64,000 bases of DNA from the sequence record MN850636.1. One strand, written 5' to 3'. Origin of the DNA: Escherichia phage dune. Of the stretch, positions 1 through 64,000 are shown piece after piece. The notes below the pieces were generated by a model, which was not told the DNA's origin, made no database searches, and was given only the letters and a program-made list of their open reading frames with translations. Made by a program: the position numbers and the translations under genes. Position 1 is the first letter of the stretch. Every line of letters begins with the position of its first letter.

Positions 1-7937: not shown

Positions 7938-8723
7938 TTAGTTCTTTGCGTCTAAGAAGGTAACTTCTGGTGAAGAGAAAACTGTCTTGATATCCTCATC
8001 AGTTCTTGCATAGATATAAGTATCTGCATCACTGCCAAATGTTACTGCAATCCTGTGATTGCTCTTCGACAGGTGGGTAACTAGAGCGTTACTTAGAGAC
8101 ATCTTTTCAACCGGAGGGTTACTTTGATGTATCTTACCTTTTCTTCGTCTGAAGAGGGTAACTGCGTTATCCGTGAACACAACTACACCTGCAAAGTATT
8201 CTGGTTCACAGTAGTTTTTCCAACCTGAGAGTAACTTGTGGTACATCTCTCCTTCATAGACATACAGATAGACATCTACACTCTTCATCACCTGATTGAT
8301 GATAACTATGACAGCTTGAGGGTCCAGCCCACCAATACCTGCACCAATCATAGGTAGACCAACTTTCTTCAACTGATTCACTTCACAGTATCTGTTAAGC
8401 TGTTTCAAAGATGACTCTAAAGCACTGTATCGTGCATCTTTACCAGTCTTAAGCTGAGTGTAAAGGTTAGCTATACGACCTTGTTTTAAACGTGCTACAG
8501 AGAAATTACCCAGTAAATTTTCACAGGGTTTGTGGCCTATACCACCTGCATATAGATAAACTTCTGTATCGGTCTCATATGCTTTTGGGTAAAGTTTAGA
8601 AATCTTGTCAGCGATACCTGCACCCATTAAATTCATACAGTTGCAACCGTGACCAATGATGTCAAACTTACCTTTATCAAATGCGGCAAAGATATCGCCA
8701 TTGATGATTTTTACAATACCCAT
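7938..8723 (-). CDS. Macro-domain protein (ADP-ribose binding or hydrolase fold) with about 100 aa C-terminal extension
   Basis: 261 aa; IVKIINGDIFAA, DIIGHGCNCMNLMGAGIADKI and VGLPMIGAGIGGLD resemble macro-domain signature blocks; GGGAGAG RBS. Confidence 0.65.
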   Translation of the reverse strand: MGIVKIINGDIFAAFDKGKFDIIGHGCNCMNLMGAGIADKISKLYPKAYETDTEVYLYAGGIGHKPCENLLGNFSVARLKQGRIANLYTQLKTGKDARYSALESSLKQLNRYCEVNQLKKVGLPMIGAGIGGLDPQAVIVIINQVMKSVDVYLYVYEGEMYHKLLSGWKNYCEPEYFAGVVVFTDNAVTLFRRRKGKIHQSNPPVEKMSLSNALVTHLSKSNHRIAVTFGSDADTYIYARTDEDIKTVFSSPEVTFLDAKN

Positions 8724-8924
8724 TTAACATCTCTCCCAAGATTCTTTATCTTCTGAAGGTTTTACACGTTGCCCTTCGTGGTCTACCCAGATACACCCAC
8801 AGCCTTCACAGATTACTGGCATTGCATAACCAGCTTTAAAGTCATCTTCAGTGATAAGACCTTTTAAGTCACCTGTATCACGTCCGAACATTTCGATAGA
8901 ACAATCTTTACAGAAGTCAGCCAT
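8724..8924 (-). CDS. Small zinc-ribbon protein (CxxC..CxGC)
   Basis: Start taken at internal Met (MADFCKDC) to avoid overlap. Confidence 0.4.
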   Translation of the reverse strand: MADFCKDCSIEMFGRDTGDLKGLITEDDFKAGYAMPVICEGCGCIWVDHEGQRVKPSEDKESWERC

Positions 8925-9144
8925 GAATAATTGCCTCTTGAATGATGATACCTTTACCACAACGACTTTTAAAGTCTTCCAATGGTTCAGAGATGAAGCC
9001 ACGTAAGCAGTCAGTGAATACTAAGTTCTTCCTGTAAGCTATCACATCATTTGCTGTAAATGGGATGACCTCATTTCGTCCAATGAACACTGCTGACCTG
9101 ATAAGCTTTCGTGTCTTTTTATCTCTGGCTAGTATTACTTTCAT
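8917..9144 (-). CDS. Hypothetical protein
   Basis: 75 aa ORF. Confidence 0.4.
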   Translation of the reverse strand: MKVILARDKKTRKLIRSAVFIGRNEVIPFTANDVIAYRKNLVFTDCLRGFISEPLEDFKSRCGKGIIIQEAIIHG

Positions 9145-9484
9145 AGTTTACCTTCTCAGTTAGTTCATATAAATCAACATGCTCAATACTATCAATGTTG
9201 ATACCAATCTTTTTGAAGCGTTCTATCACTTCGTTGTCAGTCATCCATATCAGACACCAATGATTGTGGATGGATTCTTCAAGAAGGTCAACACAATCTT
9301 TAAAAGTTTTTGTATCACTTCTTGTTCCGACCACTGCGATTGTTCCATATAGCCACTTACCATTGCCATAAGATACTTGTGCTACACCAACTTCTTTATC
9401 GTTCTCGTAGTAAACGGCTACAAAGTCTCTTCCATTAATCTGCATTTGTAAGTTCCTCTGTTGGTAATTCACCATTTTCAGCAA
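9119..9484 (-). CDS. Hypothetical protein (start uncertain)
   Basis: 121 aa ORF; overlaps upstream ORF. Confidence 0.4.
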   Translation of the reverse strand: MLKMVNYQQRNLQMQINGRDFVAVYYENDKEVGVAQVSYGNGKWLYGTIAVVGTRSDTKTFKDCVDLLEESIHNHWCLIWMTDNEVIERFKKIGINIDSIEHVDLYELTEKVNYESNTSQR

Positions 9485-9749
9485 AGTATTGGAGGTACGG
9501 CAACAACTCTTTTACCTGTTCTTGATTGAGCTTCATTCTTTGATTGCCTACAAAATCTTTACCAACTAATGCTGGGATATCAAGTGTTTTCCAGCCACCA
9601 TCTAGGTACTGAACAGAGACCTCTTTAGCACCTAACCAGATACATGGTTCGTATGATGAACTCTCTTGTAAAGTACAAATTTCCCCTTTAGCATCTTTAA
9701 ATTCTGCATAAGAAAATCCACGATTTGTTGGCTGGAATTGCATAATCAT
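9435..9749 (-). CDS. Hypothetical protein
   Basis: 104 aa ORF. Confidence 0.4.
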   Translation of the reverse strand: MIMQFQPTNRGFSYAEFKDAKGEICTLQESSSYEPCIWLGAKEVSVQYLDGGWKTLDIPALVGKDFVGNQRMKLNQEQVKELLPYLQYFAENGELPTEELTNAD

Positions 9750-10015
9750 TTCCTCGTTTTAAGAACTGCTAAGATTTCTTTAGAGTCTGGTAAGAACCAT
9801 GTGTAGTGATTTTCTTTGATTTCTGGATGAGTGTCAACCTTTATTTTGCACTCTTTGCCAACATGCTTAAGTTGTGCTTTGACACCTTGCATAAAGATAT
9901 GGCACATCACATTATCCATGATGGTTGGTGAGAAATCAATTCGCATATAAGTTTCTTTTGGTCGTGGTAACAGTAAGTAACCTTCTACATAGAAAGTATC
10001 TTGATTCTCTGTCAT
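9746..10015 (-). CDS. Hypothetical protein
   Basis: 89 aa ORF, ATGA-type overlap with neighbour. Confidence 0.4.
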   Translation of the reverse strand: MTENQDTFYVEGYLLLPRPKETYMRIDFSPTIMDNVMCHIFMQGVKAQLKHVGKECKIKVDTHPEIKENHYTWFLPDSKEILAVLKTRK

Positions 10016-10281
10016 TGCTGCTTATTCCCTAATAAAATCATGTCAATAAGGTTATTAGCTTTGATTGTACACTGGTAAAAGCCGTCACGATAGAACTCAA
10101 GGGCTGCTGCTACATCACTGCCTGTGTTACCTTTGATGATATACCGTGATTCTTCTTGAGTGTACTTATCACTCTCACTTACTTGGGAGTTTTTGAATGT
10201 ACTGCTCACTTTGTTCGTTGAACACCCTGACATAGTTATCAGTAACACAAACATTATAAAACTCTGGCTTAGTTTTTTCAT
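10012..10281 (-). CDS. Putative outer-membrane lipoprotein; candidate o-spanin (Rz1-like)
   Basis: Signal peptide plus lipobox-like MSGC; start lies inside the 3' end of the upstream type II membrane protein gene. Confidence 0.4.
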   Translation of the reverse strand: MKKLSQSFIMFVLLITMSGCSTNKVSSTFKNSQVSESDKYTQEESRYIIKGNTGSDVAAALEFYRDGFYQCTIKANNLIDMILLGNKQQ

Positions 10282-10522
10282 ATGTTAGTACCTCTTTTGT
10301 ATGCTTATTCTTAGCAAGCACATCTTTCAAATCATTTTTGTAATTGGTGCTGAGTGTGGCTAATCCTTCCTGATAAGCATCTTTAGCAACACTTATGAGC
10401 TTTTGATTATTTAGCTCAGTTTCAGCAACTTGATAGTCTCTGTAAGAGTATCCCCCCCAGACACCTGCCCCAACTAAGAAAACAATTATGAAAGTGGCTT
10501 GACAGAACTCTTTAAATGTCAT
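10175..10522 (-). CDS. N-terminal TM protein with coiled-coil region; candidate i-spanin (Rz-like)
   Basis: 115 aa; hydrophobic N-terminus FIIVFLVGAGVWGG; overlaps the lipoprotein gene out of frame. Confidence 0.4.
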   Translation of the reverse strand: MTFKEFCQATFIIVFLVGAGVWGGYSYRDYQVAETELNNQKLISVAKDAYQEGLATLSTNYKNDLKDVLAKNKHTKEVLTYEKTKPEFYNVCVTDNYVRVFNEQSEQYIQKLPSK

Positions 10523-10540
10523 TTAACAATCTCCTAAAAT

Positions 10541-10563
10541 GAAAAAGGCTCCCGAAGGAGCCT
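10541..10563 (-). terminator. Rho-independent terminator (AGGCTCC-TTCG-GGAGCCT plus T-run)
   Basis: Perfect hairpin followed by TTTTT on minus strand. Confidence 0.55.
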
Positions 10564-10574
10564 GTATCTTAACC

Positions 10575-11039
10575 TTAACCGAGGACTTTAGCAAGGATAT
10601 TCGCAGCCATCGAAGAAGCTTTTGCAGCAGCAACTACGCCAGCTTTGACAGTGCTATCCTTAATAGCAGATACCGTTGCAGCATCAGTAAAGAGATAAGT
10701 GATTGTTTTAGAACCACTTGTAAAGGAAAGCATAAGAGTAGTTTCCAGATTGAAAGAGCGATACGGAGCACCTTCTTTAACGATACCTTCAGCACCTAAC
10801 TCTGAAGCCTTGCCCATATCATAGATAGTCATCAGGTTTTCTTTGTGTGCAGTAGTTGAACCAGCACCTTTTACGTGTTTTTTAACATTCAATAATGCAC
10901 GATATTCACGAATGCTGCCATCAGCTTTTACATTAACAGCACGAAAAATTTTACCTTCAAAGTTACCTTGAATCATTTTACGAACTATTGCAGATTTGTT
11001 TACCGTATCGTCCAGTGCTACCGTAATGATATTGTTCAT
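10575..11039 (-). CDS. Hypothetical protein
   Basis: 154 aa ORF. Confidence 0.45.
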   Translation of the reverse strand: MNNIITVALDDTVNKSAIVRKMIQGNFEGKIFRAVNVKADGSIREYRALLNVKKHVKGAGSTTAHKENLMTIYDMGKASELGAEGIVKEGAPYRSFNLETTLMLSFTSGSKTITYLFTDAATVSAIKDSTVKAGVVAAAKASSMAANILAKVLG

Positions 11040-11049
11040 AAGTTTTCTC

Positions 11050-11745
11050 TCAATGTTTAACTAACATGGTTTTAATGTGTGGAAGGATTCTGTTCACCTT
11101 CTGCACATTCTTCTCTGTGTCTTCTATAAAACATACTATATTAAAGTAAGGCAGGATGCAAGACTGAATCATCCTCACTTTCAAACTTTCTGCACTTATA
11201 GAGTTAGTTCCAAAACCACGCATAAAAAGCATGTAGTCATGCTCTATGTTGTGCCTTAAAAACATCTCAGTAGGTATTCTCTGAGATTCACCTCTCGCTG
11301 TCAAGAGTCCAATGGCAGCATGATTAGCAATTGCATCAATAATACTAAAGACATACGTTGGTTTTGCTCTTACAGAGTCAAGAAGATTAGTGTACTGTGA
11401 GAATGACCCATCAGTCAATTCCGTTGAGCAATCTTCGTGATTAAAATTTGTAAGAACACCATCAATATCTGCTAAGATGAGGTTACCTTTTTCTACAAGG
11501 TCTTTATTGACTATGACTAAGCTATCACGACTTACACCTATAGTTTGTCCAGTCTCTTTATCTACAACATTCACAATTGGTTCTGAGGTGTGGAAATCTT
11601 CAAGTGAACATACAACTTCTCTTGCAGTGTCTTCAAAATCCCTGCACTGTTCTGGAGTCCATACACAGGAATCAAGACCAAACTCATGAGGATGCAAGTC
11701 ATAAGCATGACACAGGACTTCATCAGACTTTCTTAATTTTTTCAT
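11050..11745 (-). CDS. Putative HAD-superfamily hydrolase (possible nucleotidase or phosphatase)
   Basis: 231 aa; LILADIDGVLTNF resembles HAD motif I (DxDGV). Confidence 0.35.
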   Translation of the reverse strand: MKKLRKSDEVLCHAYDLHPHEFGLDSCVWTPEQCRDFEDTAREVVCSLEDFHTSEPIVNVVDKETGQTIGVSRDSLVIVNKDLVEKGNLILADIDGVLTNFNHEDCSTELTDGSFSQYTNLLDSVRAKPTYVFSIIDAIANHAAIGLLTARGESQRIPTEMFLRHNIEHDYMLFMRGFGTNSISAESLKVRMIQSCILPYFNIVCFIEDTEKNVQKVNRILPHIKTMLVKH

Positions 11746-12271
11746 GATTTACCTTAGAAATGTTTGTTGCAAATTCACATTGAGCGATAACTTTCATATT
11801 GTTATAGACATCTTGAGAGTATTTCTTAGCTTTAGGGATTCTGTACGAATACCCAGCATTATATGATGCTAAAACTTTTTGTAAAGTCTTCTTTGACTTT
11901 GGCTGACCATGCACCTTTGTCCAAAACTCAAGCTCTTTGTGCGTTTCCTTCGCAGCATAGTCAAAGTCTTTTAAGAGTTTCTTTTTAGCCACATTAGGAC
12001 TAATTTTGTTACGCTTTACAACAGTCTTCAAGTGATTCTGGAAAATACCATAATCATGTGTCTTTTTATTCTCTACCTTCAGACCTAACTCTGACTCTTG
12101 TAAGGCTATAGCAGCTAGAGTGATACCCCAACCTTTGCCCATGTTATTCTCACCATACTGGTAAGCTTTTAACATGTTTACTTTTTGGCTAATTGATAGC
12201 TCTGGGCAGTCAACTGCATAAGATAAGTGTGCTGTAAACATTAAGCACAAACCTAGAATCAATTTCTTCAT
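11723..12271 (-). CDS. Secreted lytic transglycosylase (SLT domain)
   Basis: 182 aa; signal peptide MKKLILGLCLMFTAHLSYA; motifs QESEL, YGIFQ, SYNAG resemble the ES / GLMQ / AYNAG SLT blocks. Confidence 0.55.
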   Translation of the reverse strand: MKKLILGLCLMFTAHLSYAVDCPELSISQKVNMLKAYQYGENNMGKGWGITLAAIALQESELGLKVENKKTHDYGIFQNHLKTVVKRNKISPNVAKKKLLKDFDYAAKETHKELEFWTKVHGQPKSKKTLQKVLASYNAGYSYRIPKAKKYSQDVYNNMKVIAQCEFATNISKVNHEKIKKV

Positions 12272-12330
12272 TGGTTCTCCTGTTTAGTTTATCGTGACAA
12301 CAATTATACAGCACTCTGCACAAAATACAA

Positions 12331-12354
12331 ATAAAAAAGGCCGCCGAAGCAGCC
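12331..12354 (-). terminator. Rho-independent terminator downstream of rIIB-like gene
   Basis: GC-rich hairpin with TTCG loop followed by T-run on minus strand. Confidence 0.45.
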
Positions 12355-12371
12355 TTTTAAGAAGTTATTTA

Positions 12372-13481
12372 TTAGATTTCACGTTTACGTTGAGAGATAA
12401 GTTCTCCAGCAGTACCAACGATGACATGCAAAGCTTCAGTCTTGCCATCCCATTCTTTCAGCACTTTACGTTGATTATCAACGATTGCTGCAACTTCATA
12501 ACGAGACGAACGCATCTTCATATCGTTGTAATCAGTTGGAACAGATACAACATCTCGTGGATGGACACGAACCTTCAGGATTGTATCACCTGAGAAGCAA
12601 CGAACGTAATCCCAAGCACCAACGTGAAGACCTTGAGAGCAAGTCACGTTACGGTTATTATCAACCATCCAACGTGGCATTTCTACAATGTTACCCAAAT
12701 CATTAGGTACTCTGTAGGTGTGGGAGTCAACCAGCTTGCCTTCACGAGTAGAGACTTTCTTCCAACCAATGATGTAGCCTTCTTCATCAATTTCAACATC
12801 AAGGTGAGATACGAATCCCCAAAGTTGTTCTACAGAATCTTTAGATGGGTTTTCCATCAGTTTTTCGAAGAACATCACAAGGCGTTCAAAACCCTTATCT
12901 CCAGTCTTCATCATGTGAAGAATACGGTCAACCAGAGTAGAACGCATCTCAACAGCACCGTAGAATAACTTGTCACCTTTGATGGTGATAGCACCCTGAG
13001 TGAAGTTTTCGATAGACTTACGAATGTTCATCAGTTCGAAAGCTTTCTTATACTCACCGGATACAACAGCCATCACGATTTCTTTGTAGTTCGGATGGGT
13101 AGATTCAACGATTTCAGAATCTGCACCGAAAGTCATGATAACAGAGTCGCCAGTAATCATGTACTCAATCTGGTTGCCATTCTGCATAGCTTCATGCAGT
13201 TTATTTACCGGAGCTTTCTGTACAGGCTCTTTAACAACCTTTTCAACTGGTTTGTCAGCTTTCTTTTTAACTGATTTAGCAACTTGCTTCAAAGTCTTCG
13301 TAGCTGGTTTAGAAGCTACCTTTTTCTTACCTTTTAAGGTTGCTTCATGACGCTCTACAGCACGACCAACTGAACGGGTTGAAGTATTGAACTTCTGTGC
13401 AATAGCTGTTTTAGTCAGCTTACCTTCTTTAACCAGTTCGTAAATTTCTGCGTCAATCTGTGCTTTAGTTTTAGTAGTCAT
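12372..13481 (-). CDS. rIIB: rIIB-like protein (by position after rIIA-like gene) with Lys-rich N-terminal region
   Basis: 369 aa; immediately downstream of GHKL-ATPase rIIA-like gene; T4 rIIB is of similar size. Confidence 0.4.
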   Translation of the reverse strand: MTTKTKAQIDAEIYELVKEGKLTKTAIAQKFNTSTRSVGRAVERHEATLKGKKKVASKPATKTLKQVAKSVKKKADKPVEKVVKEPVQKAPVNKLHEAMQNGNQIEYMITGDSVIMTFGADSEIVESTHPNYKEIVMAVVSGEYKKAFELMNIRKSIENFTQGAITIKGDKLFYGAVEMRSTLVDRILHMMKTGDKGFERLVMFFEKLMENPSKDSVEQLWGFVSHLDVEIDEEGYIIGWKKVSTREGKLVDSHTYRVPNDLGNIVEMPRWMVDNNRNVTCSQGLHVGAWDYVRCFSGDTILKVRVHPRDVVSVPTDYNDMKMRSSRYEVAAIVDNQRKVLKEWDGKTEALHVIVGTAGELISQRKREI

Positions 13482-13560
13482 CTTATTACTCTCTCTTGTT
13501 AGTTAATAAATCATTTTGTAAGGCTATTCTAAGGGGCTTCGAAGCCCCTTGTCAAACACT

Positions 13561-15927
13561 TTAATCGTAAATTGTAGTTCCTTCTGGAACACACTTCACA
13601 TCAAAGCCTAAGAACTTACTTACTTCGACGGGTGACACTTTATTCCAATCTAGATGAGAAAGCAAGAAGTTTTCTTGTTTTCTTTTTGAGAAGTAGTTTG
13701 TTACCTTAATAAACATACGGTCACCAGCTTTCTTAATTTTCTTGTAAAGTTTTGTATCATTATCAAGACACCTTTTCAAATCTTGCAACACACTAATAGT
13801 GTAAGTGTATGCAAATTGTGCAGCAATGTATTGGATTTTACCGAACATTGCCTCAACAGCATCTTCATTACCTTCTAGGAAGATAGTTTTGTTTGTATCC
13901 CGTGAATAGCAATAACCATCAGAAATCTTCCTGTTATTGAACGTAAAGTTTCTGGTAATAATCCAACAGCTTGTAAGGTCTAGGACACCACGCATACAGA
14001 CGCGTGTCATATACCTGTTATGATTAATCCAATGAACATCAGTTAAGCTGTCGTTCAAGAGCTTCTCATCTACTTCAATCCAGTCTTCTGGTATCTTTTT
14101 CCAATTTGCTTTTCGGAAAACATAGACTGTCTTTCCAATGACATTGGCAACTGACTTAGCTACATCATCTGGAGATGAGCAAAAACATTCGCCATCAACT
14201 GTGTCACCTACTGCCTTAATATAAAGCTGAGGCTCTTCAATCGTGTCTAAGTCTTCTGACACCTCTGTGTATGAGGCTACACCTTCTGCTGGAACAGCTT
14301 TCCAGAGTTTTACAACACCTCTCACAGCTTCTTTACGCTGATAATGGTGTTCCTTATCAGACATCTTCACAATCTTTAACAAGCTCTTATCAAGTTTGTG
14401 CAGATTGATTAAGTCATCTAGCTCTTTCTCTGTAGAGAATACAAAGACAATACCATTATATCTGTGAAACAGGCTTGACTCGCTGGCATAGTCTCGACAT
14501 GCACCACGCAGAATCTGATTGCGTCCTACAGTCTTCTCAGTACCATTTTTATTGCGACGGTCATTTATAACAAACAAAAACTGTTCAATTTGGCTTTTAC
14601 GCATTGCACCAAAGATATTGAACATACTTGCCTCTTGAGTGTAGGAAAGCGATGTTGCACGAATCTTACTCTCTAAAGAGTTGAACTTGACATAAGCAAC
14701 TGGGTCATAAAGATAATCTACTTTAGGGATATTGTTCCCGTTCCTATCAACCTTAATATTACCTTTGCCGTCACGTTCATAAATAACTGAGCCGTCTTCT
14801 GCGTAGATAATTCCACGACGAATGTTTAGCAATTCTTCTTCCAGAGAATCAAGCTTAACGCCACCCCACTCTAGCTTTGGACACACAGCATTAAACATCT
14901 CTCGTGAGTTCAAACGTAACTCAGCATAAGCCTGTGCGGCATCCATGAGTGTAGGTTGGCTATTAACTTTCTTGATAACATCCTTTGTAATGGCTTCAGT
15001 TATCTTTTTAGTAGCCTCAATGATAACATTTTTTGTCGTGTCATTCATCTGTAATGCTTCACGAGAAGCTGCAATAGCAACTGAACCAATAGGCATGTAG
15101 ATGTTTACAAGGTCTACGCTCCTACGGAAAAATTCTGGCAAGATTTTGAAGAAATCATCACCAAGTAATGCTTCCATGTTAACAGGGTAGGCAATGTTAC
15201 CCATCACCACATTAAACTCTGTCCTGTTACCACTAGAACGCCAGCTTTGCTTATGAATCATGGCATCATAAACACCCTCTTCACGGGCAATGACGTTCAT
15301 ATCTGCTAACACGTCATCATATACAATATTACTTTCTGGTTTCACAGCAAAGTATGAGTATACGTGACCAGCCTCTTCAAAGAACTTTGAAATACGATGG
15401 TCAGCAACTGCCACACGTACAGCTAAACCATTGGGTTCATTTGTTGGGTTGGTAGTAAGCTTAGTTACTTGAGGGATACCATTCTCAAGGTAAACAGAGT
15501 ACTTATTAACAACACCATCAACATAGCTAGATACTGTGAATGACTGAGCAATTGCAAATGGGGATTTTGAGCCGATACCCATTGCACCAATGTAATCATT
15601 GGAGTCATTCTTCGTAGAAGCCCCATAGTTCAGATACAAACTCATTACTTTGTCATGGGTTAAACCAGTTCCAAAGTCACGGACTTCAAAGTAAGGCTCA
15701 AATCGAGTAGGTAAATGCACATGGAATGGGATGTTCTCTTTTCCAGCTTCTTTTTGAGCATCTACTGCGTTACATGACAGTTCACGAATCACTGCCCTTT
15801 CTTTGAATGTGTATACACCTGAACTCAAAAGGCTGAACATTTCAGGTGTCATTGTAATCTGTGCTTGAGATGTCTCCAAAGAAGTTGAACTCTTAATCAC
15901 TTCTGCGTGGTCGTTTACCATGCGCAT
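13561..15927 (-). CDS. rIIA: rIIA-like protein with N-terminal GHKL-type ATPase motifs
   Basis: 788 aa; RELSCNAVDAQ (N box), RDFGTGL (G1), GAMGIGSKS (G2). Confidence 0.55.
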   Translation of the reverse strand: MRMVNDHAEVIKSSTSLETSQAQITMTPEMFSLLSSGVYTFKERAVIRELSCNAVDAQKEAGKENIPFHVHLPTRFEPYFEVRDFGTGLTHDKVMSLYLNYGASTKNDSNDYIGAMGIGSKSPFAIAQSFTVSSYVDGVVNKYSVYLENGIPQVTKLTTNPTNEPNGLAVRVAVADHRISKFFEEAGHVYSYFAVKPESNIVYDDVLADMNVIAREEGVYDAMIHKQSWRSSGNRTEFNVVMGNIAYPVNMEALLGDDFFKILPEFFRRSVDLVNIYMPIGSVAIAASREALQMNDTTKNVIIEATKKITEAITKDVIKKVNSQPTLMDAAQAYAELRLNSREMFNAVCPKLEWGGVKLDSLEEELLNIRRGIIYAEDGSVIYERDGKGNIKVDRNGNNIPKVDYLYDPVAYVKFNSLESKIRATSLSYTQEASMFNIFGAMRKSQIEQFLFVINDRRNKNGTEKTVGRNQILRGACRDYASESSLFHRYNGIVFVFSTEKELDDLINLHKLDKSLLKIVKMSDKEHHYQRKEAVRGVVKLWKAVPAEGVASYTEVSEDLDTIEEPQLYIKAVGDTVDGECFCSSPDDVAKSVANVIGKTVYVFRKANWKKIPEDWIEVDEKLLNDSLTDVHWINHNRYMTRVCMRGVLDLTSCWIITRNFTFNNRKISDGYCYSRDTNKTIFLEGNEDAVEAMFGKIQYIAAQFAYTYTISVLQDLKRCLDNDTKLYKKIKKAGDRMFIKVTNYFSKRKQENFLLSHLDWNKVSPVEVSKFLGFDVKCVPEGTTIYD

Positions 15928-15955
15928 AATACTTTCCTCTTAGTTTACTGTTAAA

Positions 15956-16132
15956 TTACTTATTAAACATTTTACCAGAACCACCACAAATAGGGCAACA
16001 ACCTGCTCTTGTGTACCCTTCCCCGTTGCAGTAATCACACTTCTTGTGCTCTGCATAGTACTTGCAAAGAAGGTAAACAAATACTGCTACACTACCAAGT
16101 GACAGTAAAATTTCTATCCAATATGCTTGCAT
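15956..16132 (-). CDS. Small membrane-anchored zinc-ribbon protein (not in ORF track, under 60 aa)
   Basis: Hand translation MQAYWIEILLSLGSVAVFVYLLCKYYAEHKKCDYCNGEGYTRAGCCPICGGSGKMFNK; GAGAGGTGAG RBS. Confidence 0.35.
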   Translation of the reverse strand: MQAYWIEILLSLGSVAVFVYLLCKYYAEHKKCDYCNGEGYTRAGCCPICGGSGKMFNK

Positions 16133-16449
16133 GACTCACCTCTCATATTCTTGTAAAGGATAAAGCTTCTGTCATGGACGATACTTGTAGACACTGCAAA
16201 GTTACTTTCAAGCATCTGTTTGTTTGGATTGTAGAAGCTTTCTTTAAACTCGTCAAGTGCAAATTGGTGATGTTGTGGAAGACCTTTTACACAGATTTTT
16301 ATTGTGATTGCTGCTGCAATCTTGCCAGTCAGTTCTTCTTTAGCTGCTACTAAAATTTTGTTAAGGAACTTTTTACCATCTTCAGGTTTCTTAATGTTCT
16401 CCCAACGTTCTTCTAGGACAACGTTAATGTTCATTTCTTTGATTTTCAT
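16114..16449 (-). CDS. Hypothetical protein
   Basis: 111 aa ORF. Confidence 0.4.
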   Translation of the reverse strand: MKIKEMNINVVLEERWENIKKPEDGKKFLNKILVAAKEELTGKIAAAITIKICVKGLPQHHQFALDEFKESFYNPNKQMLESNFAVSTSIVHDRSFILYKNMRGESCKHIG

Positions 16450-16461
16450 AATCTTCTCCAG

Positions 16462-16488
16462 AAATTAAAAAGGCTCCCGTAGGAGCCT
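16462..16488 (-). terminator. Rho-independent terminator after NAMPT-like gene
   Basis: AGGCTCC-TACG-GGAGCCT plus TTTTT on minus strand. Confidence 0.55.
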
Positions 16489-16502
16489 CTTATCATATAC
16501 TT

Positions 16503-18284
16503 TTAAAGCTGCTTGTCAATATTATTTCGAATATCTCCAAGAGTTGTATAACCGAACTGCTCAGAGTCGCTAAAGACTAAACGTAAAGCACAAGCTTGGT
16601 GGTCAAGTACATCTGCAAAACTCTGGAATCCATAGCCATCTACAGCTTTCAGCTTATCACCATCCCACATAGGTGCTACACCACCAAAGGCAGATTTCTT
16701 AACACCACTATCTGTTTTAGGGTCTTTTGCAAGCATAATCTCTTTACCACCAATGCTTGCAAGAGTTGCTTTGACAGCAAATGCAAAGGTGTCACGAGTC
16801 ATGTACTGGTAAGTGTAAGAGCCTACACCAAACACTACGTTAGAGCTTGCAAAACCCATTTCATACAGACGCTTCAGGATTTCGTTTGCACGTTCCAGCG
16901 TGATAGAGTCACCATAGATAAGGTCGATGTGCTCATCCAGTACCTTAAACCCTTTAGAGTTAATAGTCCCTCCGAAGATGTTGTACAGTGTCTTAATAGC
17001 TCCATCAATCTCTGCTACAGGACGTGTTACAACGTTTGCAGAGCCAACCATATAAGCATTTTTCAACATCACTGTATCAGCAACTTCAAAGTCTTCTCTG
17101 TCAACAACCATTTCGTAGCCTTCTGACAGTAGCCATCCAGCAATACCATAGCTGACGTTTTCAAGCTTCATGTTCAGAACAGCATTCAGCATTGTGTCAC
17201 TGGCTTCCAGCTTACTAAGGTGCTCATAATAAGCCTTTTTAGCGCACTCTAAGTGGATTGCTTTATAACCTGTGACAATGTGTACAGGGTCTCCAGAGTC
17301 AGGACGAATTACCAGTTTGCCATCACGTTCCATAATTTCTTTACGGAGTGCTGGTAAGATTTCTGACACAGTTCTCCAGAAGTTATAAGTATCTGAAACA
17401 ATACTTGCAATACCCGTTGGGTAAGTTTCTGTTAAGAAACGACGGAAGGTTTGTAACTCACCTTTAAAGCGTCTTTCTTCTTCAATCAACTCATTGCCAC
17501 CTTCCCAAGCAATGTTTGCACACATTACAGAGTGCTCAGTGGCTGGTACAGAGCTACCAATATCAGAGATTGGGTAGGACTGTCCATAGATTCGTTTAGC
17601 CGTATACACAGCAGGGAAGCTATCAGTTCCTTTAAAGCTGGTTAAGTGACCTACAGCGTTAAATGCGTCATCAGTAAAGCCGGACATACCACGCATAGCA
17701 AAGTCATGGCACTGATAAGGTAAATGTAAGTCGTTGTCGCAAGTAAGGTCAGCCCACTTCTTACAGATACGTTTGTAGTGCAATGCGATAGTTGCAATGG
17801 TGCAAGCCTTCCAAATCTCAGCAGAGAAAGCATCTTCCAGATAACCTGCTACCCAATGGAAACCTGAAACAGTGTTCTGGAAGACAATCATTGGGACACG
17901 CATCGGGACAACTGTGCCTTCTTCTACAGCGTATACTTCAACTGGCAGATAACCTAAGTCGTGAAGTGCTTCCCAATGCTCTCGACCGATAGCATCTTTA
18001 CCCAGAACACCATTCATGACTTCTAAGATTTCGTCAATTGCTTCTTTTTTATCACGTTCAAAGAAAGTGGCGTTCCAGTGGTCTATCAAGTAATCTTTAA
18101 CAAAACGTTGAATACCAAAAGCCACTACACCATCAATTGCTAAAGGGCTGTTAAACCATTTATCACTACGTGGTGTCAGGTTCAGCATAAGGTACTGTGT
18201 GGCATCTGGATACTGATATATATGTGATGCCTTGTAAGCATCTGCATTAAGACCTGCTGGTACTGCGTAAAGTGACTTACTCAT
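16503..18284 (-). CDS. Nicotinamide phosphoribosyltransferase-like enzyme (NAMPT / NadV / Namat-like)
   Basis: 593 aa; YKASHIYQYPDAT and VIRPDSGDP resemble conserved NAMPT blocks. Confidence 0.8.
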   Translation of the reverse strand: MSKSLYAVPAGLNADAYKASHIYQYPDATQYLMLNLTPRSDKWFNSPLAIDGVVAFGIQRFVKDYLIDHWNATFFERDKKEAIDEILEVMNGVLGKDAIGREHWEALHDLGYLPVEVYAVEEGTVVPMRVPMIVFQNTVSGFHWVAGYLEDAFSAEIWKACTIATIALHYKRICKKWADLTCDNDLHLPYQCHDFAMRGMSGFTDDAFNAVGHLTSFKGTDSFPAVYTAKRIYGQSYPISDIGSSVPATEHSVMCANIAWEGGNELIEEERRFKGELQTFRRFLTETYPTGIASIVSDTYNFWRTVSEILPALRKEIMERDGKLVIRPDSGDPVHIVTGYKAIHLECAKKAYYEHLSKLEASDTMLNAVLNMKLENVSYGIAGWLLSEGYEMVVDREDFEVADTVMLKNAYMVGSANVVTRPVAEIDGAIKTLYNIFGGTINSKGFKVLDEHIDLIYGDSITLERANEILKRLYEMGFASSNVVFGVGSYTYQYMTRDTFAFAVKATLASIGGKEIMLAKDPKTDSGVKKSAFGGVAPMWDGDKLKAVDGYGFQSFADVLDHQACALRLVFSDSEQFGYTTLGDIRNNIDKQL

Positions 18285-18298
18285 ATTTTATCTCTCTC

Positions 18299-18790
18299 TT
18301 AGTTATGTCTTGCAAACTCACCATGAAGTTCTATTCGCTTTTTAATTACAGCTTCTTTTGCTTCTTCTACCGTTTTAAATCTTCCACAAAAGTATTCTTT
18401 ATGGTAAAGCATGACTCTTGCTTTGTAAAGACCTGTTTGTTTACAAAAACTTACACCCTTCACACCAGTTTTATTATTCTTGTGTATGCCTCTATTCCTC
18501 TGATTTTGTGACTTTGTACTAAGTCTTAAGTTCTCCAACTTATTATTAGTTTTATCAAGGTCTATGTGGTCTATCTCATATCCACTTGGTATCTCACCTC
18601 CAGACATAATCCATGCAATATTATGTGCATAGTACCTCTTCTTATTTATCTGAACTTGGATATAACCCTTCTTAGACCTTGTGCCAGCAACATTGCCAGC
18701 AATAGCGGTATTGCAAAGGGTTACTTTCCAAATTAGTAAACCTGTCTCTGGTTCGTATCTTAGGTATTTTTCGAAGTAACCCTTATCCAT
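18299..18790 (-). CDS. HNH homing endonuclease with AP2-type DNA-binding region
   Basis: 163 aa; YEPETGLLIW, EIDHIDLDKTNN..N HNH motif, GVKGV..GLYKARV AP2-like block; paralogs at 31092 and 41195. Confidence 0.75.
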   Translation of the reverse strand: MDKGYFEKYLRYEPETGLLIWKVTLCNTAIAGNVAGTRSKKGYIQVQINKKRYYAHNIAWIMSGGEIPSGYEIDHIDLDKTNNKLENLRLSTKSQNQRNRGIHKNNKTGVKGVSFCKQTGLYKARVMLYHKEYFCGRFKTVEEAKEAVIKKRIELHGEFARHN

Positions 18791-18798
18791 TTTAATAC

Positions 18799-19701
18799 CT
18801 AATCCAAATTTGCTACAGTAACTTGACTGTAATGTGTTAAGCCACGGTCTTTAGCTTCGCCTAAAGAGTTTGTAGTGTAAATATGGTCGATACCATTGTC
18901 AAGAAGGTTTTCAACATCTTTAGAGAAGATACCATGTGTTACATAAAGTTCCACACGTTTTGCACCTGCTTCACGAAGATGTTTCGCTGCTTCTATGAAG
19001 GTTCGACCACCATCACAGATATCATCCAGAATCATGACGGTTTTATCTGTCAAATCAACATCATCAAGGATTCGCATACCAGTAATTTCACCAGTCTTAA
19101 GGTTACGCACTTTAGACATTGTGATGTATGGTTTATCCACCTCTTTAGCAGTCTCTGCAATCTTCTTAGCAGCACCTGCATCTGGGGCTACTAAGTAATC
19201 AATCAGTGGGTCATTTGCATAGTGGACTGCAATTTCCTTTTGAGGAATACTCTGGAAGCAATTGAAAAGGTTATCTGGAACGTAACTATGAGGGTCAACT
19301 GCACAGACTGCATCAAAACCCATTGCATTCACCTGTTGTGCAAACACTTTCAAAGCTGCTGCATCACCTTTAAACATGTGACGGTCATAACGTGCATTTG
19401 GCAAATAGTAAAAGATAGCAGTCTTCATAGCAAACTTATGCGGCACTAAGTCATCAATTGCTTCTTTAGCAAGTGCCACAGCAAACAATGTGTCCTTATC
19501 ATAACCTTTTACAATCATAATCACATTATTGATGGATGATGCTGCATAAGCAGTAAAATCAACAAACTCTGGTGAAAAGTGTCCACCAATCTCACCAGAA
19601 GGGAATTGGATGATGTTAAACTCTTCTTCATGAGTCCCTTTAGTTGGTGAATGAACTGTAACACGGATAGATGTTTTCATAGTTTTCTCTCTCTCAATCA
19701 A
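18799..19701 (-). CDS. Ribose-phosphate pyrophosphokinase-like protein (PRPP synthetase fold; Adps-like candidate)
   Basis: 300 aa; VMILDDICDGGRT matches type I PRTase / PRPP-binding loop; next to NAMPT-like gene. Confidence 0.6.
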   Translation of the reverse strand: MIEREKTMKTSIRVTVHSPTKGTHEEEFNIIQFPSGEIGGHFSPEFVDFTAYAASSINNVIMIVKGYDKDTLFAVALAKEAIDDLVPHKFAMKTAIFYYLPNARYDRHMFKGDAAALKVFAQQVNAMGFDAVCAVDPHSYVPDNLFNCFQSIPQKEIAVHYANDPLIDYLVAPDAGAAKKIAETAKEVDKPYITMSKVRNLKTGEITGMRILDDVDLTDKTVMILDDICDGGRTFIEAAKHLREAGAKRVELYVTHGIFSKDVENLLDNGIDHIYTTNSLGEAKDRGLTHYSQVTVANLD

Positions 19702-19972
19702 AAGTTACGTTTGTTACTGCCATTGCAGATTTGCATTTTGCAGGGTCTACAACGTGATAAAGTACACTACAGTTACCTGTGCTGTCTGGTACAGGTTTAA
19801 CCCATTGTTGCTTGACAGTTGGTTCTCCTAAATCTTTGTAAGAACCATCTGTAAAATTGTTTATCATCTCAAGTGCAATTGGTTCTGGAACATGACCACG
19901 TATCATGTACATTTCACAACCATTACCACCCTCACTGACCAGTGGTAAAATCTCCCACTTCTCTTTAGCCAT
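19694..19972 (-). CDS. Hypothetical protein
   Basis: 92 aa ORF. Confidence 0.4.
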   Translation of the reverse strand: MAKEKWEILPLVSEGGNGCEMYMIRGHVPEPIALEMINNFTDGSYKDLGEPTVKQQWVKPVPDSTGNCSVLYHVVDPAKCKSAMAVTNVTFD

Positions 19973-20480
19973 TGTAAGTTGCCCTATAAACTGTCTCGAA
20001 CTTCAACAGGAGAGATATTGCCAAATCTGTATAGTTGTTGTCAAGCACATCTGGCATATTATTTTTGATATATTTCTCTTGCTCTTCATAGGTCATCTTA
20101 GGAGTTCTTAGAAGGTTATCTCCTTGCTTCTGGTTATCAAGTTTAGTCTGGATAAACCAGTTTGCACAGTGATGCTCACCACCCTTTGTAACAGGTTTGT
20201 GGTGGCCTAATGTGAAGGATTGACTACCTGTGTATCTGCAAAGTTTATTGAGTACTGTAATGGTGTTCTTCACAACAAAACATTCATACAGGTTGTCTAT
20301 GGTGTAGTGTGGGTAGTAGCGGAATAGTGCTCTTTCACGAGTGCTATCACGATTCCAGAGAATCATGTTATTAGAGTTTGAAGGGTCATATTGGTGGGAG
20401 TCAATGAACTCTTGACGTTCCTCAAAGCTGAGTCTTAACACTGACATTGCAGCAGAACGTTTCAGGTTTGACAGGTACAT
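19965..20480 (-). CDS. Hypothetical protein
   Basis: 171 aa ORF. Confidence 0.4.
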   Translation of the reverse strand: MYLSNLKRSAAMSVLRLSFEERQEFIDSHQYDPSNSNNMILWNRDSTRERALFRYYPHYTIDNLYECFVVKNTITVLNKLCRYTGSQSFTLGHHKPVTKGGEHHCANWFIQTKLDNQKQGDNLLRTPKMTYEEQEKYIKNNMPDVLDNNYTDLAISLLLKFETVYRATYNG

Positions 20481-20497
20481 ATTATCTCCAAAATAAA

Positions 20498-20523
20498 AAG
20501 GGAACCTTTACAGTTCCCTTATA
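20498..20523 (-). terminator. Rho-independent terminator
   Basis: AGGGAAC-loop-GTTCCCT followed by TTTTT on minus strand. Confidence 0.5.
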
Positions 20524-20531
20524 GTATTTGT

Positions 20532-20852
20532 TTACTGAGCTACTTTCAAGATGCTTGTGAATGAAATCTCACTCTCATCCATAAACTCTTTTGCTTCTCC
20601 AGTAACTTTCACAAAGTTATCTAGGCAGATAATCTTCTTATCTTTCTTGCTGTAAGTTAGCTTAACCTTTTCAATATCTTTCTTAGAGCTTTTCTCTTCA
20701 TTAAAGAGTTTTACAGCTTCTTTGAATGGGAGGTATGAGCCATCATCATCACTAATAAAACCTGTACCACAATAGTAGAAGTTGTATTCTTTAGCCATAA
20801 ACTGGCACAGTACGAAAATCTGTAATTTGCGAGTGTTATAAACTTTGCTCAT
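20532..20852 (-). CDS. Hypothetical protein
   Basis: 106 aa ORF. Confidence 0.4.
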   Translation of the reverse strand: MSKVYNTRKLQIFVLCQFMAKEYNFYYCGTGFISDDDGSYLPFKEAVKLFNEEKSSKKDIEKVKLTYSKKDKKIICLDNFVKVTGEAKEFMDESEISFTSILKVAQ

Positions 20853-20854
20853 GA

Positions 20855-21133
20855 TTATTTAGCCTTCTTGTTACGTTTACGGTTACGAGCTTTCTTAGCT
20901 GCTCGTTTAATAGCTGCTGCACCAGTTGGTCGATGTGCTTGTTTTTTACCACCTTTACCACGTCCAACGTGGATGTAAGGCTGCTGTTCAATTTGGCTTG
21001 CAAGAACCTGTGCAATTGCTGAAGCATCCACACCAACCTGCTTTCCAGTCATAGAAATGATTGCTGCTGCTTTTGCCAGTGCCTTCAAGAAGCCAGCTTT
21101 CATACTACCTAAAATTCCCATTTTTAGTCTCAC
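20855..21133 (-). CDS. Small protein with extremely basic C-terminal tail
   Basis: C-terminus KRAAKKARNRKRNKKAK. Confidence 0.4.
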   Translation of the reverse strand: MRLKMGILGSMKAGFLKALAKAAAIISMTGKQVGVDASAIAQVLASQIEQQPYIHVGRGKGGKKQAHRPTGAAAIKRAAKKARNRKRNKKAK

Positions 21134-21136
21134 TCA

Positions 21137-21493
21137 TTAAAGTTTGATACAGAACTTATGAAGCTCTTCTTCAGTGATACCGATTGGAGTTATACCTTCT
21201 CTGATGTTTTGAATCCTGTAGAAGTCTCCAAACTTATCAGATTCATGAATGTCAAAGGTAACGTTCTTCACCATCGTTGCAAGAGCACATAATGAACGTG
21301 CACCAAATTTTTCTCTCGTATAAATCATCCAGGCATCTAACTTGTTTATGTCATAAGTCCACTTGCCAGAATAATCACTCTGCTCGCCATTGACAATCGC
21401 CTTGCCACCCATACTCTTTTCTCCAGAGGTTTTGGTTATCAGAACCACGATATGGTTTAACTGTTGGTTTAGATGAATCATACTTACCATCAA
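21137..21493 (-). CDS. Hypothetical protein; start uncertain because the 5' part overlaps nrdG
   Basis: 118 aa track ORF; an internal Met start would remove the overlap. Confidence 0.3.
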   Translation of the reverse strand: MMVSMIHLNQQLNHIVVLITKTSGEKSMGGKAIVNGEQSDYSGKWTYDINKLDAWMIYTREKFGARSLCALATMVKNVTFDIHESDKFGDFYRIQNIREGITPIGITEEELHKFCIKL

Positions 21494-21860
21494 TCACCAC
21501 GTCAACATATTTCATTACATCTAGGTGAATTTTTTCGTGTAACTGAAAACCTGTCCAGAGCCATATAGTCTTCTCTGGGTAAACAGTTTTAACACGTTTG
21601 CATATGTCTGTAACCTCTTGAATATTTCTATCATCCAGAGGTTCTCCACCAAGTATTGACAAACCACTGACAGCATTATCACCCATTAGCTGGATGATTC
21701 CGTAGAGGTTTGCATAAGTAAATACCTTACCAGCATTAAACTTCCAAGACTCCCTGTTAAAGCAGCCTTCACAGTGATGCTTACAACCAGCTACGAAGAG
21801 GCTTACACGAACCCCTTCACCATTAGCTGTGTCAAATGGTCTAATCTCCATGTAATTCAT
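21375..21860 (-). CDS. nrdG: Anaerobic ribonucleotide reductase activating protein (radical SAM)
   Basis: 161 aa; cysteine cluster CKHHCEGC; adjacent to nrdD. Confidence 0.75.
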   Translation of the reverse strand: MNYMEIRPFDTANGEGVRVSLFVAGCKHHCEGCFNRESWKFNAGKVFTYANLYGIIQLMGDNAVSGLSILGGEPLDDRNIQEVTDICKRVKTVYPEKTIWLWTGFQLHEKIHLDVMKYVDVVIDGKYDSSKPTVKPYRGSDNQNLWRKEYGWQGDCQWRAE

Positions 21861-21919
21861 CTAGTTACCTCACCAATACATATAAAAGTTCTGTAAACCT
21901 TTTCTTCGAATTGTTTTGC

Positions 21920-22315
21920 TCATCCAAACACTACCTGACAGGGAACCTGTTTAGTAATAAATTCTTCACAGTGCTCTTTAATGAAGTTTTGTAATGGCAC
22001 ACAATCTTGTGCACAAGTCATTAGCATAATGTACTCTGGATTCATAATATTTTCAAGACTGTAGAAGACAACATCATTAGATAGCTCATGACCGTCTTCT
22101 TCAGACCAAGTTCCAGTGACTACAGCTAATTTGTCAAGTAATTCATTAGGCAATGCTACACCATCTTCTACAGAATCACTTAGAACATTGTCGCCAATAT
22201 ACAATGTGAAGGTCGTATGGAATGTTGAGTACCTTACGTGATTCTTTTCACAAGAGCCACACTCTGAGGCATAATCTTTAATCCACTCTAACTGTTTTTG
22301 GTTCAACTTAATCAT
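21920..22315 (-). CDS. Hypothetical Cys-rich protein
   Basis: 131 aa ORF. Confidence 0.4.
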   Translation of the reverse strand: MIKLNQKQLEWIKDYASECGSCEKNHVRYSTFHTTFTLYIGDNVLSDSVEDGVALPNELLDKLAVVTGTWSEEDGHELSNDVVFYSLENIMNPEYIMLMTCAQDCVPLQNFIKEHCEEFITKQVPCQVVFG

Positions 22316-22512
22316 AATTTTACCTTAGTTGGTAATGCACTGAATGCTATAGCTAACCCTAAAAATGGTTTGAAGCATGACCATAAATCCATCTGACCAT
22401 TATATGATAAATTCCATTGTGGGTCTGAAAAACCCCATACCATAGCACTAACCCCAAAGAAGAAGATTAGCGTTCGGAGCATGTATATCATTGTTTTTGA
22501 TATCTTAAACAT
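22312..22512 (-). CDS. Small membrane protein
   Basis: 66 aa hydrophobic ORF. Confidence 0.35.
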   Translation of the reverse strand: MFKISKTMIYMLRTLIFFFGVSAMVWGFSDPQWNLSYNGQMDLWSCFKPFLGLAIAFSALPTKVKL

Positions 22513-22666
22513 TTTAACTTACCTCTCAACTCACAATAAGAGAGTCCTAAAAAGAACCCTAGTAAGACAGAACCTATGAACAGGCCAATGATGCTCTCTG
22601 CCATATCTAACATCCAATAAAAAAGGTGATGTAAGCCTATCAAGACTCACACCACCTTGTCAAGTT

Positions 22667-24811
22667 TTACATAGAAACCCTGTCACGAATCTCGGCAATT
22701 TTTGCATCATTCATTCGGGATTCACCTTTAATCTTAGTCCACCCAAGATACCCACACACTCTGTTAATCACAGAGATGTCATGTGAATGGCAAGCCTCAC
22801 ATTCTTCAACATCAGCCTTTGGTCTGTTGCCACAATGTTCGCAGATTGCTAAGTCAAAGTTAAGTCCTTGATAAAAACCCTTCAACATCCCTCTTGTAAT
22901 ACAACTTTTAAGTGCTGGTAAGTTTTCTGGGTTAGCCACCCTTACATACTGGATTCTGCCACCTCTACAGATATGGAAGAATGGTTCTTCTAAGTCCTGC
23001 TTCTCAAATGGTGAGATGTCTGCTGCAACATTCATATGGAAGCTATTTGTAAAGTATTCCTTATCAGAAACACCTTTGATAACGCCAAACATATCTCTGA
23101 ACTGTTTTAGCTGAGTTCCACAAAGTGATTCTGCTGGAGTGCCATAGACTGCATATAAGAAGCCATCTTCATTTTTAAACTCTTCAGTTTTCATGTTAAT
23201 GTATGCCAGAACATCGTATGCAAAACTACAGCTTCCAAGTTCATGAAGTCGTTTACCTTCAGCAAGAACAGATAGCTCATCAAGTGCAGTAACCCCAAAA
23301 GAAGCTGTGAAGGACTTCACGATATCCCAGCCAACCTTATCAGTAGGTTTCTTATTCCCTTTGTACAGACCGCCTTGTGTGAATGCGAGAGGGTTAGAAC
23401 TTGCTGGCATATTAGCAATCATTTCGTAGCGTTTCTTGTGGAAACTACGAATCATCTCTAGGTACTTATCAAGCTCTTTCCAGAAATCTAAACCATTCTC
23501 TTTAGAATACTGGTAAAGCATTGGTAAGTTCAAAGACACAGCACCAATGTTAGCACGACCTACATAGAACTCTTCCCCATTCTCGTTAAGATATGGTGAT
23601 AAGAAGGCTCTACAACCCATCGGGGAAATTACCTTACCAGAACGCTCAAAAGCCTCTGCTACAGCACCATGACCAGATACACTTAAGAAATCTGGATACA
23701 TTGCTTTAGAGCAACACTCAATAGCTTTACTGTACAGGTGTCCTTGACAGATATTCTCATCGTGTCTCTTCTGGTCATAAATATAAACCAGTTTAGGGAA
23801 TACAACAGGTTTCTTGCTCTTACCTTGTCCATTCATACGAACATCTAGGAGAGTACTTGCAATCATGTATTGTAGTCGGTTATCTTCATTGGACATATCT
23901 GAGTCAAGTAACCCGAATGTCAAAGTTGTAAATGCAAAATCCCCACGACTACAAGGTACAGTGTTTAGTTTCATTTCAAGTGACTGGAAACCTTGAGTCA
24001 GTTCAATCTGTAGCTGCTCCATGACATAATTGTGGTAATGTTCTTTAGGAATACCATAAGACGCTGCTTTCTCAGCATGATAGCGTAGAGACTTCTTAGC
24101 ATACGGCACAAGTACCTTATCAATCTCTGCTAAAGTAAAGCCACCAAATTGCTGTGCAGTTGCTGAAAGAACTACATCACCAATAACCTGTAAGGCCGAC
24201 AGCACAGACTTGGGTTCACAATATTCAATGCCAGACATTTCAAAGCCGCCTTTCAGGACTTTACCAATGTCAAACAGGCAACAGTTGATACCACCAAAAA
24301 TTAGGTCTCTTAAATCATGGATATAGGTAAACCCTTTTTCAATGGCTTCCAGTTCCTCTGGTGTTAAATGATACTGTTTAAAGATTTCTTTAGTCAGATA
24401 ACCACGGATAATCGAACCTTTTGTAGAAATTAAACTGCTGTCAAAGTTAGCATTCTCTCTGTCACCTAAGAAAAGTGTATCTTTAGTTTTCTGGTAGAGT
24501 TCATCCCAATTTTGAGCAACCTCTTTACGGTAATTTCTATATGTTGAGTAAGACTCATAAATCTCGTGATTGACTTCTGCCAAAGCACCCTCAACAATAC
24601 TGTGAATATCATTTACTGAAATGAGTAAATTATTCTGCTTAGTGGACTTTACCAGAATCCTCATAAATGCTGACTCAAGAGCTTGGGTAACATCTGGTGG
24701 GAGTTCTTTATACCCAACCCTATTAGCTGACTTTGTGACTGCTGCTAAAACTTTTTTGATATCAGGTTCTTCGAGTGAGCCATTCTTTTTAATAATCTGT
24801 ACTTTGTTCAT
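22667..24811 (-). CDS. nrdD: Anaerobic ribonucleoside-triphosphate reductase (class III)
   Basis: 714 aa; C-terminal glycyl-radical motif RVCGYLG; Cys cluster CEHCG..CEAC; RBS upstream. Confidence 0.9.
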   Translation of the reverse strand: MNKVQIIKKNGSLEEPDIKKVLAAVTKSANRVGYKELPPDVTQALESAFMRILVKSTKQNNLLISVNDIHSIVEGALAEVNHEIYESYSTYRNYRKEVAQNWDELYQKTKDTLFLGDRENANFDSSLISTKGSIIRGYLTKEIFKQYHLTPEELEAIEKGFTYIHDLRDLIFGGINCCLFDIGKVLKGGFEMSGIEYCEPKSVLSALQVIGDVVLSATAQQFGGFTLAEIDKVLVPYAKKSLRYHAEKAASYGIPKEHYHNYVMEQLQIELTQGFQSLEMKLNTVPCSRGDFAFTTLTFGLLDSDMSNEDNRLQYMIASTLLDVRMNGQGKSKKPVVFPKLVYIYDQKRHDENICQGHLYSKAIECCSKAMYPDFLSVSGHGAVAEAFERSGKVISPMGCRAFLSPYLNENGEEFYVGRANIGAVSLNLPMLYQYSKENGLDFWKELDKYLEMIRSFHKKRYEMIANMPASSNPLAFTQGGLYKGNKKPTDKVGWDIVKSFTASFGVTALDELSVLAEGKRLHELGSCSFAYDVLAYINMKTEEFKNEDGFLYAVYGTPAESLCGTQLKQFRDMFGVIKGVSDKEYFTNSFHMNVAADISPFEKQDLEEPFFHICRGGRIQYVRVANPENLPALKSCITRGMLKGFYQGLNFDLAICEHCGNRPKADVEECEACHSHDISVINRVCGYLGWTKIKGESRMNDAKIAEIRDRVSM

Positions 24812-24829
24812 TATTGCCCCTTTACATGC

Positions 24830-24855
24830 TAAAAAGGTCTCCGAAGAGACCCTTT
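24830..24855 (-). terminator. Hairpin GGTCTC-CGAA-GAGACC with flanking T-run, upstream of nrdD
   Basis: Read from sequence; may act as attenuator or terminator. Confidence 0.4.
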
Positions 24856-24859
24856 CATT

Positions 24860-25066
24860 TTAAATCTTTTTAGAAAACTTCGAAAAGAGTTCTCTTAGTT
24901 TTTCAGTTATACCTAACTGTATCTCTAATATTTCAAAGATAACCCATAGTAACATAGCTCCAAACAATGAACCTTGTTCAAAGTCAGTAAATAGGTTAAC
25001 AATAAGCATACCAATCACAATAGCTGGTGCATCAACAACCAAACCTTCCCAAAGGCGTTTAAGCAT
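24860..25066 (-). CDS. Small membrane protein
   Basis: 68 aa hydrophobic ORF. Confidence 0.35.
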   Translation of the reverse strand: MLKRLWEGLVVDAPAIVIGMLIVNLFTDFEQGSLFGAMLLWVIFEILEIQLGITEKLRELFSKFSKKI

Positions 25067-25301
25067 TGTTCACCTCTGCCATAAAATTCTGTAGCGTCCC
25101 AACAGGCTTTAGGTTTTGTCCATCAGTTTTCATGATGAATGGCATCTGACGAACTGGCATCTGTGCAATATCCATCAGGTCTGATAGCTCATAGTCCTGC
25201 CCTAACATTCTCACAACATGGTCAATACCACGAGCTTTTGCAAAATTCTTTGCAGTCTCACACTGAGGGCATCCAGTTTTGGAGTAAATTACATAAGTCA
25301 T
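25059..25301 (-). CDS. Glutaredoxin / NrdH-like redoxin
   Basis: 80 aa; CPQC active site; sits between RNR genes. Confidence 0.65.
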   Translation of the reverse strand: MTYVIYSKTGCPQCETAKNFAKARGIDHVVRMLGQDYELSDLMDIAQMPVRQMPFIMKTDGQNLKPVGTLQNFMAEVNNA

Positions 25302-26374
25302 TAAGGAACCTCTAAAAATCCACTATTCAAATCATCTACAACAGTATTCAACAGGTACGCACCGTTCTGTTGCTCCTGATTAGCATTCTGCTCTTTATCA
25401 ATTTCCATCTTCTTAATCATATACTTTAAAGGTGGTTCTTTAGGAGCTACAAAATCTCTTGGAATGCCAAACATATCATACAGTGGGGCAGCATTATAGT
25501 AAACCCACTCATGAAGAAGCTTTGTATTTAGGCCAACTACAGCACGTCCTTCGGAGAAGATATAATACGACCATTTCTCTTCACTTTCAACTACTTCATC
25601 TAAGATTACTTTAATCTCTGGAAGAATTTGTTGAAAAGCTTTCTGCCACTCATCATCTCTTAAAGTTTCTTTTAAAACTTCAATATCAATTTTAGTGTGA
25701 AGGATTTCATCAAGCATAATCTTCTGGACAGCTTGAGCAATACCCTGAAATTTATCTTGAGCATCAAGTGCAAAAGTACATGCAAAGGATGCCATAAAAG
25801 ATATACCTTCCAGTGCAGTCACTGCAAATAGACCTTTCAGAATCACTTTATGGAAGTGTAAAGGGTCTTTGTCCAGAAGTGAATCACGAACATAATTCAG
25901 ACGATAGTTTATACCTTCATCCAGTAATTCTTCAAGAACACGATTCACAGTTTTTAATCGGTCTTGCACAGCAACATTCTGGTTAATCTCATCTAAGATT
26001 GTTTCAGGATTTTTAATACATTGCCTTACAATCTCTGAGTAAGTAAGAGCATGTAGGTTTTCAATCTCAGACTGCTTCATAATTGCAGTTGCATAAATAT
26101 CATCAGAGATGAATGGTGCAAAGGCAAATGCTAAACTCTTAGCAACTTGGGTATCTGCTTCCCATTGCCACTTAAGAATCTCAAGCATTACACCTGACAT
26201 TGATGCTGGTACACTCTCAAAATCAAGACGTGATTGTTCAAAAGGGAACTCATCTTCTGACCAGTCTTGTGCTTTTTGTTGTTTATATAGCTCAAAGATT
26301 TTTGGGTAGTGCTTATTAAGTGAGTCAAATGTTTTTCTCTCACCACCTAAAAAGATTGGGTGTTGGTTAATCAT
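25301..26374 (-). CDS. nrdB: Ribonucleotide reductase class Ia small subunit (start moved to ATG at 26374)
   Basis: AAGGAGA RBS before MINQHPIFLGG; ferritin-like helices with conserved E/H/Y positions. Confidence 0.85.
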   Translation of the reverse strand: MINQHPIFLGGERKTFDSLNKHYPKIFELYKQQKAQDWSEDEFPFEQSRLDFESVPASMSGVMLEILKWQWEADTQVAKSLAFAFAPFISDDIYATAIMKQSEIENLHALTYSEIVRQCIKNPETILDEINQNVAVQDRLKTVNRVLEELLDEGINYRLNYVRDSLLDKDPLHFHKVILKGLFAVTALEGISFMASFACTFALDAQDKFQGIAQAVQKIMLDEILHTKIDIEVLKETLRDDEWQKAFQQILPEIKVILDEVVESEEKWSYYIFSEGRAVVGLNTKLLHEWVYYNAAPLYDMFGIPRDFVAPKEPPLKYMIKKMEIDKEQNANQEQQNGAYLLNTVVDDLNSGFLEVP

Positions 26375-26628
26375 AGTGTGATTTCTCCTTTCTTTATCAT
26401 CTCTAAGGCTTGTTTTCTGTCTAAAACTTCCCAATTTTCTTTGTTAAACATGTCATAAGGTCTTGCATAGATTTTACCATCTGCTGTAGAGATGTAAGAG
26501 ACACCAGCGACCCATGAGTCATCATTTTGTTTTATCATCATATCTGTGCTACTCACATAGTACAGCGTTTTCCGAGGTTTATGGAGCAAATATATGGGCC
26601 ACTCATGATTTGCTATTAAATCTTTCAT
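26371..26628 (-). CDS. Hypothetical protein between nrdA and nrdB (start moved to 26628)
   Basis: GGAG RBS before MKDLIANHEW; ATGA overlap with nrdB start. Confidence 0.35.
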   Translation of the reverse strand: MKDLIANHEWPIYLLHKPRKTLYYVSSTDMMIKQNDDSWVAGVSYISTADGKIYARPYDMFNKENWEVLDRKQALEMIKKGEITL

Positions 26629-26683
26629 AGTTTCTCCAAAGTTAATTTTAGAGGGTCTTTTACGACCCTCGTAGTTATTAAAA

Positions 26684-28918
26684 CTAAACACCACAACCCT
26701 CGCAATAAGCATCTTGCAGTGCAGATTTACCTACACCAATGCGACTGTTAAGGTAGTACATGGTTTTCATACCTACTGAGTTGGCATAAATCATGTACTT
26801 CAAAGCTTGAGCCAATGATACCTTCTTAGACTTTGCATAGTCAACATAGAAATCTGAAGAGATAGCTTGACCAGTGAACTTTTGAACAATTGCATAACAA
26901 TCAATCAGGTCAAAGGTGTCAATATCCCAAGCAATTTCATAGACATACTTCAACTCTTCGTAATCTGGAACAATAAACAGTACGTTACCAGTTGCAGACT
27001 TTTTAGTTAAAATAAAGTCACGAATTGGATACAAGCCGTTTGTCGTATTAGTTGCCAGTGAAGAACTCTCATTAGGCATGTAAGCTTCTAATACAGAGTT
27101 ACGGATTCCACCATTTTCTTTAATACGTTGTGCTAAGTCATCCCAATCATAACGAAGTTTTGCATCATGCTTCTCATCAATCTTCCTGTTAGCTGTCTTT
27201 GGAGGAACCCAACCTTCAGGATATTTAGTGAACTGCATATACTCAGGCACACCACGTTCTTTAGCAAGTCTTAAAGAAGCTTCGTGTAAGTAGTAAGAGT
27301 GCATTTCAGCAAGCTCATGAAGCTTCGTCTTACCTGCTCTTGAAGAGTAGTTCACGTAGTTTTTCGCAAGGTAATGAGCCACATTTGTAAGGCCAATCCC
27401 AACAGAACGACGCTTCTGAACATGGTTACGCATCGACGGATACGGATAATCCATAAGGTCAATAACGGAGTCAACCATTGCAAGAGCATAATAAGCAACG
27501 TCAGCGTATTCATCTTCTGAAATTCTCCCTGCAACCAAACTAGCTAGGAAGCAAAGAGCTACCTCACCATCCTCTTTCACAGCGTCATCTCTGTAAAGGT
27601 CTGTCTCTTTCTCAAAGCCATACACTGGCAACACAATTTCCATACAAAGATTTGACATCTTCAAAGGTTCTTTAAATGGTGTATGTGTGTTTGCATTATT
27701 TGTGAAGAATGGATACACACGGCCTGTTGCATAACGCTGCTGGATAAACAGTTTAGCAATTTCACGAGCCTTCACACGTCTGTGCTTGACACCTGAATGC
27801 ACTGCATGACCAACTGCCATAGCAAACTCATCAGCAGATGCTGTGTAGAACATGTCATAGAGTTTTGGTGCATCTTTGTAAGAGAATAACAACCAATCTG
27901 TATCATACTGAACACACTGCCAGAAATAATCGTTTGTGCCGAATGAGTAGTCCATCTCGTTAATACGTTTAGAAGGAACCGTTGTAGGGTGCTTCAAACG
28001 CAGTAAATCTTCAATCTGCGGGTCTAGAGCAGTGTAGAAGTTATTAGCTGAACCACCACGACTCTTCTGTTTGTTTGCCTCTACAGATGAACGTACAAGC
28101 TTGTAATAAGGTAGCTTACCCATGTGCTCAATAGTATTTTGACGGATACCATCACCAATAGTGCGAGTCTCCATCAGCATACCAATACCAGCTTGCTTTG
28201 TGGTCATATCATAAGCAACCTTTGCAGCAATACCGAGAGACTCAGCAGTATCATTTGCCTTAATCAAACAGCATGACGCATAACCTGATTTAGTTGCTCT
28301 TAAACCATTTAAATAAGGCGTAGGAGCGTTAATCTTCAGGTCGGATAGGTAAGTGTACAGTTTGATAACATCTTGCAGTCTACGGTGCTTTGGTTGCTTC
28401 TCAAAGGCTTTCATAGCCATACCCATAAACATAAATTGTGGTGACTCAAACAGTCTTCCCGTTTTAATATCACGGATGCCGTACTTGTCTCTGAACTGTT
28501 TCAAGACTGCATAACCGTAAGAGATATCTTTTGAGTGCACGATGTAACCTTGCAGGTATTCAAGCTCTTCCTGTGAATAATCCATCTTCTCCCAAAGTCC
28601 TGCTCTCTCCATATTTTTAACGAAGGTAATCAGCGTAGGAACCTTAGTAAAGCCTCCAAAGGCTTCTTTGTAGATAATCCCTAGAAGTAGCCGTCCAGCC
28701 ATATCTGAGTACTCTTGAGTTTGTTTATCAACACAAACATCAATCATGGCTTGGTGCATCTCTTTTGTGGTGCATCCTTCATAAACACGTTTCATAGCTT
28801 CCATAGTGACTTCTGACCAGATAATTCCACGTTTATCTGCCCATGATGCCCACTTATTCAGTCTTTCTGGGTCAAAGCTTACTACTGTACCATTTGATTT
28901 TTTAATTGTCTTAATCAT
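26684..28918 (-). CDS. nrdA: Ribonucleotide reductase class Ia large subunit
   Basis: 744 aa; NLCMEIVLP block; C-terminal CEGCGV redox cysteines. Confidence 0.9.
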   Translation of the reverse strand: MIKTIKKSNGTVVSFDPERLNKWASWADKRGIIWSEVTMEAMKRVYEGCTTKEMHQAMIDVCVDKQTQEYSDMAGRLLLGIIYKEAFGGFTKVPTLITFVKNMERAGLWEKMDYSQEELEYLQGYIVHSKDISYGYAVLKQFRDKYGIRDIKTGRLFESPQFMFMGMAMKAFEKQPKHRRLQDVIKLYTYLSDLKINAPTPYLNGLRATKSGYASCCLIKANDTAESLGIAAKVAYDMTTKQAGIGMLMETRTIGDGIRQNTIEHMGKLPYYKLVRSSVEANKQKSRGGSANNFYTALDPQIEDLLRLKHPTTVPSKRINEMDYSFGTNDYFWQCVQYDTDWLLFSYKDAPKLYDMFYTASADEFAMAVGHAVHSGVKHRRVKAREIAKLFIQQRYATGRVYPFFTNNANTHTPFKEPLKMSNLCMEIVLPVYGFEKETDLYRDDAVKEDGEVALCFLASLVAGRISEDEYADVAYYALAMVDSVIDLMDYPYPSMRNHVQKRRSVGIGLTNVAHYLAKNYVNYSSRAGKTKLHELAEMHSYYLHEASLRLAKERGVPEYMQFTKYPEGWVPPKTANRKIDEKHDAKLRYDWDDLAQRIKENGGIRNSVLEAYMPNESSSLATNTTNGLYPIRDFILTKKSATGNVLFIVPDYEELKYVYEIAWDIDTFDLIDCYAIVQKFTGQAISSDFYVDYAKSKKVSLAQALKYMIYANSVGMKTMYYLNSRIGVGKSALQDAYCEGCGV

Positions 28919-28936
28919 TTTCGAATCCTACAGATG

Positions 28937-28962
28937 AAAAGAGCCTCCGAAGAGGCTCCGTA
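28937..28962 (-). terminator. Hairpin GAGCCTC-CGAA-GAGGCTC with T-run (minus strand) upstream of nrdA
   Basis: Perfect 7 bp stem with tetraloop. Confidence 0.45.
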
Positions 28963-28964
28963 GT

Positions 28965-29297
28965 TTAAATCTTGAAAATTTGCTCATTCTGCCACATATC
29001 GTAAAACTTATCACTTACCTTTGTGACTGAAGATGTGTGCATACAATTGACGAACCATGATATATTATTGCTCATAATAATTTCAAGCTGTTTTGTGACA
29101 TCAAAATTCATGTCTTCAACAACATAATTACCTCGCATCTTGCAAACAATTCTTCCAAACAAGATTGCACTTCTGCCTCTTCGGTCATCACAGTACATAA
29201 CTGTGTCCCCGTGCTTAACATCTTGTCCGATACTATCAACACCTAATTTAGCACCTGAGATAATGTCATCATAAGATAGCTTTTTTGCTTTAGACAC
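28965..29297 (-). CDS. Hypothetical protein
   Basis: 110 aa ORF. Confidence 0.4.
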   Translation of the reverse strand: MSKAKKLSYDDIISGAKLGVDSIGQDVKHGDTVMYCDDRRGRSAILFGRIVCKMRGNYVVEDMNFDVTKQLEIIMSNNISWFVNCMHTSSVTKVSDKFYDMWQNEQIFKI

Positions 29298-29622
29298 GGT
29301 ATTTCTCCAAGTTTCTTTTTAGATACAACCAACCATAGTCAGTCCTTTCTACACCCATAAAGAGTGGAGCCATCACAACTTTACCGAAAGTATTCCTGTG
29401 TTGGCAGATTTCAAAGGAATACTCTTTCTCAATATCAATCCCGTATTTGTACAGGACTGCTTTTAAAACTTGTTCATTGTCCAGAAGTGTATCTGGAGTC
29501 TCACCATATTTTTCTAGTAACGGGTCATTCATAAACACCGTCATAGAAATATTGTAGTTTGAGAAGTGGCTCTTCTGAGCCACACCCTCTTTATTAATGT
29601 TCTGTGAATCCATTATAACCAA
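29290..29622 (-). CDS. Hypothetical protein
   Basis: 110 aa ORF. Confidence 0.4.
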   Translation of the reverse strand: MVIMDSQNINKEGVAQKSHFSNYNISMTVFMNDPLLEKYGETPDTLLDNEQVLKAVLYKYGIDIEKEYSFEICQHRNTFGKVVMAPLFMGVERTDYGWLYLKRNLEKYRV

Positions 29623-30349
29623 CCCCTTTTAACCAGCACTTCAGGTTATTAGCATCATAATTCAGTTTCGGGTATGAGGTTACATGGAACTGCTCACCAT
29701 CATAATAGACAATATCTGCAATCCATAGTCCATTCTCTTTACAGAAGTCTTTATCTGCTTTAGAGGTAATTGGATTAACTTCTACAAAACCATCTACACC
29801 CAAATCCTTTAAGCTACCTACAATACCTTTGCAGATAACGCATGTCTCAGATACTACCACAAAAAGTTCTTGGCTTTCAAGCTCTACAATGTATTCACCA
29901 AGCTGTACTTTAGGGAGATTTGATTGCTTCATAATCTTCCCATCGGCTGCACGAACAATCGCATACCACTCTTTACCATCAACTACTGACATTCTGATAA
30001 TACACTCTTGACCAGTACGCTTTTCAATGTCTGCAAGACGTTTTAAAGCTTCTTCATAGTTATCTGTGTACTTCAGGTCATTATTATGGCAAACAGCTTT
30101 CATAGCACCGTTATGGTCATGTTGTGACAGATAAATCAAGCCGTCAAGAACATATTGTAAATCTGCCTGAGCATCCAGTGTCTCAATGGGGTCTTTCTCT
30201 TCAATTGCTTTTACAAGCTCTTTTGCTTCTTCAAGCATACACAGAGATTGAGATTTTAAAGATTCCCAATACTCATCACTGTAAGGTTGCTTTTGAGTGT
30301 TTCCACAACGAAGGTTCCAGTTTTTTACTGATTCTCTTGAGTTAAACAT
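29594..30349 (-). CDS. Hypothetical protein; N-terminal region weakly MazG-like (NTP pyrophosphohydrolase fold)
   Basis: 251 aa; EEAKELVKAIEE..DLQYVLDGLIY resembles MazG helices. Confidence 0.3.
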   Translation of the reverse strand: MFNSRESVKNWNLRCGNTQKQPYSDEYWESLKSQSLCMLEEAKELVKAIEEKDPIETLDAQADLQYVLDGLIYLSQHDHNGAMKAVCHNNDLKYTDNYEEALKRLADIEKRTGQECIIRMSVVDGKEWYAIVRAADGKIMKQSNLPKVQLGEYIVELESQELFVVVSETCVICKGIVGSLKDLGVDGFVEVNPITSKADKDFCKENGLWIADIVYYDGEQFHVTSYPKLNYDANNLKCWLKGVGYNGFTEH

Positions 30350-30588
30350 TCGGACTCCTTAAAATATTTGTTAACCTTTAGCTCTCGTGTTTCAATATAC
30401 TCTAGATGCTCACGTAGCTCTTGACGTTTAAGCATTAGGTGCTGCATTTGAGATTCAACAGCTTCAACTTCTTTAATTATTGACTCTCTAGCATTTGCAA
30501 GAACGCGCTCAAGTTCTTCAATCTTGCTGTCAACTTTTGCTACATGACTCACAGCTTTACTTTTGTTAAACATTTTATTCTCTCTCAA
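30325..30588 (-). CDS. Small coiled-coil protein
   Basis: 87 aa ORF. Confidence 0.35.
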   Translation of the reverse strand: MRENKMFNKSKAVSHVAKVDSKIEELERVLANARESIIKEVEAVESQMQHLMLKRQELREHLEYIETRELKVNKYFKESECLTQENQ

Positions 30589-30594
30589 TAGTTA

Positions 30595-31095
30595 TCAAGC
30601 ACAATTTGCTTTCATGACCTTATGGATTCTTTTTTCAGCATCTTCATAAGTTTCTTTAGTAATAAACTTAATTGCTGCAATATTGGCATTGTAGAAGAGT
30701 CTGAGCTTCGAGTCAATCCTTTTTGTCATTACATCGAACTTATGTTGAAGGTTTGCTTCACCATAAACTAGACCACCTTTTGTGTAGTAGGTTTGGATAA
30801 TGTAAAAATCAAAAGATTCCTTTCCAAAGCTCTCAATATCTTTTTTAATATACTCAGAAGAAGTCTCGTAAGTCATCCAATCACTTTCCTTAGTAACTAC
30901 CTTCTTCCGAGTCTTCCCAGCAACTTTTCTTTTGGTCACACTGTTAAGCTGTTTCTTACCCAAATAGTACTGTCCAGTCTTTTTGCAGTACACTAGGTAG
31001 ACAAAACCAAAGTGCTTTGCTGGGTCAACTTCACCACATAGTGAAACCCAATGTCCATATTCAGGACAATTGCCAAAACCTTTTATTTTTCTCAT
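30595..31095 (-). CDS. Putative GIY-YIG family endonuclease
   Basis: 166 aa; FVYLVYCKKTGQYYLGKK resembles the GIY..YIG module. Confidence 0.5.
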   Translation of the reverse strand: MRKIKGFGNCPEYGHWVSLCGEVDPAKHFGFVYLVYCKKTGQYYLGKKQLNSVTKRKVAGKTRKKVVTKESDWMTYETSSEYIKKDIESFGKESFDFYIIQTYYTKGGLVYGEANLQHKFDVMTKRIDSKLRLFYNANIAAIKFITKETYEDAEKRIHKVMKANCA

Positions 31096-31616
31096 TCATA
31101 AGCTTCTCCGTGATTTGTAAACTCTTTATGGAGTTCTTCTCTTTTCTTTTTGACAACTAATTCAGCCTCAGCGATAGAGTCAAATAAACCTAGATGATAG
31201 CAAACTTTATTATGCTTGACTTGTGCAGCCCATCTACCTCTTTGCTTATGGTAATATACACCCTTCACACCAGATTTATTATCTCTTCTTTTGGCTGCAT
31301 TACAGTTATTATCTGACCTGCTACACTCTCTCAAATTGTCGAACCAGTTGTCGTGCCTGATACCATTCTTATGGTCAACAAATTTTGGTAGGTATCCTTT
31401 CATATACAAGAATGCCAGTCTGTGTGCTGCATATCTTTTCCCGAAGAGTTTTATGTAGATATAACCACTATGATGTTTAAGACCCGCTACTGAGCCAGCT
31501 TTGGCCTTACCTTTTCTATTAACTAACCAAGTAAAGACCCCTGTTTCGGGGTCATAGTGCAGGTATTCTTTAAGAGTTTGTTGGGTTAACATTTGGTGTC
31601 CATCCATACTTATCAA
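31092..31616 (-). CDS. HNH homing endonuclease with AP2-type domain (paralog 2)
   Basis: 174 aa; YDPETGVFTW, VDHKNG..DN..N, GVKGVYYH..GRWAAQV. Confidence 0.7.
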   Translation of the reverse strand: MISMDGHQMLTQQTLKEYLHYDPETGVFTWLVNRKGKAKAGSVAGLKHHSGYIYIKLFGKRYAAHRLAFLYMKGYLPKFVDHKNGIRHDNWFDNLRECSRSDNNCNAAKRRDNKSGVKGVYYHKQRGRWAAQVKHNKVCYHLGLFDSIAEAELVVKKKREELHKEFTNHGEAYE

Positions 31617-32616
31617 AAGTGAAATCGTCTTTCTTATTTCTTTCCTGATAAGCTAAGAAAAAGTGTTGCTGCATTAACTCTAAAGGTGTTCTGGTAATTG
31701 TTTGACCATCCCACGAGACATAAGTGTATGACTCTTTCTTAGCATAAAGCTCATAAATTGCATCAAGACACTCTTTGTAAGTGGTTTTACCTTCAAGGGC
31801 TTTCATTATAGTAACCTTACCAACACCCTTTAAACCGAAATAATTATCCGCATTATCACCAGCCACGGCTTGATAGCAAAGAAATTTAAAACCTACCCCA
31901 ACTGTCTTCTTAGCTTTGGGTGTCGATTTTATTGGGCAATCCCAAATTTCACCAACGTTGTTATCAGCAATGAAAATCAAAGGTGACTTTTCATAGGTCA
32001 TATCAATGCAGTAAGTCCCTTCAGCTTGGCGAAGGTCTTTATCAATACTCATCAAGGCAGCCTTTTTACCCATCTTTTCAGCTTTAGCAATAACGATAGA
32101 GTCAGCTTCGAATCCATCAAGAATTAGCTTGAACTCTGGCCTTGACAGAAGATACTCGCGACAAGCAACTAAGTGTGTTGGTGTGACAGCATCTTTACGG
32201 TTACCTTGATATTGGTGCTCAAGACCTTTAATGTCTTTATGTTTATGCACACCTTTCTCTGTTAAATAACCTACCCAAGTTCTTTCTTTACCAACAACCT
32301 TAAGCCATTCCTGAAGCACCTGTTGAGTAGCCATGATAGCTTCTTTTTCACTCTTAGCTTCTTTCCAAGTCTGTCTTTCCCATTCATCTTCATCAAATGT
32401 CAGGCCAAGCTCTTCCACAAGGATTCTCTGGTCTGCTAACCATCTTGCAGCATCTTTCGCATTATCAAACGAATCAGATTCTTCTGCTGTGAGTTTATTG
32501 ACATATTTATATTTTGCTTTCTCAACTACACAAGCACCTTTATAGGCAATACTGTCAGAGTCAATAAAAACATGTGTAACTGAATCGGGAAGTTTTGTTA
32601 ATGTGTACTTCTCCAT
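31570..32616 (-). CDS. 5'-3' exonuclease / flap endonuclease (FEN, RNase H-like)
   Basis: 348 aa; acidic N-terminal cluster FIDSDSIAYKG, GFEADS, and GDNADNYFGLKGVGKVT helix-hairpin-helix-like block. Confidence 0.6.
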   Translation of the reverse strand: MEKYTLTKLPDSVTHVFIDSDSIAYKGACVVEKAKYKYVNKLTAEESDSFDNAKDAARWLADQRILVEELGLTFDEDEWERQTWKEAKSEKEAIMATQQVLQEWLKVVGKERTWVGYLTEKGVHKHKDIKGLEHQYQGNRKDAVTPTHLVACREYLLSRPEFKLILDGFEADSIVIAKAEKMGKKAALMSIDKDLRQAEGTYCIDMTYEKSPLIFIADNNVGEIWDCPIKSTPKAKKTVGVGFKFLCYQAVAGDNADNYFGLKGVGKVTIMKALEGKTTYKECLDAIYELYAKKESYTYVSWDGQTITRTPLELMQQHFFLAYQERNKKDDFTFDKYGWTPNVNPTNS

Positions 32617-32627
32617 TATGGCTCTCC

Positions 32628-32660
32628 ATATGAAAAAGCCCCATACTAAGTACAGGGCTT
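32628..32660 (-). terminator. Hairpin AAAGCCC..GGGCTTT between SSB and FEN genes
   Basis: Inverted repeat with T-rich 3' arm. Confidence 0.35.
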
Positions 32661-32678
32661 TAAAGTAACTTTTAGAGA

Positions 32679-33536
32679 TTAGTCTTCTGTGTCGAAGTCT
32701 TCATCTTCTTCGTCATCTGGGTCTGGCAAATCTTCATCATCACCATCATCAGAAGTATTCGAAGATTTATGGTCTGTTGCGTCTTCTTCAGTGATTTCAC
32801 CGTTATCTTCAACACCATCAAGACCAAGCATAGCCAGTTCATCTTCATCCAGTTCAGGTTCACCATTAGCACCGTTACCACCAGTGTAAGGTACAAGGGT
32901 ATCAATGATAAACTGTTCCTGAATAGGTTTTGTCAGAACATTGTTCTCAAAAGTGTAGAAGTGAGTAGAAAGAATCACACTACCAAAAGAACCGTTACCA
33001 ACTGCGATATCTGGATGAATTACATCATAGTTCTTGTCATCTTCATGTTTATCAGATGCTTGAGCTTTGATTTTCTTCATCGGCTGCTTAACAGCTACAC
33101 GCTTACCATTTACTTCTTCAATCAGCATTACAGGGAATGACTGTTTAGCTGTCCATACAGCACCATCTTTATAAGCTGCTGCACGACTTACTTTCAAGAT
33201 GTAGTAAGTGTCTGCTTCAAAAGGTGGTTTACAACCAAACTTCTCTTCGAAGTCATCTGCATCAACTGCTTCAGTAGTAACTTTGTCCCAGCCTTCTGGG
33301 TTTTTCTTAGACTTAGTAAACTCTTTAAACAGCTTGTTACCATCTTCTGCCAGAATTGACACACTGTAGTTACAGTCTTTGCCTGGGAATTTCTTATCAA
33401 TAGACTTACCTTTCCCCGGACGTGGTGAAGTATTCAGGTAATAAAACCAGACATCTTTCAGCAGGTAACGCAGAGTTTGACGTTCAGTACCGTTGTATTT
33501 CTCTACCGGAGCTTTCATTTTAACAACTTTAGACAT
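32679..33536 (-). CDS. Putative ssDNA-binding protein with acidic C-terminal tail
   Basis: 285 aa; C-terminus PDPDDEEDEDFDTED; placed between exonuclease and primase-helicase; preceded by a strong promoter. Confidence 0.45.
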   Translation of the reverse strand: MSKVVKMKAPVEKYNGTERQTLRYLLKDVWFYYLNTSPRPGKGKSIDKKFPGKDCNYSVSILAEDGNKLFKEFTKSKKNPEGWDKVTTEAVDADDFEEKFGCKPPFEADTYYILKVSRAAAYKDGAVWTAKQSFPVMLIEEVNGKRVAVKQPMKKIKAQASDKHEDDKNYDVIHPDIAVGNGSFGSVILSTHFYTFENNVLTKPIQEQFIIDTLVPYTGGNGANGEPELDEDELAMLGLDGVEDNGEITEEDATDHKSSNTSDDGDDEDLPDPDDEEDEDFDTED

Positions 33537-33573
33537 TATTTAAACCTCTATCTCAATTTATGAAGAGTACCAA

Positions 33574-33602
33574 TTCTAATTTGTTGATACTCTATTGTCA
33601 AA
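33574..33602 (-). promoter_or_regulatory. Sigma70-type promoter TTGACA-N17-TAGAAT upstream of SSB-like gene
   Basis: Hexamers and 17 nt spacer read from minus strand. Confidence 0.5.
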
Positions 33603-33608
33603 TACTAA

Positions 33609-33758
33609 TTACTGGAAGTTGTGCTTATCTTTAGAAGCTGCTTTACGTGCAGTTTTTCCAGTTCTTACACGTTTCTCTTCATAGTATTTTGCTGGTTTTC
33701 CAGCAGTGGCTTTTAAGGAATCCCCAAAAACTTTTTCAAATGCTTTAGAGTGTTTCAT
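33609..33758 (-). CDS. Small basic protein (49 aa, not in ORF track)
   Basis: GGAGAA RBS 7 nt before ATG; hand translation MKHSKAFEKVFGDSLKATAGKPAKYYEEKRVRTGKTARKAASKDKHNFQ. Confidence 0.3.
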   Translation of the reverse strand: MKHSKAFEKVFGDSLKATAGKPAKYYEEKRVRTGKTARKAASKDKHNFQ

Positions 33759-34048
33759 GATATTCTCCGATATACTTGATATTCAAACACATTTTCTTTA
33801 ATTATAAACAGCCAGCTAATATTATGCTGAGGCAGCGCAATGATGACTGTAATCATGCTCTGGTGGAAATCTTGTTTTATCTCAACTTCCCCATCGCATT
33901 TCATGTGGAGCATTCTATAGAACCTATCAATCTTTGTCAAACACTCTTCCTGAAATTTATTTAAACTTTTTTCTTCAAAGAAGGGTGTGAACCCCTCTCT
34001 TTTATAACTATCACTCAGTTTCAAACGGGCAGTCATCTGCATCCTCAC
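33755..34048 (-). CDS. Hypothetical protein (start uncertain; overlaps 3' end of primase-helicase)
   Basis: 97 aa track ORF. Confidence 0.3.
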   Translation of the reverse strand: MRMQMTARLKLSDSYKREGFTPFFEEKSLNKFQEECLTKIDRFYRMLHMKCDGEVEIKQDFHQSMITVIIALPQHNISWLFIIKENVFEYQVYRRIS

Positions 34049-36002
34049 TTAATACAGGTGGAATCGTTGAGCTTTGACGTTGTTCTTCAGTATAGACTTC
34101 ACCAGTCTCACGGTCAAACACTTCATCCTCATAATGAGGCAAAGAGTCATCATAATGGTCTTCAGCTTCACCAATACCAAACTGTTGACGAATATTTTCT
34201 GCTGCGCCATCAATGTCAACACCACATCCAGAAGCTTTAATAAGACGTCCTGTATCTGGATTATACCAAGTATGGCCAGCAATACCTGTTGACTTACCAT
34301 GACGACGACACTTAGTTAACTTGATTTTTGTCAAGTTTTTCTTAACTGGGTCTGGGTCAACCTTGTTACGCATTAACAGAATGTTATTCATAGAAATCTG
34401 AAAATACGCACCAGAACCTTTGATATCCTCTTCAGAGATATCTCCACCTTCAGAGTTAGCTTTCTGACCACCTGCACTCTTACGAACGTGACATACGTTT
34501 ACCTGCGCATACTGGTAGCGTTTGCAACGACGCAATAGCTCAGACAAAACTTCTTCTTCATCCGTATCAGAACGTGACAGGGCTAACGTGATAGGGTCAA
34601 GAATGATAATCTTACAGTCTAAACTGTTAACAAGATAGTCAACAAACTCTAGCAGGTTATCTTGGTCAATTGCCCCTTGATGGTCAACGATATGGATACG
34701 ACGGCCTTTAGATAGTTCTGCGTGTGCTCCTTTTAATTCATCCCAATCCCGTTCATCATAAGGAATCTCAGAAATCTGCTTGCTCAGGTGGATTGCACAG
34801 AGCATCTCCATCAACTCTTCATAGGTATCTTCTACAGGAATTACACCGATATTATAATCAGTTTCTTTCCAAGCTGAGTAAATCATCTCACGAGTGTAAG
34901 CTGACTTACCTACTGAAGATGGTGCTGCAATAGTTGTAATCTCACCTAGACCATAACCACCATAAGTCAGCCTGTTCAAATCTCCGAAAGATTCTGGGAA
35001 AGGAATCAATGGAATCTGACCACGATTCTTCATTGCCTCAAAACCATCTGCAAAGTTCTTGATACCAGCAGGACAGTAACGAGGTGCATTGTAGATACGC
35101 TGCTTAAATCCTTCCAGAACTGTATCTTTCTCTTTATAGAACTTTGTCCACCACTCGTTAAGGTCTTTTACGCCTTCTGGATACTGGAATAAGCGAACCT
35201 TCTCAATAGGTAGGATACCAGCAGCCTCTTTGGTAGCTTTAGCACCTGCTTCATCGTTATCAAAGCACAAGTAAATCTCATCAAATGATGTGATGTACTG
35301 ATAGTTGTCTTTGATAGACTTAATGTTTGCACCTGATGGAACAGATACGTGACAGTAATTCTTACGACGAGACTTGTCCTTAATCGCAAGAGAAGTCATA
35401 TAGATTGCTGTCGCACATTCCATCTCACCTTCCCAGATGAATAGACGGTTACCACCTTCTGGAGCAATCCATGAACCGAACATTGCCAGTTCACCTTTAA
35501 TGTCTCCAACACCACCAGAAAAGTCTTTTAGCTTACCACGTAGGTGCTCTTTTGGATGGTCTTCTGGGTAACGGTGACGAACACGGTAACCAACATGTTC
35601 TAGCTTACCATCTTCATTACGTTTGTAAGTTGGATAGAAATGTGCGTCAATTTCACCATCACTGTCAATGTCAACCTTGATACCTAAGCGTTCAAGGACT
35701 TTTGCAGGAATCTTCCTGTCTTTCAAGTCCATTGCTTCTAGGTTTTCTTTTACATCGTCTAAATCCATTCCACGGAAAGTACGGTTTTTATTGTCTGAAC
35801 CAGTAGAATAAGTGCTCACGATTTGTCCTTTATCAAAATCCCACTCTGGGAAACCTTTGTTACAACTAAAGCAAGTCATCGAATAAGAATCATCGTCATG
35901 ATGATAGATTGAACCAGCATCTGATGAACCACAACGTGGACATGCGCAATGACCAACAAACTGACCAGCCTCTTTCAATTTACGACCTTTAGACATTAGC
36001 AC
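34011..36002 (-). CDS. Bifunctional DNA primase-helicase (T7 gp4-type)
   Basis: 663 aa; N-terminal zinc ribbon CPRCG..CFSCNKG; TOPRIM region; Walker A GKSAYTREM; DnaB-like C-terminal half. Confidence 0.85.
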   Translation of the reverse strand: MLMSKGRKLKEAGQFVGHCACPRCGSSDAGSIYHHDDDSYSMTCFSCNKGFPEWDFDKGQIVSTYSTGSDNKNRTFRGMDLDDVKENLEAMDLKDRKIPAKVLERLGIKVDIDSDGEIDAHFYPTYKRNEDGKLEHVGYRVRHRYPEDHPKEHLRGKLKDFSGGVGDIKGELAMFGSWIAPEGGNRLFIWEGEMECATAIYMTSLAIKDKSRRKNYCHVSVPSGANIKSIKDNYQYITSFDEIYLCFDNDEAGAKATKEAAGILPIEKVRLFQYPEGVKDLNEWWTKFYKEKDTVLEGFKQRIYNAPRYCPAGIKNFADGFEAMKNRGQIPLIPFPESFGDLNRLTYGGYGLGEITTIAAPSSVGKSAYTREMIYSAWKETDYNIGVIPVEDTYEELMEMLCAIHLSKQISEIPYDERDWDELKGAHAELSKGRRIHIVDHQGAIDQDNLLEFVDYLVNSLDCKIIILDPITLALSRSDTDEEEVLSELLRRCKRYQYAQVNVCHVRKSAGGQKANSEGGDISEEDIKGSGAYFQISMNNILLMRNKVDPDPVKKNLTKIKLTKCRRHGKSTGIAGHTWYNPDTGRLIKASGCGVDIDGAAENIRQQFGIGEAEDHYDDSLPHYEDEVFDRETGEVYTEEQRQSSTIPPVLSEDADDCPFETE

Positions 36003-36189
36003 CTCTTCGTTGTAGTTCTGCCTTCAATCCATTTTCAATCTTGTCCAGTTCATGAATTTCATCTGCAATCTCTTTCCTTCGTGATTCAACTCTCTTAAGA
36101 CGTTCAATCATTACCTCATTGGAAAGAGATGAGAGTTCCACTAAACGGTGGTCAATAACTTTAAAATTGTCTTTTACTCTCATCTTCAT
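35989..36189 (-). CDS. Small coiled-coil protein
   Basis: 66 aa ORF. Confidence 0.35.
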   Translation of the reverse strand: MKMRVKDNFKVIDHRLVELSSLSNEVMIERLKRVESRRKEIADEIHELDKIENGLKAELQRRGANV

Positions 36190-36197
36190 TCTCTCTT

Positions 36198-36941
36198 TTA
36201 AACTTTAATGATGGCTCTTAGCTTGTTCTCAAGGTCTGTAAGAGTACCATTATTATGAATAATGTCACGCTCATATTTGGTGGATAGCCCATTTTCTGAA
36301 ACGTGTGATGAAACTTTGTCCACATTGTCTCTTTTTACTTCAATAGTCTGGTGTGCAAATCTACTCAGCCATTCAGCTTCAGAGTCAAATCTTAAATCAC
36401 TGATTAAAACAAAACCATATTGATTTCTAAGTGAGCACATTTCATGGAATCTAACCATTCTTTTTTCAAGGTCTTTAGACCAGAACTTGTCGCCCATTAC
36501 TTTACGGACAACTTCAGTACCCCAAATCTGTTGAATTTGTCTTGATGAGAGTTTATACTTTTTGCTAAACCCCAGACGTGTCAATAGAGTCGGTTTAGCA
36601 ACCTTCTTAAGCTCCATGATTAATCGTCCGGTTAATTCTGACATAAGCTTGAAGTCCATATGGTAACGTTCATCTCTGAAGGTGAACTCCATAGCTTCCG
36701 TAACTTTAAACATCAGTTCATGATATGATAAGTCAAAAACCTGTGGAGTCTCTTTAGTTTCACCGTACAGGTCATTCCAAGTCAAGTCAAATATCTTTGA
36801 TGCAGATAGTTTAAGGTTGTCTGCAAAGGCCATTACTTCAACATTGTAGCCATACTCATCCTCTAAGATGTTCTTCACAATAGAACATGAGGTGTCTTTT
36901 CCAGAACGTGCCTTTCCAGTAAATGCGATAATATTACTCAT
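36198..36941 (-). CDS. Deoxynucleoside monophosphate kinase (T4 gp1-like)
   Basis: 247 aa; P-loop GKARSGKDT near N-terminus. Confidence 0.6.
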   Translation of the reverse strand: MSNIIAFTGKARSGKDTSCSIVKNILEDEYGYNVEVMAFADNLKLSASKIFDLTWNDLYGETKETPQVFDLSYHELMFKVTEAMEFTFRDERYHMDFKLMSELTGRLIMELKKVAKPTLLTRLGFSKKYKLSSRQIQQIWGTEVVRKVMGDKFWSKDLEKRMVRFHEMCSLRNQYGFVLISDLRFDSEAEWLSRFAHQTIEVKRDNVDKVSSHVSENGLSTKYERDIIHNNGTLTDLENKLRAIIKV

Positions 36942-37002
36942 TTTATCTCCATTAATTACTAAAAAGCCCCCAACTAAGGAGGCTTGTAAGATTTATAAAG
37001 AC

Positions 37003-37803
37003 TTAGTGTAGTTGCTCAGCAGACTCTTTTTCAGCCATAGCTGAGAGTTGCTTCACAAAATCATCACCGAAGTTAATGCGTAGTTTCTCTTCAATGATGG
37101 AAGCACCAATGTTCACCAAAACATCATTGATTGCTTGCATACTGACGCCACCAGTCATCTCTTCAATAAACTCAATACTCACACCCATCATCTGTGAAAG
37201 TTGGATTAGTGCAACGATATTCATCATCGTAGAGATAGCTGGAATCATCAGTGCAACTTTCACCTGAAGTGGTTCTATATCAGCTACAGAGTCATTTTCA
37301 ACAGCTTCTTCCAAAGAATCTTTGGTTTGCTGGATAATTTCTTGGATTCGTGGGTTTAATTCTTCTACGCCCCAATCAAGTTTTTCATATCGTGAAAGTT
37401 TCTCTTCCATGCGCTTCTCAAGAACAGCCATAACAGCACTCGTTGATGAGATAAGCGTATCAATAATGAAATCAGTGTCCTTAGTCAGCAACAGCTCCTT
37501 ATCTTCGTCTGACATCCTGATATAGTCATTTCTCTGCATCTCATAAAAAATGAACTCTGCAAGAGCATCAACACCAACCGCAATAGATGCCAGAGCAAGT
37601 GTTTTGTCGCAAAGCATCATGTTAACCTGTTCTGCAAAAGCATCGTTATCAGACTTGTCTTTAGGCAGATTGTAGCTTGCAGGCATAAACTGTTCTGTAT
37701 AGTTGTTACCACGAAGAATCATAGCCATGCTTTCTACGGCATTGATTAAAAATGCTTCGTCAATACCTTTTTCTTCAAGCATCTTTTCTACATCGATATT
37801 CAT
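37003..37803 (-). CDS. Hypothetical protein
   Basis: 266 aa ORF. Confidence 0.45.
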   Translation of the reverse strand: MNIDVEKMLEEKGIDEAFLINAVESMAMILRGNNYTEQFMPASYNLPKDKSDNDAFAEQVNMMLCDKTLALASIAVGVDALAEFIFYEMQRNDYIRMSDEDKELLLTKDTDFIIDTLISSTSAVMAVLEKRMEEKLSRYEKLDWGVEELNPRIQEIIQQTKDSLEEAVENDSVADIEPLQVKVALMIPAISTMMNIVALIQLSQMMGVSIEFIEEMTGGVSMQAINDVLVNIGASIIEEKLRINFGDDFVKQLSAMAEKESAEQLH

Positions 37804-37804
37804 A

Positions 37805-38227
37805 TTATTTCTCTCTCAGTTGGTTAAGTTTCTTTCTAGAACATTTTAAGTTTTCAGATGAAGAAAAGTCAAGTGTCTTTTCAGAACGTGGATAATAGTG
37901 CCTATCCCAAGAAGTTTCAACATCGTTAATCAGTGACGCTAGATTACACAGGTCTGTACCACTTTGCAACCTCTTTTTAAGAGAATCTAGTAAAGCAACT
38001 GTGTCTTTAGCTTTACGTCTCGCTGTAGCAACATCTTTCATATGCTCAAATACAGAGCATTTTAAGTCATCTTCATAGTTTTCAGACAACTCTATTTCAT
38101 GTTGTATATCAACCATTCTCCTGTGATGGTGAGCATATTCCCGTTGAGCAGCAATGTCAAGTTCTTCCAACTTCTGCAAAGCTCTAACAAAGTCAGCTAT
38201 GTCTGGGTGAACAAACATTTTCTGCAT
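37805..38227 (-). CDS. Hypothetical protein
   Basis: 140 aa ORF; first gene of the leftward transcription unit. Confidence 0.45.
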   Translation of the reverse strand: MQKMFVHPDIADFVRALQKLEELDIAAQREYAHHHRRMVDIQHEIELSENYEDDLKCSVFEHMKDVATARRKAKDTVALLDSLKKRLQSGTDLCNLASLINDVETSWDRHYYPRSEKTLDFSSSENLKCSRKKLNQLREK

Positions 38228-38484
38228 GTAAGCCTCTTTTAAGTAACTATTAAGTTTTAATCTTTTATCTTAACGTATTCTATACGTTATACTTTAAAGC
38301 TTTTTAAAAGCTATTAAATAATCTTTTAAGAGTTTTAAAGTATCTGTATAGTTAAACTGTTAAGTAACCTTTTAAGTAAAAACCCACTTCGCAAAGATTA
38401 ACACCTTGTCAAGTGTATTGTCAACTTGCTTTTTATAATTTTTTGCAGTAATGTATGAGGTTAATGATTTTAGAGGGAGTAAAA
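38228..38484. promoter_or_regulatory. Divergent AT-rich regulatory region between leftward and rightward gene blocks
   Basis: Genes diverge here; repeated TTTTAAG / CTTTTAAGAG motifs, TTGTCA and TATAAT hexamers present but with non-canonical spacing. Confidence 0.45.
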
Positions 38485-41184
38485 ATGGAAAACGTAGATT
38501 TTAAGAACTTACATTTAGTTGGTGATACAGAAACTGATGGTTTACTCCTTGAGTTCACTAAAGTTCACGTAATGGCTTTTGCAGACTATAAATCTGACGA
38601 TGAAGAGCCACCTGTATGGGTCTTCACAGATGAGCCTATCCTCGGTCACAAGTACACTAAGTACATTAAGGGTGGTTTACGTGAAGGTGTTGAGTTTGCG
38701 TTAAAGGCAAAACGACTTTGTATCCATAATGGTCTCGGTTATGACTGGTGGGTTTTCAATCACATTGCACCGGATTTATGGAACTTTGATAATCCAAAAT
38801 GTAAGCCGTGGAGTAATTTCTTTCAGGACTCTCTTATCCAGTCTCGTGTTCAGTGGATGGATAGACCAACTCCAAAGGGTTATAAAGGTGCTCATGGTTT
38901 GGCTGCATGGGGTGCTCGTGTTGGTGTTCGTAAGCCAGAGATTGAGCATTGGGGTGTGTGGAATGCAGAAATCTTCACTCGTGTTGTAGAAGATATTCGT
39001 ATTAACGCCAAAACTAAACGGGCACTTGATAATGAGTATCTCAAGCTTAAGAAGTGTGGCATAGACACTTATGAAACCTACATGCGAGCTAAAGAAACAT
39101 CTTTCTGGATGAGTCAACAAGCTATCAATGGTTGGAAAGCTGATAAAGAGCTTATGGAGTTCCATGTAAAGGAACTTGACAAGTTGACTAATGAGCTTGC
39201 TTCAGAGGTTGAACCACACCTTCCTCCAACTATTAAGACCAAAGGTAAAGTCACTGGAGAAGAGTTTGCAAAAGCTTGGAATGAGTATGTTGAAACATTT
39301 GGTCATGCAGATGGACTGAAGAGAATTACCAAGTACCCTAAAACAAAGTATCGTCAGCAGGTACGTAACGGTGAGATGCAGACATACGAAATCAAGCCAT
39401 TTGGTAAGCCAACTACAAAGATTTTTAACATTGAAAAGAGAAATTGCTATACACCAACCAACTCTGTAACTGGTGAGGAGTACAAGGAAGGCTTTGTAGC
39501 AATGAAGGATGCTCGTGCAATTTGCAATGAGTTGAACGCAAAGATTGGTAAGAAATGCAAAGACTGGAAGCCAGTAAAAACAGTCAAAACTGTGAAGTAC
39601 TATAACAGCCACGTTGTTAACCACTTTGAGCTTGAGTCGAGTCGCTACACAGGTTTGATTGATGCACCATATACACCAATTGAGTTTGAAGTTTCCCGTA
39701 TGACTCAGGTAGCAGTTGTTAAAGACTACTTGAAATCAGTTGGTTGGATTCCAGATGACTGGAACTACAAGAAAGACTCAGATGGTCGCCCTGTCAAAGT
39801 TTGTCGTTTCAAAGACAATAAAAAGATGATTACAAAACATCCTAAGTGGCAGGAAATGGTTGAGCGATGTGGTTTGAGCTATGTTGAACATGAAGGTGTA
39901 CAGTACATCGAGCATAACTGGTCTGTGAAGAAATACACAGATTTGCTTGAACCTTGCTTAATCCGTACTTCACCAAAACTTACTGAATCATCTTATGATA
40001 CGATTGAAGGTGAGCTTGGACAGAAGATTGCTAAGTACTATACTTTGATGCACCGACGCAGAACTATTGAGAACTCAAAGGATGATGAAAAAGGTTGGTT
40101 GAACCAGATTCGTCCTGATGGTCGCCTTAGTGCTGGTGCAATGGTATTTGGCACTTCAACTGGACGTATGACACAATATGGTATTGTAAACGTACCGTCT
40201 GGTGCTGCTGTCTATGGGGAACCAATGAGGGCAGTGTGGATTTGTGAAGAAGGTACTAATGTTGTCTCTGTAGACATGAACTCAGCCCAGCTAGTTCTCC
40301 TTTGTAACTTTATGGGTGACAAAGACTTCACCAAAGCGGTAACGCAAGGTAAAGAAGAGATTGAGTTTATTCGTCAAGAAGATGGACGCTATTACTGCAA
40401 ACATTTTGATGAGTACCTAAACCCAGAGATTGATAAGTACCTTCGCTATGACTCTGAGAATGACCTGTACGTTGTCTATTCAGGGACTGATGCACATACA
40501 CTGAATAGTATTTACTTTAGCTTGAATGATGAGCAGGATATCTTGACTTGTCGAGCTACTCAGGATGAGAATCTTCTTCATGAGATTAGCAAAGGTCGTA
40601 AGAAAGCTAAAAATGGTATCTATGCACTACTGTTCGGTGCAGGTGATGAAAAGTTTGCTAAAACTATTAAGGCAGCCACTACTCAGGAAGGTGCATTAAC
40701 TAAACAGACTTACTTTGTGCGTTTGCCAAAGATTAAGAAGCTGCTAGATGACTTGGAAGCTGACTACAAAGCAACTAAAAAGGCACTTGAAGAGGTGTTT
40801 GGTAAGACTGCTGCAATCTCTAAAGGGGGTTTTGTAAAGGTTGCTGGAGCTTGGTTGTGGTGTAAATCTCCACATAAGTTGTTGAATTATTTGCTCATGG
40901 GTTCGGAAAGTCAGATTCAGAACGAGGCAATTAACCTTGCTTGCCGTCGTATGATTGACGAAGGTTTGATGAAGTTGAACGGTCGCAAACCAGCTATAGG
41001 TGCTCGTTTATTGTGCTCCTATCACGACGAGACGAGTTGGGAATGCCCAGAAAGTATGACGGCAGAGGTGAAGGCTGTCACTGATTGGTATTACGGGCAA
41101 GCCTCTAAGAACTTAGGACTAAAGAGTGAAACACTGGTAACTGGTACTGGTAAGGTTGGTAAATCGTGGTTGGAAGTGCATTAA
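38485..41184 (+). CDS. DNA polymerase, family A, with 3'-5' exonuclease domain (start moved to ATG at 38485)
   Basis: GAGGGAG RBS before MENVDF; Exo I motif VGDTETDGL; palm-region blocks. Confidence 0.85.
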   Translation: MENVDFKNLHLVGDTETDGLLLEFTKVHVMAFADYKSDDEEPPVWVFTDEPILGHKYTKYIKGGLREGVEFALKAKRLCIHNGLGYDWWVFNHIAPDLWNFDNPKCKPWSNFFQDSLIQSRVQWMDRPTPKGYKGAHGLAAWGARVGVRKPEIEHWGVWNAEIFTRVVEDIRINAKTKRALDNEYLKLKKCGIDTYETYMRAKETSFWMSQQAINGWKADKELMEFHVKELDKLTNELASEVEPHLPPTIKTKGKVTGEEFAKAWNEYVETFGHADGLKRITKYPKTKYRQQVRNGEMQTYEIKPFGKPTTKIFNIEKRNCYTPTNSVTGEEYKEGFVAMKDARAICNELNAKIGKKCKDWKPVKTVKTVKYYNSHVVNHFELESSRYTGLIDAPYTPIEFEVSRMTQVAVVKDYLKSVGWIPDDWNYKKDSDGRPVKVCRFKDNKKMITKHPKWQEMVERCGLSYVEHEGVQYIEHNWSVKKYTDLLEPCLIRTSPKLTESSYDTIEGELGQKIAKYYTLMHRRRTIENSKDDEKGWLNQIRPDGRLSAGAMVFGTSTGRMTQYGIVNVPSGAAVYGEPMRAVWICEEGTNVVSVDMNSAQLVLLCNFMGDKDFTKAVTQGKEEIEFIRQEDGRYYCKHFDEYLNPEIDKYLRYDSENDLYVVYSGTDAHTLNSIYFSLNDEQDILTCRATQDENLLHEISKGRKKAKNGIYALLFGAGDEKFAKTIKAATTQEGALTKQTYFVRLPKIKKLLDDLEADYKATKKALEEVFGKTAAISKGGFVKVAGAWLWCKSPHKLLNYLLMGSESQIQNEAINLACRRMIDEGLMKLNGRKPAIGARLLCSYHDETSWECPESMTAEVKAVTDWYYGQASKNLGLKSETLVTGTGKVGKSWLEVH

Positions 41185-41194
41185 TGGTGACAAA

Positions 41195-41722
41195 ATGATT
41201 ACACAAGAACGTTTAAAGGAGCTACTACACTATGACCCCGAAACAGGGGTCTTTACTTGGCTTCGTAGAGAGGGTGACTCAAGGGCTGTTAAAGTCTTTA
41301 ATAGTAAGTACGCAGGACAGGTAGCGGGGAGCATCCAGATTGACTCAACTGGTCATAAGCAGATTACTATCTATTTTGACAAGAAAGCACATAAAGCACA
41401 TAGACTCGCATGGCTGTACGTGTATGGTAGGCTACCGAAAGGTGTTATTGACCATATTAATGGGGACTCCCTTGATAACAGGGTTGTAAACTTAAGAGAA
41501 GCAGATGACTGCCAAAGTGCTTGGAATAAAAGCAAACTATCCACCAATAAATCAGGCTATAAGGGTGTAAGCCTGAAGAAGAAGTCTGGTAGGTGGGTTG
41601 CGCAAATAAGCTATAAAGGTAAAAAGATGTCATTAGGCTACTATGACACCCCTGAAGAAGCCCACAAAGCTTACTGTGAAGCTGCTATTAAACTCCACGG
41701 AGAGTTTGCAAAACTAAGTTGA
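41195..41722 (+). CDS. HNH homing endonuclease with AP2-type domain (paralog 3; start moved to 41195)
   Basis: YDPETGVFTW, VIDHINGDSLDN..N, GYKGVS..GRWVAQI; track ORF start overlaps polymerase 3' end. Confidence 0.7.
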   Translation: MITQERLKELLHYDPETGVFTWLRREGDSRAVKVFNSKYAGQVAGSIQIDSTGHKQITIYFDKKAHKAHRLAWLYVYGRLPKGVIDHINGDSLDNRVVNLREADDCQSAWNKSKLSTNKSGYKGVSLKKKSGRWVAQISYKGKKMSLGYYDTPEEAHKAYCEAAIKLHGEFAKLS

Positions 41723-41773
41723 CAAGGTACTCAGGGAAGAGTACCTTATACTGTATCTTGTATAGGAGGGCTT

Positions 41774-41983
41774 ATGAGCCACCGTGGAAGAACCCATGCA
41801 GCAATGATGAAAGGTGCTTCAAAGGAAACTATCAAGAACCGCAAGCAGAAGTTGTTTGAGAGAATGAACAGGTTAATTGACAATTCATCTCTTTCAGGTT
41901 CTGAGAAGGTTTTCTTGAAAGGTAATCTGAAAAGCATTGCACAAGAACTTATTGACATTGAGTATTGGAGACATCAAAAATGA
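41774..41983 (+). CDS. Hypothetical protein
   Basis: 69 aa ORF. Confidence 0.4.
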   Translation: MSHRGRTHAAMMKGASKETIKNRKQKLFERMNRLIDNSSLSGSEKVFLKGNLKSIAQELIDIEYWRHQK

Positions 41984-42192
41984 CACTTGCAGACGTTATC
42001 CAACAACTTCATGATAACTGCTATACTCCAGAGTTGATTCAGGAGATGCTTATTGTAGTGATGCCTAGTAAGTTCGTAAAAGGTTTTAATAATGACTCTT
42101 TAAGGTCTGCGCATATCCTTATTGTTGATGGTAAGATTGCAAGGGACCGTACTGGAGTCCTTAAGGGCGAACGTATTAATATTAACCTCTGA
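41965..42192 (+). CDS. Hypothetical protein
   Basis: 75 aa ORF. Confidence 0.35.
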   Translation: METSKMTLADVIQQLHDNCYTPELIQEMLIVVMPSKFVKGFNNDSLRSAHILIVDGKIARDRTGVLKGERININL

Positions 42193-42210
42193 ATATTGGA
42201 GATACCGAAA

Positions 42211-42366
42211 ATGAAACGCAAAGTTAAGTTTTTTAATTTATATGGAAGAGTTGGTAAAGGTTTTGACTGGCAACTGTTACGCTCAAATGTTAAAAGCAAT
42301 GAATTAGCACCACTTATCATTCATTATCGACGTACATACAGAGAAGTAGAGCATCGTGAACAGTAA
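42211..42366 (+). CDS. Small basic protein (51 aa, not in track)
   Basis: GGAGA RBS; hand translation MKRKVKFFNLYGRVGKGFDW.. Confidence 0.3.
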   Translation: MKRKVKFFNLYGRVGKGFDWQLLRSNVKSNELAPLIIHYRRTYREVEHREQ

Positions 42367-42379
42367 ACAGGGGTGTATT

Positions 42380-42616
42380 ATGTGGAAATCAGTAATTGCG
42401 CTTGGTGTTATTTTTCTATCTGGCTGCAAACCTTCTTATGAAGATAAAAATGCTTCTTACAGCCTCCCACCAGAGATGCAAGATTGCAGAGTATACAAGT
42501 TACATGGTGATGCTATAAGCAGAGATATTGTTGTTGTCAGATGTCCAAACTCCCAAACAACAACATCTTATAGCTATGGCAAAAATGGTCAATCACACAC
42601 TACGGTTATTGAGTGA
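42380..42616 (+). CDS. Putative lipoprotein (start moved to MWKSV)
   Basis: Signal peptide and lipobox LSGC. Confidence 0.4.
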   Translation: MWKSVIALGVIFLSGCKPSYEDKNASYSLPPEMQDCRVYKLHGDAISRDIVVVRCPNSQTTTSYSYGKNGQSHTTVIE

Positions 42617-42626
42617 GGGTTTCACG

Positions 42627-42833
42627 ATGGAAGTCCTAGTAAACTATATCTATTGTTATGATGTTGTTCACTCTACTACAACGGTAGCTCAACGTAACCC
42701 AATCGTCCCACGAGAAGGTGAGTTGGTTCGCATTGATGGTTGGACTTACACTGTGGAAAGCATCATTCATAAGTTTGATGTTGCTGGTGATGTTCAAGTT
42801 ATTGACGTAGAAATTGGTGGTAAGAGAAAATGA
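42627..42833 (+). CDS. Hypothetical protein (start moved to MEVLV)
   Basis: GAGGG RBS. Confidence 0.4.
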   Translation: MEVLVNYIYCYDVVHSTTTVAQRNPIVPREGELVRIDGWTYTVESIIHKFDVAGDVQVIDVEIGGKRK

Positions 42834-42994
42834 AATCTAAGCAAACAATGGCAGATGCAATCTTCACAGTACACAGTTTCGAAAGGTTGCGCATCAAAGA
42901 TGCAAAGGATACCCCAAAATGCGTTGTACATTTTATTAAAAGGCGTAGTAACATGTCCTATATGAAATCTGACAAAGGTGAGAGTACAAATGGA
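42830..42994 (+). CDS. Small protein (54 aa, not in track)
   Basis: Hand translation MKSKQTMADAIFTVHSF..; ATGA overlap with upstream gene. Confidence 0.3.
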
Positions 42995-43208
42995 TAAAGA
43001 TAACAAATATAATAACGCCGTCCTTACAGAAGATGGTGAGCTTGAAACATTCATTCTTCGTGTTGATGGTAAACTATTCCGGTGTCGTTGTGGGTCAAAC
43101 TGTTTTCATAAACCAGATAAAAATGACTTAGAGCTTTACGCATGTAATGCTTGCAATACTTGGTATCACTCAGAGGTTAAAAATGACAATTCTATACAAA
43201 CAAAATAA
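42990..43208 (+). CDS. Small zinc-binding protein (CxC..CxxC)
   Basis: RCRCGSNCFH and CNACNTW. Confidence 0.4.
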   Translation: MDKDNKYNNAVLTEDGELETFILRVDGKLFRCRCGSNCFHKPDKNDLELYACNACNTWYHSEVKNDNSIQTK

Positions 43209-44283
43209 AGATGGCTCTTTTAACGTCTGGTCATGCGTTGCTGTAGGTAACAAAGTTATTACAACCTACGGTAAAGAAAATGGCAAGATGATGTTTGAAG
43301 AGTATACAGCAGAACCTAAAAACATCGGTAAAAAGAATGAGCGTAACGCTGAACAGCAAGCTCTCTTTGAAGTTGCTGCTAAGTACAAAAAGCAAGTTGA
43401 CCGCAAAGGTTATGCTTACACAAAAGAGTCTGCACAGAATACTGAAAAGGCAGGTGTACAGCTTGCTCATGATGCTGCAAAGGTTAGCCACGCAAAGTAT
43501 TTGAAGTTCCCTGCTGATGCTCAACCAAAACTTGATGGTGTACGTTGCAGAATTTCAAGAGATGCTGATTCAGTTAGTTTCACGGCTTATTCTCGTGAGA
43601 ATACTGTTTACAACGTTCCAGCAGAACTAATCCCAGATTTGCTTTTGCTGCTTAAATTACACCCGCAAGTTGAAGACTTTGATGGCGAGATTTATGCTCA
43701 TGGTTGGGACTTAGAAGATATTGTATCTATGATTAAGAATGCTGACAATCCAGACCGTCACCTTCTTAAATTCTACTGGTATGATATCTGTGACAATTCA
43801 AAATCTTGGCCTGAGCGTCGTGAAGTTATTGATAACTCACCTATTGTTGAGCTTGGGGATGCCTGTAGAGTTGTTCCTGTACAGACTATCCGTGTAAATT
43901 CTTGGGAAGAGTTTGATGAAGCTCATGATAAGTGGGTTGAAGCTAAGTTTGAAGGTGCAATGTACCGTTCAATCTCTGAAGACTCATTCTATGAGTGTTG
44001 TCACCGTTCATACTTCTTGATTAAGCACAAGAAGATGCACACTGAAGAGTTTAAAGTGACTGGTGTAAAGACTGATAAACGTGGTCATGGTAAGTTCGTT
44101 GTAGAGACTCTTCCTAACGTCTTTGTAGATGTCTCATGGAAGACTACTCATGAGAAGAAACAGTATCTTGCTGAGCATCCTGATGAGTTTATCGGGAAAC
44201 CTTTAACGGTACAGTTCCAGAAGATGACTCGTAAGGGGTCTTTGCAGTTCCCTGTTGGGCTAGTTATACGAGATTATGAATAA
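43183..44283 (+). CDS. ATP-dependent DNA ligase (start moved to MTILYKQ)
   Basis: GAGGT RBS; adenylation motif KLDGVRC (KxDG). Confidence 0.8.
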   Translation: MTILYKQNKDGSFNVWSCVAVGNKVITTYGKENGKMMFEEYTAEPKNIGKKNERNAEQQALFEVAAKYKKQVDRKGYAYTKESAQNTEKAGVQLAHDAAKVSHAKYLKFPADAQPKLDGVRCRISRDADSVSFTAYSRENTVYNVPAELIPDLLLLLKLHPQVEDFDGEIYAHGWDLEDIVSMIKNADNPDRHLLKFYWYDICDNSKSWPERREVIDNSPIVELGDACRVVPVQTIRVNSWEEFDEAHDKWVEAKFEGAMYRSISEDSFYECCHRSYFLIKHKKMHTEEFKVTGVKTDKRGHGKFVVETLPNVFVDVSWKTTHEKKQYLAEHPDEFIGKPLTVQFQKMTRKGSLQFPVGLVIRDYE

Positions 44284-44289
44284 AAGTTG

Positions 44290-44317
44290 TTGACATAGAA
44301 AATTTGGTGAGTATACT
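44290..44317 (+). promoter_or_regulatory. Sigma70-type promoter TTGACA-N16-TATACT
   Basis: Consensus -35 and near-consensus -10 hexamers; drives a long leader containing the first GT-rich array. Confidence 0.5.
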
Positions 44318-44319
44318 GA

Positions 44320-44660
44320 GCAGCATAAACCAACGGGTACTCACCAGCATCACTTAAGAGTCTTTTAAAAGGGTTTTTAAGTGATGTGTAGCTCGGTCAG
44401 GTATGGTGCGGTGGTGTAAGGTGGTGTCAGGTGTAGTATGGTGCTGTGATGTGAGGTATGGGTAGTTAGTCTCAGCTACATTAAAATGAGACTCACCTTT
44501 TTAAAAGGCCTTTTAAGAGGGTCTTTTAATGAGGTGGGGTGGTGTAAGGTGGTGTAAGGTCTGGTTCGGTGTGTCGCGGTAAGGGTGGATGGTAGTAGCC
44601 ACGTTAAAAATCTACCAAGTTTCTAAAGAGTCTTCTGTTGAGGGTTCTTTACAAACAACT
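44320..44660 (+). repeat. GT-rich/hairpin composite repeat array 1 (G+T tracts, conserved-loop hairpins at 44468-44493 and 44591-44616, conserved roughly 40 nt AT-rich element at 44496-44535)
   Basis: Top strand nearly C-free within GT tracts; units repeat in a second array at 45758-46145. Confidence 0.6.
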
Positions 44661-44674
44661 TAACAATCAACTAA

Positions 44675-45280
<606 letters not shown>

Positions 45281-45282
45281 TT

Positions 45283-45723
45283 ATGAATACAAAAGCATTA
45301 GCAGCAAAGTTCAGTTACGGTGACACTGTATCACATTCTGAGATGGACACCTTCTTAGGTATTGTGAAGCCAACTTATCAAGGTGACATTGTTAAGTACG
45401 AAGATGAAATGAAGGCTTACGCACTGACACGGTTAAATCGACTTGAGAAGTTTATTGAGAAGCTTCTTAAAGAAGAGAAGATTTATCTGGTTGCTTCAAT
45501 GGGTGTTGGTTATCGTGTGGTTGAACCTAAGCATCAAGCAACTATTGCAAAACGCAAAATGTCTGGTAAAATTGGTCGTGCTTTAAAGCAAGCCACTCAA
45601 GCGATTGAGAATGTGAACACTATGGCGCTTAGCCATCAAGAACGTTCACGACTGATTGAACAGCAAAACCACTTAGCTGCTATGAAAGCTAACATTAATA
45701 AGCAACGTAGAAAACCTTTCTAA
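45283..45723 (+). CDS. Hypothetical coiled-coil protein
   Basis: 146 aa ORF, tightly coupled to upstream gene. Confidence 0.5.
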   Translation: MNTKALAAKFSYGDTVSHSEMDTFLGIVKPTYQGDIVKYEDEMKAYALTRLNRLEKFIEKLLKEEKIYLVASMGVGYRVVEPKHQATIAKRKMSGKIGRALKQATQAIENVNTMALSHQERSRLIEQQNHLAAMKANINKQRRKPF

Positions 45724-45730
45724 GTTGACT

Positions 45731-45757
45731 AGGTAGCCTCTTCGGAGGCTCCTTTTT
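45731..45757 (+). terminator. Rho-independent terminator (AGCCTC-TTCG-GAGGCT plus TTTTT)
   Basis: Tetraloop hairpin with downstream T-run. Confidence 0.6.
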
Positions 45758-46145
45758 AAAAGGTCTTTAAACAGGGTCTTTTAATGAGGTACGGCGCGGT
45801 TAGGTAAGGTCTGGTAGGGTAGGGTGAGGTTTGGTAAAGTGCGGGTAGTTAATCGGAGCTACATTAAAATCCGATTACATCACTTAAGAGTCTTCTAAGA
45901 GGGTTTTTAAGTGATGTTCGGTAGGGTCTGGTAGGGTAAGGTCTGGTCTGGTAGGGTCTGGTAGGGTGAGGTATGGGTAGTTAGTCTCAGCCACATTAAA
46001 ATGAGACTTACCTTTTTAAAAGGTCTTTAAACAGGGTGTTTTAATAAGGTGCTGTATGGTGGGGTAAGGTAGGGTTAGGCGAGGTCAGGTGAGTTTTGGT
46101 ATGGAAGGATGGCAGTAACCTTATAAAAAATCTGCCAAATAAGCT
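45758..46145 (+). repeat. GT-rich/hairpin composite repeat array 2 (hairpins at 45851-45876, 45983-46008, 46110-46137; conserved element at 46010-46050)
   Basis: Same unit architecture as array 1; hairpin stems differ but loops share ACATTAAAAT. Confidence 0.6.
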
Positions 46146-46155
46146 ATAAAGTCTG

Positions 46156-46184
46156 TTGACAAGTCAGGTGTTATAGCTTATTTT
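46156..46184 (+). promoter_or_regulatory. Candidate promoter TTGACA-N17-TATTTT
   Basis: Consensus -35, weak -10. Confidence 0.35.
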
Positions 46185-46228
46185 TATACTCAACGTAATA
46201 CAAAATTTAATATAACTTTGAGGTCATT

Positions 46229-46612
46229 ATGAAAAAGATTTTATTAGCTGCTGCAATGGTTATGACAATGAATTTACCAGTCAATGCAACAGAACTTCCA
46301 AATGTGGACTTGTCAGGTGTTCCAGAAGATACTTGCCAGATTGTAAAAGGTGTTGCTCTGGCTAATGGTGAGCTACTTAAACCAATCTCTGAAGAGTCTT
46401 TGACAGAGATGACTGATAAGGTAACTGACTACCAATATCGTGTTCTTGCAGAGTATTTCCTGCAATCTGCAAATATTAAAGAGAAGCACCATGACGATAT
46501 TGATGTACAGGCTATGCTTAACCATCGTATCCAGTTTAAAGAAGATTTGATGCAAAAAGCTATGTACGGTGTTGAGTATTTCTTAGAAAACAGAAGCTGC
46601 ACAGGTATTTGA
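46229..46612 (+). CDS. Secreted/periplasmic hypothetical protein
   Basis: 127 aa; signal peptide MKKILLAAAMVMTMNLPVNA. Confidence 0.45.
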   Translation: MKKILLAAAMVMTMNLPVNATELPNVDLSGVPEDTCQIVKGVALANGELLKPISEESLTEMTDKVTDYQYRVLAEYFLQSANIKEKHHDDIDVQAMLNHRIQFKEDLMQKAMYGVEYFLENRSCTGI

Positions 46613-46613
46613 T

Positions 46614-46826
46614 ATGGCTCTTAAAAAGTTACATCCCAGAAGCGGTTATGGTAAGATAATTGACGATACAGACGGCTTTACAGTCTTTACAGTTATCTGT
46701 CAAGATGATTCACAGATTGAAAAGGCTCTTGATGATTATCTTAACGATGAACGTGAAAAGGTCAGAGCTACAAACATAGACTCATTAATTGATACTTCAC
46801 GTAAACGGAAGAAGAAAGATGAATGA
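46614..46826 (+). CDS. Hypothetical protein
   Basis: 70 aa ORF. Confidence 0.4.
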   Translation: MALKKLHPRSGYGKIIDDTDGFTVFTVICQDDSQIEKALDDYLNDEREKVRATNIDSLIDTSRKRKKKDE

Positions 46827-47118
46827 GGTTTTTGACCCTTATGCCCCACAAGATGATTGGGAGGCTGATAGAGAGGCTGAAATGGAGAGTTATATTTGTC
46901 CAATGGATGTAGACGAAATGAGAGACTTCGTTGCACATCGTTTTAAGAGAGAGATTAAATCCAGAGGTCTTTCTCAAGAGCAAGTTGCTAAAATTTGTGG
47001 TATCTCTCAGGCTCGTGTATCCAACATAATCCACCTCACTGGGAATGTTTCCCTTGAGTATATGTTGGAAGTATGTGAAAAATTTGGTGTTAATTTTAAT
47101 TTAAGGTTGGCAGATTAA
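46819..47118 (+). CDS. Putative HTH DNA-binding protein (start moved to MNEVF)
   Basis: LSQEQVAKICGISQARVSNI helix-turn-helix-like segment. Confidence 0.4.
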   Translation: MNEVFDPYAPQDDWEADREAEMESYICPMDVDEMRDFVAHRFKREIKSRGLSQEQVAKICGISQARVSNIIHLTGNVSLEYMLEVCEKFGVNFNLRLAD

Positions 47119-47119
47119 T

Positions 47120-47479
47120 ATGAAACGTGAAAACATTATCCACTCTGAAAACTTCGCATTAGGTTTTTATGGTGTACCTACTCACCTTGAAAAGTATTAT
47201 GGTGTAAAAATTCTTTCCAATCTCATTATGGCTTACAAAGATGGTAAGATTAAGCATACTGAGAAGAAACGTGTCATGGGCTATATGGCTGTAGGTTCAG
47301 CAATCTCGAACATTAAGCTGGAAACAACTAGCAGTCAGATTGTGAAAGACCACTTCATCAAAGAGCTTTACCAGAATCTTGATGGTGTAAATGTTCAGGC
47401 TGTTTGGCTGGATGTTGACGGTCATAACTACACGAGTTTTGTTTTCAAAAACGATGACATTAAGTGTCTGTTCCCATAA
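47120..47479 (+). CDS. Hypothetical protein
   Basis: 119 aa ORF. Confidence 0.45.
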   Translation: MKRENIIHSENFALGFYGVPTHLEKYYGVKILSNLIMAYKDGKIKHTEKKRVMGYMAVGSAISNIKLETTSSQIVKDHFIKELYQNLDGVNVQAVWLDVDGHNYTSFVFKNDDIKCLFP

Positions 47480-47492
47480 TAGGTGATTAACT

Positions 47493-48008
47493 ATGATTGA
47501 TGTCTACTTACAAGATGCTCATGCAGATTTCCTTAAAGAGATGCTTAAAAAGTTTATGGCTTCACAGTATGAGAATGAAGCATCTTTTAAAATAGTTACA
47601 TGTGGCGACGAAGCTGGTTTTGTTGAGATTGAACATGAAGGTACTGGAAAGACTGTTTGTAAGCTACCTGATAGTATGTTCTCTAGTGCATTCTTAACAA
47701 AGACTAGTATAAATGTTAAGCTTGTACCGCAGATTGAAACATACTCTGGTACAGATTATCCTAAAGGTTTTAAGTCATTGATGAAGTACTTCTTAGATGA
47801 CTTTGTAGGTAATCTTCTGAGGGAGGTAAAAGAAAGTCGTACAGTGTTAACTGTAGAGAACATGGGAGGAACTATCAAGGTCACTTCTGACTGTTTTGTT
47901 ATGAGCCTCTTCGACTTCGTTCCTAAGAACTTTGATGGTATTCTGGATGAAGAAGATGACTGTGTAGACTTTATATTGGTTCTTGAGCCAGTTTTTGAGG
48001 TTAAATAA
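47493..48008 (+). CDS. Hypothetical protein
   Basis: 171 aa ORF. Confidence 0.45.
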   Translation: MIDVYLQDAHADFLKEMLKKFMASQYENEASFKIVTCGDEAGFVEIEHEGTGKTVCKLPDSMFSSAFLTKTSINVKLVPQIETYSGTDYPKGFKSLMKYFLDDFVGNLLREVKESRTVLTVENMGGTIKVTSDCFVMSLFDFVPKNFDGILDEEDDCVDFILVLEPVFEVK

Positions 48009-48269
48009 ATGAAAATTGAACACTGCTATGAGTCTGATGGAACACCTATCCGATGTCCACATTGTGGGTGTACAGACTTACAAGGTGAAGTAAGTGAAAT
48101 AGTCAACGGTCATATTGCTGAAGAAAGTACCCGATGCACAGGGTGTAATGAAATTATCGCTTTCTGGGCTTATGGTTCATACCAACCCTCTCCACATTTT
48201 ATCTACCATCGTAGTAAAGTTGTGAAGAGTGTCATCAACTGGTTCATTAAGAGAGGGTTTACAAAATGA
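48009..48269 (+). CDS. Small zinc-ribbon protein
   Basis: CPHCGC..CTGC. Confidence 0.4.
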   Translation: MKIEHCYESDGTPIRCPHCGCTDLQGEVSEIVNGHIAEESTRCTGCNEIIAFWAYGSYQPSPHFIYHRSKVVKSVINWFIKRGFTK

Positions 48270-48811
48270 TTAAGCTAATATTTGCAAGTGGTGAAAACGG
48301 TGAATTTGGTACTCCAACTGGTATGCCGTGGCCTCGACATAAACAGGACATGCAAGAGTTTAAGAGACTCACTAAAAATAACTTAGTAGTCATGGGTAAT
48401 GAGACTTTTAAGACTCTGGGTAGTAAACCTTTACCAGAACGTGCAAACCTCATCTTAACAAATTCTGTACCATACTTAGGCATAGACTTTGGCAAAGATG
48501 ATGTAATGTATGCTAAAGCCAGTAAAGAGTCATTTGGAGCATTTTTGAAGTATCTTGATAGCTCTATTGATGAAGATGTCTTTGTAATTGGTGGTGCAGG
48601 TATCCTTGTCAATGCTTTACCGTATGCTAGTGTGGTGTTCCATACTGTTTTCCATAAAGTTACTGAAGAGGCCACTGTGCATTTACCTTTTGAAAACTTC
48701 TTTGAGAAGCTGTATGATAACCGTGTGTTTACAAAGGTACAGTCAAAACCATCAGAGGATGGTAAAGCAACTTTTGAAATTTATGTTCCACAAGTAAAAG
48801 GACACTTTTGA
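48266..48811 (+). CDS. frd: Dihydrofolate reductase
   Basis: 181 aa; N-terminus MIKLIFA..GTPTGMPWP and VVMGNETFKTLG..PLPER match DHFR blocks; directly upstream of thyA. Confidence 0.8.
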   Translation: MIKLIFASGENGEFGTPTGMPWPRHKQDMQEFKRLTKNNLVVMGNETFKTLGSKPLPERANLILTNSVPYLGIDFGKDDVMYAKASKESFGAFLKYLDSSIDEDVFVIGGAGILVNALPYASVVFHTVFHKVTEEATVHLPFENFFEKLYDNRVFTKVQSKPSEDGKATFEIYVPQVKGHF

Positions 48812-48812
48812 T

Positions 48813-49712
48813 ATGTCACAAGCAGATACAAGTTACAAAAATATCCTGAACCATGTTTTATCAGTCGGTGAACTGCGTACTACACGAACTGGAGATGTTA
48901 TCTCTGCATTTGCTCCACCTAAGTTTCGTTTTGATATGCGAACTGGTTTCCCGCTCTTAACATCTAAACAGGTGTTTACACGGCAAGTTATTGGGGAAGC
49001 TTTATGGTTCCTGAATGGCGAGAATAAACTTGGTGAACTCCGTTACCGTACTTGGGGTGAAAATGATGGAGAACGCTGGACTATCTGGTCAGATGATTTT
49101 AAACGCTGGTTAAGTTCTAACTATTCTTCTGAACAAGACTGGTTAGAAGATGCAGGCGGGAGAATCTACGGGGTTCAGTGGAGAAACTTTGAAGGTCATA
49201 ACGGTTGTGTTGTAGACCAGCTAGAGACCTTAGTAACGAAGATGAAGGGTGATATCACAGACCGTTACATGCTTGTGAATGCTTGGAATGCAGCAGATAT
49301 TGCAGCAAACTCAATGGCTCTAGCACCTTGCCATGTTCTGTTTCAGATTTATATTACTAACGAGGGTGAAGTTGACTTACAGTGGTATCAGCGTTCAGTA
49401 GACACCTTTTTAGGACTTCCGTTTAATATTGCATCTTATGGTTTTATTCTGGAAGTTCTTTGTAAGATGACTGGATACACTCCACGGTACTTGATAGGTG
49501 TCTTTGGAGATACTCAGATTTATCAGAATCATATGAAGCAGGTTTATGAACTGATGAACAATGAAGAGTTCCATGCACCAACTTTTGAGATTGGTCTACA
49601 ACTTAATACTTTAAGTGACCTGAAACATCTTACTGCAAGTGACTTTATCGGTGGAATTAGTAACTACCAACATGCAGGAAAGATTGAAGCACCTTTGTCA
49701 GTAGGTAAGTAG
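48813..49712 (+). CDS. thyA: Thymidylate synthase
   Basis: 299 aa; catalytic block APCHVLFQIY and QRSVDTFLGLPFNIASYG. Confidence 0.9.
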   Translation: MSQADTSYKNILNHVLSVGELRTTRTGDVISAFAPPKFRFDMRTGFPLLTSKQVFTRQVIGEALWFLNGENKLGELRYRTWGENDGERWTIWSDDFKRWLSSNYSSEQDWLEDAGGRIYGVQWRNFEGHNGCVVDQLETLVTKMKGDITDRYMLVNAWNAADIAANSMALAPCHVLFQIYITNEGEVDLQWYQRSVDTFLGLPFNIASYGFILEVLCKMTGYTPRYLIGVFGDTQIYQNHMKQVYELMNNEEFHAPTFEIGLQLNTLSDLKHLTASDFIGGISNYQHAGKIEAPLSVGK

Positions 49713-49715
49713 AAA

Positions 49716-49760
49716 CAAAAAAGGCTCCCGTAAAAAGGAGCCTTAAAATTTTATTTTTCA
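49716..49760. terminator. Bidirectional rho-independent terminator at the convergence point
   Basis: AAGGCTCC-CGTAAAA-AGGAGCCTT hairpin flanked by A-run upstream and T-run downstream. Confidence 0.6.
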
Positions 49761-50122
49761 GTATTCTTTGTGTTCTTTTCAGTAATAGCTTGGAGGGCTG
49801 ATACTGATTGAGCCAGATTGTTAACACTATCAGAGAATTTATCAAGAGTCTTAGTAAGCTTTGCATTCTCTCCCTTAACATTCTCTAACTGGACTTTCTG
49901 GTTCTCCATCCCTAGCTGAAGCAGCCTCATATCAGACTGTAAATCACGAATAGCTGAATAATTACTTTTGGAATAATTATCTAGCTGCTGTAACTTTGTT
50001 GTAATAGACACTTCTTGCTTACCATCCGAGACTTGCATGGTGGTATACATCCCAATAACACTAAAAATACCAACTACAATTGCACCAATATTGTTTTTAA
50101 AAGCTTCCTCTAGCCACTTCAT
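49751..50122 (-). CDS. Membrane-anchored coiled-coil protein (lysis- or tail-associated)
   Basis: 123 aa; hydrophobic N-terminus AIVVGIFSVIGMY then heptad-like repeats. Confidence 0.4.
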   Translation of the reverse strand: MKWLEEAFKNNIGAIVVGIFSVIGMYTTMQVSDGKQEVSITTKLQQLDNYSKSNYSAIRDLQSDMRLLQLGMENQKVQLENVKGENAKLTKTLDKFSDSVNNLAQSVSALQAITEKNTKNTEK

Positions 50123-50316
50123 TTATTCTCCCCCTTAAAAGCTTTTTCTAAGTTATCTACGAACTCATCATCAATAGGTGTGTCTGTTTTACTCGCAAGA
50201 TATCTTGCAAGCTTAAAGAACACTTTCTCAATCATGTATTCACTTAGAAGGGATAAAATGAGTTTCCAGAAGAAGCTACCTAGATTTTTTAGAAGAATTG
50301 CTAGGATTGTAGGCAT
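50119..50316 (-). CDS. Small hydrophobic protein
   Basis: 65 aa ORF. Confidence 0.35.
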   Translation of the reverse strand: MPTILAILLKNLGSFFWKLILSLLSEYMIEKVFFKLARYLASKTDTPIDDEFVDNLEKAFKGENK

Positions 50317-50395
50317 TTAATCACCTCATCAGCCAAGATGGTGAGAATACCCATAAAGAATATTAACACCATCTTAACAATCAGTCAACAAGGGA

Positions 50396-52747
50396 TTAAG
50401 CAGTTCTTACCCAAGCCATTAACTTGTAGAACTGGTTAGTAACACTAAATGCTGAACCAGAACCTGTACCACCAGTGTTACCACTAACTGTATGGCTGTG
50501 AGCACCAATACCAACACTGTGAGCATGGTTACCAGCAGAAGCAGCAGTACCACTTACAGAGTGGGTGTGGTCACCACCCCCATCAGTGTAACCCGGACCT
50601 GTACCGATTCTACCACCACCACCACCAGAATAGTGTGTAGAGTTCTGACCAATCCACGAGATAGCGTGGTTGTGGTGACCAGCAGATGAAGTAGAGCCAC
50701 TTACAGAGTGAGTGTGAGCACCAGTCGTGTTAGTGTTTTTTGTTCCGTAGTCAAAAGATGAAGTGGTAGCAGAAAAACTGTGAGTGTGTGAAGGCAAGTT
50801 CCCAACAGCTAACGTCACAGAGTCTGAACCACCAGTTGTAGCAACATCTGAACCATTTGCTGCTGCAATTCTGATAGTTCTACCAACACCATTGTTAAGG
50901 TACGTCCAAGTTAGACCAGGCAGTGCTGTATTAGGGTTAACATTACTGTTAAACCACGTTACAATACCTACTGGGTAGATTTTATTAAGGTCTGTAGAGT
51001 CACTTACTGCCTGTGCAATCTTCTGGTCAGTTTCTGCTTTAGTGTATGCACCAAGCTCTGAAGGGGTTGGCTTCTGTGCTTCTGTGTAAATCTTAGACCA
51101 CTTAGCTTCAAAGCCTTTACTATCTACAGATGTTCTGTACCACATCCCACCGTTCTTATACTGGAACTTTAATTGCGCACAGGCAGTAGAAGAGTTAACC
51201 CCCTGATACATTTGAAACACAAGTGCTGTGTAATCAGCATTTGTTGAGGTTACATTATATAAGCCTGTTTTAGCGTTCCATGCCACACCATCTGCATTCT
51301 GCTCTGTAGCTTGTCCTGTAGAACCTGCAACCATGAATCTCTGATTAGCTGCTGACTGAGTGAAGTATCTAGCATCTAAGTTAGACCAATCAGAAGGTTT
51401 TACCTGTCCAGTAATCTGTAGAGATTTAGACAGAAGAACTTCGTCAGCTAAATCGAGTCTTGCACCAGTCAAGTAGTTATGGAATGATGCCGTACCAGAA
51501 CCATTAGTACCACAACCGATAAACCACTTATTTGTGTTATCAGTATTCTTACCAACAATGTAAGAAGAATTATTCTGAGCCTTGCTGTAGATTCTTAATG
51601 CTTCACCATCAGATTGAATATTCTGCTGTAAAGTGAATGTGTTAGCTTCATTCTTCTTAGCAAGATTTGCGTATGAACCGATAAGAACATAACGAGAGTC
51701 AATGTTAGTCCAATCAGAAGGTTGAACTTGACCAGTTACAGTTAGTGTTTTATTGATATTAACACTTGTTCCTACAGTAATCTTGCCACTAGTTTTGTAG
51801 TTTTCTAGAGCTACGTTATCACCTTCGTTACTATTACCAATGTACCATCTTTTGACACCTGCGCTATCAATCGCTTTAATGTACAATGGTTGTGCAGCAT
51901 TGGCATTCTGTAGCCTAATTGCTTCACCATCTTTTTTGAAAACACTCAGTTTGTTGAATGTGTTAGAGCCACTAAAAGTATTATCCGCAGCTAGCTGCGC
52001 AAACCTCTGATTAGCAACTGTCTGAGTGAAGTATCTAGCATCTAAGTTAGACCAATCAGATGGTTGAACTTGACCAGTGATTTGAAAAGTTCTGTTGACT
52101 GACACCAAATTTTCAAGAATACCAATTGAAACACCAGTCTTTACATTCGACAATACAAGAGCATTTGAGTCTCTGTTATCATTGCCAAAATACCATCTAC
52201 TAGTTCCATCTGCATCTCGACCACGAATACCTAGTGGCATACCCTGTGTGTTATTCTTAACAATAAGTGCTTCATTATCAGATAGGATGGTTTGAGTACC
52301 TCTAAAGGTGTTATTTACAGCCAGTCTTGCATATCTTGCATCATTCTCTTCATTAGTTCTCATCCCAAGTTCATTAGGACTTGGCTTATTCAGGGTATGA
52401 TAAACGGTTGCAGACCTTGAAGCATCTGCAATAGTTAGTCTAAGGCCGTTTGCGTTGATTTTAAAAGTCTTTAAAACATCCCCCATAGTAATCTCAGAAG
52501 AACCTGTAGGGTCAAATACTGCCTTACCACCATAAAGTAGCTTGACAATTCCTAAGTCACCCGTCATAGTGCTACCAGCAATCTGAACAAATCTTTCTAG
52601 TTTAAAAGATGCTAAGAAGTCTTGATAGGTCATTCGACGGTCTTCATCACCCAGCATTTCAGGTCTCTTTTTAACCCTGACATGAAGAAGGTCGTCTGAA
52701 CGAATTGTATCAATTGAGTTTAATTCACTCAACTTGTAATCTGCCAT
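50396..52747 (-). CDS. Tail fibre protein with His-box (HxH) repeats
   Basis: 783 aa; repeated SHTHS, AHTHSV, GHHNHA, DHTHSV, NHAHSV, AHSHTV; conserved C-terminus shared with 52794-53942. Confidence 0.7.
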   Translation of the reverse strand: MADYKLSELNSIDTIRSDDLLHVRVKKRPEMLGDEDRRMTYQDFLASFKLERFVQIAGSTMTGDLGIVKLLYGGKAVFDPTGSSEITMGDVLKTFKINANGLRLTIADASRSATVYHTLNKPSPNELGMRTNEENDARYARLAVNNTFRGTQTILSDNEALIVKNNTQGMPLGIRGRDADGTSRWYFGNDNRDSNALVLSNVKTGVSIGILENLVSVNRTFQITGQVQPSDWSNLDARYFTQTVANQRFAQLAADNTFSGSNTFNKLSVFKKDGEAIRLQNANAAQPLYIKAIDSAGVKRWYIGNSNEGDNVALENYKTSGKITVGTSVNINKTLTVTGQVQPSDWTNIDSRYVLIGSYANLAKKNEANTFTLQQNIQSDGEALRIYSKAQNNSSYIVGKNTDNTNKWFIGCGTNGSGTASFHNYLTGARLDLADEVLLSKSLQITGQVKPSDWSNLDARYFTQSAANQRFMVAGSTGQATEQNADGVAWNAKTGLYNVTSTNADYTALVFQMYQGVNSSTACAQLKFQYKNGGMWYRTSVDSKGFEAKWSKIYTEAQKPTPSELGAYTKAETDQKIAQAVSDSTDLNKIYPVGIVTWFNSNVNPNTALPGLTWTYLNNGVGRTIRIAAANGSDVATTGGSDSVTLAVGNLPSHTHSFSATTSSFDYGTKNTNTTGAHTHSVSGSTSSAGHHNHAISWIGQNSTHYSGGGGGRIGTGPGYTDGGGDHTHSVSGTAASAGNHAHSVGIGAHSHTVSGNTGGTGSGSAFSVTNQFYKLMAWVRTA

Positions 52748-52793
52748 TATAAATTTTCCTCTTAAAAGGGGCTATACAGCCCCTGTAAAGAAA

Positions 52794-53942
52794 TTAAGCT
52801 GTTCTCTGCCATACATACAATACGAAGGATGGCTGTTCAACACTAAATGCTTGACCAGAACCAGTTGTGCCAGTTGTGCCAGAGTGCGAATGCTCACCTG
52901 CTCCGGTTACTGTCACTGTTGCTGAGTGGTTGTGGGAACCAATTGCAACAGAATGGCTGTGAGCACCAATCCCAACTGTGTGATTATGCGCACCAATTGC
53001 TACAGAGTGAGTGTGGTTATTAGCTGTTGTCAGTGTAGCTCTTGGGTCATAGCTTGCCCCCTCAACCGATAAACCTCTCCAACCACCATCAGCATAACCA
53101 CGATTAATGAATGTTGTTTGTGTTAAACCAGCGGCACTGGTTGTTCTGTTACCATAGTCGTAAGTAGATACAGTTTTGGTTCCATAGTCAAATGTTGTAG
53201 TCCCTTTAGTACCATAGTCAAAAGCACTGATAGATGCCGTTGCACCATGAGTGTGACCACCACCAGTGACATACACTGAGTGAGTATGTGCAGGAATGTT
53301 GTTAACTGTCAGTGCAGTAGTCTGCGAACCAAACGTTGAACCAACTGGCCTAGAAGCACTATCATAACCTACAAGTGCTCTTCCTTTTGAAACTAACTCC
53401 CAAGTACCTCCACAAATTAAATATGTAGAAGGGTTTGCAGGATTCATAGAGAGATGGATAGTACCTACTGGATAAGAAGCCTGAACAGCCTTGTACAAGT
53501 TATTTACTGCTCTTGCTGTAGCATACTTATCTGCATCCTCATTATAAAGGTTAGATGTCACCCAGTTCTGAACATTACTTAACCCAACCTGTGCCTTAGT
53601 GGTGTTGTGTGGGTTGCTCTTATCATCAATATGTTGTTGAATAAGATTATTAACCTCTTCTGAAGACATAATCTGTAGATTTGCTCTTGCCTCAGCTACA
53701 TTAACAATGTCTGATAAGTTATTTTCAGCAACTAACTGTAGAGCATTAATAACGTTATCTAAACCAATTTGTGTCTTAGTAACACCATGAGGATTATTTC
53801 TTAGGCTTGAGTGTGGGGCAAGTAATTGCTCAAGAGTACATCTCTTATCCTCGATACCCTGTTTAAGATGGAAGATATCACTAAGGTCAATTGGTAAGGC
53901 TGCTTGAGGCAAGGCACTAATTTGAATTTCACCTACTGCCAT
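52794..53942 (-). CDS. Tail fibre protein paralog with His-box repeats
   Basis: 382 aa; AHTHSV, GHTHG, NHTHSVAIGAHNHTVGIGAHSHSVAIGSHNHS; C-terminal AFSV..W.RTA shared. Confidence 0.65.
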   Translation of the reverse strand: MAVGEIQISALPQAALPIDLSDIFHLKQGIEDKRCTLEQLLAPHSSLRNNPHGVTKTQIGLDNVINALQLVAENNLSDIVNVAEARANLQIMSSEEVNNLIQQHIDDKSNPHNTTKAQVGLSNVQNWVTSNLYNEDADKYATARAVNNLYKAVQASYPVGTIHLSMNPANPSTYLICGGTWELVSKGRALVGYDSASRPVGSTFGSQTTALTVNNIPAHTHSVYVTGGGHTHGATASISAFDYGTKGTTTFDYGTKTVSTYDYGNRTTSAAGLTQTTFINRGYADGGWRGLSVEGASYDPRATLTTANNHTHSVAIGAHNHTVGIGAHSHSVAIGSHNHSATVTVTGAGEHSHSGTTGTTGSGQAFSVEQPSFVLYVWQRTA

Positions 53943-53944
53943 TA

Positions 53945-61963
<8,019 letters not shown>

Positions 61964-61964
<1 letters not shown>

Positions 61965-62203
61965 TACATTTTTCCTGCTCTTCTAAGTTCGTTGTAAGCA
62001 ATTTCCTCTTTATACGACCTCTGAATTTCAAGAAATTGTCTCAATGATAATAAATCAGAGAATGTCATAGCAAAGAGTTGGTCAAGTGTTTCTTTACACC
62101 CTTCCATACCATAAATAGCAAGCACAAATTTCATCTCGTCTGCTTCTTCATAGGTTGCCTCTACAGCAGCATCAGTTAGTGGTGTCTGTAGAGTGTTACC
62201 CAT
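61964..62203 (-). CDS. Putative tail assembly chaperone (distal ORF)
   Basis: 79 aa, between tube and tape measure genes. Confidence 0.4.
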
Positions 62204-62205
62204 GT

Positions 62206-62604
62206 TTACTGAGAAGTTAGGCTTTTGAAAATGCTTGCTTCGAAAAAACTTCCGAAGTTTGCCTCCAGCGCAAATGCTAAGTAATCAATAAATTCACCGT
62301 AGTTTGCTTGGAAGTACGTATCAATATTAAGTGGGAAGTCATCAACAGTTGCCCCTTGAAATAACAGGGTTGCCATCTCTTCAAGGTTAATTTCTTCAAT
62401 TCTGTCAAAACAAGCTTCAACAAGTTCTTTAAATGGAACCATTGGAGCTTCTTTCTTACCCTTGTCAGTCAGACTTGATAGCATCTGTGCAAAGGTTGGA
62501 ACAACAATTTTACCCAACTTCATAGACATCTTAATACCATCTCTTGCCCCAAGCAGAACGATATTTACTTTCTTACCATTAATTACTCTAGATTCTGTTT
62601 TCAT
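62206..62604 (-). CDS. Putative tail assembly chaperone
   Basis: 132 aa. Confidence 0.4.
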   Translation of the reverse strand: MKTESRVINGKKVNIVLLGARDGIKMSMKLGKIVVPTFAQMLSSLTDKGKKEAPMVPFKELVEACFDRIEEINLEEMATLLFQGATVDDFPLNIDTYFQANYGEFIDYLAFALEANFGSFFEASIFKSLTSQ

Positions 62605-62677
62605 TGTGATTCCTTAATACTTTTAAAAGAAACAAAAAAGGGGAAGACCTTTTAAAGTCTCCCCCTTATAGGATTTA

Positions 62678-63124
62678 TTAAACACTTGACGCTGGAATTG
62701 TAGAAGTGTAATCTAACTTCTCACAACCAAAAATCCAAGTTTTAGAGTTCTGGTCACGACCAAGTTCAATCTGTGGTAACTCCTGCAACCAAGCGTTAAT
62801 ACCAGTTGCCAGAACAGAGCCTGATGGGTCGTAGATTACGAAGTTAGAAGAGATATCTTCTTCAAGTTCCATATTGTCTTGTTTAGCTTGAATTGCAGAA
62901 AGCATCTGGTTAGAGAGAGAAGTCTGCATTAACTCAATCTCAATAGTACCTGTCTTGTCTGCATTTCGTGTCAGAGCAACCTGACCACCTGCACCAACAA
63001 CTGGTGTCACAAGTGGTGATGTTCTCTGTAGACGCAAGAATGAGTCTGGAGCAAAGCCTTCAATAGCAATGCCGTTCCAGCTACATACAACGTCTTTAGG
63101 GGAATATTGCTGATACATAGCCAT
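62678..63124 (-). CDS. Tail tube protein
   Basis: 148 aa; immediately downstream of sheath-like gene. Confidence 0.55.
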   Translation of the reverse strand: MAMYQQYSPKDVVCSWNGIAIEGFAPDSFLRLQRTSPLVTPVVGAGGQVALTRNADKTGTIEIELMQTSLSNQMLSAIQAKQDNMELEEDISSNFVIYDPSGSVLATGINAWLQELPQIELGRDQNSKTWIFGCEKLDYTSTIPASSV

Positions 63125-63139
63125 TCCAATTTACCTCTA

Positions 63140-64000: not shown

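Follow-up and report, generated by a model that had tools for sequence, protein, structure and literature searches.

Two GT-rich hairpin arrays of Escherichia phage dune very probably belong to a type II VIPR system with guides predicted to target an integrated E. coli satellite

VIPR (Viral Interference Programmable Repeat), a recently described system in which RNA guides direct the recognition of DNA, silences DNA, is related to CRISPR and has been proposed to be ancestral to CRISPR effectors. In the accessible parts of the two 2026 preprints that describe it (10.64898/2026.04.26.720920 and 10.64898/2026.04.26.720927), it consists of a minimal RAMP protein, Vipr, with an RRM core, a G-loop and a thumb, of guide RNAs called vrRNAs, and usually of one vap gene. 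A vrRNA is defined there as 9-16 YNNGG repeats followed by an invariable ~40-nt tail that forms a hairpin and a pseudoknot. For phage SUSP1, the accessible text of the discovery preprint (10.64898/2026.04.26.720920) reports ~100-nt vrRNAs, their co-purification with Vipr and silencing of targets, using small-RNA sequencing, pull-down and GFP/lambda assays. The same text places vap, a predicted DNA-binding protein, after vipr in type II systems and defines the SUSP1 clade by more than 90% Vipr identity to SUSP1. The cryo-EM preprint (10.64898/2026.04.26.720927) describes Vipr as an open, helical, DNA-binding filament.

VIPR shares with class 1 CRISPR-Cas systems, built on a Cas7/Csm3 backbone, the RAMP fold, one protomer per fixed guide step with periodically flipped bases, and an array of guide units with a conserved handle per unit. 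It differs in lacking cas1/cas2 and contiguous spacers and in reading two of every five guide nucleotides, and, in the accessible preprint text, in pairing with double-stranded DNA with one base in three skipped, in silencing without cleavage and in being encoded by virulent phages. A CRISPR array was considered for the tracts described below and rejected, as the variable segment is broken by a near-invariant GGY every 5 nt and the only genes of the module are vipr and vap. The TRAP system of the Bacillus trp leader (11 (G/U)AG triplets with 2-3-nt spacers) has a similar period of ~5 nt and about a dozen triplets, with one subunit of an oligomeric protein on each, whereas VIPR has a GGY triplet, an open helical filament instead of a closed ring, informative spacers, and DNA targeting in place of attenuation. 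A TRAP-binding RNA was likewise discarded as an identity, the triplets being GGY and not (G/U)AG and the partner a RAMP filament, not an 11- or 12-mer ring.

Here, we analyzed a 64,000-nt stretch of phage dune (MN850636.1), referred to as the window, in which two GT-rich arrays bracket a pair of genes. We are highly confident that these arrays and their Vipr gene are a real, non-random and functional feature that is already known, namely, a type II VIPR system of the SUSP1 clade. The assignment is made because the first bracketed gene encodes a protein identical at 191 of 195 residues to PDB chain 36pp_D, "SUSP1 Vipr protein" (E 6e-128). As in SUSP1, the locus follows the DNA ligase gene, its Vipr and vap1 products are 98% and 99% identical to those of SUSP1, and the promoter, three tail types, spacer hairpins and YNNGG repeats are the same, as are the 1-nt skip rule and the E. 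coli satellite family in which the predicted targets lie. The two loci differ in their guides: SUSP1 has one vrRNA upstream of vipr-vap1 and three downstream, the window has two upstream and three downstream, and all four SUSP1 guides differ from the five of the window, which is otherwise a textbook example of the system.

Genes and signals of the locus

The source of the window is a Felix O1-like myovirus (Ounavirinae), and the 2.1 kb round the arrays matched 239 phage records at 80-96% identity, mainly Felixounavirus from Escherichia, Salmonella and Shigella. Units of ~130 nt occur twice in 44340-44660 and three times in 45758-46145, with vipr and the vap1 candidate between both arrays. The genes, signals and guide units, all on the + strand, are as follows.

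43147-44283, +: DNA ligase gene, preceding the upstream array
44290-44317, +: sigma-70-type promoter, TTGACA-16-TATACT, 11 of 12 consensus positions; same sequence in SUSP1 and mio
44387-44493, +: vr1, 15 YNNGG repeats (44387-44461) and a 32-nt tail (44462-44493)
44530-44616, +: vr2, 11 YNNGG repeats (44530-44584) and a type T2 tail (44585-44616)
44693-45280, +: vipr, 195 aa, RAMP fold
45283-45723, +: vap1 candidate, 146 aa, 99.3% identical to the gene after vipr in SUSP1
45735-45757, +: intrinsic terminator 3' of vap (45735-45750 plus T run)
45785-45876, +: vr3, 12 YNNGG repeats (45785-45844) and a tail (45845-45876; stem AATCGGA/TCCGATT)
45917-46008, +: vr4, 12 YNNGG repeats (45917-45976) and a tail (45977-46008; stem AGTCTCA/TGAGACT)
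46045-46136, +: vr5, 12 YNNGG repeats (46045-46104) and a type T3 tail (46105-46136; stem GGCAG/CTGCC)
46156-46184, +: promoter of the next gene, its -35 box inside the loop of the terminal hairpin 46137-46188

Vipr belongs to a large family, as more than 500 homologues of ~190 aa, none of them annotated, were recovered from phages and prophages of many phyla. A profile of these homologues matched a single entry among PDB sequences, 36pp (E 7e-82). The AlphaFold model of Vipr has a pLDDT of 94, and the nearest solved folds found with it by Foldseek are the Csm3/Cas7 RAMPs (E ~1e-4, probability 1.0). Reading the PDB alignment by eye, we find 13 of the 14 cryo-EM contact residues at the same positions (H17, K33, R39, E71, M72, K82, G87, K88, R138, C173, D177, W178, and R179). 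Residue 175 is Val in both 36pp_D and the window Vipr, while the cryo-EM preprint (10.64898/2026.04.26.720927) names T175 in the pyrimidine pocket, probably a slip of numbering or text. Pfam had no match for either bracketed gene, and PHROGs returned families of unknown function only.

The assignment of the second gene as a vap1 candidate rests on synteny and on identity to the SUSP1 gene. Its single-sequence model has a pLDDT of 68, with winged-helix regulators as the best, non-significant folds (E 0.24). Among 5.8 billion proteins, no Vap homologue was found outside its own 90% cluster except one 91-aa protein of 60% identity. Vap looks like a recent, lineage-specific addition.

The promoter at 44290-44317 would drive the upstream vrRNA array and vipr-vap. 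Ahead of the downstream array (45758-46145) stands the strong terminator at 45735-45757, and a promoter scan of that array gave no convincing promoter. The first-pass annotation had described the downstream array as lying between a terminator and the next promoter, and both signals were recovered where listed above. The three hairpins that it reported are present as well, at 45851-45857/45870-45876 (AATCGGA/TCCGATT), 45983-45989/46002-46008 (AGTCTCA/TGAGACT), and 46111-46115/46132-46136 (GGCAG/CTGCC), and their loops are indeed of one type, all A-rich and of the form GCYACATTAAAA. So is the conserved element of ~40 nt, found at 46010-46050. What had gone unnoticed is the pentamer period, and also that a long inverted repeat makes up the 40-nt element.

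Its proposal that one array is a second copy of the other also stands, as the arrays align over 165 nt at 75% identity (44396-44560 versus 45911-46075). The arrays are direct repeats of 60-76% identity, including an 85-nt family in four copies. The "flanked module" that had been suggested holds insofar as the two arrays and two genes make up one functional module, but not as regards the ends of a mobile cassette. Searches of the whole window with Rfam at gathering thresholds and with ARAGORN found no RNA family and no tRNA. These sequences have been annotated before as repeats: the "DR_4" direct repeats of wV8 (EU877232; L015 1663-1720 and 3056-3113) fall within the two arrays, and repeat_region features of phages Andreotti (L001 4778-4814) and heid, with no function assigned, are the same sequences.

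Guide repeats, tails and spacer hairpins

The GT-rich tracts have a strict 5-nt period, Y-N-N-G-G, with 11-15 pentamers each. Scanning for GT dinucleotides in phase (at least 7 of 12) located exactly five tracts in the 64 kb, all on the + strand and all within the two arrays. Repeat statistics were drawn from 354 repeats in 29 vrRNAs of eight phages. Position 1 is Y in 100% of repeats and position 5 is G in 98%, while position 4 is G in 80% and T or A in the other 20%. Entropy is 1.87 and 1.89 bits at the two N positions; among the 29 guides, 28 are unique. Thus GGY is conserved and NN hypervariable, while Vipr identity is 97.9% or higher across 116 phage records. In vr1, TG or AG replaces GG in 5 of 15 repeats; nevertheless, its target match, given below, is the best of the guides. 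Phage ESCO45 has the same vr4, and the same vr5 except for a single G/T change in one of its repeats, and vr3 occurs in no other phage of the eight sampled. As far as these comparisons reach, the guide set is specific to this phage.

Each vrRNA ends in a nearly invariant 32-nt tail that folds as a hairpin plus pseudoknot, and it is the stems of these 3' tails that the first-pass annotation had seen as hairpins. The eleven distinct tails form a gap-free alignment in which 90% of cells are paired. Both-side changes are found in 9 of 11 pairs, comprising three of four in the pseudoknot and six of seven in the stem. In the pseudoknot, the loop opens with 4 nt that pair with the 4 nt directly 3' of the last repeat, and three variants occur (GUAG/CUAC, GUGG/CCAC, and AAGG/CCUU). 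None of 500 shuffles reached the covariation score of the tails, and sliding the partner columns makes the pairing collapse.

The tail bears some resemblance to the Rfam family RF03084, "DUF2815 RNA", in having GGGUAG, a 7-bp stem and a loop of the form CC..AUU.AA. As an identity for the tail, this family was rejected: the match at 45974-46035 scores 20.3 bits against a gathering threshold of 41.2, and 54 IMG/VR loci with the RF03084 consensus (L039-L092) have no upstream YNNGG repeats and lie in 5' untranslated regions directly before a start codon. Judged by these loci, the likeness is superficial and implies no homology of function.

Every vrRNA is also flanked on both sides by an imperfect inverted repeat, giving hairpins of 14-19 bp. 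There are four spacer types, whose arms differ in sequence between types and stay mutually complementary. In the window they are placed as follows.

44347-44387, +: type A, before vr1; 19-bp stem, -18.0 kcal/mol, z -4.3
44495-44535, +: type B, between vr1 and vr2
44617-44658, +: type C, after vr2 and just before the vipr ribosome-binding site; -13.6 kcal/mol, z -2.3
45750-45790, +: type B, before vr3; its 5' arm is the T run of the vap terminator
45877-45917, +: type A, between vr3 and vr4; 19-bp stem, -24.7 kcal/mol, z -6.6
46010-46050, +: type B, between vr4 and vr5 (the 40-nt element); z -1.25
46137-46188, +: type D, terminal hairpin (AAATAAGCTATAA/TTATAGCTTATTT) plus T run, closing the array; 13 bp, -15.8 kcal/mol, z -3.4

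By minimum-energy folding, types A, C, and D are more stable than shuffled sequences; the type B copy after vr4 is not clearly so (z -1.25). In an alignment of 16 spacer variants, in which one loop G of the type C row was removed by hand so that the arms line up, the 14 outer pairs are 91% paired and seven of them change on both sides. One relative has a 21-nt insertion in a spacer loop with the arms kept. The 3' arm of a spacer extends into the following vrRNA by one or two apparent pentamers. Elsewhere in the 64-kb window the spacer motif has no match (0.02 expected by chance), for which reason a general phage promoter was rejected as its role. Type B alone has a weak sigma-70-like pair of hexamers when inspected by eye, which failed the criteria of the promoter scan.

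The spacer hairpins may delimit the mature vrRNAs and are candidate processing sites, for instance, for host RNase III or another double-strand-specific RNase. The accessible text of the discovery preprint (10.64898/2026.04.26.720920) mentions neither RNases nor precursors nor terminators, and covarying hairpins flanking the vrRNAs do not appear in that text either.

Predicted targets in an integrated satellite

When the locus was compared with 5,426 complete E. coli genomes by a distant BLAST search, an 86-nt vrRNA-like match was found in 55 chromosomes, lying inside an integrated element of roughly 10-12 kb. This element encodes a serine recombinase, a baseplate protein, a tape-measure protein, an HNH endonuclease and small open reading frames, and its family is present in 568 E. 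coli genomes. From its gene content and its being targeted, we infer that it is the satellite of the discovery paper. The NN strings of the five guides were scanned with the published 1-nt-skip rule against 11 satellite variants (L003-L013), with the following best matches.

vr1: tape-measure gene (e.g., L003 13495-13538), 28/30 NN, 93%
vr2: second tape-measure site (e.g., L006 5455-5486), 20/22 NN, 91%
vr3: intergenic, 46-80 nt upstream of a start codon (e.g., L007 8239-8273), 21/24 NN, 88%
vr4: no target in the 11 satellites, 19/26 NN, 73%, which is background
vr5: 387-nt satellite gene (e.g., L005 9330-9364), 22/24 NN, 92%

With skips of 0, 2, or 3, matches fall to the background of 15-19. 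When the order of the NNs was shuffled, 0 of 200 shuffles reached the scores of vr1, vr2, vr3, and vr5, and 26 of 200 reached that of vr4. In each of the three coding targets, the first paired base is codon position 1 and the skip falls on the wobble position. The vr1 and vr2 guides match complementary groups of tape-measure alleles, found in five and six satellites, respectively, so that jointly they cover all 11 sampled. Within the 64-kb window itself, the best 1-nt-skip matches are 15-21 out of 22-30 (at most 71%), a background level that gives no self-target.

For vr4, an exact scan of IMG/VR with the full 12-repeat pattern gave zero matches. Sub-patterns of nine repeats gave 3 and 16 matches, which do not extend past the fixed part (18-19/26) and were dismissed as chance.

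Extending the scan to guides from relatives and from one satellite, we find that 15 of 22 have an NN match of at least 80% in the same 11 E. coli loci. One of these 15 is the satellite's own guide, whose match is a host REP element outside the satellite. The published code, YNNGG read with a 1-nt skip, was re-derived and independently confirmed on guides outside the paper, using sequence tools alone. Four of the five guides of the window are predicted to aim at the integrated E. coli satellite, and their likely role is to repress this parasite during infection.

Combining these predictions with the mechanism in the preprints, the system would operate from five putative vrRNA genes round vipr and vap1, two upstream and three downstream. 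A precursor transcript would be cut at the 40-nt covarying hairpins, yielding mature vrRNAs, along each of which Vipr would polymerize with one protomer per pentamer, burying GGY and presenting NN. The NNs would then pair with double-stranded DNA in the register NNxNNx..., skipping one base in three, and satellite DNA bound by Vipr would be silenced at the level of transcription. More generally, GT-rich arrays with a period of 5 nt beside a ~190-aa gene should be classed as VIPR loci.

Cassette loss, competing readings and guide units without vipr

Among Felix O1-like phages, 230 records are similar to the arrays, and 116 of them have the full locus; Vipr at 90% identity or more was found in 117 Ounavirinae records. 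In the remaining records, the interval from the ligase gene to the gene that follows it is just 280-440 bp and holds one or two units. The first-pass annotation had asked whether relatives differ in carrying the two-gene cassette; they do, and about half of them lack it. The variable presence of the cassette between array remnants fits deletion by unit-to-unit recombination. Recombination between the repeated arrays may explain the loss of the cassette, as a side effect and not as the function of the arrays.

This variable presence (116 full records, the others with one or two units and no genes) is also what would be expected if the arrays acted at the DNA level, as the earlier annotation had proposed, being recombination hotspots, insulators or ends of a mobile two-gene cassette, and homologous recombination between direct repeats of 60-76% identity could lead to deletions. 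Yet all units lie on one strand, the stems keep their pairing through both-side changes as RNA structures do, external targets emerge from the NNs only when these are read with a 1-nt skip, the neighboring gene encodes an RNA-guided effector of solved structure, and the array borders have no transposase, integrase, or target-site duplication. The units are strand-specific guide-RNA genes with covarying tails and NNs that decode to satellite targets, which is where the DNA-level proposal fails, and we consider it very improbable.

Even less credit can be given to a cis-acting attenuator of the TRAP/trp-leader type, in which an oligomer bound to period-5 GGU triplets would switch a terminator of hairpin plus U run in its own operon. 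Such a reading could draw on triplets that recur with 2-nt spacers, 11-15 per tract, on the position of the upstream array between a strong promoter and the genes, and on the U runs after the tail hairpins, but the genes precede three of the five units, and attenuation does not need spacer dinucleotides that are hypervariable and match foreign DNA. Vipr, moreover, is an open helical filament that binds DNA (10.64898/2026.04.26.720927). A TRAP-like attenuator or SSB autoregulation had been our first idea and was dropped once the neighboring gene was identified as vipr. The GG every 5 nt and the GGTGGTG-like strings in vr1 and vr2 might instead recall G-quadruplex-forming or Chi-like DNA that modulates replication or RecBCD; here the best-conserved positions are Y1 and G5 rather than G-tracts, G4 being T or A in 20% of repeats, and the tails, the target matches and the neighboring Vipr gene would all go unexplained, so we attach almost no probability to it.

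Returning to the VIPR reading, the reduced loci of relatives retain guide units. Of two such loci that were opened, one (mio) holds a single vrRNA unit and the other (SWJM-02) two, and vipr and vap are missing from both. The units look intact.

mio, L016 2094-2190: orphan guide unit
SWJM-02, L017 2094-2347: orphan guide units

Both orphan guides of SWJM-02 match satellite sites, at 26/28 and 23/26, and one of the two sites (L009 11238-11275) overlaps the vrRNA gene that the satellite itself carries. The mio orphan guide has no satellite match (16/22). In ~113 further phage records besides these two, which together make up about half of the Felix O1-like phages, there are one or two intact-looking orphan units, and no Vipr is encoded elsewhere in the genome. 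Such orphan guide arrays in vipr-less phages are absent from the accessible text of the discovery preprint (10.64898/2026.04.26.720920).

The satellites have a guide as well. In E. coli EC12, the satellite carries its own vrRNA (L003 19985-20086), with 14 repeats and a T2-type tail that has a compensatory stem variant; the same guide occurs in L005, L006, and L009, and the satellites have neither vipr nor vap. Loci made up of guides alone, in phages that would have lost vipr and in satellites that would never have carried it, suggest that they borrow Vipr in trans. Decoded with a 1-nt skip, the satellite guide gives the E. coli REP/BIME consensus GTAGGCCTGATAAGCGTAGCGCATCAGGC together with flanking sequence. 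At a host BIME its match is 23/26, against a shuffle maximum of 18, and target-like sites are as follows.

L003 24575-24612: target-like site of the satellite guide
L094 2913-2950: target-like site of the satellite guide
L093 2793-2830: target-like site of the satellite guide

A REP-directed guide of this kind might divert the helper phage's Vipr onto the many chromosomal copies of REP. A REP-decoding satellite guide is likewise absent from the accessible text of the discovery preprint (10.64898/2026.04.26.720920). That all three proposals hold jointly, with hairpins as the maturation signal, guide-only loci borrowing Vipr in trans, and the REP guide diverting the helper's Vipr, is a tentative idea that we hold to be rather unlikely. 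The satellite guide matches at 26/26 in REP elements of Escherichia whittamii and of a Pseudocitrobacter metagenome-assembled genome.

Follow-up and report, generated by a model that had tools for sequence, protein, structure and literature searches.

Two adjacent minus-strand genes of Escherichia phage dune (MN850636.1) most probably encode the short and long tail fibres (STF and LTF) of a Felixounavirus, each a trimer with a receptor-binding tip of the T4 gp37 type and with a C-terminal tail that would be a structurally constrained closing strand (probability of about 0.9 for this reading). Fibres and tips of this kind are already known. The C-termini of Felix O1 gp76 and gp77 were reported as homologous to T4 gp37 along with the genome in 2010 (PMC3185647), and the collar, HxH-bearing needle and head of both Bas63 fibres were described from cryo-EM by Hodgkinson-Bean et al. 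in 2025 (PMC12609058).

Locus and gene assignments

The window, which is the whole 64,000-nucleotide stretch of DNA analysed, matched 242 phage records, the best at 95%, and is from the genome of a Felixounavirus, a Felix O1-like coliphage. The two open reading frames named in the original prediction were both found at their expected positions on the minus strand. The gene order was that of Bas63 (Escherichia phage JohannRWettstein), namely wedge 2, wedge 1, LTF platform, STF, LTF and two small genes, and the lengths of the neighbouring genes (100, 285 and 489 aa) matched those of Bas63 exactly. The features are listed below with their basis in brackets.

49721..49744 (.), intrinsic-terminator-like hairpin, bidirectional (stem and T-run)
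49751..50122 (-), 123-aa protein with an N-terminal TM segment (ORF list, hydropathy)
50119..50316 (-), 65-aa protein with an N-terminal hydrophobic/amphipathic segment (ORF list; phrog_402, unknown function)
50396..52747 (-), LTF gene, 783 aa (ORF list, phrog_4277, orthology to Bas63 gp27)
50399..50464 (-), LTF C-terminal tail GSGSAFSVTNQFYKLMAWVRTA, aa 762-783 (conservation)
50492..50986 (-), LTF collar (aa ~588-657) and needle/head (aa 654-752) (2XGF alignment, HxH)
50993..51307 (-), LTF gp37_C domain, aa 481-585, variable and resembling phage Mu tail fibre S (PF12604)
51428..52315 (-), LTF shaft repeats R1-R3 (PF20744, DNA repeats)
51428-51664 (-), LTF shaft R3, aa 362-440 (PF20744)
51728-51964 (-), LTF shaft R2, aa 262-340 (PF20744)
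52088-52315 (-), LTF shaft R1, aa 145-220 (PF20744)
52328..52747 (-), LTF N-terminal conserved region, aa 1-140, including the baseplate-binding domain (conservation)
52794..53942 (-), STF gene, 382 aa (ORF list, orthology to Bas63 gp26)
52797..52862 (-), STF C-terminal tail GSGQAFSVEQPSFVLYVWQRTA, aa 361-382 (family-wide conservation)
52884..53288 (-), STF needle and head, aa 219-353, with seven HxH (HxH positions, 2XGF alignment)
52998-53177 (-), STF hypervariable head, aa ~256-315 (entropy)
53280..53516 (-), STF collar domain, Gp10_C-like, aa ~143-221 (PF21939, T4 gp10 match)
53945..54247 (-), 100-aa protein (synteny and equal length with bas63_0025; phrog_4141)

From sequence comparison STF was assigned as the orthologue of Bas63 gp26 (98% identity) and Felix O1 gp76, and LTF as that of Bas63 gp27 and Felix O1 gp77, with Sf14 gp52/gp53 as a further orthologous pair in the same gene order. 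LTF was 69% identical to gp27 overall, approximately 97% at both ends and nearly identical over the tip (aa 560-783). STF matched the tail fibre family phrog_2097 (E 1e-127) and phrog_4277 matched LTF end to end (1328 bits), while NCBIfam held no family for STF, LTF or the small proteins, save for noise-level coiled-coil matches. The 100-aa protein was likewise assigned to Bas63 gp25, described as the LTF platform and a T4 gp9-like attachment point in PMC12609058. These assignments have value for annotation, as many GenBank records give both fibre genes merely as 'tail fiber' and the record of Bas63 itself names the short fibre 'long tail fiber protein'.

The hairpin, with a 9-bp stem including five GC pairs followed by a minus-strand T-run and a weaker plus-strand mirror, is terminator-like and would close both the minus-strand late operon (baseplate, STF, LTF, and the 65-aa and 123-aa genes) and the convergent thyA. 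Promoter-like sites were not above chance level, and no tRNA genes were found within the 64-kb window.

A histidine-rich tip of the T4 gp37 type

Seven HxH motifs were counted in STF (aa 219, 230, 310, 319, 328, 337 and 351), two before the head region and five after it, and six in LTF (aa 654, 678, 692, 727, 741 and 750), three on either side of the head, where an extra histidine at 691 makes an HHxH of residues 691-694. The repeated motifs that had been predicted were therefore present in both proteins, and the string quoted for them, NHTHSVAIGAHNHTVGIGAHSHSVAIGSHNHS, occupies aa 309-340 of the 382-aa protein as a periodic repeat of 9 residues or 27 nt (repeat family D2). The needle of T4 gp37 has seven HxH pairs on its outgoing and returning strands. 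The same numbers as here, seven and six with the HHxH included, are given for the Bas63 fibres in PMC12609058.

The C-termini of STF and LTF aligned with each other over approximately 200-230 residues (32% identity, E 7e-16), a similarity reaching far outside the tail, and the proposed paralogy holds for this C-terminal tip. As the tips are only 32% identical overall, they would be old paralogues. Searches with phmmer matched LTF aa 652-762 (E 2.7e-13) and STF aa 146-352 (E 3.2e-14) to the T4 gp37 tip structure, PDB 2XGF. In an alignment of STF, LTF and T4 gp37 the HxH pairs, the FDYGTK repeat and the VGIGAH-H-V string were invariant, and all three proteins terminate in R-x-A, which in T4 as here follows a hydrophobic strand. 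On these alignments the shared C-terminal module is assigned as a homologue of the T4 collar-needle-head tip, so that the T-even-like His boxes foreseen in the original prediction reflect homology beyond resemblance, in agreement with PMC12609058.

A collar of the gp10/gp12 type appears to precede the needle clearly in STF and marginally in LTF. STF scored 65.2 bits against Pfam Gp10_C (PF21939; cutoff 27) over aa 154-260, T4 gp10 matched its aa 143-221, and its collar also matched PDB entries 2fkk and 5hx2. Of the 139 positions in the profile the Gp10_C match covered only 3-116, since gp10 continues at the point where the fibre has its needle inserted. Full-length LTF fell short of the cutoff at 23.4 bits, and its isolated collar construct reached 29.2 bits. 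The phage tail collar domain PF07484 was absent from STF and LTF at E<=0.01 and from the collar constructs at E<=1; it replaces Gp10_C in some distant homologues.

The entropy of STF reached its maximum at aa 256-315 among 48 homologues, and the head region was rich in indels across 30 diverse homologues. Neither head domain is related in sequence to that of T4 gp37. The T4 tip also differs in being carried on a four-protein fibre, whereas the tips here end much shorter single-gene fibres of 382 and 783 aa. T4 uses OmpC/LPS as receptor, while the receptor expected here is the LPS core, as in Bas63, whose infection depends on it.

The needle was beyond the reach of the AlphaFold2 monomer of STF (30-sequence alignment; mean pLDDT 55, pTM 0.27), which is the result expected of an intertwined trimer. 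Its only confident parts were the collar (block pLDDT 67-88) and the last ~22 residues (80-84), the latter with a predicted strand at aa 376-380. A Foldseek search of the PDB with this poor model returned only weak gp10 matches (best E 0.023), and 2XGF was not among the matches. According to PMC12609058, the density of the Bas63 fibres is too weak for side chains and their models are fitted AlphaFold predictions, in which the chain turns round at the head and runs back as far as the collar.

In the arrangement proposed, each fibre trimer would dock on the baseplate through its N-terminus and end in a tip made of a Gp10_C-like collar, a long intertwined beta-needle and a small distal head, the part that varies most and that would be expected to contact the receptor. 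The HxH side chains of the three chains would face inward and coordinate a row of metal ions. Bartual and colleagues reportedly found in 2010 that the T4 gp37 tip (2XGF) is a homotrimer with octahedral Fe2+ along the needle axis, and by analogy the histidine-rich needle of both fibres probably binds iron. Each chain would run out to the head, double back through the needle and terminate at the collar, its last ~22 residues (GSGxAFSV...W.RTA) acting as a closing strand of the collar and needle base. Structural constraint, not recent exchange of DNA, would maintain this tail in the two paralogues and their distant relatives alike.

The shared C-terminal tail and competing explanations

The tail had been described as near-identical over about 20 residues. 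A shared motif was confirmed, at a lower identity than that description implies, as GSGSAFSVTNQFYKLMAWVRTA of LTF and GSGQAFSVEQPSFVLYVWQRTA of STF agree at 12 of 22 positions (55%). Residues G361, G363, S372, W378, R380 and A382 of STF showed little or no variation among 30 diverse homologues, and the tail was retained in homologues encoded by phages of Erwinia, Yersinia, Pectobacterium and Hafnia as well as in other distant ones. In LTF it was approximately 99% conserved among 120 homologues. Constructs of collar plus tail with the needle deleted were compared with Pfam, and in them the Gp10_C match again went no further than position 81-83 of the 139 in the profile; appending the tail to the STF collar construct raised the score from 56.9 to 66.4 bits with a match that did not reach the tail. 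The likeliest role of the tail is that of a closing strand that reaches the collar again once the chain has doubled back. As an alternative to recombination the prediction had also offered a common assembly element, a wording that comes near to this structural explanation.

The shared terminus had been taken as a mark of recombinational exchange of modules, that is, as the trace of recent recombination between STF and LTF or as a portable homology arm for swapping tips. The same end motif in both genes, with a 9+13-nt identical stretch (GGTTCTGGT..AGCATTTAGTGTT), is consistent with such exchange, the ~100% conserved sequence downstream of LTF could act as a 3' homology arm, and blocks of the LTF head domain (aa 698-758) differ modestly between phages (identity 0.80-0.89). 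Aligned in frame, however, the tails were identical at only 45 of 69 nucleotides (65%), and the longest exact word common to the two genes was 18 nt and lay outside the tail in the IGAHSH repeat. The age of the paralogous tips, the retention of the tail across the family and the location of strong breakpoints in the LTF shaft also stand against exchange at this point. The tail would therefore not be a footprint of recent recombination, a reading that is largely refuted and now very improbable. An explanation of the HxH strings as low-complexity or compositional repeats with no role in metal binding is scarcely credible. G, S, T and H are abundant in this region, which is also internally repetitive, but composition-preserving shuffles contained on average 0.99 (STF) and 0.35 (LTF) HxH and none of 20,000 reached the observed counts. 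The histidine pairs were also unchanged or almost unchanged across the 30 diverse homologues, unlike the variable residues around them, and they align position by position with the motifs of the crystallised T4 tip. A low-complexity origin was rejected on the shuffles and the conservation.

The tail might instead serve as a docking element for a dedicated chaperone, or as a cleaved intramolecular chaperone like those of endosialidase and T5 pb1, kept in both fibres through a common assembly factor. T4 gp37 and gp12 require chaperones (gp57A, gp38), two conserved and co-transcribed small genes lie directly downstream of LTF, and no other short element shared by the two fibres is as well conserved as the tail. 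Known intramolecular chaperone domains are of approximately 100-150 aa with a conserved cleavage serine and could not be held in a tail of 22 aa, and the equivalent residues of T4 gp37 are present in the crystallised 2XGF chain (a 242-residue construct). The downstream proteins have hydrophobic N-terminal segments and do not resemble T4 gp38 in sequence, and no chaperone family was matched in Pfam, PHROGs or NCBIfam. A chaperone-related function of the tail is highly unlikely. T4 differs in that no gp38-like gene adjoins LTF here, and for that reason fibre assembly may differ from that of T4; dependence on such chaperones belongs to the biology of T4 and is not a defining property of the tip fold.

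The two small genes, at the predicted coordinates, would be co-transcribed and encode putative membrane proteins. Each product has one N-terminal hydrophobic segment, whereas the coiled coil ascribed to the 123-aa protein was represented only by weak matches to coiled-coil families, all below threshold. The Kyte-Doolittle 19-mer maximum was 1.56 at aa 3-21 in the 65-aa protein, which is conserved in 232 phage records, and 1.62 at aa 12-30 in the 123-aa protein. Many Felixounavirus records label the latter 'holin' or 'putative holin', by annotation only, and Felix O1 gp79, encoded at the same position, is among listed holin candidates (PMC3185647). Neither T4 gp38 (E 0.077 over 33 aa) nor T4 holin t resembled the 123-aa protein in sequence.

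Variation in the long fibre shaft

The N-terminal region of LTF (aa 1-140) was 0.91-0.99 identical to the window per 20-aa block among 120 homologues. The shaft that follows contains three stretches matched by the gp37_trimer family PF20744 (E 6e-60) together with direct DNA repeats (families D3, D5 and D7), and ends in the gp37_C domain (PF12604, E 1.7e-18; PDB 8ju3, E 3.6e-17). Phage Mu tail fibre S (8ju3), PF12604/PF20744 and T7 gp17 (4a0u) matched LTF aa 381-585. These modules lie in the LTF shaft upstream of the T4-type tip and not at the distal end of the fibre.

Between phages the shaft was a block-wise DNA mosaic with strong breakpoints in the shaft and not in the tip. R1-R3 were hypervariable with conserved linkers between them, each repeat occurring in 16-18 sequence types that assorted independently, and the gp37_C domain occurred in 22. 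The shaft (aa ~145-560) shared only ~40-65% DNA identity with Bas63, and the LTF of the window has another set of cassettes. Recombination does affect this locus, in the shaft and not at the C-terminal tail, and the shaft domains behave like cassettes that are exchanged independently between conserved linkers.

A tentative extension, which we consider possible but somewhat doubtful, is that the three PF20744 beta-helix repeats and the gp37_C domain are independently exchangeable cassettes, with the conserved linker repeats as crossover sites and cassettes even switching repeat position, and that diversification in these phages is determined mainly by the shaft and not by the His-box tip. Variability of LTF is noted in the available portion of PMC12609058, where host recognition and escape from defence are raised as possibilities and cassette shuffling is not shown. 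If the extension is correct, shaft cassettes could serve in lateral recognition of the host surface (O-antigen or LPS) or alternatively give escape from a fibre-sensing defence system. Within the genus, phages differ in the LTF shaft cassettes and the STF head and share a conserved scaffold of His-box tip and tail, and this is relevant where the host range of Felix O1-like phages is engineered for therapy or diagnostics.

The fibre pair and its published relatives

Both tail fibre reading frames of the original prediction were recovered at exactly the predicted coordinates on the minus strand, within a unit comprising the following features.

Features of the fibre locus
52794-53942, minus strand: short tail fibre (STF), 382 aa
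50396-52747, minus strand: long tail fibre (LTF), 783 aa
49751-50316, minus strand: small membrane-protein genes (65-aa and 123-aa ORFs), co-transcribed with the fibres
49721-49744: strong, bidirectional terminator-like hairpin with a T-run, between thyA (plus strand) and the late fibre operon (minus strand)

A megablast search with the 3.5-kb fibre stretch matched 242 phage records, nearly all of them Felixounavirus (Felix O1-like) phages of Escherichia, Salmonella, Citrobacter and Shigella, and the closest record matched at 95% across the whole stretch; the genes carry tail fibre annotations. Gene order around the fibres was the same as in Escherichia phage JohannRWettstein (Bas63, MZ501086.1), with baseplate proteins, a 100-aa protein, STF, LTF and two small ORFs all on the minus strand. 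The unit faces the convergent thyA/DHFR genes, against which it is closed on the thyA side by the terminator-like hairpin. In the 2025 Bas63 cryo-EM paper (PMC12609058) the 100-aa, 285-aa and 489-aa neighbour proteins are the LTF platform, wedge 1 and wedge 2; gp26 is the 430-Å short tail fibre and gp27 the 630-Å long one.

STF was 98% identical to gp26 and LTF 69% identical to gp27, with the N-terminal ~140 and last ~220 residues of the latter nearly identical. As early as 2010, authors of the Felix O1 genome (PMC3185647) noted that the C-termini of gp76 and gp77 resemble T4 gp37, and they detected gp77 in the virion proteome. The fibre pair is thus orthologous to published, structurally described fibres, and the prediction, sound in substance, was already known from these two reports. 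Labels in the Bas63 GenBank record run opposite to the structural naming of the cryo-EM paper: the 382-aa short fibre (7402-8550) appears there as 'long tail fiber protein', the 783-aa one just as 'tail fiber protein'.

His boxes and the shared C-terminal tip

The proposed likeness to T-even metal-binding fibre tips held as homology, as both C-terminal regions matched the T4 gp37 receptor-binding tip crystal (2XGF; E 2.7e-13 and 3.2e-14), and metal binding is predicted here. When both fibres were aligned with T4 gp37, the three chains proved invariant in the FDYGTK repeat, in the His pairs and in VGIGAH-H-V, and each of them ended in R-x-A. STF also matched the collar-type C-terminal domain of T4 gp10 (Gp10_C, 65 bits; Pfam cutoff 27), for which LTF fell narrowly below the same cutoff (23.4 bits). 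LTF contained a gp37_C domain (E 1.7e-18) and, in three copies, gp37_trimer (E 6e-60); these modules resemble T7 gp17 and fibre S of phage Mu. Both proteins fell in tail-fibre families of PHROGs, phrog_4277 covering LTF end to end.

The His-box string quoted in the prediction was present in STF, where it forms part of a periodic repeat with a unit of 27 nt (9 codons). STF carried seven HxH motifs and LTF six plus an extra His making HHxH at 691-694, equal to the numbers published for the Bas63 fibres (PMC12609058). Composition-preserving shuffling gave means of 0.99 (STF) and 0.35 (LTF), and the observed counts were reached in 0 of 20,000 shuffles.

Paralogy of the two fibres was upheld by the alignment of their C-terminal ~230 residues (32% identity, E 7e-16), a likeness extending beyond the last ~22 residues (the tail). 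A tail motif is indeed common to both, though not near-identical as had been claimed: GSGSAFSVTNQFYKLMAWVRTA in STF and GSGQAFSVEQPSFVLYVWQRTA in LTF shared 12 of 22 residues and 45 of 69 in-frame nucleotides (65%). The longest exact word common to the two genes (18 nt) was located in the IGAHSH repeat, outside the tail.

Among 30 diverse STF homologues (identity down to 28%, including Erwinia, Yersinia, Hafnia and Pectobacterium phages), G361, G363, S372, W378, R380, A382 and the His pairs were invariant or nearly so. The stretch that separates outgoing from returning needle strands had many substitutions and indels. Over the STF family, variability was highest in the head region (aa 256-315). 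The last 43 LTF residues were ~96-99% conserved in 120 homologues. This sequence pattern is consistent with constraint acting on a structural element. Since the Bas63 description (PMC12609058) has the chain doubling back at the head and then returning to the collar, we infer that the tail is a closing strand at the collar/needle base. An AF2 monomer of STF was poor overall (pLDDT 55), its sole confident parts being the collar and the last ~22 residues, and Foldseek gave weak gp10 similarity only. The T4 gp37 collar reportedly consists of residues 811-861 plus 1016-1026. In a construct with the needle removed, joining the tail to the collar left the Pfam Gp10_C match no longer than before.

Recombination in the LTF shaft

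The proposal that receptor-binding modules are exchanged by way of the common termini was not supported for the tail, given its DNA divergence and lack of a long common word. Recombination at this locus is evident, but elsewhere than in the tail. The window was 93-100% identical to Bas63 across roughly 12 kb of a 13.5-kb comparison, the exceptions being a left-hand variable stretch (45396-45995) and, as the main one, a block at 51096-52295 (LTF aa ~150-550) with 42-65% identity, sharp edges and flanks of 93-100%. Within this block an island of 85% identity fell on a linker. The shaft comprises repeats R1, R2 and R3 (gp37_trimer) and the gp37_C domain, and cassette sharing was compared with four further genomes.

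LTF shaft cassettes of four genomes relative to the window
warpig: common, aa 338-548 (91-100%); different, aa 158-338 (44-66%)
LinBro: common, aa 248-338 only (86-99%); different, other shaft domains
LNA1: common, aa 248-548; different, most of aa 158-218 (60-83%)
skuden: common, no shaft domain; different, all four shaft domains

In all four genomes identity was at least 89% for STF and for most of the LTF tip, the sole lower part being LTF head blocks (0.80-0.84 at aa 698-728 in skuden and LinBro). Other Felixounavirus genomes had single shaft cassettes in common with the window in varying combinations, with breakpoints on conserved linkers. Among 120 LTF homologues each shaft domain occurred as 16-22 types (80% identity). 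The types formed 78 different combinations, and for many type pairs all four combinations were seen.

The linkers are repeated within the LTF gene, as in an 88-nt direct repeat (85% identity; 51336-51423 and 52002-52089) encoding TGQV(Q/K)PSDWSNLDARYFTQ..ANQRF, a plausible candidate substrate for cassette exchange. In a comparison using window aa 141-222 (R1) and 358-442 (R3), a near-same cassette with the core ...SNTFSGTQNIQGDANLLRLRNQNA..QYIEGVNLDGSARWWVGIGSNGSDEVKLYNNKY... was located at R1 of one homologue and R3 of another, while no cross-position matches were found for R2 among the homologues compared. At the sequence level this points to ectopic exchange from one repeat position to another. 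The Bas63 paper (PMC12609058) describes the beta-helix repeats as unexpectedly variable, and its suggested explanations are tolerance of mutations, variable host recognition or escape from defence. Cassette-wise assortment adds some detail to the variability described there, and the shuffled shaft is the sole part that might reward more work.

Small downstream genes and other variable sites

The 65-aa and 123-aa ORFs were conserved in 232 phage records, with DNA identities of 81-99%; each protein has one N-terminal hydrophobic segment and falls in a function-unknown PHROGs group. Many records label the 123-aa gene 'holin', a putative assignment, and in the Felix O1 paper (PMC3185647) gp79 was just one among several holin candidates picked on generic criteria. 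Neither T4 gp38 nor T4 holin t showed similarity to the 123-aa protein.

Two further ORFs sit downstream of a 378-aa ORF that is taken to be DNA ligase by synteny with Bas63.

ORFs downstream of the presumed DNA ligase ORF
44678-45280, plus strand: 200-aa ORF, phrog_4652 (function-unknown group)
45283-45723, plus strand: 146-aa ORF, phrog_5926 (function-unknown group)

Because the window did not align with Bas63 at these ORFs (42-49% identity), they are read as a variable accessory island. A local dip to 73-86% against Bas63, with 93-100% elsewhere in the surroundings, was located at 48096-48295, where an 86-aa zinc-ribbon-like ORF (48009-48269) adjoins the beginning of the DHFR gene.
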